Shown: piece by piece, positions 1 through 64,000 of the stretch | Layout of the letters: each line of letters begins with the position of its first letter | How positions within the stretch are numbered: the first letter of the stretch is position 1 | The notes under the pieces: model-generated | Seen by the model: the letters and a program-made list of their open reading frames with translations, nothing else | Database searches by the model: none | Told to the model about the DNA's origin: nothing | NCBI GenBank assembly: GCA_965644295.1 | Contig: CBFFRP010000352.1 | Location: 363,310 to 427,309 of the forward strand | Length of the DNA stretch: 64,000 nt | Origin: Paraphysomonas bandaiensis | Taxonomy: Eukaryota; Protista; Chrysophyceae | Direction: 5' to 3' | Program-made: the position numbers and the translations under genes

Positions 1-3000
1 CTATCTGATGGTTCCCATACCTCTTCACACTCATCAGTTATATATAACCGCAGGTCAGTTACAATGGATCCAGCACAGAGTTCCCATGGGTCAGGCAATG
101 AGCGACCACAGTACAATACCTACGACCATAATAGGGTCAGCTATATAGAGGTTCACACTAGTTGTATCACACCTCCATCGACTTCGGTTTGTGTCCAGGG
201 CTCACCAGCAATAGAAGTTGTGTTTTCGGAGGAGTGGACTGGCTAATTTCAACTCCGTCCTCTCCAACCCATTCCAAGTATAACTCCTGGATTACTTCCA
301 TTGCTGAGCAAGAAATCTCCTCCTCGACATCAACACGAACATGTGATAGAGTTGCCACTCCATGGACAGCAGAAACGGGGAAATCATGATCAGCATGAAG
401 AGGCCCTTCGGTCAGTCTCACTATCCATCGTGAGTCTCCCATGGGTCCAGTCCGATTGCCATTACTGTCAAAACACACTACAGATAATGGCGACAGTGTA
501 TCACCATTTCGAACAGAGAGTACTCTATCTTCCAAGTCCGTGACAGCTATGCGCTTCGGAAATCCTGGCACGAAACACATTTTGAAAGTTTCAGACACCA
601 ATACATCGTTTTGTGAAAAGTCAGCAGTAACCTCCACCTCTTTCTTTGACACTTGATCACGTGAAATAAATGGTTCATTATCTGTGGTCTCTACGAGCCA
701 CTTATTCACCTCAAATTCAAGAGCAGTCTCATTCGATTTTAACTACAGTGCAGACATAAGATGAGTAACCTATGCAAATAAAAAGAGCTGCATACATGAA
801 ATGTGTGATCGTAATTGTCTCCACAGGATATGCTTAGGTTTTCAGCGCGAAGCCGAAGAGAAAAATCACCAGTTATACTTGTAGCATTATCTTGAGAGTC
901 AAAAAACTCTACGGTAAACCCAGGAAGGTATGAGTCGAGTTGTACTGCTGGAAAATGAGTGTCACTAATCTTTATTTTGTTTACGACGCCCGCAGACACC
1001 TGCATACGCATCTTCGTTGGCACACAAGCTACGTATACGAAATAGCTCACCTGCGCACTAAATTCCTCGAAGTGTACTATCTCATTATCATCAAGGACTT
1101 CAACAACCATTGTGTGTTTACCTGCCTTGTTCAGGCAGATATCATGAAACACATAGTATTGGGCCTGAGTACAAATAGGAACACTTACTAAACAAGCGAC
1201 TACTGGGCGTAATCAAAGCATCACAAACCTACCTTCCCATGCCCTGATGATATGAATTTAATACTGCCATCGCGATGTTCAGACTTCTCACTGCAGTTTC
1301 TGCAGATACCGTGATCCGTGTTTAAGCTTTTCGTTATCAGTCGAACAGAATATTTGCGGTTGGCAGCCTCGGGCCTCCCAGGGTATTCAGTGATGATATT
1401 GTTTTTGGCATTTCGTATAGAGACAGCTATGTAATCCACTTTCATGCCGACGTTGAATGAAATATTTTTATGAATACGCTCGCACTTCGTCTGGCGATAA
1501 ACTTCCACAGCTACTTTACTCGGTTGATATTCTTTAACCAAATCTTCAAGGTCTTTGACGGATATCTATATTTCATACAACAGTAAGTACACGATAGGGC
1601 TATTCTATAGCATCGGAAGAACACATACAAACGAACCCACCCATTCGACTCCTGAAAAATCAATATGTATAAGTGAAACGACCAATTCGTTAGCATTGGA
1701 TTTGCCATACAACTCCTCGGGGAGTTGTGAAAACAGTAAATACCCGCGACCAAAGCCCTCGTCCTGTTCAAAATAATATAAAATGAAAGCATATCTTCAA
1801 ATTATACTGTATATAAGTTCAGTTTAAATACTAAATATTACCCGCGTATCATGAGTCGTTGGCGAGCTCACAATGAACCCCTCTACCCTTGCATATACCG
1901 TTACAGCTTTTCCTTTTTTGTCGTTCTTCCTCAAACTGAGTTTCAATACATCCCCTCCTTTAACCGCGACCGCTCCAGACCCTATATACATGTCATATAT
2001 GCATTGGATATAGGATTCGCGTGTGATATCGCACCGTAACCATACTGGACCGAATTGTATACAGCTATATCATTCACTTCAGTTTCGGATGCAGTTTTAC
2101 GGAAAAACAATCTGCGTGATTTAAGAGCTTCCATCGCCTTTTTTATTCTCTTACTGTCACGCACTCGGTCCGTATACACAAACTCTTGATCATATTTTTT
2201 GTGGCACACCTTTAGCCATGACTTGAACCTATCTTTAGCATTTTTGGGCGATGACGTGATATCCTTCGAAATTTGTCGATCATTTATCCACCTGTCTAAA
2301 TCTGGGTCTACTTGAATCTTTAGCTTATTATTGGCGATATTGACAAAGTTCGAATCAAAAAATAAAAAACCCTTCAGTCGATTAATCCAGTTATGTGAGA
2401 TATCCATAGATTCACATTTGTAAATTGTCTTAGCGCCCGGGAAGAAGCTTAGCTTCGAGACTACAGTCTCAGGCACAAGTCGATTTTGCCAGTACACCCG
2501 GAAGACTGGCTCAGGAGTTACGTCTTCAGTAAGATCAATGATATCAAACTGCTCATCCGTACTCTGCCCCCCCAACAAAATATTGGTCGGGGGAAGTGTC
2601 TCTTCCCCACGCTGGCAAGGAAAGTACAATAACACTCCCTTTATTTCGACTCTTTGAGCGGTGCTGCCAGTGTGGGCTTGTGACTTCACGCACAATAATT
2701 AGCACTTAATATATTGAAATATACATCAATTCATATACCCATGCTACCATAAAACACCTACCCATATTGAATTTTCTATATTATTTGCCCTTCTGCTCCT
2801 TGAGTCCTTAACTGGATTAGGGTCAGGTACACTCAATGAAAACCGAAAGAAATCGGAAGCTTTTTCAAAGTATCTATACATAGTAGATAAGATAGTTACG
2901 ACTCGCAGCAACATCGAGATAGATACCTCGAATTAACATCGTTTACTTCATTCAGTTTGATATGAATAACTTCTTGTCCGCCGACAAAAACAAATAACGA

Positions 3001-4063
3001 AATGCACAGGGGCGTGGAAGGGCAGTTTGATATCTCCCTGCTCGAATACAAAATATTAATACACGCGCATAATAAAAATGAAAAATATCCACTTGTATAT
3101 GGAGAGGAATCACTAAACAATGGAACACTTACGGTCTACTATTCTGAGCATCATATAGATGCTCTGGGTGCAGATGAAAGTGATAGATGTCTGCTAACTG
3201 CATTCCTAAATCGCGATACTTGCCGTCTTTCTGAAGCCTTTTCACGGTCCTGTGATATAAAACTTATACTAAAGCCACTAAATATATATATCATATCAAA
3301 GGCGCTTACGTTGATGTAAGTCGAATAGCAATAATTGTGAAGCTGCTATCTGACTCCTCGTAGTTCCTTCTGCACTCTTGTAAGCATCTAGGATATCCTT
3401 TATTTTCCGTAGTCATATCCCACTGAGGACTGCTATCACTTCGGGATCTCTGTAGCAGATCACTCTCATACACCTAAAGTGCAATTACGACAAGAGAAAG
3501 CACGCCGGGACGAGATCACTGAACCCCGAGATATATGCGAAACACACCTCTTCATTTCTTTGAAACCTCTCATGCAGCTCGTTCTCATCTAAAACAAGCT
3601 CCAAGATTTCGGAACACGTATCACTTCTGGTAGTTACATGCAATCTATCGCCTAAAAAGAATCCAGCTTGCTTTGCTCCAACACCAAACCTCGATATGTT
3701 GCAGCTACTGGAATCCGTGTTTCCCAATCCTGTAGACTCTATATCTGCGGAATAAGTGGCAAATTTCTCTATTTCCTCCACAGTCATCCCTTTTCCATTG
3801 TCGACAATCATGATGTAACTGGGAAAGTTCTTATAGAATTCAAGGCTCATATAAATTTCAATGTTACGAGATGTCGGATGCGACTTAGTGGCTTGAATCG
3901 AGTTATCGATAAACTCAGCCAAACCATCTGCCACCCCTGAGACATGTGCTTAATACTTAAGACACTCAACATCACATCACTTACTTGAGAAATGAGATCT
4001 TCCAGATGATGTGAGTGTAGTGTAGTGCGGTGTGTGTTTGATCCCTATATGCTCTACTGGCAT
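1..4063 (-). CDS. SMCHD1: SMCHD1-like GHKL-ATPase chromatin protein, multi-exon, runs off the left edge of the window
   Basis: Exons encode PHYTTLTSSG, LAEFIDNSIQAT, IVDNGKGM and ISRFGVGAKQAGFFLG (GHKL motifs), then GVLLYFP..ETLP, VFRVYWQNRLVP, NRLKGFLFFD..ANNKL and WLKVCHKKYD, collinear with the SMCHD1 N-terminal region as I recall it. Start codon uncertain. Confidence 0.85.
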
Positions 4064-4324
4064 CGATGTTGTTGTTTCCTGCAGTACTAGATATACCCGT
4101 ACAAATAAACAACTATAGTACCCCTTGAGCTAAATGATATGAACGCTTCTCAATTCAAGTGTATGGAATACATATGCGGGGTGTGTGCATGTCAGCTTGG
4201 CTCGGCACTCAGTGAAGTAAAGTGTACAAACTGAAAACTCTCCTCTGCAGTGGACACGGAGGATATGTGCCAATTTCTGGAACACAGCGGACTACTGTAC
4301 AATACCGGTATACGGCACACTGTA

Positions 4325-4334
4325 TACTGCTGTA
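4325..4334. promoter_or_regulatory. TACAGCAGTA motif (reverse orientation) in the SMCHD1/NHE divergent promoter
   Basis: The same 10-mer recurs exactly at 39528, 39563, 43693 and 61321, all upstream of gene starts. Confidence 0.4.
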
Positions 4335-4528
4335 CCAAAATAAAATAGTGTTGTATTAAAAACTACGGAAGGAAATACGGGATATACCGTATACTGTATG
4401 TATACAGTGATGGGACACTGCAACATCCACGAGCAGTGTGTGTGTACAGCACCTTGTGAACACTCAATGGCTTCAAGGAATAACTTTGAGGTGGTAGTGA
4501 TGGACAATCAATAAGATTCCTCATAGAT

Positions 4529-6502
4529 ATGGAAGGAAGACTCCTCAATGAGCAGTCAGAGATTGCGCATGAGTTTGGCGCCCTCAACACATTGCTCTTG
4601 GTCGTTGTTCTTGGACTATGCATACTTAGTGCCTATCTTATTAAGCAGCACAACTTCTACTATCTTCCCGAGTCTGCGGCCGCTATTCTTGTTGGGATAG
4701 TTGTTGGAGGTAGTGATCCTACTGTTTGTACTGAGTTCACTAATGTTTCCGCAGGGTTAGCACGTATAGTTTATCCGAGTGAGGAAGAATTAGAATTTCT
4801 TACATTTGAACCGGAATTGTTTTTTTTCTTGCTCCTTCCTCCTATTATATTTGAGGCCGGGTATACGCTGAAGAAAAAGGAGTTTTTTGCTAATTTTTGG
4901 ACTATTGCACTCTTTGCTGTTGCAGGGACAATAGTGTCGACTGTAATCATTGGATTTCTTGTTTATCTTATGGGTTTAATAGGTGTAGCCTCTGTTGATA
5001 CATCCAATCCTATGGAGGCGATGCTCTTCGGTGCACTTATATCAGCTGTTGATCCTGTTGCTACGCTATCCATTATGGGGAACCCGAAGCTAAATTGTGA
5101 CCCTTTGTTGTACAACCTTGTGTTTGGCGAAAGTGTCCTCAACGATGCTGTTGCGATTGTTTTGTTTAATACCTTTATTGATTTTTACCAATCCGGGAAC
5201 GATTTCTCAGGATCCACTATTCCATCTGTTTTGCTACGATTTACAGTAATATCTCTTGGTTCTGTCTTTGTAGGAATCGTGATAGGACTTGTATGCTCGT
5301 ACTTGTGTAAACATACCCAGATGCGTCGGTATCCGGAGTACGAGATATCCATGATTTTTCTCTTTGCGTATGGTAGCTACGCTTTCTCTGAAGCGTTGAA
5401 GCTGTCTGGAATTATGAGTCTCTTTTTTTGTGGTGTAGTTCTCTCGCACTACAATAGCCACAACCTTTCAGCTACCTCCCAAGTAACGGCACACAATATA
5501 TTTAAATGCATGGCTGGCATGTCTGAATTTTTTGTTTATTTGTACATGGGCATGGGTTTTTTTACGGGACGCTTTAGAAACTGGAACTTTGTGTTTATCA
5601 TCCTTTGTATCATTTTTTGTCTTCTCTCCCGAGTGTGCAACAGCTTTCCATTTTCATATCTTGCCAACATCTGGCGTGCTCAAAAAATACCTTTTGAAAT
5701 GAAATGTGCCATATGGTTTGCTGGACTTCGGGGCGCGATTGCCTTTGCACTGTCTCAAAATATGCCAGGACATAACACTGACTTGTATGTCTCGACCACT
5801 TTGTCTATTGTCATATTCACAACTGTAGTTTGTGGAGGGCTGACGGAGCCTATGTTATCGAAGTTTGGGATGCGCGGACAGCCCCTTCTCGGTACGGACA
5901 GTGAATCTAGATATCAGGTGCGCATTCTATATGTACGACTTATTGCTGTTACTATGTGGGAGTTGTTGTATATGTTATTACTTTTGTGGTCATGACCTTA
6001 TCTGCTTTGTGTAACAGCTTAGTGCACCGTTGGATTCACCTCTGGCTGATGATGAGGAAATAGAGCGTTCGGCAACTGGCGCGCGAAACTTTTGGTCGAA
6101 GTTTGATGCTACCTATATGCAACCTTTCTTTGGGGGTGACGAGGTAGGAAGACTTATTGTACGTACCGCTATATATTCCTTTGGTTTTATGCGTATTTCT
6201 ATGCAAAGATGGCAGAAAGTGAACTCGACATCAGCGTAAACTCCCAGCAAAGCCGCCGGCGATCCGATGAAGAGTGGTCCCTCCAGCAGCAGGAAGAGGG
6301 TGGAAGTATTGTAGGATGGGATACTCGCCTTCCATCAGTTCTGAGTAGTAGCTCGAGGGATAGCGCATCATCAGCAACACCTCCTCACCTTTCACAGCAT
6401 GGGGTTACAGGAGAAGAACCTATTGCAGTTGGTAGATGTTCAGTGCCTAGAGGATTAGCGAAATACATTCCACCAGGGAGTGCTGCCGATGTGCAATTGT
6501 AG
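4529..6502 (+). CDS. Na+/H+ exchanger, CPA1 family (NHE8/SLC9A8-like)
   Basis: Motifs FFFLLLPPIIFEAGY, FGALISAVDPVATL, LVFGESVLNDAVAIVL and WFAGLRGAIAFAL. Likely introns 4710-4754 (in frame), 5918-6017 and 6144-6208. Confidence 0.93.
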
Positions 6503-6921
6503 AACCATGTTGTTGGTGACATCTTAGGAAGCTGTCTTTTAGTTGGTGATAATAGACTCGAAAAAGTGGACCATGAATAGAGTAGAATGGTAAAAGCAGT
6601 CGGAAATATCTCCCAATATTATTTTCGAGTTGCTTATGTTAATCACTATCTAATGTTTTAAACACACACACAATGACGGTTTCATGAAGTGTTACGAAAT
6701 AAGATGAGATAAACTGAAATGTAGTGATTGTATAGTGTATAGCACATAATAAAAAGATCGTTCCCCAAACGTTTTTAGTTTTGGAGAAAGAATTTATCAT
6801 GCACTCGTGCACGAACGCGTTTTACCCGACAATTAGGGCTTAACCGGAATTTCAGCTTTCTAATACGAAATGTGTTCAGCGCTACTTACTTACACAAGCT
6901 ATGATTTTGAATAATATTAAA

Positions 6922-8033
6922 CAGGTCTGTGTATCAATTAATTGTCAATTAATTGACGCAGGTTGTAGTCAATTATAATTGCATTTATTACTTGCTGTCT
7001 CAATTTCAATTATTGCAATTAACTGCAATTATATATATAAGTACTAAAATACACTAGTTGCCAATATAGCTACCTCAACTGCCATTTCATTCCTGAGGCG
7101 ACGGTTCATGCGTCAAAATGTCGAGGAGTCAATCTCTTGCGCAAACCCGTCATAACAATCTTAGCTCTACTGAACAACCTTTCAACCTTATTAGTTGTGG
7201 CATGCAAGTGCTTCATGCTGCGGTAACGAGTTTGCTGATTAAGAAGTGCTCGCTTCCGCTGCCTGCTACCATCAATCATTCGGAACTAGACTCGCACAGT
7301 CAAATCTTATTCATCCTAACCGAGAAAAAATATTTTAATTTAATCTTTTTCCGTCCGAGTTACAGCTTCGTTGCCACATAGAATCCTCAAGACTGCTTTT
7401 TTGAAAGCAGCGTAATGAATAATAGCAGCATTGTCAAATCGGGTGCCTTATGATGAGTTCGTCTAACAATGTACAAACGTCATGGAGTTAGGTCAAGCTT
7501 GTGATCACCTTACTTCTGTAATTGCAAGGGCACTAGTTAAAGCAATTCCAATTCATCCCGTAATTGCACGAGCTTGACATGCTCACTTAGTATTAGACTT
7601 AACACGTCGGAACCAAGCTCACATCATCGCAAATGATTAGATAGAAGCAAGTAGCGGCCTATCATGGAAAATGTGGAGCTCCGTTTTCTACAGGACAAGT
7701 CTCTACAGCAAGCTCTTCGTTAATATCATTTATTTTCTCAAAAAATACTCATGCAATGACTTCTGGTGCTAATTTATCGCTCATATAGCTAATTAATTAG
7801 ATGAATTACTATGTGATATGTGAGATAATGCTATGGATATTATAGCTTTCACCAATCATCGATTTTTTCAATAAAAATGCCGTTTTTTAACAACTTTTTA
7901 CATAAAAAGATGGTATTTTTTGATCAAAAAATAGAAGCAAGCAGGAGTCAATTATAATTGCAATTACGATTTGATGTCCCAATTTCCATTATTGCAATTT
8001 CAATAATTGACAGTTAATTGATACGCAGCCCTG
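6922..8033 (-). mobile_element. Decayed hAT DNA transposon with TIRs, perfect 8-bp TSD and transposase relics
   Basis: 28-bp TIR CAGG(T/G)CTG(T/C)GTATCAATTAA(T/C)TGTCAAT at both ends. TSD ATATTAAA at 6914-6921 and 8034-8041. Minus strand ~7110-7250 reads HATTNKVERLFSRAKIVMTGLRKRL, a hAT C-terminal dimerisation motif. Confidence 0.9.
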
Positions 8034-8194
8034 ATATTAAATGTGCCAAAATGTAATTTCCGACAAAGAATTATTAGTTAGCAGATATTATGTCAGCTAC
8101 ATCCTATGGGAAAGCACTAGTACCTAGTTACTAATCCAGTGCAGACACGCAGCCACAATTTGGATTCGAAAGCAAATTTCCCAGCACGCACAGT

Positions 8195-9123
8195 TTAGCA
8201 GTATAATCCTGTATAGGTGTGAAAATCATACTCAGACCCCATCTCCCAAGGTGTCCCGGTATTAGTGGCGCCGTACGAAGCCATCTTGTTATTAAAAGGA
8301 AGTTTGAGAGGCTCAACGGATCCGATATTCGAGGCTAAGAACTTGGCATTCGCAGGTAAGGCTTGGAAGGAAGACAAAAAGAACGACAGTCTTGGAAAAT
8401 TCGCCAAAGGTAGAGCGCTGTTTGTAAATGTAGCCAAAGAGGTGTATTGTAACAGCATTTCATATAGGTGGAAGTCAGGTGCCGTAGCTTTGTCCCCTAC
8501 AAGGAAAGTTCCGCTGAATCCACGTTCCGTAACAGCACGTTCCAACCAAAGCTCGAGCTTTTGAAGAACACCATTCTTTCCAGTGACGTTGTCAAGGACA
8601 GCCTGAGCTGCACTAATCTCAAGGGGACCGTTGCAATAAGCAAATTTAACCATTGTATTCCTCAGATCCATAATCTGAATACAGATATCACACAAAAAGT
8701 ACTACATGAGAGGAACATCAATCCAACCTCACACAACAACTGCTCGCACTCAATGGCTTCATCCTCAGTCGATCCCCACATGTCCAGCTTACGGCCAAGA
8801 TAAGAGAAGCATGCATTTGTCTGAGAAATCAACCTATTTCCGTCAATGATGTACGGCAAGTTGATGAGAGGATTCTGCTTTTTCAATTCCTTTTTGGCAG
8901 TAAACCATTCGCTACAATCATATTTACCATCTTCAACTTTGACTGAAAAATATATTATAAGGGTGTCATGTGTCTTATTAAACTGCAGTCACGCACCGTC
9001 GTACATAACATTGTTCAGTGGTCTCCCAGAATACATCACCATCATTCGCAGTGGGGATGCAAGGCCACGGATACTCCAGTATCCCACTGTGATAGGTTCA
9101 CCTTGTGAAGATTGCTCGGACAT
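8195..9123 (-). CDS. Glutathione S-transferase (mu-class-like), 3 exons
   Basis: GYWSIRGLASPLRMM, NLPYIIDG..ISQTNA, FLVGDKATAPDFHLYEML and LPFNNKMA. Confidence 0.9.
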
Positions 9124-9566
9124 CTTGATGAAATATTAAACCCTGATGATAACTATGTGCACAGTGCCATTCATATGCATATGCTCTGAGATACATGCAC
9201 CATACCACCATTCCACATTCCACAAACAGAAATCTAGAAATCTAACAAATATCCAGATATACAACGCACTGTGCAGTATATTCGAACCACAAATCTAAAA
9301 TTTGCCGTTTTTTAATGAATGTGTTAAGTTTCAGACAAAAAATAGTATCCAAGATCCTTTTTTTTGTGTGTTGGTGACGGGAACCAATCAAGTCATCGCC
9401 ATCACATCAGTGCACTCGTTTTTGAATGGAGCACACACCAAGTGCGTTTGATATGCATGTATTGATGTATTGGGATATATTTATACCAGTCGTTCAGTGC
9501 ACTGTGCATACAGGCGTCTAGATAGAATAATCGCCGTAACTAAGGGGTTATATTGTTGGTTTCATA

Positions 9567-11711
9567 ATGGAATTTGTAAATGGTTGTTTGCTCCCTGGAA
9601 ATCTTCGCGAGAGTCTCTCTGACTCCCATAAAGAGATCCTGGCGAAGGTCGAGAACATGGACGATCCAATGAAACGCTGGGCATTGCTGTCAAAGTCTAT
9701 TCTCTCGCCATCCTATGCATGGGATATCCACCGAACACTCTATCAAAACAATTACAAGGACTCAGAGGTAGCCCCGGCGTGGTTTCCTGATGATATTGAT
9801 ACCACTCAAACAGTTGTTGGCAAACTCATGAAAGAGAAAGGGTTCACAAGGTATCAGGACTTTTACAATTGGTCCATTAGCTCTCCGGAAGAATTCTGGG
9901 ATACATGTATTAAAGAAACTAAGGCTGTATTTGATGTGCCGTATACAAGCGTGTTCGACTCCTCACATCCTGAGCACGGTGTAAAGAGTGTAAATTACCT
10001 TCCTGGATCTAAACTAAATATCGCTGCATCCTGTTTTAACCGACGGGCTCCAGAAGAGCCTGCTATAATATATGCCTCTGAAACTGATACTACTGTCCGC
10101 CAGATGTCTTTCGCTGAGCTGGAAGCACTTTCCAACAAAGTTGCAAACTCGCTAACTCGTTCAAAGGCCGAAGGCGGCATGGGATTAGAGCGAGGTGATG
10201 CCGTCGGTATCTGCATGTCTATGTCCACCGAAGCTGTCGCGATATACCTAGGCATAATCAAGGCTGGCTTGGCGGTCGTTTCTATCGCAGACTCTTTCTC
10301 TGCGAAAGAAATCGAAATGCGCATGCGCCTAGCCCGAGCCAAGGCAATATTCACTCAAGATGTAGTATATCGTCACAATAAAGTCCTTCCCCTCTTTGGC
10401 AGGGTACTGCAAGCTGCCAACTTATTTGCGGATGCTGGAATTCCTGCTCCGCAAAGCGTAATTTTACCCGGTAATGATATATCTATTCACCAATCAGTAC
10501 TGGATATCATGAGAGCGAATATGGATTTTTCGTGGAAAGATTTCCTCGAAGGTTCTTCAGAGTGCTTTGAGAATGTTAGTTGTTCACCAGATGAGATTTG
10601 CAATATTCTCTTTTCTTCTGGTACCACTGGAGAACCTAAGGCGATCCCTTGGACACATGCGACACCTCTAAAATGTGCCATTGATGGTATGCTTCACCAA
10701 GACATCCAGCAGGGTGATGTCGTCGCATGGCCAACAAATCTTGGATGGATGATGGGCCCCTGGTTGCTATTTCAGATGATCAATGGGGCTACTATAGCGT
10801 TATTTGGGGGTGTTACTTCTACTCAATTGTTCTGTAAGTTTGTTGAAGAGGCCAACGTAAGTATGCTCGGAGTTGTCCCCAGCCTTGTGAAGGCATGGGA
10901 GGCGGGTGACTGCGCAGCTGGATGCGACTGGAGTTGTGTCAAGAAGTTTTCCTCCTCGGGAGAGGCTTCTGACCCTCTTTCCATGTTGTGGCTCATGTCG
11001 CGAGCTGGATACAAGCCCGTAATCGAGTACTGTGGTGGAACAGAGGTAGCAGGTTCCTACATGTCATCCACCATGGTACAACCCAACGTGCCAAGCATGT
11101 TCTCCACACCTGTGCTGGGCTCTAATTTTATTATCATCGACCACAACGGCCAGGAAACTATGCAGGGAGAGATCGCGTTGGTTCCACCAGCCATGGGGCT
11201 TTCCACTCGCCTTCTCAACCGTGACCACCATGACTGCTATTACAGTGGTATGCCTGTGCGTGATGATGGCAGGGTGCTCCGAAGGCATGGGGATGAGATC
11301 CAGGCAATAGTATGGGGTGAAGAGCCTGAAACTCACAAGTATTTTAGAGCATTGGGTAGGTGCGATGACACAATGAATATTGGTGGAATCAAGGTGTCTT
11401 CTGTGGAGATTGAGCGGGTTTGTAACGATGCTGAGGAGGTCACGGAGACTGCTGCCATCGGCGTGAGTCCACCTACTGGGGGCCCCTCGAGACTTATTAT
11501 TTTTGTTATCCTTCAGGAAAACAAAGGCGGTGAGGCTGTGAGCCTTCCTGCTCTCAAAACAAAGCTACAGAACGCGATTAAAGTTAACCTCAACCCTTTG
11601 TTTCACATTGGTGATATTGTTATCAAAGATAAACTCCCCCGCACGGCTTCCAACAAAGTCATGCGTCGTATTTTGAGAGATGAATACGTTGCTGAATCCG
11701 CCCGTGCGTAG
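9567..11711 (+). CDS. AMP-dependent acyl-CoA/acetyl-CoA synthetase (plant AAE17/18-like)
   Basis: Intronless 714 aa with FSSGTTGEPK, EYCGGTE, GRCDDTMNIGGIKV and LPRTASNKVMRR. Confidence 0.92.
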   Translation: MEFVNGCLLPGNLRESLSDSHKEILAKVENMDDPMKRWALLSKSILSPSYAWDIHRTLYQNNYKDSEVAPAWFPDDIDTTQTVVGKLMKEKGFTRYQDFYNWSISSPEEFWDTCIKETKAVFDVPYTSVFDSSHPEHGVKSVNYLPGSKLNIAASCFNRRAPEEPAIIYASETDTTVRQMSFAELEALSNKVANSLTRSKAEGGMGLERGDAVGICMSMSTEAVAIYLGIIKAGLAVVSIADSFSAKEIEMRMRLARAKAIFTQDVVYRHNKVLPLFGRVLQAANLFADAGIPAPQSVILPGNDISIHQSVLDIMRANMDFSWKDFLEGSSECFENVSCSPDEICNILFSSGTTGEPKAIPWTHATPLKCAIDGMLHQDIQQGDVVAWPTNLGWMMGPWLLFQMINGATIALFGGVTSTQLFCKFVEEANVSMLGVVPSLVKAWEAGDCAAGCDWSCVKKFSSSGEASDPLSMLWLMSRAGYKPVIEYCGGTEVAGSYMSSTMVQPNVPSMFSTPVLGSNFIIIDHNGQETMQGEIALVPPAMGLSTRLLNRDHHDCYYSGMPVRDDGRVLRRHGDEIQAIVWGEEPETHKYFRALGRCDDTMNIGGIKVSSVEIERVCNDAEEVTETAAIGVSPPTGGPSRLIIFVILQENKGGEAVSLPALKTKLQNAIKVNLNPLFHIGDIVIKDKLPRTASNKVMRRILRDEYVAESARA

Positions 11712-12548
11712 AGTGTCTTGCACAATGAGTTCAGTTTACTATTGTTAAATTGGTTGGATTCGTTTGAGTGTGTGTTGGTTTAACGGTAGCTTAATATTCG
11801 TAATAACTCTGTCCAAGAGCCATTTCTGCATCTACACGATGTTCATTGTTCTGTGCATAAGCTAAACTCCATACTCGTGCGTCCATTGTCAGGTAGATGA
11901 AAACTGTAATGACAATTGGAGAGCATTGTTGCTGTTGAGTTCTGCAGTATGATGCAGCGAGTTAATAGTGTGGAATAGGTGAAGTCAACTCATAGGTGTA
12001 ACGGGTGATTATAGTTACAAAGGAATTGAATTCTGTTGCTAATGTGTGACTATATAATATAAGATATAGGAGTGACTGGTGAACATATGATAAATAGATG
12101 TTGCTGAGAACAGATTTTACCAGATGTTACACGAATATGTAGTGAAGTGTTCAGATTAATAGTCATAATTTTCTTACTTGAAAGTGCATTGTGTTAAACA
12201 AAGCAAGATTAAGGATTACGGCGTGTAGAGCAAAGTTAACTTCAGTGAAATGTCATTTTTCTAACAGTTGCTATGAGGGCAGATGATTAAATCGTGTATC
12301 CTCCTTACTCCTTACAGGCGTGCGTAACAATTGCTTTCAATAAAGATGCCAATTTGCACGCAGATGATAACAAACGACGGCGATCCTTCCAGTTGGATAT
12401 TGTTCTTAATGCTTATTGTCGATCTCGCAGAGCCATACACATCACAATCCTTACTTGTGTTAAAGAGAATGTTTGTTGTTAGGTAGGTGAAGAGAAAGTC
12501 TCAAAAATACAAATATTCACGAACGATTAATAGCTATATACGCAAACT

Positions 12549-14577
12549 CTACTCTTGAAAGAGTAACTCTGATTCCTTCCGCAGTAACCTCGTTAAATAA
12601 TTCGCTAATCCACACGCATCTAATGCACTCACCTACATTGGGTACCCATAGTTACATAGCAGACGATATATACAAGATACGTACAGTAGATGGAAAGGTG
12701 CAATACAGCTCCGAATCCGATGTGGCCAATCCAACCACCACACTCTGCAATATATTGCACAAATATCAGTACTCATACAAACATATCACTTTCTACAACG
12801 CACCCCGGATTCCATTACCGAGTATGCGAGAGCATGGTCAGAGGCAGGGTCATTGGCAAGTGCATTAAATTGTGTTTTGCGACCATCGCACGAGCTATCA
12901 GCAGTGGAGTTGAGGGACTGCAACAGGGTACATTCCGGCCCAGAGGCACCTTCTCTCAGACAAGCACCCAATCGAAAACATTGGCACCATATCCTGTTCA
13001 AGCACTCAACTTACAAAGGAAATCTATGTAAAAGCAACTATATATATGTTGTACACGACCACCATACCCAACACAGTAACACTGCTCGTTGGACACACAC
13101 CTATTTATGCTGTCTGGACCAGTAGCATCTGGTGTGAATTCCTCCCCTCCACTCCATATACACTGAGCCGGGATACCCTCCCCGGGAGTAAACTTGTAGA
13201 AATAGTGCATACAGCGCACCGCAGTCAGATATCCTGCACCTGAAATATAGTCACAATTTTGCAATAGCTTGAAGACGCCACAGAATAATGATACTCTAGA
13301 AACTGTCAATTATCACAAGAATTACGCACTTGATGATGACTGGAGATCGATAGACTTCTCAATACGACTAGCAATGCCGTGTTTACCAATATTCTACAAA
13401 AATGCAACAACCAATTGGTAAGATTGAAATACGAATACAGCACAACACACCTCCTCAAGTGTCAGGCGTGCCTCATGCAATAACTTAAATTCGGAAGCAT
13501 CAGCTGCTGTGGCCGATATCAGTATCAGCGAAAGGGATTGTGCATCAGCGGAAGAATTAGATAACTTCAGCGTGGATATATACGCCTAGTTTTTATAATA
13601 AGCGAATGCACAACATAAAAGAGCAAATGCCAGAACAGGCGTGCGGTCTAAACTATATAGAACTCTATATATCTGCAGGTAGATACCTGAACATATCCAC
13701 CAGCATTTAAAGATGGAAGGCATAAAGGAACGCAGTTCTGATCATGGCCCCGCAGCGATGATGAATTGTGCACGAAGTGAGCCAACAAGAGCACATCTGT
13801 GACACATATAAGATCACGGGTAACCACAAGATGTCATACCTGTGACGTCAACGTAAACTTGCATTCTATCATTGGTGGTATATACAAGTAGTGAATCTTC
13901 GTAGAATATCAACCCAAACCTGCAAAATAGGTAGAATTGAGATGTGAGATGACGTAACACAGAGAATGCGATTGGCGTACGCAGCAGTAGCCTGCACCAG
14001 AGCGGCTTTCAAATGTTCTTGAAGTTGGTCTCTTATATCCGGCTCCATTGCAAAAGCCCGCACAGCCTTATATACTATACAAGGTGAAGTGGTGGAACTG
14101 TCGCATGCGGCATGTAGAAGACGAGTCGTATCATTTCCAAGTAACTCTCGAAGATCTTTCGATGGGTTGGAAGCCAACATGTCATGAACCTTGGATGTTA
14201 AAACAAACAGAATCTGGTTGTGCATAAATTCCAAAAGTTGCCGCAACACAACTTCAGGCTCACCAGAAGATGAAACTGCTATAAAGTAAATGGAACTACA
14301 ACACAAACTCATTAAATCTTCATTGAAAGGCAGCAAACACACACTTCTTAAGAAAATACACTATTCTTCTATGGCCCGCCTTTATACACTGAATTTGGTC
14401 TCCTGAGTCTTGTACAATAGACACCATAGCCTGCAGCAGGCCGAAGACAGTGACCAGCTCCTGCTCATCGCCATGACGGGTGAATATGGGCTTCCCTGCG
14501 CTTGTGAGTACAAACACATGCTTCAGGTTATGCTCCCAAGTGCTTGATTCACCTATATCGCCGTGGGGTTCATCCAT
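12549..14577 (-). CDS. MON1: Vacuolar fusion protein MON1/SAND (Rab7 GEF subunit), multi-exon
   Basis: KHVFVLTSAGKPIFTRHGDE, LRQLLEFMHNQILFVLT, DLRELL, CVPLCLPSLN and C-terminal SELYCTFP. Stop at 12549. Confidence 0.88.
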
Positions 14578-14885
14578 TGTGGTAATGGAAGCATTAATTG
14601 TATGTGAGATGTGTGATATTGACATCCCGAATCTCAGACTATCCCTATCTATCTATGTGTACTCTACTCTGTATATATTTACGGGGTACTATATATATAT
14701 CTCGGTATTTTAGAAAAACCGTAAAATTTTATGCACATATCTAGATTTTACACTTTCTACAAACAGACCACTACACTGCTGTACAGTATATCACACACCT
14801 GCATAGCAGTCATACATATGCAGAGTACTGTATATAGAGCTACTTGTCAGGTCACAATATTATACGAGACGTGCCACTGTACATA

Positions 14886-15488
14886 ATGTCATTAAATTTA
14901 CTAAGTGGTTATGGTTCGAGTGACAGTGAAGATGATGGTGTAGAGCAGGCGAGCTCATCAAAGCCTCTGGAGGCGGAGGACAGCCCTGCCCCTGTCACCA
15001 ATAAGACTGCTACCAAACTACCATCCGCGCTAGACTTATTATCAGGGAACAGTTCGGGAGCATCCATTTGGAAAGGTTATAGTGTTTGTTTGTGTATGGG
15101 CATCTGTGTAACATGATGTGTCTAAAGCGAAACCAGTCAATAACGAGCCAGAGGTACCGATAGTCACAAAGAAATGCGAGAAAGACAAGTCCGAAGATAC
15201 TACACGTAAGCGGAAAGCTGATAATACTCTAGTACCACCTCAGCTTGCTCGACCCAATATTAATACTGAAGACTACAAAGCATGGACAGATAAGAAGACA
15301 GCAGAGAAAACCAAGAAAAAAGGTAGCTATATATATACATTACGATATGTTTCAAACTTTTTTCGGATCGTATAGAAGCCCTGTCGTATAATCAACGGGA
15401 AAAGCGAAAACGAGATTCTGGTCAAACATCCCGAGGAAAAAGCTTCGTAGAGGAAGAGAAAAGGATACTTCGACAACATGGGGTGTGA
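14886..15488 (+). CDS. Small hypothetical protein, probably nuclear, 3 exons
   Basis: MSLNLLSGYGSSDSEDD...LVPPQLARPNINTED...REKRKRDSGQTSRGKSFVEEEKRILRQ, joined by plausible short GT-AG introns. Confidence 0.7.
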
Positions 15489-16009
15489 GACATTTCATAT
15501 AATGTGCATACAGTTTGATGTTTTGTGACAATTGTGCATTATTTCTTGACTTAGTGGTGTGATACTAGTAAGACAATGCAATCATTGTAAAAAGTTAATT
15601 TCACGGCACTACAGAGGTACAATATCAGCTTATATCTTGTGTAATAGTGCCCACGAAATGATCTGTGACCCTACCTCGTAGAAACGGTGATTGCGATTAG
15701 CAGTTTTGCATTCTTCGATGCAGAACTATTCGCTATATATATTATATGTAACCATGATAATTAAATATCTCGACTCTGTCAGAATATGTATCATCAAGTA
15801 TTTTTATTATAATTACGAATAAGGTATCTGTATTCTGTATGCCCCAAGCTGATGCCATACGCCATACGGGATGTGAAAACCATTACCGCTATATCCTTGT
15901 TGACACTTGTGATGAAAATTGTACAATAATTCTCTACCCTTCTCTCGTGCTGGTAGCAAGGAACTTATGGTAGCAAGGAACATTCATAGTAAGAAAATCT
16001 TGAAAAGAG

Positions 16010-16355
16010 CTCATTGCTACGCGGAAACAAGGTGATTCTTCAAAAAACGCGACGGAATACCTACATTTTTCTGTGGAGGGAACATGGCGCGCGCCGTTGA
16101 CACCGTTCTCTTCAAAGGAAGGGTAGGAAATATGTACAATATAGTTGGTCCTAACACACTTAAGAACACGGACGTGATTTGATATGTGTCATAGGATATA
16201 CCAATGCTGACAAAAAGATGCAATTCGCTAAAGCTCCGTAATTTACCTGCTTGAGTTATCATATTAACTCGAGCAGATTAATTGTACTTGAATGGCGAGA
16301 ACATATGTCCTGGAAAGCAGAGACGATCAGGTGGTACCAGATCAATTCACGCTGG
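16010..16355 (+). pseudogene. Relic of the C-terminal half of an NDP-glucose 4,6-dehydratase (RmlB/RHM/TGDS-like)
   Basis: MARAVDTVLFKGRVGNMYNI* and, after a frameshift, MQFAKAP*F..YHINSSRLIVLEWREHMSWKAETIRWYQIN. In-frame stops present. Confidence 0.55.
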
Positions 16356-16833
16356 TTGTATTTCCATATATTATTCTTCTGATGTGTAAAATACTTTTTC
16401 ACCATCTATGTCCGTGTACTTATTAAAGAGTACATTTGCTTGTACGGAAACATATATTCTCGGGAGGGACTTAACAAGGGGGCTGCATATATAGTTTGTA
16501 GAGGATATTTCGTGTACAATGTTTTATAGATTATACATGATGTGCATACTGCACAGTAAAGAATATCTTCGTTGGAGAGCAGGTTTCAATATATTGAAAG
16601 CTCGTGGATAAATTAAAACTCGTTTATGACGTTTAAGGTATTCTTCTCCGTTACCAATCAGATCACACATCATACACATACATGATATTGACTATTGATC
16701 ATTTTGACAATTAAGATCGTTGAGAAAAGTTTATAGTAATTAAACTGGATAGACTCTATTATTATAATTGTATACACAATTGTATGACATGTCAACAACG
16801 TGATAATTTATTTTGTTCATATCAACCACTGTT

Positions 16834-17662
16834 CAATTTTGCACACTGACGCATGAAACAGACATCTACCAAAATCTGTTACAAATTCAAGCTGACTCCA
16901 ATGTCTTCCCTCCATTGTGTGCACTCATCCAGCACATGCATCCACCTTGCACTCTTCTCCCGAGTGACTTACACTAGTAGGAAACCGTGCACCTTCCCCG
17001 CTCGGATGAAAACCTACTAAGCAAGAATAACATAAAAGCACCACAAATGTACCTGACACTGCTTGGAGAACAGTGCCAGAGCCTTGATATAATCTCAATG
17101 ACCTGGGTCAGGAGAAACCAAGACTAGGCAGTAGACGTGTGAGAAGACATGACAGGTCTAATCACATCATTGCCATTGCCATGCATCCATGAGGAAAGTT
17201 TGACGCATTACCTCGGTCATTGGCCGGTCACACAGATACCGAATAATGTGAACTCATACTCAGCATCAATCACTCAAAGCAAACGCAGGGAGCAAGCAGA
17301 ATGTTGATATACCTGACATCTGCTGACTTCAGGTGTTTTGAGTTCTTAAGGTGAACATCCCGGATGCTTAACTTCAGCAGGCAGCCCAATACCCCGGTTA
17401 CCCTTCTGGTGGGCCCTGTCCCGGATGCCCTTGAGGTGGGCCCATTCCCGGATGCCTGTTTATTCGTCAGGGCCCAAAGACGTCTACACAAGTGACACTT
17501 ATTAGTGTCCCTTGTACCACACAAGCATTTGGCTATGAGTGGGCAGAACAATATATCTGCTGACTATATAATATGCGGCTCACGTTAGTTTCCCGGAGAA
17601 ATATCTCCGGTACTTATCCCCCAGAACACCACGAAAAGGTGCGAGTCCGACTTTGTTGAGGG
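16834..17662 (-). mobile_element. Ribozyme-headed retroposon, long form, 3' end deleted
   Basis: Nearly identical to 50508-51328. Intact 5' end CCCTCAACAAAG at 17662. Confidence 0.85.
17576..17662 (-). ncRNA. Putative HDV-like ribozyme (L1Tc/ingi Pr77-like)
   Basis: P1 CCCUCAAC/GUUCUGGG, P2 CGG(A)CUCGC/GUGAGCCG, P3 ACC-UUUUCGU-GGU, perfect P4 CCGGAGA-UAUU-UCUCCGG and J4/2 GAAACUAAC. Confidence 0.65.
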
Positions 17663-17687
17663 ACAGTTATAGCTATATAGTATTTTT

Positions 17688-18234
17688 CAGGGATAGGGAA
17701 AAATATATTGCAATGCTACTGTTACATTGCGTTCCATCAATAATATTGATGGAGTTTTAAAACTGACCCTACAATACTATTGCAATATATCGCCATATAT
17801 TAGTATGACTAATCAGTAAGTAAACACATCCGTAGTTTTTAGTACTTGTCATTATAAGGTCTAAGGTCACTTGATAATCAGACCCACTACTCTTAACTGA
17901 TTAAAAGTTTCCTCATACTCATCCTCTGAGCCATCATCGGTGACAACATCATCATATTCATCCAATATCCAACTTCAGCTTATCATCTTCTGTATTGTTG
18001 CAATAATCACTGTCTTAACGGAGGTTTATGTACATGGACTTATATTTTTAACCCTGCAGTTAAGAATCTTTCTGTATATGACTATCGTAATATTGATTGC
18101 AATATATTTCAATATATTGTGAGCTACTTTAACAGAAACAATATTGATGGAATATTTGACCAGTCCACCAATCAATATATTTTACAATATATTGTACAAT
18201 GTACTGCAATTCAATATATTGTTCCCTATCCCTG
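17688..18234. mobile_element. hAT-type MITE (547 bp)
   Basis: 23-bp TIR CAGGGATAGGGAA(A/C)AATATATTG. Degenerate 8-bp TSD GTATTTTT/ATATCTTT, whose consensus GTATCTTT is present in the homologous repeat at 49 kb. Confidence 0.85.
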
Positions 18235-18727
18235 ATATCTTTGACTACGTATTACTGTTTTTCACATTGTATTTAATGTATTCTATAGTACTATCTTAGA
18301 GAACCATACGTATTCCAACACATGATTCATATTAAACAGCCGAAAATATAGTACTAGTAACGGCTTCAATACCATTGCTCGTGGGAAGCTAGCATTGATT
18401 TATAGACTTGCAACTTCGTCATCTTATTACTATGTTGATAGCGAATATTCCTTGATTAGTAATTGATGTAAAAAGTACGTTTGTTGCGAGACTAGTTCAT
18501 AGTTCATAATACATATATACACATCAATTATCTGCTCTAAGCACTGTAACGGATATAGTTAAATGCACCTACGATTACAACACATATGAGTAATATGGTA
18601 GAATATAGTATATTACAGGTATATTAAGAAATTAAAGGAATTTTTGAACAAAATATATCACTCTGAGCTATATACGTCCACTGGGTGCAGTGAAAAAAAT
18701 CTAAACAAAAACTAATCCTCGCATACT

Positions 18728-20325
18728 CTATGATGCGTCATCTCGTAGATTAGCCGACGGAACCATAAATGTCGCGCTGCACGGAGATTAATTACAACAA
18801 AAAATAGTTATTTACAATACATAATCGAACCTTCCTTGTCTAGATATCGTGATATCCGCTGGTCGCTGGAGCCAAGGTTCCCCATCACACTGCATGGGCA
18901 GCGAAGAGTTGCTATGAATTCGCAATGTATGCCCTTGGGCTATCTTGGTACCTCGGGAGAGTCCCGTCTTGATGACACCCAGGTGAATAACACCGAAAAG
19001 TGCAACTACCTAGCAATAAGGGCACCACAACTCAGCATAGGAGTGCGTTACACAAGATGGCTCACCTCTAGGGTACCATCACTAGGAGTAGATGGTGTCC
19101 ATTGGTCTTCGCTCTGACTTTCCCACACCCTAGAGCCACCAGCATACGAATCCACATTGAGCACCACTATTCCTTCTGTTCCAGGAGGTATATGCACACG
19201 TTTCCCATCGCACCACATCTCAACTGATTCCGTCCGGGATAGATCCACTTTTCGTCTGAATAAATAAATCCGCAGTCCTAGTAAACCGTACCAGGCCTTG
19301 TTCACTACTTGGGAAAAAAAAAGACCTGGTCCCCACTCCCGCATCCGATCGAATGCCATGCTCACTGCCCCATCTACTCCAACGCTAAAGTAATTTACCA
19401 TTAGCTTATCAGCGTAGTATCTGCGCCGCGTCCGTTTCCACCTTGAAGCAGCAGCTTTCATAGGGTCGTGAGATGGAGGAAGCAGAGGATCAATACTAAC
19501 GTTCCAAATGTCAATCGCACAACTACCAGGATCACTATATCGCAGCAGAGCACTCGTCGGATCTGCACATATGTCCTCCCCTGACACCATTGTCACTCCA
19601 GGTGGAAAGAATGAAGTTTGCAAAGTTCGTGCAAGATCGTTTCCCGTCCCTATAGGAACGACACCCACGGGCACCTCAGAAAGGTTGTGTGCACGTAACT
19701 CCTTTAGCACCCAACTTACAGTACCGTCTCCGCCACAGCAGAGAACTCGAATAAGGTGGCCACAATCTGCATACACTCGTAAGAATTCAGAGGGCCTCTT
19801 TGTGCTGAGGTCGCATATTTGGACATCACTAAATACACTTTCAACTGCTTTGAGAACTGCTGCACCTTGTTTACCACCAGACTTCTTGTTCACAAAAACT
19901 AGCAACGGAGAGGAACCACTATTTGCTATATCGACAGGATTCAAACATTTTACCTGTCTCTGGTCATATATATGCGACAACTTTGCAGCGAGTGAGCGGC
20001 GTCTTCTGCCAAGAAATAAACCCAAACCTCTGTAAAAGCGAGTCACAGTAGATGATAATGAAGGAATAAGATCATCGCGCATCGCCTTCACTTTTAATTT
20101 TCTATATAGGCTTCTACTCAACAGCTTCGTGCTGATTCTCTTACTTCTTACGGTACTACTAGCATCGATGCATTTATCTGGAACCTTCATAGCACTGATA
20201 TCTCTCACATTCCGACGGAAATTAGAATGTGAAGAAACTGGTTTCTCGAAAGGACTGGAAATAACATAATTTACAGCAATCATAACTATGATGCAATGGA
20301 CAAGAGAGGTCCACTTCATAGTCAT
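18728..20325 (-). CDS. Diacylglycerol kinase (catalytic and accessory domains), 3 exons
   Basis: PLLVFVNKKSGG, CGGDGTV, PIGTGNDLAR, NYFSVGVDG, SYAGG, DGTLEV and PMQCDGEPW. N-terminal hydrophobic signal-like segment. Confidence 0.9.
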
Positions 20326-20499
20326 AGATATAACTCAGGTGAAACGACGATAAGTTATAACCTGGAGATAAATAAGTGGACGAAACGCACTGCAAGTGCT
20401 CATATAATGAGCATTATCAACTTCAGCAGGCGCATTGAGCGAATATGACGTGCAGCTCCACTTTACCACTATCAAAATCACTCTACTACCAACCTAGCC

Positions 20500-20880
20500 T
20501 ACATACATACATACATACATACATACATACATACATACATACATACATACATACATACATACATACATACATACATACATACATACATACATACATACAT
20601 ACATACATACATACATACATACATACATACATACATACATACATACATACATACATACATACATACATACATACATACATACATACATACATACATACAT
20701 ACATACATACATACATACATACATACATACATACATACATACATACATACATACATACATACATACATACATACATACATACATACATACATACATACAT
20801 ACATACATACATACATACATACATACATACATACATACATACATACATACATACATACATACATACATACATACATACAT
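20500..20880. repeat. Perfect (ACAT)n microsatellite, about 95 units
   Basis: Uninterrupted tetranucleotide repeat at 20501-20880. Confidence 0.99.
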
Positions 20881-20899
20881 GTCTATAGCATTCGTCTAA

Positions 20900-22105
20900 A
20901 TGTTTGACGAGTACTTGGTGCGACTAGTGGCTTCGACTATATCTTTTTCGTTTTCATGTGTCGTTATACTCAGTGTACTCCTGCAGTGTAATGTATGGGG
21001 GAAAATGTTTCATCAGTTGTCTGTTGGTCTGGCGTGCTTTGACCTGGTCTCCACGTCATGTTGGTTTTTTGGTGGGAGTTACGGTTTATCGAATACAATG
21101 TGCTCTATTCAGCAGTATATGTTTAAAGCGGGATCAATATGTAAGGCCACTACAACCGTTGCTATTTGCTACTTATCTATGACCGTTACTGCTTCAATGC
21201 AGAGGCCATCTGCTGTACGTTTTTTATTTGTGTGGGGACTTGCCCTTGGTAGTGCATTAGCTTGTGTGGCAATGTCTGCAATGTTCAACACGTCTCGAAT
21301 TTTCTGTGTTGATGATGATATACATTTTCACTCAATATATGTGAACAATAACGCTTTCGCTTATTTGATTACGTTTCTTGTTCCCCTATACGTGTGTGTG
21401 GCTATTGACGTGATACTTTATATCGTAATTCGACATCGTGTTTGGAATATTCAAGTCCTATGTCCCTGTAGTATTTCTGACCCCACAGAACGTTCAGAAG
21501 AAAGCAAGTTGATATATGTTGTCAACAAGCTTGTTGTGTATCCCATTGTATTTGCGGTATTGTTTTTACCTGAAGTTGTGTCAGCAGCACTTTCATTGTC
21601 AGCTGACCACTATAACGTTTACGCTGTGTCCATTTCATCTCTCACAGTTAGTTTGAGTGGTATGGTATTTTCATGCAACTATTTCATTCAGCAACGGTTC
21701 TATCCGAATTTGAGTCGTCTGTATTTGCACTCACTCAACAACCGTTTTTGGCTAGTGACTCCTCCAGCGTTGTCGCAGGTCACACGAAGCTCCTCTTTTA
21801 CTGGATCGAGATCTAATCGCGTTATAACAGACCCACTCATAGGTGGTTATCATTCAACAAATGAGACTTCGGAATCGAAGTCTTCTTCAAATCAGCGGCT
21901 AAGTTGTTTTACGAATTTCACTTTTTCTGATACAATTGGCAGTGCAAAATCATATAACATGAGTTCTAGAACACCTCCAAACGTTGTTGAAATGGAGCGC
22001 CCCTCCACAACAACTGTTCGGTCTTCGGGTATTCACTCATATATCACTCACTTTACGCACACTAGTGCTACATTGTCAGTACCATCTAGCCTTTCGGATG
22101 GCTAG
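20900..22105 (+). CDS. Seven-transmembrane GPCR-like protein (cAMP receptor/Git3-like)
   Basis: About 7 hydrophobic segments, LACFDL in TM2, Cys before TM3, KLVVYPIVF in TM6 and a Ser-rich tail. Intronless. Confidence 0.7.
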   Translation: MFDEYLVRLVASTISFSFSCVVILSVLLQCNVWGKMFHQLSVGLACFDLVSTSCWFFGGSYGLSNTMCSIQQYMFKAGSICKATTTVAICYLSMTVTASMQRPSAVRFLFVWGLALGSALACVAMSAMFNTSRIFCVDDDIHFHSIYVNNNAFAYLITFLVPLYVCVAIDVILYIVIRHRVWNIQVLCPCSISDPTERSEESKLIYVVNKLVVYPIVFAVLFLPEVVSAALSLSADHYNVYAVSISSLTVSLSGMVFSCNYFIQQRFYPNLSRLYLHSLNNRFWLVTPPALSQVTRSSSFTGSRSNRVITDPLIGGYHSTNETSESKSSSNQRLSCFTNFTFSDTIGSAKSYNMSSRTPPNVVEMERPSTTTVRSSGIHSYITHFTHTSATLSVPSSLSDG

Positions 22106-23204
22106 TGTCAAAGTCAAATGTGGATATCTGTTTATGGTTGTATTATCAGTTGTATCATTTTGGTATATCATTATTGCCTACGTATATTTTTTGTATATAG
22201 CAGTGCGAGAGAAATGATAGCTCAGCGATGTCTGTATCACAATAATACGGTAATATGAAATATATTACTAAATTGACATTTGTGATGTTCATTATCTTCT
22301 CAATTAGTATGTATCGTCCCCCAATGAAATATTAGTGATATATATCTATGATACTGTTAGAACTATTGAGCAATGTAAAAAATGTGTCATCATCCTAAGA
22401 TCTTAAGCCATTACCAATCAAAAACATTAATGGTTTTTTAGATTTTTACATATTTCGCTGAATATGTTACAGATATATCGCTATTGGTAATAGTTTGTGC
22501 TGACAACAAGGCTTCTTTCAAGGAAATATCGCCACTAAAACTAGGTGTCCGCACGAACCATATTAACAAAATGGCTGTATTCTGTGTATCCGTCAAATGC
22601 CCCTTGCCCCATACTGACAGCGTAACTAATCACTGCGTGCGGCCCCCCCAGTGGGTGCTGCTGAGTGTTGCGACCGCGCACTTCTATCTATGTACACATT
22701 GCTCAGTTCAGCAGTTGCCCACTCGGGGTCTCACTGCATATTCAGCGCTGAATACCGTGTGATAATGATGTAGCTAGTTTGGTTCAGTAGGTAGCTAGCA
22801 AATAACGTATGGGACTTAAATCAAGTATTAGTTAGGTACCCACCCGGCTCTACCTAATGGGGCACCCCTGATAAAATAGTTCAATGAATCATATGAGTGG
22901 ATTCGCGCCTTTAATGTATAATACATACAGCGTCCTCCCCACAACACATCACAGCCCCATTATACGGCGTGCGCAAAACAAGCTAATCTATAATTACAAG
23001 CTATGATATTAATTAGTTTTCTATTTAAGAACAAACCTGGTATAAGAAAACAAATACATGCCATTAGAGGCAGTGCACAGCAGTATGACACGCCAACTCT
23101 ACTAAAACAAGTAATTTATACTTTTAAGCTAACTGCAGTTAATAGGCTTCTGGTGAACAAGAATTCTAATTATTTCTACGCAAAGAATTGTAAGATTAGT
23201 CAAT

Positions 23205-24581
23205 TTAAATATACAGCATTCGTACCGGTGGATTTAATAGTGCGTCTTGGACATCAGCGCACTTCGCATATTGCAAAGCCGTTTTTCCTACCTGTTAACA
23301 AATATATCACAAAAGGTACTTAAATAGTATATATCATCAGTTGCGTACACTATCTTGAACAGAATCGTCAGCACCGGCACGTAATAGCGTCGTACAAACT
23401 GCACTGTACCCTTCCATACTGCTCCATATCAAGGCTGTTGACCCGCCCTACACCCATAATTTTCTAACTTAATACACCACACAACACAACCCTAACACGA
23501 CATACATTATCACGAGTATTCACGTTGGCTCCGGCTTCAATTAGCGCATCACAGATGCTGATATAACCTTTTCGAGATGCCCATATCAAAGCCGTCGCTC
23601 CCTCCTGTCAAAGTATAAAACAGATAATTCGAGAAAGAAATACAAGTGTAGATAAAAACCTTGTCCTTCGCATTGACATCCGCCCCTGCCTCAAGTAGAA
23701 TTTTACATACATCCAGCCTCGGCTTATTGATGCACGACCAGATCAGTGCAGTCCCGCCGTCCTGCAAGATAAAAAAAGCTTATCTTACATAACAATATCA
23801 AATTGTTTACTTACGCAATCGTGCGCGTCCAGACAAGCACCCGCTGATACCAAGGCCCGACATATATCTGGTCGATTCTCTAGACTGCACCACATTAGGG
23901 CAGTAAGACCCTCCTAGGTAGTCACACGTTAACATATCGAGCATCAACAAAACTCATGAATACCTTGTCAGTGATATTAATATCAGCACCATGACTTATA
24001 AACTGGTCACAAATATCTTTATGGCCAGCTTTGGTCGCCCATAACAGCGCAGGCATACCATCCTGGTTAAATAATAAGATACGTTCTAGATACATATTCA
24101 TGACACACTTTGTCTTTAATATCTGCACTGGCGCCATTTTCAAGCAGTAGTATACAGGCTCCAACGTGCCCATTTATAGTGGCCCAAATTAGTGGCGTTC
24201 GCCCACCCTATATTTACATTATTAAATAATTTCTACGTGTAACGAGCTTACTTTGTCTCCAATATTTACATCTGCACCAGCTGAAATTAGTTCCGAACAA
24301 ATACGACGGTGTCCCAATCGACTAGACCATATCAGAGGCGTTCGCCCATTCTATACATAACAATATAATGAGATAAATTCTTTGTTGTATTAGATCGACC
24401 CTACATGGTCCACAATGTCAAGGCTGCTCTCGCTCTGTAGTAGAATCCTTCGAAATGTTTCAAGATCATCGATTTGGGCTGCAAAAATCAAATCTCGATT
24501 TTGATCTGCATGAATTCAGTCCGTTAACATGCAGTACTACAATAGAATGAGTGGTATATCACCTTTGTTGATAGAGTTCAT
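23205..24581 (-). CDS. Ankyrin-repeat protein, roughly one repeat per exon
   Basis: Repeated G.T(P/A)LIW...G....C..L...GAD.N..DK exons separated by ~50-70 nt introns. 3' end uncertain. Confidence 0.85.
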
Positions 24582-25236
24582 AGTTCATAAATTAGAAGTA
24601 ATAACTACTTTAATTACGCTGAATATGTGGGTTTATATGATATGCAGAGTAATGTGATTATAATACATATATCGAATACTCCTCCTGAGGTTATGTTAAT
24701 AGGTGTGCTACTTAACACTCTTTACCTTGTGTGTTTGTGCATGCATATGTTGTCAAGAGTGGGCTATATCATAAGGATTAGAGGGGCATCCACGGCATGA
24801 TCTTTCGTTCCATGCATGCATGGCATCATCTGTAGGCGTACCATAGCATACCGGTGTACTCCACACTCTAGCACTCGCAATATTTCGATACAAGGTGTGT
24901 TGCCGCAGGGAAACCGTCGAATTCTAGAATATTGACTGATATTGAATTACAAAATCAGGTATTTTATTGTAGCGCCTGAGAAAATCTATCAAAATACGTG
25001 TTTATATAGACAATCTGACTAACCCACACGGCAACAGTACGCCCATCAACAACTGCATAGGGGCGGTATTCTAGTAAACTACAGACCGTATACATGTGTT
25101 GGAGGCATGATATACGATCGGTATACTCTGCTGTAGTTGTAGTCGACATGAAACGTAATCAAGAGGGTGTGTATGTATGCATGTATGCATATACAGTACA
25201 TAGACACCGACATCTACTTATGGCTACTGGGTCCAC

Positions 25237-25260
25237 TGTGTGTGTGTGTGTGTGTGTGTG
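25237..25260. repeat. (TG)12 microsatellite
   Basis: Read directly from the sequence. Confidence 0.95.
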
Positions 25261-25353
25261 GATTCCTTCAGGATTTATATAACAGAACCACCATTTACAA
25301 AGCATGCTGTGGTTAAGGGTTAGAGCGCAGTTTCTTTGCATCTAGCTGCAGGA

Positions 25354-28300
25354 ATGGTCAGGTGTGCTGTCGGACTGTTAGTAACATGTGTGGCAGTGCT
25401 CACGACGGCTGTCAGCTCCACTTTGAAGGCTCCTTATCGGAATTATAGTTACAGTGACTTTTCTAGTATATCAGTGTTGTTTAACGAGCATCAATCGTCG
25501 TTTGGTGGAATTGTTGATGCGTATGAGCTGTCTTACCGGTCAACGTTTGATCCACTGTGGCATATTCATAGCGATTCATTGGGGTCTGAGGGGAGAAATA
25601 GATCAGAGGCACAAATAATATCAATCAAAGTAGACGATGAAAAGAGTTTGTATGAATCGGGTGGAACGTTTACTCTGGGAATCGGTTATGCAGGCTTGAA
25701 CCCCCAGGATTTTGAGCACGCTGCTAGAACACCTCGGATACCGTGGAATGCTACCGCTTCTCAATTGCGACATGCTCTAGCGTCTCTTGTGGGAATATCT
25801 GTACGAACTGTGAAACGATGTGATGAATTTGGAAATGACGAAATCAGTCATGGAGGATTCGAGGGGTGGTTTCACTCCTGCCCGTATGGTGATCAGGGTG
25901 GATTTCGCTGGCTCGTTGTGTTTGATGCACTTGCCGGAAATCAAAACTTTCCTAAGCTGTATTCGTATCGAGAGAATCTCGGCAACACCTGGTCTGGTGG
26001 CACAGAACAGGTATCAGTAACACGAATACATGGGGGGGCTGTCAGCCCCAGTCTTTGCCGACGTGGAGTCTGCTCCAGCGTTGTGCGCAAGCTGGAACCC
26101 AGTACACCATACGTATTTCGATATCGCGCTCATCTAAATATTGATGGCTGGACTGACTACAGTGTAACTTCTGAGCCGATATTTACAGCTGTTCACCGTG
26201 TGCCATCAAAGCCCCGCACACCTCACCCACTGACATCCCAGGCAAACTCTATCTCCTTCTCCCTCGCTGCATCTTCCGCACTTCAGACTGTTCATAAATT
26301 TGAGTCACAGTTTAAAGAGAGTAATGAGGAGGTATGGAATCCGGGTCCGACACTTGAAGTAACTGACTACGAACGTGAACACTTGGATTCTTTTGTTATG
26401 ATTCTGGGCAACTTAAAGTCAGGTACCCAATATGTGCTGCGAGTTAGAGCGGTCAACGCAGTTGGCGTAGGCCCATGGAGCTCGCCATCTAACGCACTAT
26501 TTACTAAAGGATACAATGACAGCAAACCCATGGTTCACCCCCCTGTAATTGAAGATCACGATGTCACGTCAAGCAGTGTTCTAGTTACTGTTAGAGCGGA
26601 ACCTGATGCCACAGCAGATGTGTACACGAACGATTACAGAGTGCAATACAAGCCACGTAGTCGCACCAACTGGTTAACCATGCCAGATCGACTTTCGCTA
26701 ACAACTCGCCGGGTTGGGGTGGAGGTGCAGGAGATAAGTGTGCGCTCCGATAGTGAGGCTGGTTGTCAAGGAAGGTTTTATATAGAACTTCGAGGGACTT
26801 TGCCTGATCTTGTGGACAGCTCCGTAACTACTGGTATCTCGTTTGATGCCACTGAAGAAGAATTCGTTAACGCTGTGCTTTCGATACCTCGAATTAGAAA
26901 CAGTGGGGCGCGTGTATCTGCACGCCGAGTACTGAATCAGTTCAATGGCTACACTTGGATTCTTGACATTCAAGGCATGGGCAACATTGCGAAATTCCTT
27001 CACAACAGGAACGATCTAACGAATGGAGAAGATGCCACGAAACCGTGTTGGACTGGTGCAGGGTATGTAGTCAGTACGCGTTCCATCAAGGATGGCATCG
27101 ATGTACTTACTGAAGATGAAGCAAGCGTTCTGATAACAGGTTTAGAACCGCAGACCGCATATGACGTGCGTGCCCAGCGTGTGGATGCAAGGGACTCGAG
27201 TTTAACATCAAGTGATACCGTACAGATAACAACGAAGCCCGTCGTTTCCATACTCGCGAACATGTCTTCGGCATTTGCTCTGGATTTCAATAACCCCTTT
27301 TTTTCGGGCCAATATGCAGTAGGAACCAGTGGCAACAGAGCTGCTCGTCGTGAGGATTTTCATTATGCCCAAGGTAGTGCAGCAGGCGGAAAAAGTGGTG
27401 AAAAGGGTGCAGACGGTCTCTGTGTGATAGTAGGTTTCAGAAGGGACAAAGGTCAACCATATTTTACTGAGTATTTCTTTTATTCTGGAAGAGAGGAGGA
27501 GTATGTTGTACCGTACATTGAGAGTCACAAATGTCCGATAACGCGTCTAACGATCAAATGCTGGGGTGCTGGAGGAGGGGGTGGCGTTCTTTCTAACTAC
27601 GAGACTTCTGTTGACAAGGAAACAATATCCCATGGTGGCGGAGGTGCTTTTGCGCAGGCGACACTAGCAGTTCAACCCGGAGAAAGATTTCGTATCACTG
27701 TTGGAGGCGGTGGTTCGCCTCCGAATGGTGAGTATGGTGGCAACGGTGGCTTTGGCGGAGGAGGGAGAGGTGGGAATGCTCTTAAAGGAGGAGGTGGAGG
27801 AGGCGGTGGTGGAGCCTCCGTTGTGACTCTCGGTGAAGATAACACCCTCGTACTTGTTGCTGCCGGTGGAGGTGGCGGTGGAAGTACAGATTACTGCTGC
27901 TCGGGTGGAGGTGGAGGAGGGGGGGCTGGAGAGGGAGAAAGAGGTAGTGCACCAGAGGATAATACTCCTTGGCCGCTCTCTGACCCAGAGAGACCAACTC
28001 CTGTGAAGCGCCGACATGAGTACACCGCAGAGAGCTGTCCTGAAAGTAAAGATGGCATTTGGTGTACATCTCCTTGGGATATTGAAGCACGCTCGCTTCC
28101 AGCTGAGCATTTAAATTTAGAATATGGTGAATCACCGAATGCCAACTACTCGCTGTGGTCACAGGGAGGATTCGGTGGAACTTTGATTATGGGAGGATCA
28201 CATGGAGTGAGTGGTGGGTATGAGGTTGTTCAAAATGTAGATGAAATGATTGCATCAATGGACAATGGTCGTGCTACAGTGTACGGTATCGACCCGAAGT

Positions 28301-30906
28301 CTGTAGTAAATCCGCATGCTCAGCAAGGGCGCTACTTGAGTGGTGGAAGAGGCGCCGGAGGAAAGAAAGGAGGTGGCGGTGGCGGGAGCGGATATTTTGG
28401 AGGAGGTGGTGGAGGAAGTGGTATAGATGCGGCTGGAGGCGGAGGTGGCTCATCCTATGTGAACGAGGAGCTCACTGTTAATAATAATATGGCAGTTTCG
28501 AGAACAGTTGACACACCCACTCCCACGTTAACTTATCTCAGCAACTCTGAAGCAGAACTTAGCTGGTCGGGGAGCTGGACTGATGCAAAGGGTCGTTATG
28601 CCAAGGGATTTGAAATTGAGATGGCATTCGGAAATTACTCCGAAGATTTTACGTACATTGCCACCGTAAACGTACAGACCGACATCAATAACGAGGCGTC
28701 AACGAAAGTGTACTCACATGTTGTAAGCAATCTCGAATCAATGCAGATATATTCGTTCCGTATTATTCCCTTATTGCCTCATGGCCGTGGTAGCCCGTCT
28801 GGAGTTTTGAAGGTGTTGACTCTTTCTGCAGCGCAAAATTATTGGGAGCCCGTTGTTGGTCACCGTAATGCAATTGCTGCAACTGGGCGTGGACTAACCA
28901 ACCCCGTCTTATCTCGTCCTCACTTGGATGTGGGGGTCGAGATACACGGCGAGAGAACATCTGAAAATCCTCTACGCGTGACCGATGCGGCGACTGCAGA
29001 TATCCCAGTTCTTCCAAGTAGCCGTCGGGGTCATTCGCTAACTTTACTTGACGAGTTTGTGTATATGTTTGGCGGAAGAACTGATGGTATATATTATATG
29101 TGAACGAAGTTTGCTTGTTTTTATGCATCGTTTTATCAGGATATACATGCGCATATACACTGAAAGATATGCTTAACTTGGGTACGCCCGAATCCGGCTT
29201 GGATATAAATCCATGCGCTACGTTTCAAAATGAGGTACTTCTATGAAAATGTCGTTGCGTACAATTGTAAATAGATATGCGGACAGGTCAGTGAGCTGTG
29301 GCGATTTAATATATACGACTATCGATGGGTGTTTATTCCCATAGAATCGGATACTCCTTCAGCACGGGAACAACATTCAGCGGGTATGATGGATGGCAAT
29401 ATATATATATTCGGTGGCAAGAGTCGCGGATCTTTCCCGTCGACAGCAGATACGGTGTACAGTGACTTCTGGCGACTTAATGTGGAGCCACGCTATATAT
29501 TGAACGAGACCTGGAGAGCAGACGATGTATCTATCGCGTTTCGAGAAGGGCAACGAGATAAATTTCTTATTAATATCACCGACGGTCAAGACCCCTATGT
29601 AACTGGTGCATCAACTGAATCATCACGAACAGGGGCTTGTATATCAGATATTGTAGTTGTGGTATGTCTAGTCACCTAAATATTTAAACCTGTTGACGTT
29701 TTGTTCAAGGTAAAATTTGCCCATCCTTGCATTAGCCAACTGCGAATTTCACTTCAAGGACCTGGACCGTCAACAGGCTCCCCTAACTTTCATCCGCACT
29801 CGTATGAGGAGGAAGTCCTTCTGTTTGACCATACGCATAAGCAAAATAATACTGCATGTGCCAGGGGAAATTTCACATTTGTTTTTGATGAAGATGGAAT
29901 CAAAGAAACTCTTTCATGTTGTGAAACTGATGGTATTCATCATTTCAAGCCAGATGGAAGCCTCTATGAATATATCGGAGCCTCTCCGTTTGCAGAATGG
30001 ACTCTAGTTGTTGAAGACATGAATATTGATGGTCAAAGTGGTGAGTTAATTGAGTGGGGTATTGAGTACTCCCTGGAGCCTTGCAATCGCCAGTACTCCT
30101 GGACAGAAATCACAACCACAAGTGGTGATGGCCAGCCATCCGCACGGTATCAGGCAAATATGATTGTACATGAGCACTCTCTCTTCTTGTTCGGAGGACG
30201 GGGAGAAGGTGATACCATCCTCTCTGACCTGCATCGCTACGATATGGCAACCAACTCATGGACCGTACTAAAACCACGCAACTTTGATATTGCCTTTGCG
30301 GCAGCTTCCATGGTTGGTATGAGCTTGTCCCTAACAAAATGGGGCTTGATTCGATTTGGTGGATATATCCGACTACCGTCACTTGCTGGGTACGGTAGCG
30401 GTTACGTCAACGATGTATATATTATGGACCCGGTTACTTTGCATTGGCGACTGGTTGAAGTGGAGAACGATGAAAATTCATTGCTTCCAGCGGGAAGGTA
30501 CCTCAGCTCCGCTGTCTTCATCCCTTCCAGCAGCATGCGTTGGAGAACGGAATTTTCTTATCGCATTATGTTTGATCAGAGAATCAAATCTACCCACGCT
30601 AATTTTGCTGGGGCACTCATGGATGGACTACTGATATTCGGTGGCCACAATGGCGCTACTGGAAGTTTAGAAGATGGGTCCACTGGTGGGATGTTGAATG
30701 ATATGTGGCAGTTGCGCTTTGCGAACTGGAGTTTATCGAATAGCCGAGAATCACAGAATACGTATGTAGATTTTAACTGCAAATGGAGGACGTCCGGGAC
30801 TTCGGCATTAGTAAACCTCTGCTTATCCGGGAGTAATTCGGAATGTGAATTAAGGGATTTGATTATGCTTTCGTGGTGTGCAGGCTCCAATCAAACCATA
30901 GCTTGA
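25354..30906 (+). CDS. Large secreted multidomain protein: FN3 repeats, glycine-rich (ALK/LTK-type) domain, Kelch repeats and a P-domain-like insert
   Basis: Signal peptide. FN3 motifs (LEPSTPYVFRYRA, LKSGTQYVLRVRAVNAVGVGPWS). KCWGAGGGGG..GGGAF..ITVGGGG..LVAAGGGGG..GGGGSSY. Kelch motifs (RRGHS..YMFGG, REQHS..YIFGG, FLFGG). Introns ~29087-29140, ~29234-29286 and ~29662-29709. Confidence 0.85.
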
Positions 30907-32479
30907 TGCCGAAGTCAGTGTATGGGTTAATACTACGTAGTTGGAATATCAGTTGTATTGGAATACGATTTCTTTGTTTATCACCTTTCATAAAAGTAGT
31001 TGTAGCTATCTATCTGTATTTGTAGTAATATAATGCTTTATGAGTTATTTTATGAAAATATCTTTCCACAAGTATGAACGTGAATACTGGGTTGGTATAA
31101 AAACACCTTAGTACGTAGGGATGTATTTTCACAGACACACTCTTGCATAACATTATTTACACTCTACAGCTAGCTACTGTATGTATCAATTTATAATTCT
31201 ATTGAAGTCAGTTCTAGGATAGAAGACATGCCAATATTACGACGGCAGTTTCCATTCTCCATACAATATCACGACAGGCCTACCACAATATCATTGTCGT
31301 CATCAATATACTAATTTAAATACAGCACATAACAATAAAGAGTTCGCCACACGACTAAACTTAAAAGCTTTTAGAATACCTTTCTAGAAGTCACTGTTCA
31401 GATTAGAATCACTGCCACCATACTCCTTATCACTCAAGATCACGTTCATTCAGAACCACGTGATTTACACTTGCATCAAACTTTGTCAATAAATTTAAAG
31501 ATCAAAACTATGATGCTGGCTACATACACTAAAGCATAATAAGGAATCTTTCTTTAGCAATCATTAATATTTATCATAGGTACTTCATTGTGGAGGAGGC
31601 GAGAGTGAAGCTAGCAGCAGAAATAAAGAAAAAATATTTCGTTGTATAACTGTTACTGTCACCCTTGTAAAGACTGTATTCGTATTGAATATTAGAAATA
31701 TGTATTTTTTAAATATTAAATACTGACGTAGTGACTAACCAAATTAACTAACAGAAAAGACTGTGTACAATATAGCATTATATTGTCATTACTAGAAATA
31801 GTTTTGTAATATTGGTCTCATTACAATAGTATCCACAACATCAATATATTCTCAATAACAATATGTTAATTTAAATCTGGTTGAAGCTAAAGTTTCTTTT
31901 TTTCCCTGCCTCTTCATAGATATTATATTTTATCACCCCAAATCTGTGTTAAGACACTCCACAATATTCTCGTCATTTTCCCCGAGAGAATATTGCACGC
32001 CATTGTGGATAACGATTTTTGAATCAATATCAGAAATCATTGCTCCGTCATACAAACACTACGTCTAGATTTTTTAAAAGCAATATCAATTTATCTGTAA
32101 TATTATTATTAACCCACGTAAAATGATACTAATATAATTTGATGGTGGGTATTTGGTTAGACGCCGTGCCATCAAGGTTTTTGAATTGCACACATCCAGG
32201 ATCCAGAGGACCATATTAATAACATTGCGTGCTCAAAATAAAATATCTAGCGCGCAGAGAGCTCAGTCACATGCCTTCATTATGAGGTTGATGATAGTAT
32301 TCCAGAGAGACTAATTTTGTGATACATGAGTGTATAACGGAAGAGAATTATTCCTCCCTTAAATGCAGCAGGCCTCCGTTATATCTACTAAAAGTGATTG
32401 AGTTTGTGGTCACTCGTTACGAAACAAGTAAAAAACACAAAGTATTATTTTTCGTGAAGCAAGATAACAAGCGCTACTG

Positions 32480-32567
32480 CCCTCAACAAAGTCGGACTCG
32501 AACCTTTTCGTGGTGTTCTGGGGGATAAGTACCGGAGAGATTCTCTCTGGGAAACTAATGTGAGCCG
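32480..32567 (+). ncRNA. Putative HDV-like ribozyme (L1Tc/ingi Pr77-like)
   Basis: Same fold as the other copies, starting exactly at the TSD-defined first base. One C>A change at the P2/P3 junction. Confidence 0.6.
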
Positions 32568-32964
32568 CAAACATAGTCAGCAGATATTCTTCTGCCCACT
32601 CATAGCCGAATGCTTGTGTGGTACAAGGGCACCAATAAGTGTCACTTGTGTAGATGTCTTTGGGCCCTGACGAAAAAACAGGCATCCGGGAATGGGCCCA
32701 CTTGAAGGGTAAGTAACCGGGGTATTGGACTGCCTGCTGAAGCCAAGCATCCGGGATGTTCACTCTAAGAACTCAGAGCGGAAGTGGTCGCACCTTGGTG
32801 CCTGCGGCGACGCACAAGCAGCTTCCGTTGCGTTAAATAGTAGGATAAGAAAAGTGTGTACTGATTAGTTACAGTTAGAGGTCTAACTAGTTTGTCTAGC
32901 ATTCATCTAGCTACTAAGTTGGCACAGGCTTTTAACGCCTATTTCTAATAATAAGACTTCCAAT
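32480..32964 (+). mobile_element. Ribozyme-headed retroposon, complete short form (485 bp)
   Basis: Perfect 13-bp TSD ACAAGCGCTACTG at 32467-32479 and 32965-32977. Family 5' end CCCTCAACAAAG and 3' end AATAATAAGACTTCCAAT. Confidence 0.92.
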
Positions 32965-33457
32965 ACAAGCGCTACTGGAGTGACTCCTTCAGAGCCTTAC
33001 CCTTGTGTTACTACTATGTTATTCGTGCTAACACGAACAGGACAGAGGATAGCTTTGCTCAAGGTATTGCACATTGGATATAGCTAGATGAAACTCTCCA
33101 CACTGCAGTGTATGTCCCATATGTCCCTTTGAAGCCAGTCCCACACCAGCACTGCAGTCGAGATTGATATCTACCGAATTCTCCAAAAAAAGTCTACTTT
33201 TCCCCAAAATCCTGCTATTTTAACATTTCCTTTTTGACAGGTTTTCTTGTTTCGGGACTTCACCAGCCTTGAAAAATTCCGTATTTTCAGCCCCATCGTA
33301 TTTCTTCATATGAAATCTCCGTAGACCGTTGAGTCGAATCTCCTCCATTTAATCCTGCTGTGTCCACATGTGCACGCACAGATAGTTCGTGGACGATATC
33401 TGAGCTGATAATTGTAACCATAGTATAGAGACATCCCTGTGAACCCCCATAAGCAGC

Positions 33458-34378
33458 ATGTCATCATCCACATCCTCTGGAGAGCTCTTTATTGCCGGGG
33501 CTCTATCAGGTATAGCAGAGGCTGTGTCCGTTCAGCCGTTTGATATGGTCAAGACACGTCATCAGCTGAACACAGGCATGAATGAAGGTGTATTCAGCAC
33601 AATGGCATCATTGGTTAAAGAAGGGGGCATTCGACGGCTCTATAGAGGAATGCTTGCGGAACTAGTCGGCATGGTGCCTAAAACATCAGCTCTGTATTCC
33701 AGTTATGAACTGTCTCGTCGTTTTTTGGCGACTGATATGGGATACGGAGACACAACAATAGTCTGCTTTGTGTCTGGAATTGTGGCAAGTATACCGGAAG
33801 CTATTATAGTGACACCATCCCAAGTCGTGAAAGTTAGGTTGCAAGCTAAGGAGCATCTTGGTCGGTTTAATGGACCATGGCATTGTTTGGTAGACACTTG
33901 CAGAAAGGAAGGGTTTCTGGCATTATACACTGGTTTGGAGCCGACTTTGTTTAGGAATTGTATCTGGAATTCGATTTATTTTGGGACAATGCATTGGGGG
34001 AAAAGTAAATTGAAACTTATATTCCCGGCAGAATCAACACAGCACAATTCCTTTCTTAACACTGGACTAACATTTGTCAGCGGCTTTTGCGGTGCAACTT
34101 TTGCGACTTTTTTCAATGCACCTTTTGATGTAGTAAAATCACGGTTTCAGTCTCAACTTCATGTCCCTGGAGTCGTTCCGAAATATCGAAACACTTTGCA
34201 GGCGCTTTTCCTTATCTACAAGGAGGAAGGACTTAAATCTTGTTATAAAGGGTTTCAACCCAAAGTATTGCGAATGGGCCTGGGAGGTGCAGTGGCAATG
34301 TGCACGTTTGACGCAGTTCAAACTCTTATGACTAGCTTTCACGGAGCTGATGCTCTATCGACTTGCAGTACAGCTTAA
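33458..34378 (+). CDS. Mitochondrial carrier, 2-oxodicarboxylate carrier-like (SLC25A21/ODC)
   Basis: Three Px(D/E)xxKxR-type signatures (PFDMVKTR, PSQVVKVR, PFDVVKSR), plus YKGFQPKVLRMGLGG. Confidence 0.9.
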   Translation: MSSSTSSGELFIAGALSGIAEAVSVQPFDMVKTRHQLNTGMNEGVFSTMASLVKEGGIRRLYRGMLAELVGMVPKTSALYSSYELSRRFLATDMGYGDTTIVCFVSGIVASIPEAIIVTPSQVVKVRLQAKEHLGRFNGPWHCLVDTCRKEGFLALYTGLEPTLFRNCIWNSIYFGTMHWGKSKLKLIFPAESTQHNSFLNTGLTFVSGFCGATFATFFNAPFDVVKSRFQSQLHVPGVVPKYRNTLQALFLIYKEEGLKSCYKGFQPKVLRMGLGGAVAMCTFDAVQTLMTSFHGADALSTCSTA

Positions 34379-35427
34379 GTATTAGAACTTACGCTATATG
34401 TCTTTCAGCCTTTCAGGCGAATATATTTTTTAACAGTTTGTTTTGCGTTACAAAATGTATTCGTGTTGCTTCTCAATTGCTATAACTAGTATTATTACAC
34501 CGTTTCTTGTCGCCACATAATTAAAGTAATGTCTTTTTAATTTTAGAAGGCAGAAGTTGATCACACACTAGTCCTTATTCGAAATCAAATTAAAAGAAAT
34601 TAAATAATAATTGCGTACACTAAATAGTCGTGTTACGTATATAGTTAGCACGTATTATTAGCTTGAGACTTCCACAAATCTTATTCGTCGCTAATTGTTT
34701 CAACTACCAAATTAACTCTGTAGTGGGCATGTAGTCATTCCCAAAATGTACTCGACATCGAGTCATGTCTGACACATCCCATTGCCGTCAATTGTTACAC
34801 TGTAATCGACTTGAACCAACCAGACTCACAGACAATCATTTGTCACCATAGTCCTTGCAACAATGCACATCTGGAGCAACACTGCAGGGACTCATACTTT
34901 CACATTTCCCGAAGAACTGGTATCTTGTTTCAGAAATAGTTTGGTCTCCATAGGGGACACTTCTTTGGAAAGAGGATGAATGCGTGAATGTACAATGCAG
35001 TTGAAAAGCTCTAATAGTTACACCATACAGTGAGGGTGACAAACAAGACGGCGAAATTTGGTCTGCTTCATAAAAAATACATCTATTCATCTAAACATAT
35101 AAATATTTTTCTTACATGCACAATGCACACATATTCAACGGTAATACGAGGTGATATTAATCTCGAAAATCCAACTTTGAGGTAAACCTACAAACCTACC
35201 ATGACTAAATTGCCATGGCAGTACTGTAGCGCCAACTAAAAAACTTCAAATCAATACGAATCGACACAATTCATTTAAGAGCGATGTCATAAACGAACGA
35301 AATAATTACTCTGTATAATATCCTTAAACCGTGAATATTCTCCAAACAAAAATTTGTACTTTCGTATACATTACACTGAAGACGCTGTGAAAACTATAAA
35401 AAAGAACACAGCAATAAAAAGACTATT

Positions 35428-38400
35428 CTAAACAAGAAGCGAGTGCAGTAGTCTCTGCAAATTATTCAAAAAAATATCAGGAAAATATCGTTTTAACTCC
35501 TCAATTATATCTTCTTCCGCAACACTGGATTTCCAGCCTGCAACAAGGACGGCGGCTTGAACCAGATGCTTTAGTACATTCATATCTGTCTGCGACCTTT
35601 GCTGTACAATAGTGGTAGATCTCTCAAGTAATAAAACACTGGATGCGCATGCACAAGCACAAACACGGGTGGTGGCATGCCCTTTCATCCATCCGGCGGA
35701 TTCCACACTCGCAATAAAGCGTTTCAATACATCAGCCAATTTGCGGGAAGTTATCAGCGAATTCGATACCCTGTATGCGAACTTCACAACAGTCGGAATT
35801 GTCCAACTGCATATACATATACTATCGTATATATCAGCGTCTGTCAGGCAAGAGTTGGACAACACATTTCCAATATCCAACTGCACATTTGATGCTCCTG
35901 CCAATGTAGATACGAAAAAATGTAACAATTTCGAAGTTGGGTCGTTTACGTGAGTTGTTTTGTATACTTGTTCGAAATCACTACACATCTCAAACATATA
36001 AAACCACTCCAGTGATGCTAACATATGACATCTTGATATGTTAGCGGTGTTCTGCTGACATATCTCCTGTATAGTGCTGAATGTGCTACTACAAGCAGCA
36101 ACCCCTTCGATAGGCATGTGTTCAGGAGAATTCTTCCCAAGCTGCTTGCAATAATACGCCATACATAACACCCAAGAACTATACTTGGCAACACCACTGC
36201 TGGAATAACAACCTTGAGCATTGCGCCTAGAGAGATTGATAGTTGCGCACACTACAGCTTCGTACAACATCTATAACAAGTTACTTTCGAAACTGAAAAG
36301 TCTACCTACCAACCTGATACTGAAAACTTAACAACTCACGCGGAGTGCTCTTACTTGGAATCAAAGATGCTGACAAGTACGCATTCTCAAACCAGGCATC
36401 TGCAGCTTAACCAAAAATAATAGTGAGTCCTATGCAGAAACGTGTACAAAAATATTTTTTTTAAATACCTGAAGCAGCAACATCCACCGGGAGGGAATTC
36501 AGTACAGCGCTGGCAAGTCTGGAGACTACATTTACTGGAGAGTTCAAATGGCCGCTAGTCGGCTCACTCTGCTCATCAACATTCTCATGCTCACGCTGCA
36601 ACAACTGCACCATTTCTATCCATATCGCAACAGCCCCAGTATCTGTATGTGATGGGCCAGAGACAGCAGTTCGATCGGTGCCCTCGATAGAGCGAGCAAA
36701 ATTAACTAGGGCGTACTTCCAAATTATCTCAAACATTATGTTTCTATCTCGTTCACTGGTGGATGCAATTCCTACACTTGTACTTCGTAATCGCCATTCT
36801 AGTGCATACTCCCATCTGATGAGAAGTCGTGACATATCGTGCCGAAAAAAATCGACGATATCGTTAATAGATGAGACCGTTGCCCTTAAAGCATAGCACT
36901 GCAATTGCAACTCATAGTGCATTCGATCCGAATGCGTAGTAAAATTAGAGCGAGTCGGCCCCAGGATTCCGCCAAGTGTCAAAAAGGCAACTTCCCATAC
37001 CCACAGGCAGCGTTTCCCTGGAAATATAGATGTTGGAAGCGTGCGGAGGATATGAATTATCATATAAATTAATGCCTGCGCGCCACTTGAAACAGTTCCA
37101 CTATTTGTCAAAGCTTGCAAGACAAGAGTTTCAGCAAGGACTACTTGTACCTAAGAAATCCTAAGTATGACGCAAAAATTTAACAACGGTAATTACTGAC
37201 CTGTGGGCTACAAAAACCCACAACATAAGCACTTGTCACTAGAGCCTTCGTATCTAACTCCATCCCCTGAGAAGAGTGTCTTACGGGTAGGTTACCCTTG
37301 CTCTCTTTCGCCCATGCAATAGGCAGTAAAATTTTATCCAGAAAAAGTTTGAGTGAGTGGCACATTATGTCTTCGGGACTGGCGAACACCGACGAAATAG
37401 CTACAGAAAGATCCAGAAGCCACTTCACACCTGACCACTCAAAGTCACCACTAATGGATTCAGAATTACTACTTGGTAACGGCGGTTTAATTGTAGGAAT
37501 CGTAAGCTCCAAATTATTATATATATTTTCCATTGCCTGAAGGGCAGCCAGAGTGAGGGAGGCAGCCAAACGACCACGAAACGTTGATTGGACAACCCGG
37601 AAAGCAACTACAGATGCAGTCTTCCACCGGAGAGCAATGTCATCCACTTCTTCAGATGAAAGAAAAGCTGAGTCGCCCACAACACCACTGATTGAGGAAA
37701 TGTATTCCCCTACCGACAACACACATCGGAGTGCGTCTCTAACACGCTCTCGAGTGGCATCTGATTCATCCATAGAGTCAACAGCAGATCCAGAGGAATC
37801 ATATATATACCCAATTGCATCTTTGATCTTACTTTCGATAGTAGAATTTGTCCCGTGAATAAAACCTAAAAAATCCTGAGCATCCGCAGACGTACAAAGT
37901 GGGGGCGTAGCTTTGCTCATTGCCTGTACCAGGGTCTCGCAAGCTGACGACAGAGATCTATCTGTGGTTACGAGGCTACACAACGACGATAAGATATTCT
38001 TAGCCGAAGTGCGCCCAAATACGCCACACATATTCGTTACCACAACAGGAATGTATCCGGTACGACGGATAGTATCTGCCCATGCTTTTACCCTTGCAGA
38101 TGTGATCTCCTCGACCGGAGAGCCATATCCCTTTCCCCCGGAAGTCACTACAGATCGTAGCTTATCTAGAACGCGCAGGCGGCCTTTCGCGAGTTGCAAA
38201 TATACCCCAGCAGTATCCGCACATATAGATCGACGATCTCTGATGCGTGAGTAGACGGTGCGCAGACATGCTTCTGATTGATATGCAACGGCCTCACAAA
38301 GAGAGAGACATATATGATTGAATTCTTTCGGGCTCGCAAACTGAAGTTCTGAGTCTGTAGGCAAATTGCTAGGAGCAGGCCCCAAAATTCTATCTAGCCA

Positions 38401-39441
38401 TTGAGAAATGTCGGATGACCCACATGAAATTTCAACCATACAGCAGGACCGCAAGAAATAAGCCATATTTTGATTAGCTACCCCAAGAGTACCAACAGTA
38501 GTCGCCATTTCCAACACTTGCTCGGTATTCAGCAAAGGTTGGAGGCATGTCGAATTATCAGCAGATACAGCTGATGCGTAAAGAGGATAGGGAAGCATCA
38601 AATGAAGTAAAGGGGCACAGCATCCACCTGATTCACTCAAGAGCTGATGATAGGCTTCGTAGTCGAAGGGACAGTAGTGTTCAGCTTGAAGAGATAATTC
38701 CAACGCTGTGAGAACTGAAGTAGGATGTAGTAATGTCCAGAGCTCTTTAATTACTGCCACAATGGAACTGGTCTCAGCTGATGTACATTCGACATCATTA
38801 CCTCCATCACTAGCTCCACTACTATTAGCACTTAACGTGAGTAAAGCAGGTAGCAGCCTCCCAATAATATGAATCTGAAAGCGCCTAATCCCGTCAGTAT
38901 TTTCGCTTTGCAACAAAGCATGACATACTGTGTAGATACGTTTCATATCTCGAATGCACAGTCGAGGTGATAATGACGTGTTATAGGCCATACAGACCTC
39001 ATCAATAATTCTCCAACACTTCTTTCCATACGATGTATTCTCTACGGATACCGTTGATGCGTCATTGAACAGATATATGATGATGCTTCGGAATATATCT
39101 CGTTGAATGTCATCATCACTGGAGTTCCATAATTGGCATATGCTCTCAACGACACGCCTCTCGTCCACTTCAGAGACAAAGCATGAGAACTTCAACACTC
39201 CTCTAATGTGAAGCATCCAGTAGAAGGATACACTGAAGTGCTGCACTGCTACAGTATCACACAGCACTGCAGAGAGTTCCTTCTCTGATGTGTCGCGTGT
39301 TAAGGCACGTATGTCCTCTATAGCAGACACGGCATCTGAATTATTGACAGACAGACACTTGATGATATCCGCCACATCCACATGGATACGGGATGGCGAT
39401 AGACGCGGGCGCTTGCGTTTACGAGGAGCGGCAGTAGGCAT
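35428..39441 (-). CDS. Large helical protein, FANCA-like, multi-exon
   Basis: N-terminal NLS PRKRKRPR. YLQLAKGRL...TIRRTGYIPVVV resembles FANCA [9 protein letters not shown]...FEHTGNIPVTV (recalled). Three long same-strand ORFs plus a small exon. Confidence 0.55.
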
Positions 39442-39527
39442 GGAGGAGGAGGAGGAGGCTTGTTCTGATGATATGGGGCCGGGCTCTTATACATACCGCA
39501 CTGTGTGGTAGTGTCCTCTCTGCTATA

Positions 39528-39572
39528 TACAGCAGTATGCTGCTCTGGCTGTATGTGGTATGTACAGCAGTA
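39528..39572. promoter_or_regulatory. Two TACAGCAGTA motifs in a divergent promoter
   Basis: Exact copies at 39528-39537 and 39563-39572. Confidence 0.4.
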
Positions 39573-39831
39573 TAATACTCATAAAAGCAGGATTCAATTG
39601 CGGTCCAAGAAAGTGGATGTCATTAGCTTAAAAATAGGGATTTTTAGGATCGAACACATTTTTTCGTGTTGTTAAAGTGCCAATTTTGAATATAAAACAC
39701 TCTGCATATCCACAGCCCTCAGTGCAGTGCAGTATATATTATTGAGTGCTGCATTCAATGCAATGGGCATGTTATCGTGGATACGAGACAGTTAATCTTC
39801 TGTTTATCTGCTGTAAATCATCCCTCGCAGT

Positions 39832-41006
39832 GTGTTTAGGTGTTATGTGATGCATAATACCTCATATAACGACAGCACAGGCCCGTTGCCTACTTGTGAA
39901 GCAAGGTCATGCTGCGGAAAATGTGCGAGTGTGAGGGACAGTCGGGTTCTGATAATTGGCGATAGCTTGATGTTCGGTCAAAGCCCTTTTCTCCCTATGA
40001 ACCGATCTTATATTGAACATATACATGCCTACTTCACTAGTAATTATTCCATACAGTCCACTTTGCAGAAGTACAGTGGCGAATGCTTTGACTTCGTATA
40101 CATTGACTTTGCACCTCTGCATATGTTACATTTCTTGCCTACGCGTCCTCTGGTGATACACCACAATCAAAGTAAAGGACGTGCAGATCTCATAGGAGGG
40201 CTTTACCTTGAAGAAATTATGAGATACCATATATCGTTGTACCAACGCATCGCCCGAAATATTATTGTTATGACGCCAAACAGGTTATGTCCGGGTCGCT
40301 TTCAGAACGTTGAGGCTTATAAAACTGTACGTTACGCACAAGTACGTTGTGTAAAGCATGTTTCGACACTGTCGAAATCGGGTGATATCAAGCGCGCAGT
40401 GGACACTCACTTGGGAGCGAGTATATATGGTGATACAGCGGTCGAGACAAATGCCCAAAGATATTGTGAAGACACCACTTTTTCTCTCTATGGCTCATGG
40501 ATAATGACTCTGAGGATGAAACGTGTTGTTGAGCAGATGCAACAAGAATCCAGTGTAAATGCTGGAATTGGTCTCGTTGACGCGTTTTCTTTGACTGAGA
40601 GTAAGACTATTTGTACACTGTAGTGCCTTGAAATTGTATAATTCTGTGCATTATCTAAACGAAGAATACAGATATATTAATACCGTTTGATTGTCTGTGC
40701 GTAGGGGCGGGGTGCAATCACAGCACCGATGGGGTACATTATGACGTGGAAGTTCTTGAAGCAACAGCCTCCCTAGCCGAATCAGAAATGAGAAAACTCT
40801 TTTGTCGCAATGATAATCAACATGACTCTGCTATGAGTAGACTTCGTTTTAGAAGTTCTATAGGGGTCCGAAACCATATGGACGATGTGCTGAGGGTGAA
40901 AATCCCGTTTGCGTTGTTATTATGTAGTTTTATAGTATGTTTTTGTATCAGATGTCGATTTCAGCATTGTATGCGCAATTTCAACGCATGTAGATCATCA
41001 AATTAG
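39832..41006 (+). CDS. Hypothetical SGNH-hydrolase-like membrane-anchored protein (boundaries uncertain)
   Basis: RVLIIGDSL near the N-terminus, LVDAFSLT, then DGVHY in the next exon and a C-terminal hydrophobic helix. Confidence 0.55.
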
Positions 41007-41175
41007 CATCAAAATTTATCTCTTGTCGGCGGTTCTCTGCTTGATACTTCATAGAAGTTGAGATAAACGCTTGTATCTTTTATATTAAAACACAGGGGGA
41101 GGGGAGGGGCAAGTCTTTTTATATTTGTACAGTTAAAGGATGTATATAATTGTATGATTTTTACAACTTTGTCAA

Positions 41176-41515
41176 TATTGAATGTCTTATTTTTAGCAGT
41201 AGACGTGTAAGTATGGGGCTACTAAATAATTAGTCTAATAAATACCAATTGTAAATATCTGCTATTAAGCACTATGAGAACTATCTGTGCGTCGCCGCAG
41301 TACCAAGGTACAGCCACTTTCGCTCTATCACAATGAACAAGCAGACTGTTGGTATACCTGTATACCTGGCATCTGCTGACTTCAGGATTTTTGTGTCCTT
41401 AAGGTGAACAGCCCGAACGCTCGAATTCAGTAGTCAGCTCAAAACTCCGGACACACTGCAGGTAGATAACTCCCAGATGCCTGTTTATTTGTCAAGGCCC
41501 ATAACAACTACACAA
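41176..41515 (-). mobile_element. Old, 5'-truncated copy of the retroposon
   Basis: Diverged match to the family body, the TGCG-GCGA-CGCA hairpin and the 3' end AAATAAGACATTCAATA. No ribozyme head. Confidence 0.75.
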
Positions 41516-42155
41516 CAAGTTAAAGTTATTTGTGTTGCTTTACTGAGGGCACAAATTTGCCAAACATCAACAGTAGGGAGTTAATAGCGCCTGTTCAACA
41601 CTTTTGAGTATTGCAATGTTGAGTTCAAACCGTTACTTGAATAATACAGCAGTCAGAGACAGTATTATATGAAATTTAACGACGGGCTATGAGATAGATT
41701 AGACAAGCTGAAAACGTTGCCTGTAAAAGATCGTGGCTATCTAAGATCTTATAATCCTGACTGGTGCTGAGATGATATAAATCTAGTGAATGATAAGTGA
41801 TGCTACTTACAAGTTCCACGTTCAGTCAATTAAGTTGAAACATCCTAATGTCAAACACTGGAAATAGCTGAATAGCCTAAGCAATAAAAGTTTATAAATT
41901 TCTCCATCACCGCACGGAAACCATGCAATTATTATCTTTTCGAAGTTAAAATGAATCGATGACAAACTTCTGCACAGGACAAATTCATCTTTACAACGAA
42001 CATTTGCAAATATCTTTAATGCTATAAGATATATATGCCCTAAATTCTGCTATCACTGCTAATGACAATTGACTATCAACTCTAAGTTCGTCTTGTAACG
42101 TATTCCGAAGCTGCAATTAGATACATTATGTAAAAGGCACTGCACTATATTATGT

Positions 42156-43076
42156 TTAAACCATATGCTTAGGGTTTTTCCTTTCAGAGTACTTCATTTT
42201 GTCCTTGGTACGCCTCTGAGCTCTACAAACCAGCACAACGTTATCCCCCCTAACTAGTAGTTGTGGCAAGTGCCTGCCAAGACAAATGGTCAATCCTTTG
42301 CACTGTCCATCGCACATATACTTTACCTTGACAAAAGCTCGCCATCCTCCTCCTCTGACTACATGTAGAATAAGCGTAACGTGAATCAAAGCTCATCACT
42401 ACCTACCTGTGATAGAGCATACTCTTCATCCACATCTGTCAAAAGCATATTGAAGTGTTTGTCGAAAGCTCTTACATGTCCCACTATACTACCCCGAATG
42501 CTATGCAGTGTATTATTTAAAGGATGATCACAGAGCCAACAAGGACTACCTGTTCTTTCTGCGAATCATAACTCTTATTTTATATTTAGCCTTCATCGCG
42601 TCATGTATCAAAGCCAACGGACTATCTGCTATTGAAACTTCCCCTGCATCGTTTACGATCTTCTCCTTGCTCGACACAATGGCGATTCGATCCAGAACAC
42701 TTAAATTCCGTGTCAAAGAAGGTGGGTTATCAGCTGACTTAGATGACGAAGAACTCGTTGCTTTAGATTTGCTCGGTATACTCTTGTGGGGGTCACGCCC
42801 AGGCTCCTCGAGAATGCACTTGGCCTTGGATAAGTTGTCCAAGAGCTTGTGGTGAATGTTCACAGCAGCTATTCGCTTCATTTTGAGACATTCCTCGGGA
42901 TTAAACGACGGGCTACGTATGTCATATGCTGACTCGTATCTTGTGTCGTTCTTCGGTAAGAGGTCTAATACACAGGGAGGTATATCATACAAACTCCTCA
43001 GGCGTGCAAGCTCACACAATGTAACTTCTGTTGGAAACACAAAGTCACTGTACTTCCGACCTACATCTACAGCCAT
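42156..43076 (-). CDS. LSM11: LSM11-like Sm-fold protein (U7 snRNP type), multi-exon
   Basis: Long N-terminal extension (SPSFNP, LDNLSK). PLALIHDAM..IRVMIRR..IRG..GHVRAFDKHFNMLLTDVDEEY (Sm1) and RHLPQLLVRGDNVVLV (Sm2). Confidence 0.75.
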
Positions 43077-43692
43077 TTGCTCTGGTTTTGACCCGTACTT
43101 CTTATATATCTGTGTGTAATGAAATTAAGGACTATAGTACGCCTATTATGCAAGCACACCTTAGTCAAATCCGATGCATTCAACTTCGACCGCTTCGTGG
43201 CGTCATAAAAAACCAGAAGTCGTGCGAATGGGTTCGTAGTTGATTCCATATGCAACAAGTTTTACAACTCAGACGGGACACTCAGTCGCAGGAGATATAA
43301 GTTATAACAGTTGCACTGCAGAATGCTTATGTTACAATGCATGCAGTACATCCGCAGCAGGTTGTAAAGCTGACTTTCAAGACACAATGAAAAACCACCA
43401 TAATAGCATTAAAATCCCGGATATCTTGAGTACATCTCAACGTATACAGTAAATATACAGCAGATTTATACTGCATCTGTACTGCTGAATACCAATAGGG
43501 ATTCCCACCAAATACGTGATTTTCGGAATGATTGGATTGAATATTATGATGAATTTTGATACCAGCTGCAAAAATGTGCGATATTTTAGTAAAAATAGGA
43601 AATATATCCAAAATTTATGATTTCGGACATTTTTTATGTATAAAATCCACAAGTGGTGGGTTTCTTGAGGATTTCCTGTGAAAACAAGCACA

Positions 43693-43713
43693 TACAGCAG
43701 TACATACTGCTGT
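43693..43713. promoter_or_regulatory. Inverted pair of the TACAGCAGTA motif (ACAGCAGTA-CA-TACTGCTGT)
   Basis: Palindromic arrangement ~120 bp upstream of the DIS3-like ATG. Confidence 0.45.
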
Positions 43714-43831
43714 GTGGTATCATGTCACGCACATGCTCAGTACTCAGTGCTCTGTATTGCAATATTCAGTCAATTCTTATAGCAGATACCACACTCTACT
43801 CGTACCCGCTGGCAACTACAAGTGAATAGGT

Positions 43832-46800
43832 ATGACTGAAAGGATGCCCGCGTGTTACAAGAAGGAGTATATGCCGAAAGGTCTTATGCTGCGTAAGAAG
43901 TGCGGTCAAATTAAGGTATGAGTTGGATGGTATGATTATACGGGAGTCATATAGTGATAGATTCAAGAACATTATGTACATGATGAACCGATGTTCACTA
44001 TCGGATACACATCGTTATCTGTTGATCGCCTTCAGCATGGGCCGGTGTACGTACCATCACTGGAGTGCTTGAAGACCTTCCTTCCTCTTATATATGAGTT
44101 AGCCAAATACAGCCGAGGCACCACTATTATCTTTCTACAATCCATTCTAAGGTGACGATCCAATACAATTTCTGCTTATATGTTAATTTGCTTATAGAAC
44201 AGTGCTGCGGAACTTTTCTCTACAACAGCGCCGGAAACTGAATGACATTATCTTAAAATCTCTCAACTTAAAATCGGTTTTATTTTACGATGAAATGTAT
44301 TCACACACTTTTCTCACAAGGCGACTAGCGATCGGTGAACGGCTAGATGTGTACAATACACGTCTTGTAGCTGGAGCTACCGGATTTTTGAAGGACAGAA
44401 CACCTGTAACTCCTGTTGTGGTGCTGGTAGATGGCTCCGACCCAGTTCAGCAATACTGTAAATCTATGTCTTGTCAAATGATTACAATAGATCATTTTGT
44501 GCATGAATCTCTTGTATCCTGTGGGGTTGTGAGCGGAAGTGATGAGTATAATAAGGTTGTGGGGATGATTGCTGCGATAAGAGTAGATCTAGACCTCCAG
44601 AGAGAACCCCCTCCTGGACTTGGTCTCCCGACGACAGGTACTCAAGTTATATTCACTGTATTAGCATTGTGAACTCGTATTCTATAGCAGCACGAAAAAA
44701 GACCAATATATACCCTGCCCACTTTTCGCGGGATGCTATTCGCAAAGGCTTGGAGGACGGATCCTTGAAAATAGGTGAACTGAGTTTATTTAGCCATTCT
44801 GCGAATGAAGGCGAGATCCTGTCTGGGACTGACATGGGAGTATTGGTCAGTGGAGCAAAGGACATAAATCGTGCTATGCATGGAGATATAGTTGTTTATG
44901 CGGTGAGTTCGTTTCATATATGACTCTTTACATGATTTATCTGTTGTTGTACAGATGTTGCCTCAGTCCGAGTGGAAGCAAATTGACATTGACAACAATG
45001 TTTTGCGTTTTAATGACGAGGTGGGGGTTGAGGAGGAGGAAGATGAAACTGGCACCCGTATGGAGAGATCCGTAGTACCTTCCAGCAAGGGCGTGCCAAC
45101 CGGTCGCGTTGTTGCTATCTCCCGTCGTGCCAGAACCGACGTTATCGCCACAGTGCCCTATTGCTGTGATAGTGTCACTCCCGACATGTCTGAGCGCACT
45201 GCTGTTCCTGTTGTTGCTCGGGAGGATGTAGTGCTCTGTGTACCACTTGATCGACGCCTGCCTCTGGTGCGCTTGCGAACTCGACAATGGGGCCAAATTC
45301 AGGGCCATCGGGTTGTACTTGGACTTGGAACTTGGCCAGCGGACTCTAAATACCCCAACGGTCACTTTCTAGGTTCCCTTGGTGCCTCCGGTGACTGGAG
45401 CACAGAAATAGAAGCGTTGCTGATGAAGAATTCTATTTTTCCCCGCCCTTTTTCAGCAGCCGCCTTAGCTTGTCTACCCACTGTCCCTCATCCCCATGAT
45501 GATAATGAGGGCCCGTCGAACACAAAGTCGAAACAGTGGCGAGACTCTGAATGGGAGCTCCCTTCAATGGAGGGGCGCCGTGACCTGCGACATCTTCGAG
45601 TCTTTAGCGTCGACCCTTCGGGATGTCAGGACATTGATGACGCCATGTCAGTATCTTGGGTGCAGGATGGTGTGCTGGAAGTAGGTATACACATCGCAGA
45701 TGTTTGTGCGTTTGTGAAAAAGGGAAGCCCTCTAGATATGGAGGCTCAGGCCCGTTCGACCACTATATATCTTGTCCATACCCGCATTGACATGTTGCCA
45801 TCACTTATTTCGTCGGATATTGCATCATTACACGGCAATAAGGACCGATATGCCGTAACGTCACTCTTTCATATCAAAGTAACCCACAGGGACGGTACCC
45901 CTGTGCTCAGCACTGAAGATGTATTGAGATTGGATGAAAACAGTGATATTATATTTGATGTACCTGATGTTCCTACCTGGGCAGGTCGCAGCGCGGTGCA
46001 CTCTGTGGCTGCGATGACTTATGAGCAGGGACATAATCTCCTTGTGGGCAAACATCCCGATGCTGGACGAACCGAGACAGTTCCTGAGGGACAGGCTGGT
46101 AGACCTATACCTAAGCGCTTGTGGGGTGATCTAAAGCGCGACTTGAATGTATTGACGGCTCTTAGTAGGCATCTATATCGCGCCAGAGAGAGAAATGGTG
46201 CCTTAGATTTGTCACAGACAGAAGGTGGACAGTTAAGCTTTGAACTTCGTAAAGATGGCTTTCCCGTTGCTAATCATGGTCATGGTCATCTTGAGATTCA
46301 TGACACAATCGCGGAGCTAATGATAATGACAAACGGTGCAGTTTGCAAACTAATACATGAATTCATACCATCCAGTACATTTGCTCGTGTACACCCCCCT
46401 CCTTGTCTTAGCCGCGTCCAGGAGATGCGGGAAATAACGGAGAGTATGGGGCTCTTTGGTTTCTTGGACGGTACGACTACTAGTGAGATCGCAGCGCAGG
46501 TCAGGCGATTCACACATACTATAAAGTCGAATGGCAACTATAATCCGAGTGTCTTGAATTACCTGACTGGGACGATCATACGGTCAATGAGCGAAGCAAA
46601 GTACGTCTGCGGCGCTACTGAAGAAGGGAGGTTTCATTACGGACTGGGCCTTAAGTTTTACACTCATTTCACCTCACCAATTCGGCGCTATGCGGATGTA
46701 ATTGTGCATCGCCAGCTTTTGACAGTTTTAGCATATAACCGGTCTGGCGCTAATTGTACTCAAGTCGCTTCGACCAAGTCAGCCCCAGCAGTAGATACTT

Positions 46801-48584
46801 CTGTGGTTATTCCTGAATCACAGTGTATATCGTTGGTGAAAGAGGCTGAACTGTCTGCGGAACAAGACACACTCCATCAAATCAACTACACAACTGCTCC
46901 GGATGGGCGAAAGATTTATGAAAAAGTTGGTGTTGTGGTATCCTCTAATGAAGAAATTTGCATGTCATCGGCACTATCAATGCCTGCACACGAAGTGGAC
47001 TCCACTGTAATGATAGACTCAAATACTTTAGAAGGTGATGATGATTTCCTTGATGATCTTCTTGGAGATGTAGGAGAAGACCTAATGGAAACTGTTACTG
47101 GCGTTAAGGTAAATACTGCAACTTCAGTAGACGTACAAGATTGTATGCACGAAGAAGTTAGCGCACGTTGTCCTGATGGAAGTATCGATGAAAATATTGA
47201 CGATGAGTTGGATTTACTGTTGGGTGATGTAAGCAACGACCTTGTGCCTCAAGGTTCATCTGGGCAGTTTGTCGGTAATCCGGATGACGGAAAGGATCCG
47301 TTAGACTCTTGTAGTGCTGTGGTTGGTGTATCTGAGTCCAATAAACTGTTGGATGCTGGTAATGGCGTAGTCCCACCGTACTCTCCTGCCGAATTATCTC
47401 GCATTTCTGACCACCTCAACAGGATGAATAGATGTGCTAAAGTCGCACAGAGTGAGTGTCAAGAGCTCTTCTTGCGGCACTATTTCACTCTGCGGGAAGA
47501 AAGACATGTTGGGATTGTACTCTCAATTAAAGAGAATGGATTTATTGCATTCGTTCCCAGCATAGATTTTAAAGGGTCTGTCTTTTTGAAGTCAAATGAC
47601 AATACAGTAGTTGCCTGCTCTCCGCAGGTATTATCCTTGGAAAACACGTGTGGTGGAGAACCGAACACTGATGTGAGTTGCGTTGGTAAAGAAGGCATTC
47701 GGACATTTCCTAATCACCAGTGTTGTATCATCGATGCTGGAGCCAGTACATGTGGTGTTAAAGAACTGGTAGTCTGCCCATCTGGAGAAGACCCTTCATC
47801 TGCAAATGGTAAAGGGACACTGCGCTTGAAGTATATGCAGAGAGTGGTGGTTCTAGTTTACGCGAGTATCCCTTACAACAGGAATGTGCCTGGATACCCA
47901 CGCATATGTCTGCAATTGCTTGATACGTATGTTGAGCATGGGAAAGATGTGGATCTGACCACGTCACAACCGTCTGAAAGTCAGCCAGTAAAGAAAAATA
48001 TCGATGATAAACTATGCGTGGAAGCGAGTCAAGCAAACGAAAGATCGTTATATCGTGCTCTGCAAAGTTGTTTGTCGTCCGATGTACCATCAAGTAAGCC
48101 TGAATCTTCTGAAGATATACGTATTATGAAAGCAAGAGAAGCGAAACGCGTGCAAAAAGTACTTAGGTCTGTTAGTAAACGTCGGCATGATATCCAGGGT
48201 ACAGGAAGAATTGCATTCGGCTTGGAAAGCGAACTCTCGACGTTGTTTCGCTATCGCATTCACCGCACTGATAAATGTGATGATGCAGAAAGTAGAACCC
48301 TGGCACGAGCTCTGGAGTCTAACCGTAGAGCTGAAAGAGATAAACAGATTGCCGCAGAAACAACATTGCGAGGCAAACAAGCAGCCATGGAGTACATGAA
48401 GATTCATGGGGAGGAATGGGCGGAAGAAGAAGATCTTCCTTGTGGTTACGATGTTGGACATAGCGACGACAACACCGACAAGCTCACTGGGCTTACGTCA
48501 TCTTTCAACCTTAGCAAAGAGACTGCAATGGCATCTTCACGTATAAATAAAGTAAAAACCGCCAAAAGAAATAGCAAATATTAG
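43832..48584 (+). CDS. DIS3/RRP44-family RNase II exoribonuclease with a degenerate PIN domain (DIS3L-like)
   Basis: N-terminal KIQEHY, INRAMHGDIV, catalytic VDPSGCQDIDDA and HYGLG..YTHFTSPIRRYADVIVHRQL. Confidence 0.9.
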
Positions 48585-49150
48585 GATGAACTCGCTGTAT
48601 TGATAACTAGATGTACACAAACCGAATTTATTTTCGTCGTGTGTCGTTGTTTTTATACTCTTTTATATAGAATATGATGAAGTTGGCATTGTCTTGCTGT
48701 GATAAAGTTGTCAAGTATGCAGTTGAGATGCTCTTTCATTGTAATTGACTTACACTAATACAGCAATGCCTCTTGAATTGTATACGACACTTTGAGGTGC
48801 CAACTCTGTTTTCCGAGCATCGTACTTCACAATTCTAATGGCGATATAAAAATTGCATACAGAAGGTGGCACCAAGTATGCTATTTTCTCTCTAGGTGAC
48901 TTTCTCATCATATTATTTCAAACCTGTTGCTCTTAGTTAATAGTTTTATGCACAAAATTATTTGATCGTTTTTATTTGTTGCTTATCAAAGAACGGAATT
49001 AGGTCAATAAACGATAAAAAAGGGTAAACTTATGATAAGTCAATCTATATTTACAATGTTGCATCCAGCTGGTAGGTTTCTCTATCGCGTGTTGGAATAC
49101 GTATGGCTCTCTAAGATAGTACTGTAGAATACGTTAAATACAATGTGAAA

Positions 49151-49261
49151 TATTGAAAGTCTTTTTATTTAGCAATAGGCGTTAGAAACCTGTACCAATA
49201 TAGTGGCTAGTTGAATGCTAGACATACTAGTTAGACCTCTACCCAAAACTAATCCGTACAA
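49151..49261 (-). mobile_element. 5'-truncated retroposon (3' 111 bp) with an 11-bp TSD
   Basis: TSD ACAATGTGAAA at 49140-49150 and 49262-49272. Matches 32858-32965. The empty site is visible near 18260. Confidence 0.85.
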
Positions 49262-49297
49262 ACAATGTGAAAAACAGTAATACGTAGACAAAGATAC

Positions 49298-49380
49298 ATA
49301 GTATGTCTAGCATTCAACTAGCCACTATATTGGCACGAGTTTTTAACGCCTATTGCTAAATAACAAGACTTTCAATATAT
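49298..49380 (+). mobile_element. 5'-truncated retroposon (3' 83 bp) with a 10-bp TSD
   Basis: TSD ACAAAGATAC at 49288-49297 and 49381-49390. Ends AATAACAAGACTTTCAATA. Confidence 0.85.
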
Positions 49381-50123
49381 ACAAAGATACTATTCAGCTA
49401 TAATAACTGTGAAACTGAAGTATCGTATCATGACGATTCAAAATACGGAAGTTGAGCAGTGGTTGATATGAACGAATAAATTATCATGTTGTTGACATGT
49501 TTTACATGATAACACACACAATTGTGTATGCAATGATTATAATAAAAGTCTATCCAGTTTTATTACTTATCGATCTCAATATCGTGTAGATATTTGTTTC
49601 GCATGGTGAATTCGGTAATGAGATTTAGATGACTGAAATATATATTGCATTTGTACCCAAAATTTTTGAAGGAATGTTTTAAGATTGGTTTATATAAGAA
49701 TTGGTACGTGCTTAGTTGAGAGAGAGATAAAATGAAAAAACTACGCAATCTATGCACCTTTTCTTTACTGTCTTTGTGTACTTTCTTTCTTACTCATATT
49801 GCTGTAGTTTTATATTTTGGTATATATATAGTTATATTGTTGGTGAGTAATGTCCATAAACTACTTGTGCGTATACGTAGATAAGTTGGTTATTCGAGCC
49901 ATGATTACATATTTAAGTTTAATTTAGTGCATCAGCTTCTGCTTACGTTTGATTACAATATCAAACCTACTTATGTTTAGTGTATCAACTGTTGCTGATA
50001 ATCTTACACTGGGGACTATTGTATCGGCAAACCTGTTTACTTGAAAGTTCTTGTTTACGATTCTTCATTTACAGTGTTTAGATTCAAGATATCAGTACCC
50101 ATCAACACCACCAAATTGAGTAT

Positions 50124-51328
50124 TGAAAATCTGATTATTAAGAAGCGCAAGCTTGTGCGTTGCCGCGACCAACCTAACAACTCGCGCGACACTATGCATA
50201 ACATGACTCTCATCTAGTTACTATTGCATGCACCGACAAGTGCTCAACTATACAACACGATTTAGTTAGCTACATGGGCATACGACGAGTTGCGTGTTTA
50301 AGCCGGATCATACGCTCCTGCCCAATCTACTTGTCCTAACACAAACAACTTGCGGTCGGTGTCTTCGGCATATGTCTCCTGTATATGCGGCAGATCTTTA
50401 GGGCCCTTTTCAAGGTGGTGTTCACAGCAGCAGGTAGTCTGGAAGGGAGAATAAAGTAGCTCTATAGCGCCGGGTCCTCCCACGGTCACGAAGCGGTCTC
50501 ACTGGTGCAATTTTGCACACTGACGCATGAAACAGACATCTACCAAAATCTGTTACAAATTCAAGCTGACTCCAATGTCTTCCCTCCATTGTGTGCACTC
50601 GTCCAGCACATGCATCCACCTTGCACTCTTCTCCCGAGTGACTTACACTAGTAGGAAACCGTGCACCTTCCCCGCTCGGATGAAAACCTACTAAGCAAGA
50701 ATAACATAAAAGCACCACAAATGTACCTGACACTGCTTGGAGAACAGTGCCAGAGCCTTGATATAATCTCAATGACCTGGGTCAGGAGAAACCAAGACTA
50801 GGCAGTAGACGTGTGAGAAGACATGACAGGTCTAATCACATCATTGCCATTGCCATGCATCCATGAGGAAAGTTTGACGCATTACCTCGGTCATTGGCCA
50901 CACAGATACCGAATAATGTGAACTCATACTCAACATCAATCACTCAAAGCAAACGCAGGGAGCAAGCAGAATGTTGATATACCTGACATCTGCTGACTTC
51001 AGGTGTTTTGAGTTCTTAAGGTGAACATCCCGGATGCTTAACTTCAGCAGGCAGCCCAATACCCCGGTTACCCTTCTGGTGGGCCCTGTCCCGGATGCCC
51101 TTGAGGTGGGCCCATTCCCGGATGCCTGTTTATTCGTCAGGGCCCAAAGACATCTACACAAGTGACACTTATTAGTGTCCCTTGTACCACACAAGCATTT
51201 GGCTATGAGTGGGCAGAACAATATCTGCTGACTATGTTTGCGGCTCACGTTAGTTTCCCAGAGAGAATCTCTCCGGTACTTATCCCCCAGAACACCACGA
51301 AAAGGTGCGAGTCCGACTTTGTTGAGGG
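50124..51328 (-). mobile_element. Ribozyme-headed retroposon, complete long form (~1.2 kb)
   Basis: Perfect 13-bp TSD CCAAATTGAGTAT at 50111-50123 and 51329-51341. 5' end CCCTCAACAAAG, 3' end AATAATCAGATTTTCA(ATA). No RT ORF. Confidence 0.92.
51241..51328 (-). ncRNA. Putative HDV-like ribozyme (L1Tc/ingi Pr77-like)
   Basis: CCCUCAAC AAAGU CGGACUCGC ACC UUUUCGU GGU GUUCUGGG GGAUA AGUA CCGGAGAG AUU CUCUCUGG GAAACUAAC GUGAGCCG gives the order P1-P2-P3-L3-P3'-P1'-P4-J4/2-P2'. Confidence 0.68.
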
Positions 51329-51505
51329 CCAAATTGAGTATCACACATATACAGAGTATGTTAATCATGATTTGTTTAGGGCTTGCTCTTGTTTCCTGTT
51401 AAGCATTGATGGATATGTCGTCTGGTCGAAATGGAAATGCATACACTGCACAAGCAACGGCATCAGAATCCTATGATGCTATTCATACATATTATTATTA
51501 CATCA

Positions 51506-53225
51506 TCATAAATTAAATATTTTTCGCATTGTATTTGCATATTTTTGGTTAAGTTTACTTTTTTTGCAATTAGAGCAAGGAAACTTTTTCTCATATAAAG
51601 GTGCAAACCAAAAGTTTACAGCAATATTAAGAGGATAACCACTATGAGGCATATCGGAAGCACTCTTTGTTTCCGAAGAAAGTGATGTGACTTCATGCCA
51701 CCAAAATGAAGGCACCCACAGCGCATCTCCTTTGTCAACCTGACAGTCAACAGTTTCTACACTACTTGACAATACGTAGCGTTCTTTATTTCGTACTGAT
51801 CTCTCTGTACATGTTACGCCATCACTGACGGAACACGATTTGCTCTCTCTAATGGCCTCCATGTCGACAGGACTGTGAACCATAGAAGTTGACTCTAGTA
51901 AAAGTCTGCGTTTGAAAGAGTATTTGGTAGTTCGATTTGATGCACTTGAACCTACAACTGAATTTAGGCTTTCAAAAGGACCGCTGAGTTTCGTAGCTTC
52001 TAGTTGTGCCTCCCGCATATGACCCTCGTACATACGGGTGTTGTCACTTGGGTCTATTAAATGGAATATCTTTGATCCCTCAACCTGTAAATATTTTAGG
52101 TCAGCTCACGTTTACGCGAACCTCACAGATGTTGGGTACCTGTAGCAAAAGGTTATCGAAAGGGTCGAAATGAACCTTCCCGACCGTGTTTCCATCTCCA
52201 AGCCATAGGTATCCATTTCCTTCATGTAGATAACGAGACCAGTTTGCAAGGCATAATAGAATATCTAAACCGGATTCATTCTTGTTTCCAGTAGCACAAG
52301 ACGATTCTACGCCCGCCAGAGCAGAAAACATTCGCACAAGTGATGGGTCACTAAGCGACATGTACTCCACATATACATTGCTTCTATTTCCAGAATGATA
52401 GGTATCTTTAATTATCTCTAGTACATTTTTGAGTGGCATTTCTTCATGGACGGGCCTAACCACCACTAAATCAGGCGATTCCATCTGGTCTAGTATGTCG
52501 CGTGGTACGTGCTGCTCCTTGGCCATTTCCCAGTTCATCAATTGGTCCACACCTTCAAATGAAGAAGTTGGGCTCAATTTTGCCCCGACTATTACATTCT
52601 CAAACTCTCTCAAGACGGCATTAATACGATCTCTATTAACGGGACGGAAGAAGTTCTTCAGCACCACTGGGCGCTGAGGAAGCCAAAAAGACGACATGAA
52701 ATCAGATATGTTGAATGATGCATAATCAATAACATCACACTGTGTATTAGGATGTACAAGTTTATAATGACCACGTCTTATAGTTGAGTGCATATGAGGA
52801 TATGAGTACAGAGAGAGGCCGATAGCATCCACCACAAACAACCACACCTCCTCATAGGACGAGATGTTACCAGTGAACAGTGTTGAGACCCTTAGAGGCT
52901 TCACAGGGGGCTTAACTAGACATGTAAGGTCCTCATCATCAGGTGAGTAATGTATTAAGCACACGTGCTCCTGTGCACTGCATACGTCTGGTCGATCCCT
53001 ATAACTGAATGAGGAAAATGCAGAGTCGAAAACATCCGGCCCATAGCCACTGGACGATATGTTCATAGAGATATCTTGAAAGATCTTTATATAATCAGAG
53101 TGGTCTGTGTATATGTGGAAGTCATGTCTGTTAGTTATGATACTTGCTGTTGATGTATCAATATACGCATATACAGCATGGAGTATACCAATGAACAGGA
53201 ATCTCTTCAGAGCAGTATACTTCAT
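51506..53225 (-). CDS. JmjC/cupin-8 2-oxoglutarate/Fe(II) oxygenase (JMJD7/HSPBAP1-like), 2 exons
   Basis: QRPVVLKN, YLWLGDG..VHFDPFDNLL (HxD), GDALWVPSFWWHEV and NIAVNFWF. N-terminal signal-like peptide. Confidence 0.88.
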
Positions 53226-53646
53226 AGTATGTATTAGTATATAGGCCCTATGCGTAAACAATGCACTCTAATATAGTGCTACATGGAGCCCTATAGATAA
53301 TCTTGAGGGGGTACCCCCACATAGATTGTAATATCCATGCATCGAGACTTCCACTTCCTTCTCACTCGCACTTCCACTTCCAAATATCCATCTAGAAGAT
53401 GGGGACAACTACGACGTACTACACGCACGTATATAACATCTAGACATGTTGTTCTTCTGCTCCTCCTTACAGTTATTTTTCAGTTGTCATCAGTTGTTTT
53501 CAGTTTGTGTCGCTTGAAGATGCGCACTTATCTATGTTGTTGCATGCAGTATGCATATGCACTGCATCCCACACGACAACTGTGACATGAAATTGTCTAG
53601 ATAGTGGTGTGCACATACTGCATATCTGCAACATTATTAAGTGAGA

Positions 53647-55411
53647 ATGGCAGCCATAGCGAGGTCAGGATTGCGTAAACAGGCCTTCGGGCTCTCTCGT
53701 TCTTCGGTGAGAGTGGTGAGTGCCTCTTCTGAGGCAGCATATGTGGCTAATCGTGTGTTCTTGTTTTGCTCAGGCTTCACCTGCTCTTATGCAGAGCCGC
53801 CACATGGCCAACGTTTCTGGCGCAGTTGTAGAACTTTCTAATTACCTCGAGCAGAGAATTTCTCAGAAGTCTGAAGAGTTCGCTAAGGTACTCACATGCA
53901 ACAAGTTTGAATGTGTTGTTATTGTTTTGTATTTTATTTAGTCTGCCACTACCTTCGATGAGGTTGGAAAAGTCGTGTCTGTTGGAGACGGTATTGCTCG
54001 TGTATATGGATTGAACAAGGTACAGGCAGGAGAGATGGTTGTCTTCTCCTCTGGCCTCAGAGGAATGGCACTCAACTTGGAGGATTCCAATGTCGGTGTT
54101 GTGATTTTCGGTGATGATCGTTCTATCTTAGAGGGTGATACCGTCAAGCGTACCGGAGCTATTGTGGATGTCCCTGTGGGTCCTGAGCTCCTTGGTCGTG
54201 TTGTTGATGGTCTTGGTGAGCCCATTGATGGCAAGGGTGCTATCAACTCCAAACTCCGCTCTCGTGCCGAAGTTAAGGCCCCTGGTATCATCCCTCGTAA
54301 GTCTGTGCATCAGCCTATGCCCACTGGGTTGAAGGCCGTTGATGCCCTTATCCCTATCGGAAGAGGTCAGCGTGAGTTGATCATTGGTGATCGTCAAACC
54401 GGAAAAACCGCTGTTGCCATCGACACCATCATTAACCAGAAGACTAAGTCTGAGGAGGACCGCCTCATGTGTATCTACGTTGGTGTTGGTCAGAAGCGAT
54501 CTACCATCGCTCAGCTGGTTGGTACTCTCGAGGAATCTGAGGCCATGGGACACTCCGTTATTGTAGCTGCCACTGCTTCCGATTCTGCCCCTCTTCAGTT
54601 CCTTGCCCCTTACACTGGTTGCGCAATGGGCGAGTACTTCCGTGATAACGGAAAGCACGCTGTGATCTTTTACGACGATCTCTCCAAGCAGGCCGTTGCA
54701 TACCGTCAGATGTCTCTTCTTCTCCGTCGTCCTCCAGGGCGTGAGGCTTACCCCGGAGACGTTTTCTACCTCCACTCCCGTCTTCTTGAGCGTGCTGCTA
54801 AGATGGGTGACGCATTCGGTGCTGGTTCCCTCACTGCTCTCCCTATCATCGAGACTCAGGCCGGTGATGTGTCCGCTTATATCCCGACCAATGTGATTTC
54901 TATCACGGATGGTCAGATCTTCTTGGAGTCTGAGCTCTTCTACCAGGGCCAGCGCCCAGCAATTTCTGTCGGTCTCTCTGTGTCTCGTGTGGGATCCGCC
55001 GCTCAGGTCAAGGCCATGAAGCAGGTTGCCGGTACCATGAAGCTCGAGCTCGCTCAGTACAGAGAAGTTGCTGCCTTCGCTAAGTTCGGATCTGATCTTG
55101 ATCCCGCGACCCAGAAGCAGCTTAACCGTGGTGTTCGTCTGTACGAGCTCCTCAAGCAGGGACAGTACGTGCCCATGGAGATGGAGGAGATCGTTGTGAC
55201 TCTCTTCATCGGTGTCCGTGGATTTGCTGATCGCGTAGAGGTCTCTAAGGTTTCTTCCTTCGCCGCCTCGTGGTTGGATTTCATCAAGGCATCTCACAAG
55301 AGCGATGTCATTGATGCTATTGTCAAGTCTAACTACACCATTACCAAGGAGATTGAAGAGAACATGATGAAGCTCGCAGAGGACTATACTACATCATATA
55401 TCAACCAGTAG
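53647..55411 (+). CDS. ATP1: Nucleus-encoded mitochondrial F1 ATP synthase alpha subunit
   Basis: [34 protein letters not shown] and an Arg/Ser/Ala-rich presequence. Phase-0 introns 53716-53773 and 53888-53941 preserve the frame. Confidence 0.97.
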
Positions 55412-55913
55412 GAGCAAAGCCGCATTCATTGAATAATCGAATCTACAATCCGTAGTGGTGGTTGGTTCTGCACTTAATTATGTTGTGATTTAGTAGTGTA
55501 ACTAAAACTTCGTCAACTTGTCGAATATCGTGTGTTTCTTCATACACAATTCTAGGCGGACGTAATACTAGTAGAACGCCTTTTTCTACTTTCCTGTAGT
55601 ATTACGTGCTCCATATAATAGGCAAGAGCTTGTGTCAGAGCTGTAACGTTTTAATTTTGTCTACGTTGAGCACATATCGAATTCTATAACAACCAACTAT
55701 AGACATGTTGAGTTCTGCAAAATGAGTGCAATTGAAAGCTGTGGTTGTAGTTATAGGGTATTTTTACTGCGAGAATGATTGGCGATAAGTATATAGTGAC
55801 GATGCAAGTTGTAATGACGAAGTAAGATGGAACGACAAATGAGTGGTAGTAGAGACAACATGAAATTAATGAATGACACTGGCAAGTAGTTATGAAAGTG
55901 CATTTCTACAACC

Positions 55914-56445
55914 CCCTCAATAAAGTCGGACTCGCACCGGATACGTACCGCAGCTATTCCTTCGGAGAACTAACGTGAGCCGCATATAGAGTCAGCAGAT
56001 GACGTTCTACCCACTCATAGCCAAATTCCTGTGTGCTACAAGGGAAACTAATGCACTAATGTATGTGTCACTTGTGTAGACGCTTTGGGCCCTGACGAAT
56101 AAACAGTGAACAGACATCCGGTGGGCCCACCTCAAGGGCATCCGGGGTATTAGACTGCGTGCTGAAATTAAGCACCGGGCTGTTCACCTTAATCCGGGAT
56201 CGGGGTATTGGGCTGCCAGCTCAATTCAATCATTCCGGCTGTTAACTTTAAGATCTCAGTAGATGTCAGGTATGTGTCAATATTCTGCTTGCTCACTGCG
56301 TTTGCTTTGAGTGATAGAACGAAAGTGGTTGCACCTTTGTGCATGCGGTGACGCACAAGCGGCCTTCGTAGGGTTAAAGATTAAAGAGTAGGATATCAGA
56401 GTTAAGCACTGCCTCTTAAACGCCTATTGCAAATAATAAGACATT
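55914..56445 (+). mobile_element. Diverged short-form retroposon with a damaged ribozyme head and an internal duplication
   Basis: Starts CCCTCAATAAAGTCGGACTCGCACC, lacks L3/P1', keeps AACTAACGTGAGCCG and ends AATAATAAGACATT. ~50-bp duplicated unit at 56140-56250. Confidence 0.8.
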
Positions 56446-56695
56446 ATTCCTACTATAAAATCCGAAGATTGGTAGAAGGCAATAAAATTTATTGTATTTA
56501 TCTTACACAATAATTTGTTTACTTGATCAGCGACATGAGCGATACACTGGTACATCTACAAACTGCGAATATGATAGATTACATCCGTCACCCAATTGGG
56601 ATATCGATTTTGCATAAGCGTTCCGTCGCAGGTAGTAAGGCGACTAGGTGACAACGAACTACGTGTTATTTACCTCATTCTGTACCATTTCTTTT

Positions 56696-58791
56696 CTACG
56701 AGTCGATTACTGTAGGTTCTGGATGATCGTCTGAGACAACAGTGGATTCCGTGTTTAAAGAATCATCATACTCTATATCATACGGTATACCAGCGACGGA
56801 AACAAAGTACGAAAACACTACACCATACATACTTCGGCTTCTATCAGTGTCGCTTAAATAGAAATCTTTCAGATTCTTCAACATACGTTCAGCCTCATTT
56901 ACTTTGTATTCTTCCTGCGAGACCGAATTAAAACAACAAATCAAACAACAAAAGCATACCGGTATGTCGTTCTCAACAAACTGCTCACGTTCAATAACCA
57001 AACGATCCAACCAGTCCAATAGAAGACGAAGTGCCTTTATGCTAGTTTGTAGAATGCGTTTTCTGGTGACTCGATATATGACAGCACATGCAAGTTTCCA
57101 ATTCCTATTTAGAGCAGATTGGTTATCGTCTGATACAGCGAGATCACGCAATATGCAGCAATCCTGTTCTTCCGTGGTTGGATGGTCGCTTAAAAACTCC
57201 TCAATCGCATTTGAAAACAGTCTCAGTGCCAATATTTCGTTTTGTAATGACAATGGGTTGTCCAGTACGGTCTAGAAAAAATATCGAGTACAAAAAGGTG
57301 AAATCTATAAAAAAATCCACAGCAAAGCTCACTTACTGGGTTAAGAGTTTCTTTTAAATAGCTGAGCTCTCTGCTCGTCAGTGCGGCGATGCGGAAAAAT
57401 ACAAACAACTCGGCTGGAATTGCATCCCTGTAGAGGCAAAGTCGCTTGATGTAGGAAAATCCGTAGTCACAAGCAATTCCCTTTTTCTCTTCAATAAGTG
57501 GATCACCCACAGGAATCTTCCAGAACACGCTAACCTGAGTGTAGAAGTCAGCAGCACGAAGTTGCAGAACAATAGGTGTGACGCTACACAGTTGTAACTC
57601 ACATGGTCCCACTCGTTATCCATCATTGCAAATCCATAGTCCAACAATAGATTATCGTTTGGGCGACGACCATAAGAATTAAATACTTCAAACCCGGCAC
57701 CATACCTACAGATAATTGGTCAGCAAAATGCATAATACATGGTTTCTAGTGGTGAGTTTGAATATTACAATTATCACCACTCTGTGCAGGTTGCAGTGGA
57801 CACCTGTTTTTTCCGGTAGGAAAGAGCCGAAACGTTTGGTTGTTATCCATATCATAATCGTACTTAGTTTGCACATTGGCATGGTTAAGACAATCTGCAA
57901 AGGGTACAAGTGCAGTCCATGGAAGTCTACGACCGAAAGCTCTCGCCTGTATCGTGTCGAATGAAAATGCAAATCTTCGGTAAGTGAAAATATCCGGAGA
58001 CACAAGGTCTGGGTGGCGACTGCTCAGAACTCCCACCAGGCCCCGGTATACGGTCTACCATGTATAACTAGATAGGACTAAAACATAAAAGCACTGTATA
58101 CCTTGAGCTGCTGTCTCTTATTCTGAGCTCGATGTAGTAATTTGTCGTCCTGCATTAAATCAGCGTACTACTCAGCGTCAGAACAATATAAATAGCAATG
58201 TGACCTGAAGTTCTACCAACTCAGATTCTTTCCAGGTAGAAATGACACCAGGTGACGGAAGAATTCGAAAAAATGGAGCATAAAAAGAGTTTTCACCCTT
58301 GGATAGCTCATAGGACATGTACATCGTAAGCAATAAGTCTCCTGTATAGATAAGTTAGAACAGTTGTTTCATCATTCGAGAGACATGCCTCGCAAAACAT
58401 CTTTATTTTTACGAAACACTTCGCCCATTACCGAATCTGCAAAAGCTTTCTCCGGGGTCAACATGAGACTTGACGGTATCGACAACATGACTTCGTTTGT
58501 CTATACCGAAATAAGGGCACATGGCTTAACATATAACACAACAGAGAAGTACCTCAATATCTTCAAGAGCAACTGCTCCACGAATTCCACTGTTCTGTAT
58601 GGGATTAACAACGATTCATGCATATATACAGTACGATCACCACACTCTACCGTTTTGGAGCTTGGCCAATCAATTTTATCGAACTTCGCACCATTTTCAA
58701 TCAGCCATGACTTGAAGAGAGCAATGCTCTCGTCGTCAACATCACGACACCATTCTGAGTCGCTTTCTGATTCCATATTTAACGACTGCAT
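56696..58791 (-). CDS. SET-domain methyltransferase (SETD3/Rubisco-LSMT-like), multi-exon
   Basis: FKSWLIENGAKF, TIQARAF, ALVPFADCLNH and FNSYGRRPNDNLLLDYGF. Confidence 0.88.
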
Positions 58792-58954
58792 GCATTCAGA
58801 TCGTTCTAATTTCAAAACAAAAACATGCATACTGGCTGTGTCTATGTGTGTGTATGTGCCTCTGTGTACATCTCCTGCCTACACGCCTACACGAACTGTG
58901 AAGGATATACAGCACTGAATACATTGTATTTACACAAAAAATCAAGCAGACGTC

Positions 58955-58962
58955 AAAAAAAA
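58955..58962 (-). terminator. Pol III terminator (T8) for the tRNA-Ala
   Basis: T8 run 4 nt downstream of the tRNA 3' end on the minus strand. Confidence 0.8.
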
Positions 58963-58966
58963 GATG

Positions 58967-59039
58967 TGGACAACGTGGGCTTCGATCCCACTACCTCACG
59001 CATGCTAAGCGTGCGCTCTACCAATTGAGCTAGTCGCCC
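58967..59039 (-). tRNA. tRNA-Ala, anticodon AGC
   Basis: 73-nt cloverleaf GGGCGAC...GTTGTCCA with the G3:U70 Ala determinant, anticodon arm CACGC-TTAGCAT-GCGTG and T arm GTGGG-ATCGAAG-CCCAC. Confidence 0.96.
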
Positions 59040-59501
59040 TCATTGCCAGTATCGAACTGACTTTCTTTGGTGCTACATGATAGACAATTAAGGAAATATA
59101 AATAGCTCAGGTTTCTTGTGGGGGACACAGACAACATACACACACAGCAGTTGACATGACGATGGGATCTAGCTGTGGAAATGATCACATATATCTGCCT
59201 AAATAGCTGGTTGGTCAACTATCCCAATATATCTCCGGCTGGCAAAGTATTATGCAACATTTTACGTTTGAATTCGTAATGGGCGTAAACCTTAGAAGAG
59301 AGAAGTCAGTACATGTGGACTGTATATATTACTATCAACGTCGTAGTATCGTCCAAGAATATCGATTATATTGGCTGCTGCCCACATTATGTTGTGATTG
59401 TACTCGGAGTTTGTGATCTATTATTTTGCAATCTGAATGACTACAATCCGTCACGGAAGTTATACTCGGTTCGTTGGATTGCTTATACCTATCAATTATT
59501 G

Positions 59502-60493
59502 CAGGCTGCGTATCAATTAATAGTCCATTTTTGAAATGGCAATAATTGCAATTGGGACAGCAAATCAAAGTTGCAATTATAATTTGCTACAGCTTCTTTC
59601 AATTAATTGTCATTTAATTGATAGAAGAGTACCGTCAATTTGACACTGAAGTGCGTCAATGAGTTAGTACACTTAATCATAAGCGGTACAAATACATACA
59701 TATATCTAGTTAAAGGTTCAAATTAACTGATGACATCTACCAGAAAGTCAGACAATTGCTGCTCTATACTTCATGATAGCGACTAATCATTTTCAACATC
59801 AGCTTTTCTTAGGTGTGCAAATAACTATGATAACTACAGTTATTGCATGTATGTTCTTATAAAACAGTTTTTTTTGCTATGTAAATCCTATTGGCTTCGT
59901 CTTTATAATAGTTCATTTAATTGATCAACTAAATGAACTCACTGCATGATTTGTGACGACACTTCCAAACTGTAAAAATATTTATGAATGCTACTGTAGT
60001 AAGCTCCGTAAAAAATTATGCACAGCAGTCAAACAAGATACAAGAGCGCTATTTGCTTCTACGTGGTCAATTACAATCATGTGACGTTTGGTATTTGGTT
60101 CTGACGTGTTAAGTCGAATTCCAACTGAAATGGAGCATGCAAGCTTAGATGGGTGTAAATACTTGTTACAGAAAGGTGAAAACCAGCTTGACCTCCACAA
60201 CGTTCGTAATTTTGTTTGGCGAAATCATAACAATGCACCCGACCCCGATTGTCGAGCGTCATCTGGGCGACAATGCTGCTATAGTTTATAAAGCTGCTTC
60301 GAAAAAGCAGTTAAGAACAAAAGAAAATCAATTTCCTCTCTTTTAGTATGACAGTGGAGCAATCTATGTTAGCAGGTAATGTATAGCTACTTAAGTACAT
60401 AGTGAAGTATATATAAATTGCAAGTAATTGGGACAGCATGCGCTAATTGCAATTATAGCTGACTACAACCTACAACCTGTGTCAATTAATTGG
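59502..60493 (+). mobile_element. Second, more decayed copy of the hAT family at 6922-8033 (opposite orientation)
   Basis: Starts CAGGCTGCGTATCAATTAA and shares the subterminal AATTGC-rich blocks. Frameshifted transposase-like relic LQKGENQLDLHNVR../..ERHLGDNAAIVY at ~60165-60310. Right TIR eroded. Confidence 0.75.
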
Positions 60494-60902
60494 CTATTAT
60501 ATCAATAGGAGCCTTTCTGTTGATGATAATTAGAATATCATTTCACAAACAGCCTTGTAACAGCGTAATTTATATATATCGACACATCGAAATTCTCATT
60601 TCATTTTCCCATCACATTGTTCCGGTGAAGCTGCCAAGTTCAAATTCTATTATATATTGATAAATCTCATCAGATTGAACTTCTTCATCAGCAAATGTTA
60701 CACTAGGAAAGATATGATTACTTGCTTCACAGCTAGTTCTAAATTATATATTTTGACGAATATTAATTACAGCGGCACTACTGATCTTATCAATATCTTA
60801 TGATCAAATATGTAACTGCGAAATAGAGACATAAACATAATACTGATGGTGGCCAGATATACTATGTATTGGTTTTATGCATTGTAGAGAACGCAAAACG
60901 AA

Positions 60903-61189
60903 TTACTTCGATGACAGATACAAAAAATAAGCTACTCCAATGGCAGCCAGAATAATCCCAACAATTGCAACTATTGGTACTCCATTTGAATTTGACGAGG
61001 TTGAAAAGTCTAAATAGAAACCACTTGTAAAAACAGCTTATAAACATAAGAGCTAGACTTACTTTTCTTATTCGACATAATACCATGTCGTGCACGAAGC
61101 TGTGAAGCATTTAATTCGTCATCATTGGCAGTCCCGCCTCTGTGATATCGCTGTCTCAGCTCTGAAGCTGAAAGCGAACTGTCAGCCAT
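60903..61189 (-). CDS. 77-aa tail-anchored microprotein, 2 exons (61189-61063 and 61009-60903)
   Basis: MADSSLSASELRQRYHRGGTANDDELNASQLRARHGIMSNKKNFSTSSNSNGVPIVAIVGIILAAIGVAYFLYLSSK. A 53-nt GTAAGT..TTTAG phase-1 intron joins the frames exactly. Confidence 0.8.
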
Positions 61190-61320
61190 GATAACTACTT
61201 ATGAATTCTTTATTGTAAGAATGTTAATGCTTCTAAAAGCAAATATACTTGTGCTACGACGAAAGCAGGCTGCTAAATTGGAAACGCAACGCTGTGTTTA
61301 AAGTCTACACGCGTACATGG

Positions 61321-61330
61321 TACAGCAGTA
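61321..61330. promoter_or_regulatory. TACAGCAGTA motif ~130 bp upstream of the microprotein gene
   Basis: Exact copy of the recurrent motif. Confidence 0.4.
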
Positions 61331-62968
61331 CGAGTACTCTGTGTGAGAATTGGAGGCAGCCGTACGATTTTAGTCTTGGTATGGCCTTTTTTTCAGAAAC
61401 CCCCCACTTTTATATACCCTATAAGAGAAAAGCTCTATTTTGTGTGAGTTTTTGCGAAAGTGAGTGTGTATGTGCAGAGTCCAGCAGTAAAGGCAGATAC
61501 TTACATCACGACTGTTTAACCCTCATACATCGAGTCGTCTGCTGTTGGTTGTGATATCAGATGAATGCAGCATACCCAGCGCAAGATATCGTTGAGTAGC
61601 TTCTCAGATGTGAAGAAATATAGTTTGTGAGAGAAAATAAAGAGGGTCGTTCCTAAACCCTCGAACTCTTCGTTCCTCACACGAGGAACATATGCAGCCG
61701 TTCAGTATAATTGCACAGGCCGCAAGAAGCAAAGGAAGAAAATTGTTGATTTCATTAAGTTTCGCCAAGAGTACTACGAAACATCTGTAGTGATTCAACA
61801 ATTGGAAGATGCTGGCGCAATGCAAATTGTTTGCCGGTTCCAATGCAGCTGCAACTGATTAATGACTTCGGCTCAGCGGATATATATATAAGATATCAAA
61901 GAATGATGTCGATTCCATGTGCATCCTACTGTCAACTTTGTGTGCCAAAGTTAAGGAGCTCCCGGATGTGCCTGCATAGTTTTAAGAATTACTTAGGTAA
62001 GTTCTGATTGTGCCGAACAGCGAGCCAGCGCTGATGCTGTGTGTGTTGAAAATTCTTCTACTATTCCCTACCAGCTTGTTAAGATCGCTACCGAATTGTA
62101 TCTACCATGGTTTTACTATCCAAAAACTGTATCACATTTTCCCTACATATTGTATTCTAGACTACACTGCATATCTATATGCTGTGCTACAGTATATAAT
62201 ACAGGACGTACATATAAATACAGTGTATGAAGATAGTTGTCCTACAGAATCACTATACTTTTACTTTTCTAATTAGTATTATTTTTAATTTGGCACCATT
62301 ATGGCTTATATTATGATAGAAAATGACATAGCGGTTATAATTTGAATACCTTATAACCACAACGTCAAATTGCTCTCATATCAGAAGTCAGCTTACAGCA
62401 TATTATGCTAGCATCACTAAGTTTAAGCCGATAGAATTAAAGTAGGCTTACTGAGGGAACAATACGAGGGTCATCTCAAATACATAATTTTCTTTAATCA
62501 AGAAATATATATGTGCTGCCTACACATCTTTAAAAAAACAAGGTTAATTAAAGCTAAATAACAACTAGCGCTAGAATAATGAATACAAAGAAAGAAAAAC
62601 GTAATAGCACAATGAAACAGCAACATTTCGCACTTATAATTGTTGCAAGGCAACAACAAGCCAAAACTAAATTATGCGCTCTTTTGATTAAAATAAGAAA
62701 ATGACTTTAATTTGTAGAGCACAGCGCATTAAATGTAGGATATAGCTACTAGCGATAAATATCAACAAGCTTCAAGTTCGTACTGAAGAGTTGGCTGTAA
62801 TTTAATAGCCCTTAGTATTGCAAACTACACTCATGATGTTCCTTAGACGCATAACCAATCGACTGTACATCTACATAGCTATACAGTGTTGTAATCATAC
62901 TTCCTGCAATTTTGACCCAATGCCAAGATTAAGCTACAATATACAATTGCTGCCAGCTTCTGATAGCA

Positions 62969-63419
62969 GTGAAAGCTTTATTATAAGCAATAGTCATTGA
63001 AGAGTCAGAAGTAATTTAGCACTGCAATTGAGCTAACTCGTACTTAACTCTAGTATCCTACTATTTAGCGCTACGAAAGCTCCAAGGTGCAACCACTTTC
63101 ACTCTATCACTCAAAACAAGCGCACACTATACCTGACATCTGCTGCCTTAGGATTCTTGAGTCCTTAAGTGAACAGCCGGGATGCTTAACTTCAGCAAGC
63201 AGCCCAATCCGGTGCCTGTGAATTCGTCAGGGCCCGAAGACGTCTACATATGTGGCACTTACATTAGTGTCCCTTGTACCACACAAGCATTCGGCTATGA
63301 GTGGGCAGAACAATATCTGCTGACTATATATGCGGCTAATGTTAGTTTCCCGGAGAAATATTGTCGGTGCTTATCCCCCAGAACACCATAAAAAGGTGTG
63401 AGTTTGACTTTATTGAGGG
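62969..63419 (-). mobile_element. Diverged near-complete short-form retroposon
   Basis: 5' end CCCTCAATAAAG at 63419 with a mutated ribozyme head. Family body and a degenerate 3' end near 62970. Confidence 0.8.
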
Positions 63420-63452
63420 TAAGAATTACATTATATGATATGTATAGAGAGT

Positions 63453-63544
63453 TGACTGACAGTGGTATATGTAGCTCACATTAGCTATCCGAAGAAATAT
63501 CTCCCAGAACACTACGAAAAGGTACAAGTCCGACGTTGTTGAGG
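63453..63544 (-). mobile_element. Isolated degenerate 5' head (ribozyme region) of the retroposon
   Basis: Minus strand CCTCAACAACGTCGGACTTGTACCTTTTCGTAGTGTTCTGGGAG, directly upstream of the 63419 copy. Confidence 0.7.
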
Positions 63545-64000
63545 ATATCTTGCTTTAGGAATTTGTCTAACAACGAATATCTTAACACATTCATTTCACG
63601 ACACATCTAAGTAGTGGTCGGCAGTAAACAATTCTTTCATTAACTGTCTCGATTCTCGATTAAGACCCTGGCTGTCGTAGGAGTTACTTTGGATTGTCAG
63701 GAGGAGAGTATACATCAGGATACTACACTATAGAAGTACGATAGAGTATACCGTCAATATTTATGGTGGCTTAGTGTAGTGCCAGCGTTTGTGAGTGTAG
63801 TCTATTGTCTATGATACTATATGGACAAATAGTAGAAGCGTAGTAGCAACCATCTAGCATAGGTCATTAATCATTGGTATAACAAATTACTTCTGCCACA
63901 AGCAAGCAATAACACTGTCCTTTATTTTCAACTGTACATCGATATTACGTTATAACATCACTGCCAGAATAAAACTATTTTGAGATAAACTTTTCTGTTG

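Follow-up and report, generated by a model that had tools for sequence, protein, structure and literature searches.

An 88-nt sequence at the head of a very abundant short retroposon very probably represents an HDV-like ribozyme motif of the L1Tc type. It was found in a 64-kb window, by which we mean the whole stretch of 64,000 nucleotides that was analysed, where it forms nt 1–88 of an element on the minus strand (51241–51328). The sequence also makes it reasonably probable, with less assurance, that the head cleaves itself at C1. Retrotransposons with an HDV-like ribozyme at the 5′ end have been described in insects (R2, RTE) and in trypanosomatids (L1Tc/ingi), and the Pr77 signature has so far been regarded as a hallmark of the trypanosomatids. 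What is new is the stramenopile host of an L1Tc-type signature; the device itself is known and is met here in a somewhat unusual form.

The motif heads a long-form non-coding retroposon of 1207 nt on the minus strand (50122–51328), in which element nt n corresponds to window position 51329-n. The element starts CCCTCAAC and ends ...AATAATCAGATTTTCAAT; read on the minus strand from 51328, it opens with CCCTCAACAAAGTCGG and closes with ...TTAATAATCAGATTTTCAAT. It is bounded by an 11-nt target-site duplication, ACTCAATTTGG, which lies upstream at 51329–51339 and recurs downstream at 50111–50121, both on the minus strand. Seven other full copies in the genome are 99.3–99.7% identical to it and have identical end bases, yet their target-site duplications, of 10–14 bp, are all different. 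Each of the seven begins CCCTC, and the same first C is found in all full copies examined, despite unrelated flanks and variable duplications. Poly(A), terminal inverted repeats and a long ORF were looked for in the 1207-nt element and none was found; an anatomy of this kind, with duplications at both ends, is what target-primed reverse transcription leaves behind. The 11-bp ACTCAATTTGG pair and the seven further copies thus bear out the first-pass annotation in describing a dispersed non-LTR retroposon whose first base is fixed by the duplication.

Six heads are present in the window, four of them on the minus strand (beginning at 51328, 17662, 63419 and 63545) and two on the plus strand (32480 and 55914). 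The copy at 17662 (16827–17662, minus strand) is a second long form and belongs to P4 subfamily B; over 836 nt its identity to the 50122–51328 copy is 97.9%, and beyond that point the two diverge. A short form of 484 nt with the same head occupies 32480–32963 on the plus strand, with ACAAGCGCTACTG on both sides (32467–32479 and 32964–32976). The other heads are old or decayed. For instance, the plus-strand copy at 55914–56440, whose 3′ end is approximate, has an 18-nt deletion that takes out L3 and the 3′ strands of P3 and P1. Similarly, P2 is broken by G-to-A changes in the old, decayed copy at 63128–63419 (minus strand), and a decayed head fragment lies at 63460–63545 (minus strand).

From 51328 to 51241 on the minus strand, which carries all the features given below, the head reads CCCUCAAC AAAGU CGGACUCGC ACC UUUUCGU GGU GUUCUGGG GG AUAAGUA CCGGAGAG AUU CUCUCUGG GAAACUAAC GUGAGCCG. 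The 5′ strand of P2, CGGACUCGC (nt 14–22, 51307–51315), can pair with GUGAGCCG (nt 81–88, 51241–51248) in 8 bp with A17 bulged, forming a pseudoknot of computed energy -7.3 kcal/mol that encloses P3 and P4. P3 consists of 3 bp, ACC/GGU, and with its 7-nt loop L3, UUUUCGU, it spans nt 23–35 (51294–51306). L3, which measures 7–8 nt in HDV-like ribozymes, opens with U and has G in its penultimate position, as that fold demands, and contributes to a CGUG at +30 to +33, a motif known as the DPE in Pr77. The P4 hairpin, CCGGAGAG AUU CUCUCUGG (nt 53–71, 51258–51276), has 8 bp and -12 kcal/mol. It is followed by J4/2, GAAACUAAC (nt 72–80, 51249–51257), in which GAAAC76UAAC fits the C-N-R-A requirement for the catalytic C, so that the candidate catalytic base is C76 (51253). 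The first-pass annotation had proposed P2 with its A bulge, P3 with its 7-nt loop, P4 and a J4/2 containing CUAA, and all of these are read here as they were drawn.

The same annotation had noticed that P4 differs between copies while staying paired, and this is confirmed: CCGGAGAG/CUCUCUGG occurs at 51328 and at 32480, and the subfamily B copy at 17662 has CCGGAGA UAUU UCUCCGG, which is still paired. When 20 distinct heads are compared, a paired alternative is found in P4 only, and P1, P2 and P3 are invariant apart from private mutations. Covariation between copies is therefore confined to P4, with its two paired forms. The genome itself yields no covariation for P1 to P3 because its copies are too alike, and support of this kind for the helices comes from sequences of other organisms, described below.

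The pairing of P1 deserves separate attention, since two registers are available for its 5′ strand, CCCUCA (nt 1–6, 51323–51328), 5′ of whose first nucleotide (51328) cleavage is predicted. P1 had been drawn earlier as a helix closed by C1-G43 with a 2x2 mismatch. This spacer-free register needs U.U and C.C mismatches at the centre of the helix, and in the ensemble computed for the first 52 nt its C1-G43 pair has a probability of 0.001, as against 0.94 for C1-G45. The favoured P1 has the 3′ strand UGGGGG (nt 40–45, 51284–51289) and six pairs, C1-G45, C2-G44, C3-G43, U4.G42, C5-G41 and A6-U40; it opens at the duplication-defined first base, and its length falls inside the known range of 6–7 bp (PMC4908430). 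In the environmental class of related sequences, J1/4 consists of 3–4 nt followed by AGUAC, and the first of these nucleotides pairs with the third nucleotide of L3. Applied to the head, this rule, which is drawn from 13/13 environmental members, gives AUA plus AGUAC and leaves A46 (51283) able to pair with U28 (51301) as P1.1, an element of 1–2 bp in HDV-like ribozymes. The GG previously offered as P1.1 is disfavoured by the same rules. We conclude that the earlier drawing of P1 is probably wrong, and that C1-G45 to A6-U40 with A46-U28 as P1.1 is the model to be favoured.

This register has a cost. The HDV rule that the 3′ strand of P3 leads directly into the 3′ strand of P1 does not hold for it, as G36–C39 intervene; the spacer, GUUC (nt 36–39, 51290–51293), is atypical and absent from class members. 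The P1 region is thus the atypical part of the motif in either register. Against the ribozyme we counted that the head must have either the P3-P1 spacer or a P1 with two mismatches at its centre, and that the strict descriptor fails on it; for the ribozyme we counted that, with C1 paired to G45, the head conforms to the rules of the class (A46-U28, 3 nt plus AGUAC, and CUAA).

The resemblance to Pr77, which had been suggested in the first reading, is borne out by the printed sequences of PMC3185411, PMC4748587 and PMC4035085, compared by eye. L1Tc has CCCTGGCTCAGCCGG at 1–15, CCACC at 16–20, CGTG at 25–28 and TGGTGCCAGGGTCTAGTACTCTTTGCTAGAGAGGAAGCTAAGCGCCTGCTG at 27–77 (PMC3185411, primers; PMC4748587). 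Two relatives that cleave in vitro are Leishmania SIDER2A, which reads CCCUGAU..CACC UCAUCGU GGU AUCAGGG UCCAGUAC (P4) GAAGCCAAG.., and T. vivax SIDER1, which reads CCUUGAU..GCC UCAUCGU GGC AUCAAGG UCUAGUAC (P4) GAAGCUAA.. (PMC4035085). The head at 51328 has the same layout: CCCUCAAC..CACC UUUUCGU GGU GUUCUGGGGG AUAAGUAC (P4) GAAACUAAC. The agreement lies in the CCCT start, in the CACC-N4-CGUGGU of P3 and L3, in AGUAC before P4 and in GAARCUAA after P4. In J4/2, the GAAACUAAC of the head matches GAAGCUAA and GAAGCCAA, the forms present in active trypanosomatid ribozymes and in the environmental class. Put as a signature, the CCCT, CCACC, CGTG, AGTAC and GAAGCTAAG of Pr77 are represented in the head, in the same order, by CCCT, GCACC, CGTG, AGTAC and GAAACTAAC. 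Among LmSIDER2A, TvSIDER1, L1Tc and the head, the junction motifs all follow one order, while the helices are divergent yet paired. The position is shared as well, since in the L1Tc/ingi clade (L1Tc, NARTc, ingi, RIME, SIDER) the motif likewise opens a non-LTR element from its nt 1, with a CCC start and a single-pair P1.1, and it also tops non-autonomous elements and contains the CGUG motif. The differences are that the Pr77 hosts are kinetoplastids and the present host a stramenopile; that L3 is UUUUCGU in the head and UCAUCGU in trypanosomatids, with CGUG at +30 instead of +25; and that P1 of the head is CCCUCA/UGGGGG with 4 nt after P3, whereas the trypanosomatid members compared have no spacer.

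The likeness to Pr77 could also be read in another way. By analogy with L1Tc, the head may be a relic or inactive ribozyme retained as a Pr77-like Pol II promoter, the exact 5′ end then resulting from initiation at C1. The 77 nt of L1Tc are a Pol II promoter, and its essential element is the CGTG that follows CCACC and occupies +25 to +28 (PMC4748587); in the head, GCACC-TTTT-CGTG puts the CGTG at +30 to +33. Furthermore, the P1 region of the head departs from the class, and some well-folding trypanosomatid Pr77 signatures are inactive in vitro (PMC4035085). However, CGUG belongs to the ribozyme core (L3 and P3) of every class member, and its presence is therefore no independent evidence for a promoter. 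In addition, P1.1, P2, P4 and J4/2 are intact in the active master copies, and a promoter alone would not need them. Promoter and ribozyme coexist in L1Tc and are not mutually exclusive. We regard a promoter without cleavage as unlikely, though still the most serious competitor to the ribozyme.

Descriptor searches gave a divided answer. A loose HDV-type descriptor (P1 of 6–8 bp, spacer of at most 4 nt) matches exactly at the duplication-defined first base, against a background of about 90 matches in 595,000 positions outside the head and a site near nt 640; this descriptor was composed after the head had been seen, and the background figure is a generous one. The strict canonical HDV descriptor has no match to the head, and the HDV-type families of Rfam have none either, whether the gathering score is applied or E is relaxed to 10. 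The check by HDV descriptor and Infernal that had been proposed thus succeeded in its loose form, at the first base, and came back blank for the strict descriptor and for Rfam. The HDV-type models of Rfam have a narrow reach, and a pseudoknot is beyond what a covariance model can represent. Likewise, the nested minimum-free-energy fold of the head is no better than its shuffles (z = 0), a value that is uninformative for a pseudoknot. Folding also predicts a competing hairpin between nt 15–22 and nt 31–39. Separately, a strict-descriptor site near element nt 640 (TAGTAGG...CCTACTA, 28 copies) was rejected as spurious, with two G.U pairs in P3 and four in P2.

The junction motifs alone served as a further probe. 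The search pattern was CACCT-NN-TCGTGG, 7–15 nt, a non-A followed by AGTAC, 10–40 nt and GAARCYAA, with about 20 specified bases; the non-A position shuts out the canonical head. Without the leading CACCT-NN and with GGAARCYAA as its end, the pattern has 10 matches in the 62.5-Mb genome, all of them mutated heads; neither an unrelated site nor a second family was found there, and the reversed control gave 0. In JGI metagenome contigs, from soil and other sources, 22 loci (L058–L079) with 13 distinct sequences match the pattern. A perfect 7-bp P1 is present in 10/13 of these sequences, as compared with 18% when the P1 3′ strands are shuffled, and P2 has 6–9 bp in 12/13. The third nucleotide of L3 and the first nucleotide after P1 are Watson-Crick partners in 13/13, and the occurrence of all four pair types (A-U, C-G, G-C, U-A) amounts to covariation for P1.1. 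Altogether, P1, P2 and P1.1 covary among the 13 sequences. The environmental class has the same junction motifs, P1.1 rule and J1/4 as the head at 51328; it differs in that its P1 3′ strand adjoins GGU directly in 13/13, where the head has the 4-nt GUUC. In one metagenome contig the motif occurs twice, some 1 kb upstream of an ORF with APE and RT, and another contig, fungal-looking, encodes a HET domain. It follows that ribozymes of the L1Tc type form a widely distributed class, whose core the head contains.

These results bear on the suggestion that the fold is fortuitous, imposed on a conserved 5′ untranslated module that serves LINE protein binding or RNA stability, with a coincidental likeness to Pr77. 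The roughly 90 non-family matches of the loose descriptor in 595 kb, together with the spurious nt ~640 site, would agree with such a coincidence, as would the z-score of 0 and the blank from Rfam. The junction pattern is a different matter: its 20 or so specified bases find 0 unrelated and 0 reversed matches in 62.5 Mb, and its metagenome matches nearly all fold as a full, covarying double pseudoknot. Moreover, the motif begins at the duplication-defined first base, which is the place of the ribozyme in R2, RTE and L1Tc. A chance fold is quite improbable on this evidence.

The family is very abundant in the genome and has been active recently. At least 1,393 head copies are found in 62.5 Mb with a 22-nt head motif at up to 3 mismatches, and the reversed control of the same motif has 0 matches. 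Across the genome, 2,435 candidate sites were counted for the first 229 nt and only 182 for the long-form tail, which indicates that the head is a module common to several families. It tops several LINE-dependent, non-coding, SINE-like families, whose lengths include 484 and 1207 nt.

The partner on which these families depend is recognised by its 3′ end. A LINE at G000:C352:172968-180237 has a 3′ UTR that is 86% identical to the last 190 nt of the 484-nt short form, and the last ~25 nt (CT-AATAAT-MAGA-YWTYCAMT) are common to the LINE and both short families. The LINE has a single long ORF with SET, AP-type endonuclease (APE) and reverse transcriptase domains, in which no RNase H domain was detected. 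More than 30 copies of it share the start CTATCCTG, and this 5′ end has neither similarity to the head nor an HDV-like fold. The head is also absent from the sampled copies of two other LINE families. Since the tail-sharing LINE has no head, the short elements did not arise by deletion from a head-bearing LINE; they consist of head, body and LINE tail and are SINE-like. A derivation of the RIME/ingi type, as the first reading had implied, is accordingly contradicted by a partner that begins CTATCCTG and has neither the motif nor an RNase H match; in trypanosomatids the Pr77 hallmark belongs to ingi-clade LINEs with APE, RT and RNase H and to elements derived from them by deletion.

With a SINE-like build, an ordinary Pol III head taken from a tRNA, 5S, 7SL or snRNA gene could be considered, an internal promoter fixing the 5′ end. 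This is the usual SINE architecture, and a head common to several families with different bodies would suit it. The head, however, has no Rfam or ARAGORN match (tRNA, 5S, 7SL), and neither an A box nor a B box can be read in it. The TTTT at nt 26–29 and several further T4 runs in the 1207-nt form would act as terminators for Pol III. Taken together, these features make a Pol III head highly improbable, the least probable of the alternatives considered.

If the head is a ribozyme, a route to the exact ends of the element can be proposed. The element would be transcribed, presumably by RNA polymerase II, which would either read through from upstream or start at an internal promoter of the Pr77 kind. 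As it emerges, the RNA would fold as a nested double pseudoknot, with P1 from C1-G45 to A6-U40, P2 between nt 14–22 and 81–88, P3 ACC/GGU with L3 UUUUCGU, P1.1 as A46-U28 and P4 at nt 53–71. With C76 of J4/2 as the catalytic base, the RNA would cut itself 5′ of C1, so that the released molecule starts with the exact first base of the element. Its 3′ tail (...AATAATMAGAYWTYCAAT) would then be recognised by the reverse transcriptase of the SET-APE-RT LINE, and target-primed reverse transcription would give full-length copies flanked by 10–14-bp duplications.

The order of this fold, P1-P2-P3-L3-P3′-P1′-P1.1-P4-J4/2-P2′, is that of the nested double pseudoknot of HDV and CPEB3, and the 7-nt L3, whose first nucleotide is U and whose sixth is G, and the C-N-R-A of J4/2 are likewise shared with them. 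L3 of CPEB3 is UUCACGU. Unlike HDV and CPEB3, the head has at +1 a C paired to G in place of a G.U wobble, and it has the spacer between P3 and P1. A functional parallel is offered by R2 and its SIDEs, in which, as described in PMC3414825 and PMC3774820, a 5′ HDV-like ribozyme frees the element RNA from a co-transcript and the non-autonomous SIDEs retain the ribozyme and the LINE 3′ end. R2 is site-specific in 28S rDNA and the SIDEs are internal deletions of R2; the head-bearing elements differ from this in their dispersed insertion and in depending on a LINE without the ribozyme.

The observations have several consequences. Some 1,400 recently active short retroposons of a stramenopile are headed by a signature regarded as trypanosomatid, and for genome annotation the fixed 5′ end of the most abundant repeat family finds an explanation. 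If the head cleaves, it would define a SINE without a Pol III promoter whose read-through transcripts are trimmed to the exact start of the element. Cleavage would also widen the known range of the L1Tc-type ribozyme and provide a natural P3-P1 spacer variant with which the strictness of this junction can be probed. A bolder proposal is tentative, and we consider it somewhat doubtful as a whole: that an L1Tc-type ribozyme serves as a SINE-class head in place of the Pol III promoter and was acquired independently of the mobilising LINE, that the P3-P1 insertion is functional and new among characterised HDV-like ribozymes, and that Pr77, taken together with its environmental relatives, is either ancient or a lineage-hopping device across eukaryotic supergroups.

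Of four runs represented by Logan contigs, two are poly(A)/cDNA metatranscriptomes whose contigs include the element, which we counted in favour of the main reading. Two of the RNA contigs span the 5′ boundary into other flanks, which we counted against the ribozyme reading.

The host is a marine stramenopile. Its ATP synthase alpha is 81–83% identical to those of Phaeomonas, Chrysophaeum and Ectocarpus, in line with the non-kinetoplastid protist assumed at the outset, and is identical to an MMETSP transcript. Its acyl-CoA synthetase is 60% identical to that of Ectocarpus and 49–51% identical to those of diatoms. A homologue search with a 753-aa ORF was blank. The sequencing runs that contain the locus are marine. 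The genes in the 64-kb window are nearly without introns.

Among the loci matched by the junction-motif pattern, the 22 from JGI metagenome contigs (L058–L079; 13 distinct sequences) form an L1Tc-type HDV-like ribozyme class, in which P1, P2 and P1.1 covary. One pair of these environmental motifs (L065 and L071) lies upstream of ORFs encoding APE and RT, and the contig of another (L073) carries a HET domain. The Pr77 signature thus extends beyond trypanosomatids.

The specificity of HDV-type descriptors calls for caution. Within the 1207-nt retroposon, a strict descriptor also matches window positions 50560–50693 on the minus strand (element nt ~640–770, TAGTAGG...CCTACTA). This match was rejected as a ribozyme and is regarded as a false positive, because its P2 and P3 consist almost wholly of G·U pairs.

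The head, the first 88 nt of the element, may itself contain an insertion hot spot. Two full-length elements lie inside older heads, at L018:~520–1771 and L030:~1010–1771. They are independent insertions at a nearly identical site, after nt 40–42, and their target-site duplications span head nt 28–42 and nt 30–40, respectively.

The tail-donor LINE (G000:C352:172968–180237; loci L050:3969–7001, L055 and L051:1–837) has one ORF of ~2,340 aa, in which a SET (histone methyltransferase-type) domain precedes the endonuclease and reverse transcriptase. The exact 5′ end CTATCCTG is common to more than 30 of its copies. The N-terminal regions of two further LINE families are unusually long: the open frame upstream of the endonuclease domain exceeds 1,380 aa in the second (L056, G000:C566:1–4900) and 1,630 aa in the third (L057, G000:C426:349500–354000).

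Elsewhere in the window, a perfect (TACA)95 microsatellite of 381 bp (20500–20880) separates a diacylglycerol kinase gene from an unannotated ORF of 401 aa. The plus-strand ORF at 25336–29103 (1,255 aa) encodes both a fibronectin type III domain and a glycine-rich domain of the ALK/LTK type, a pairing better known from animals.
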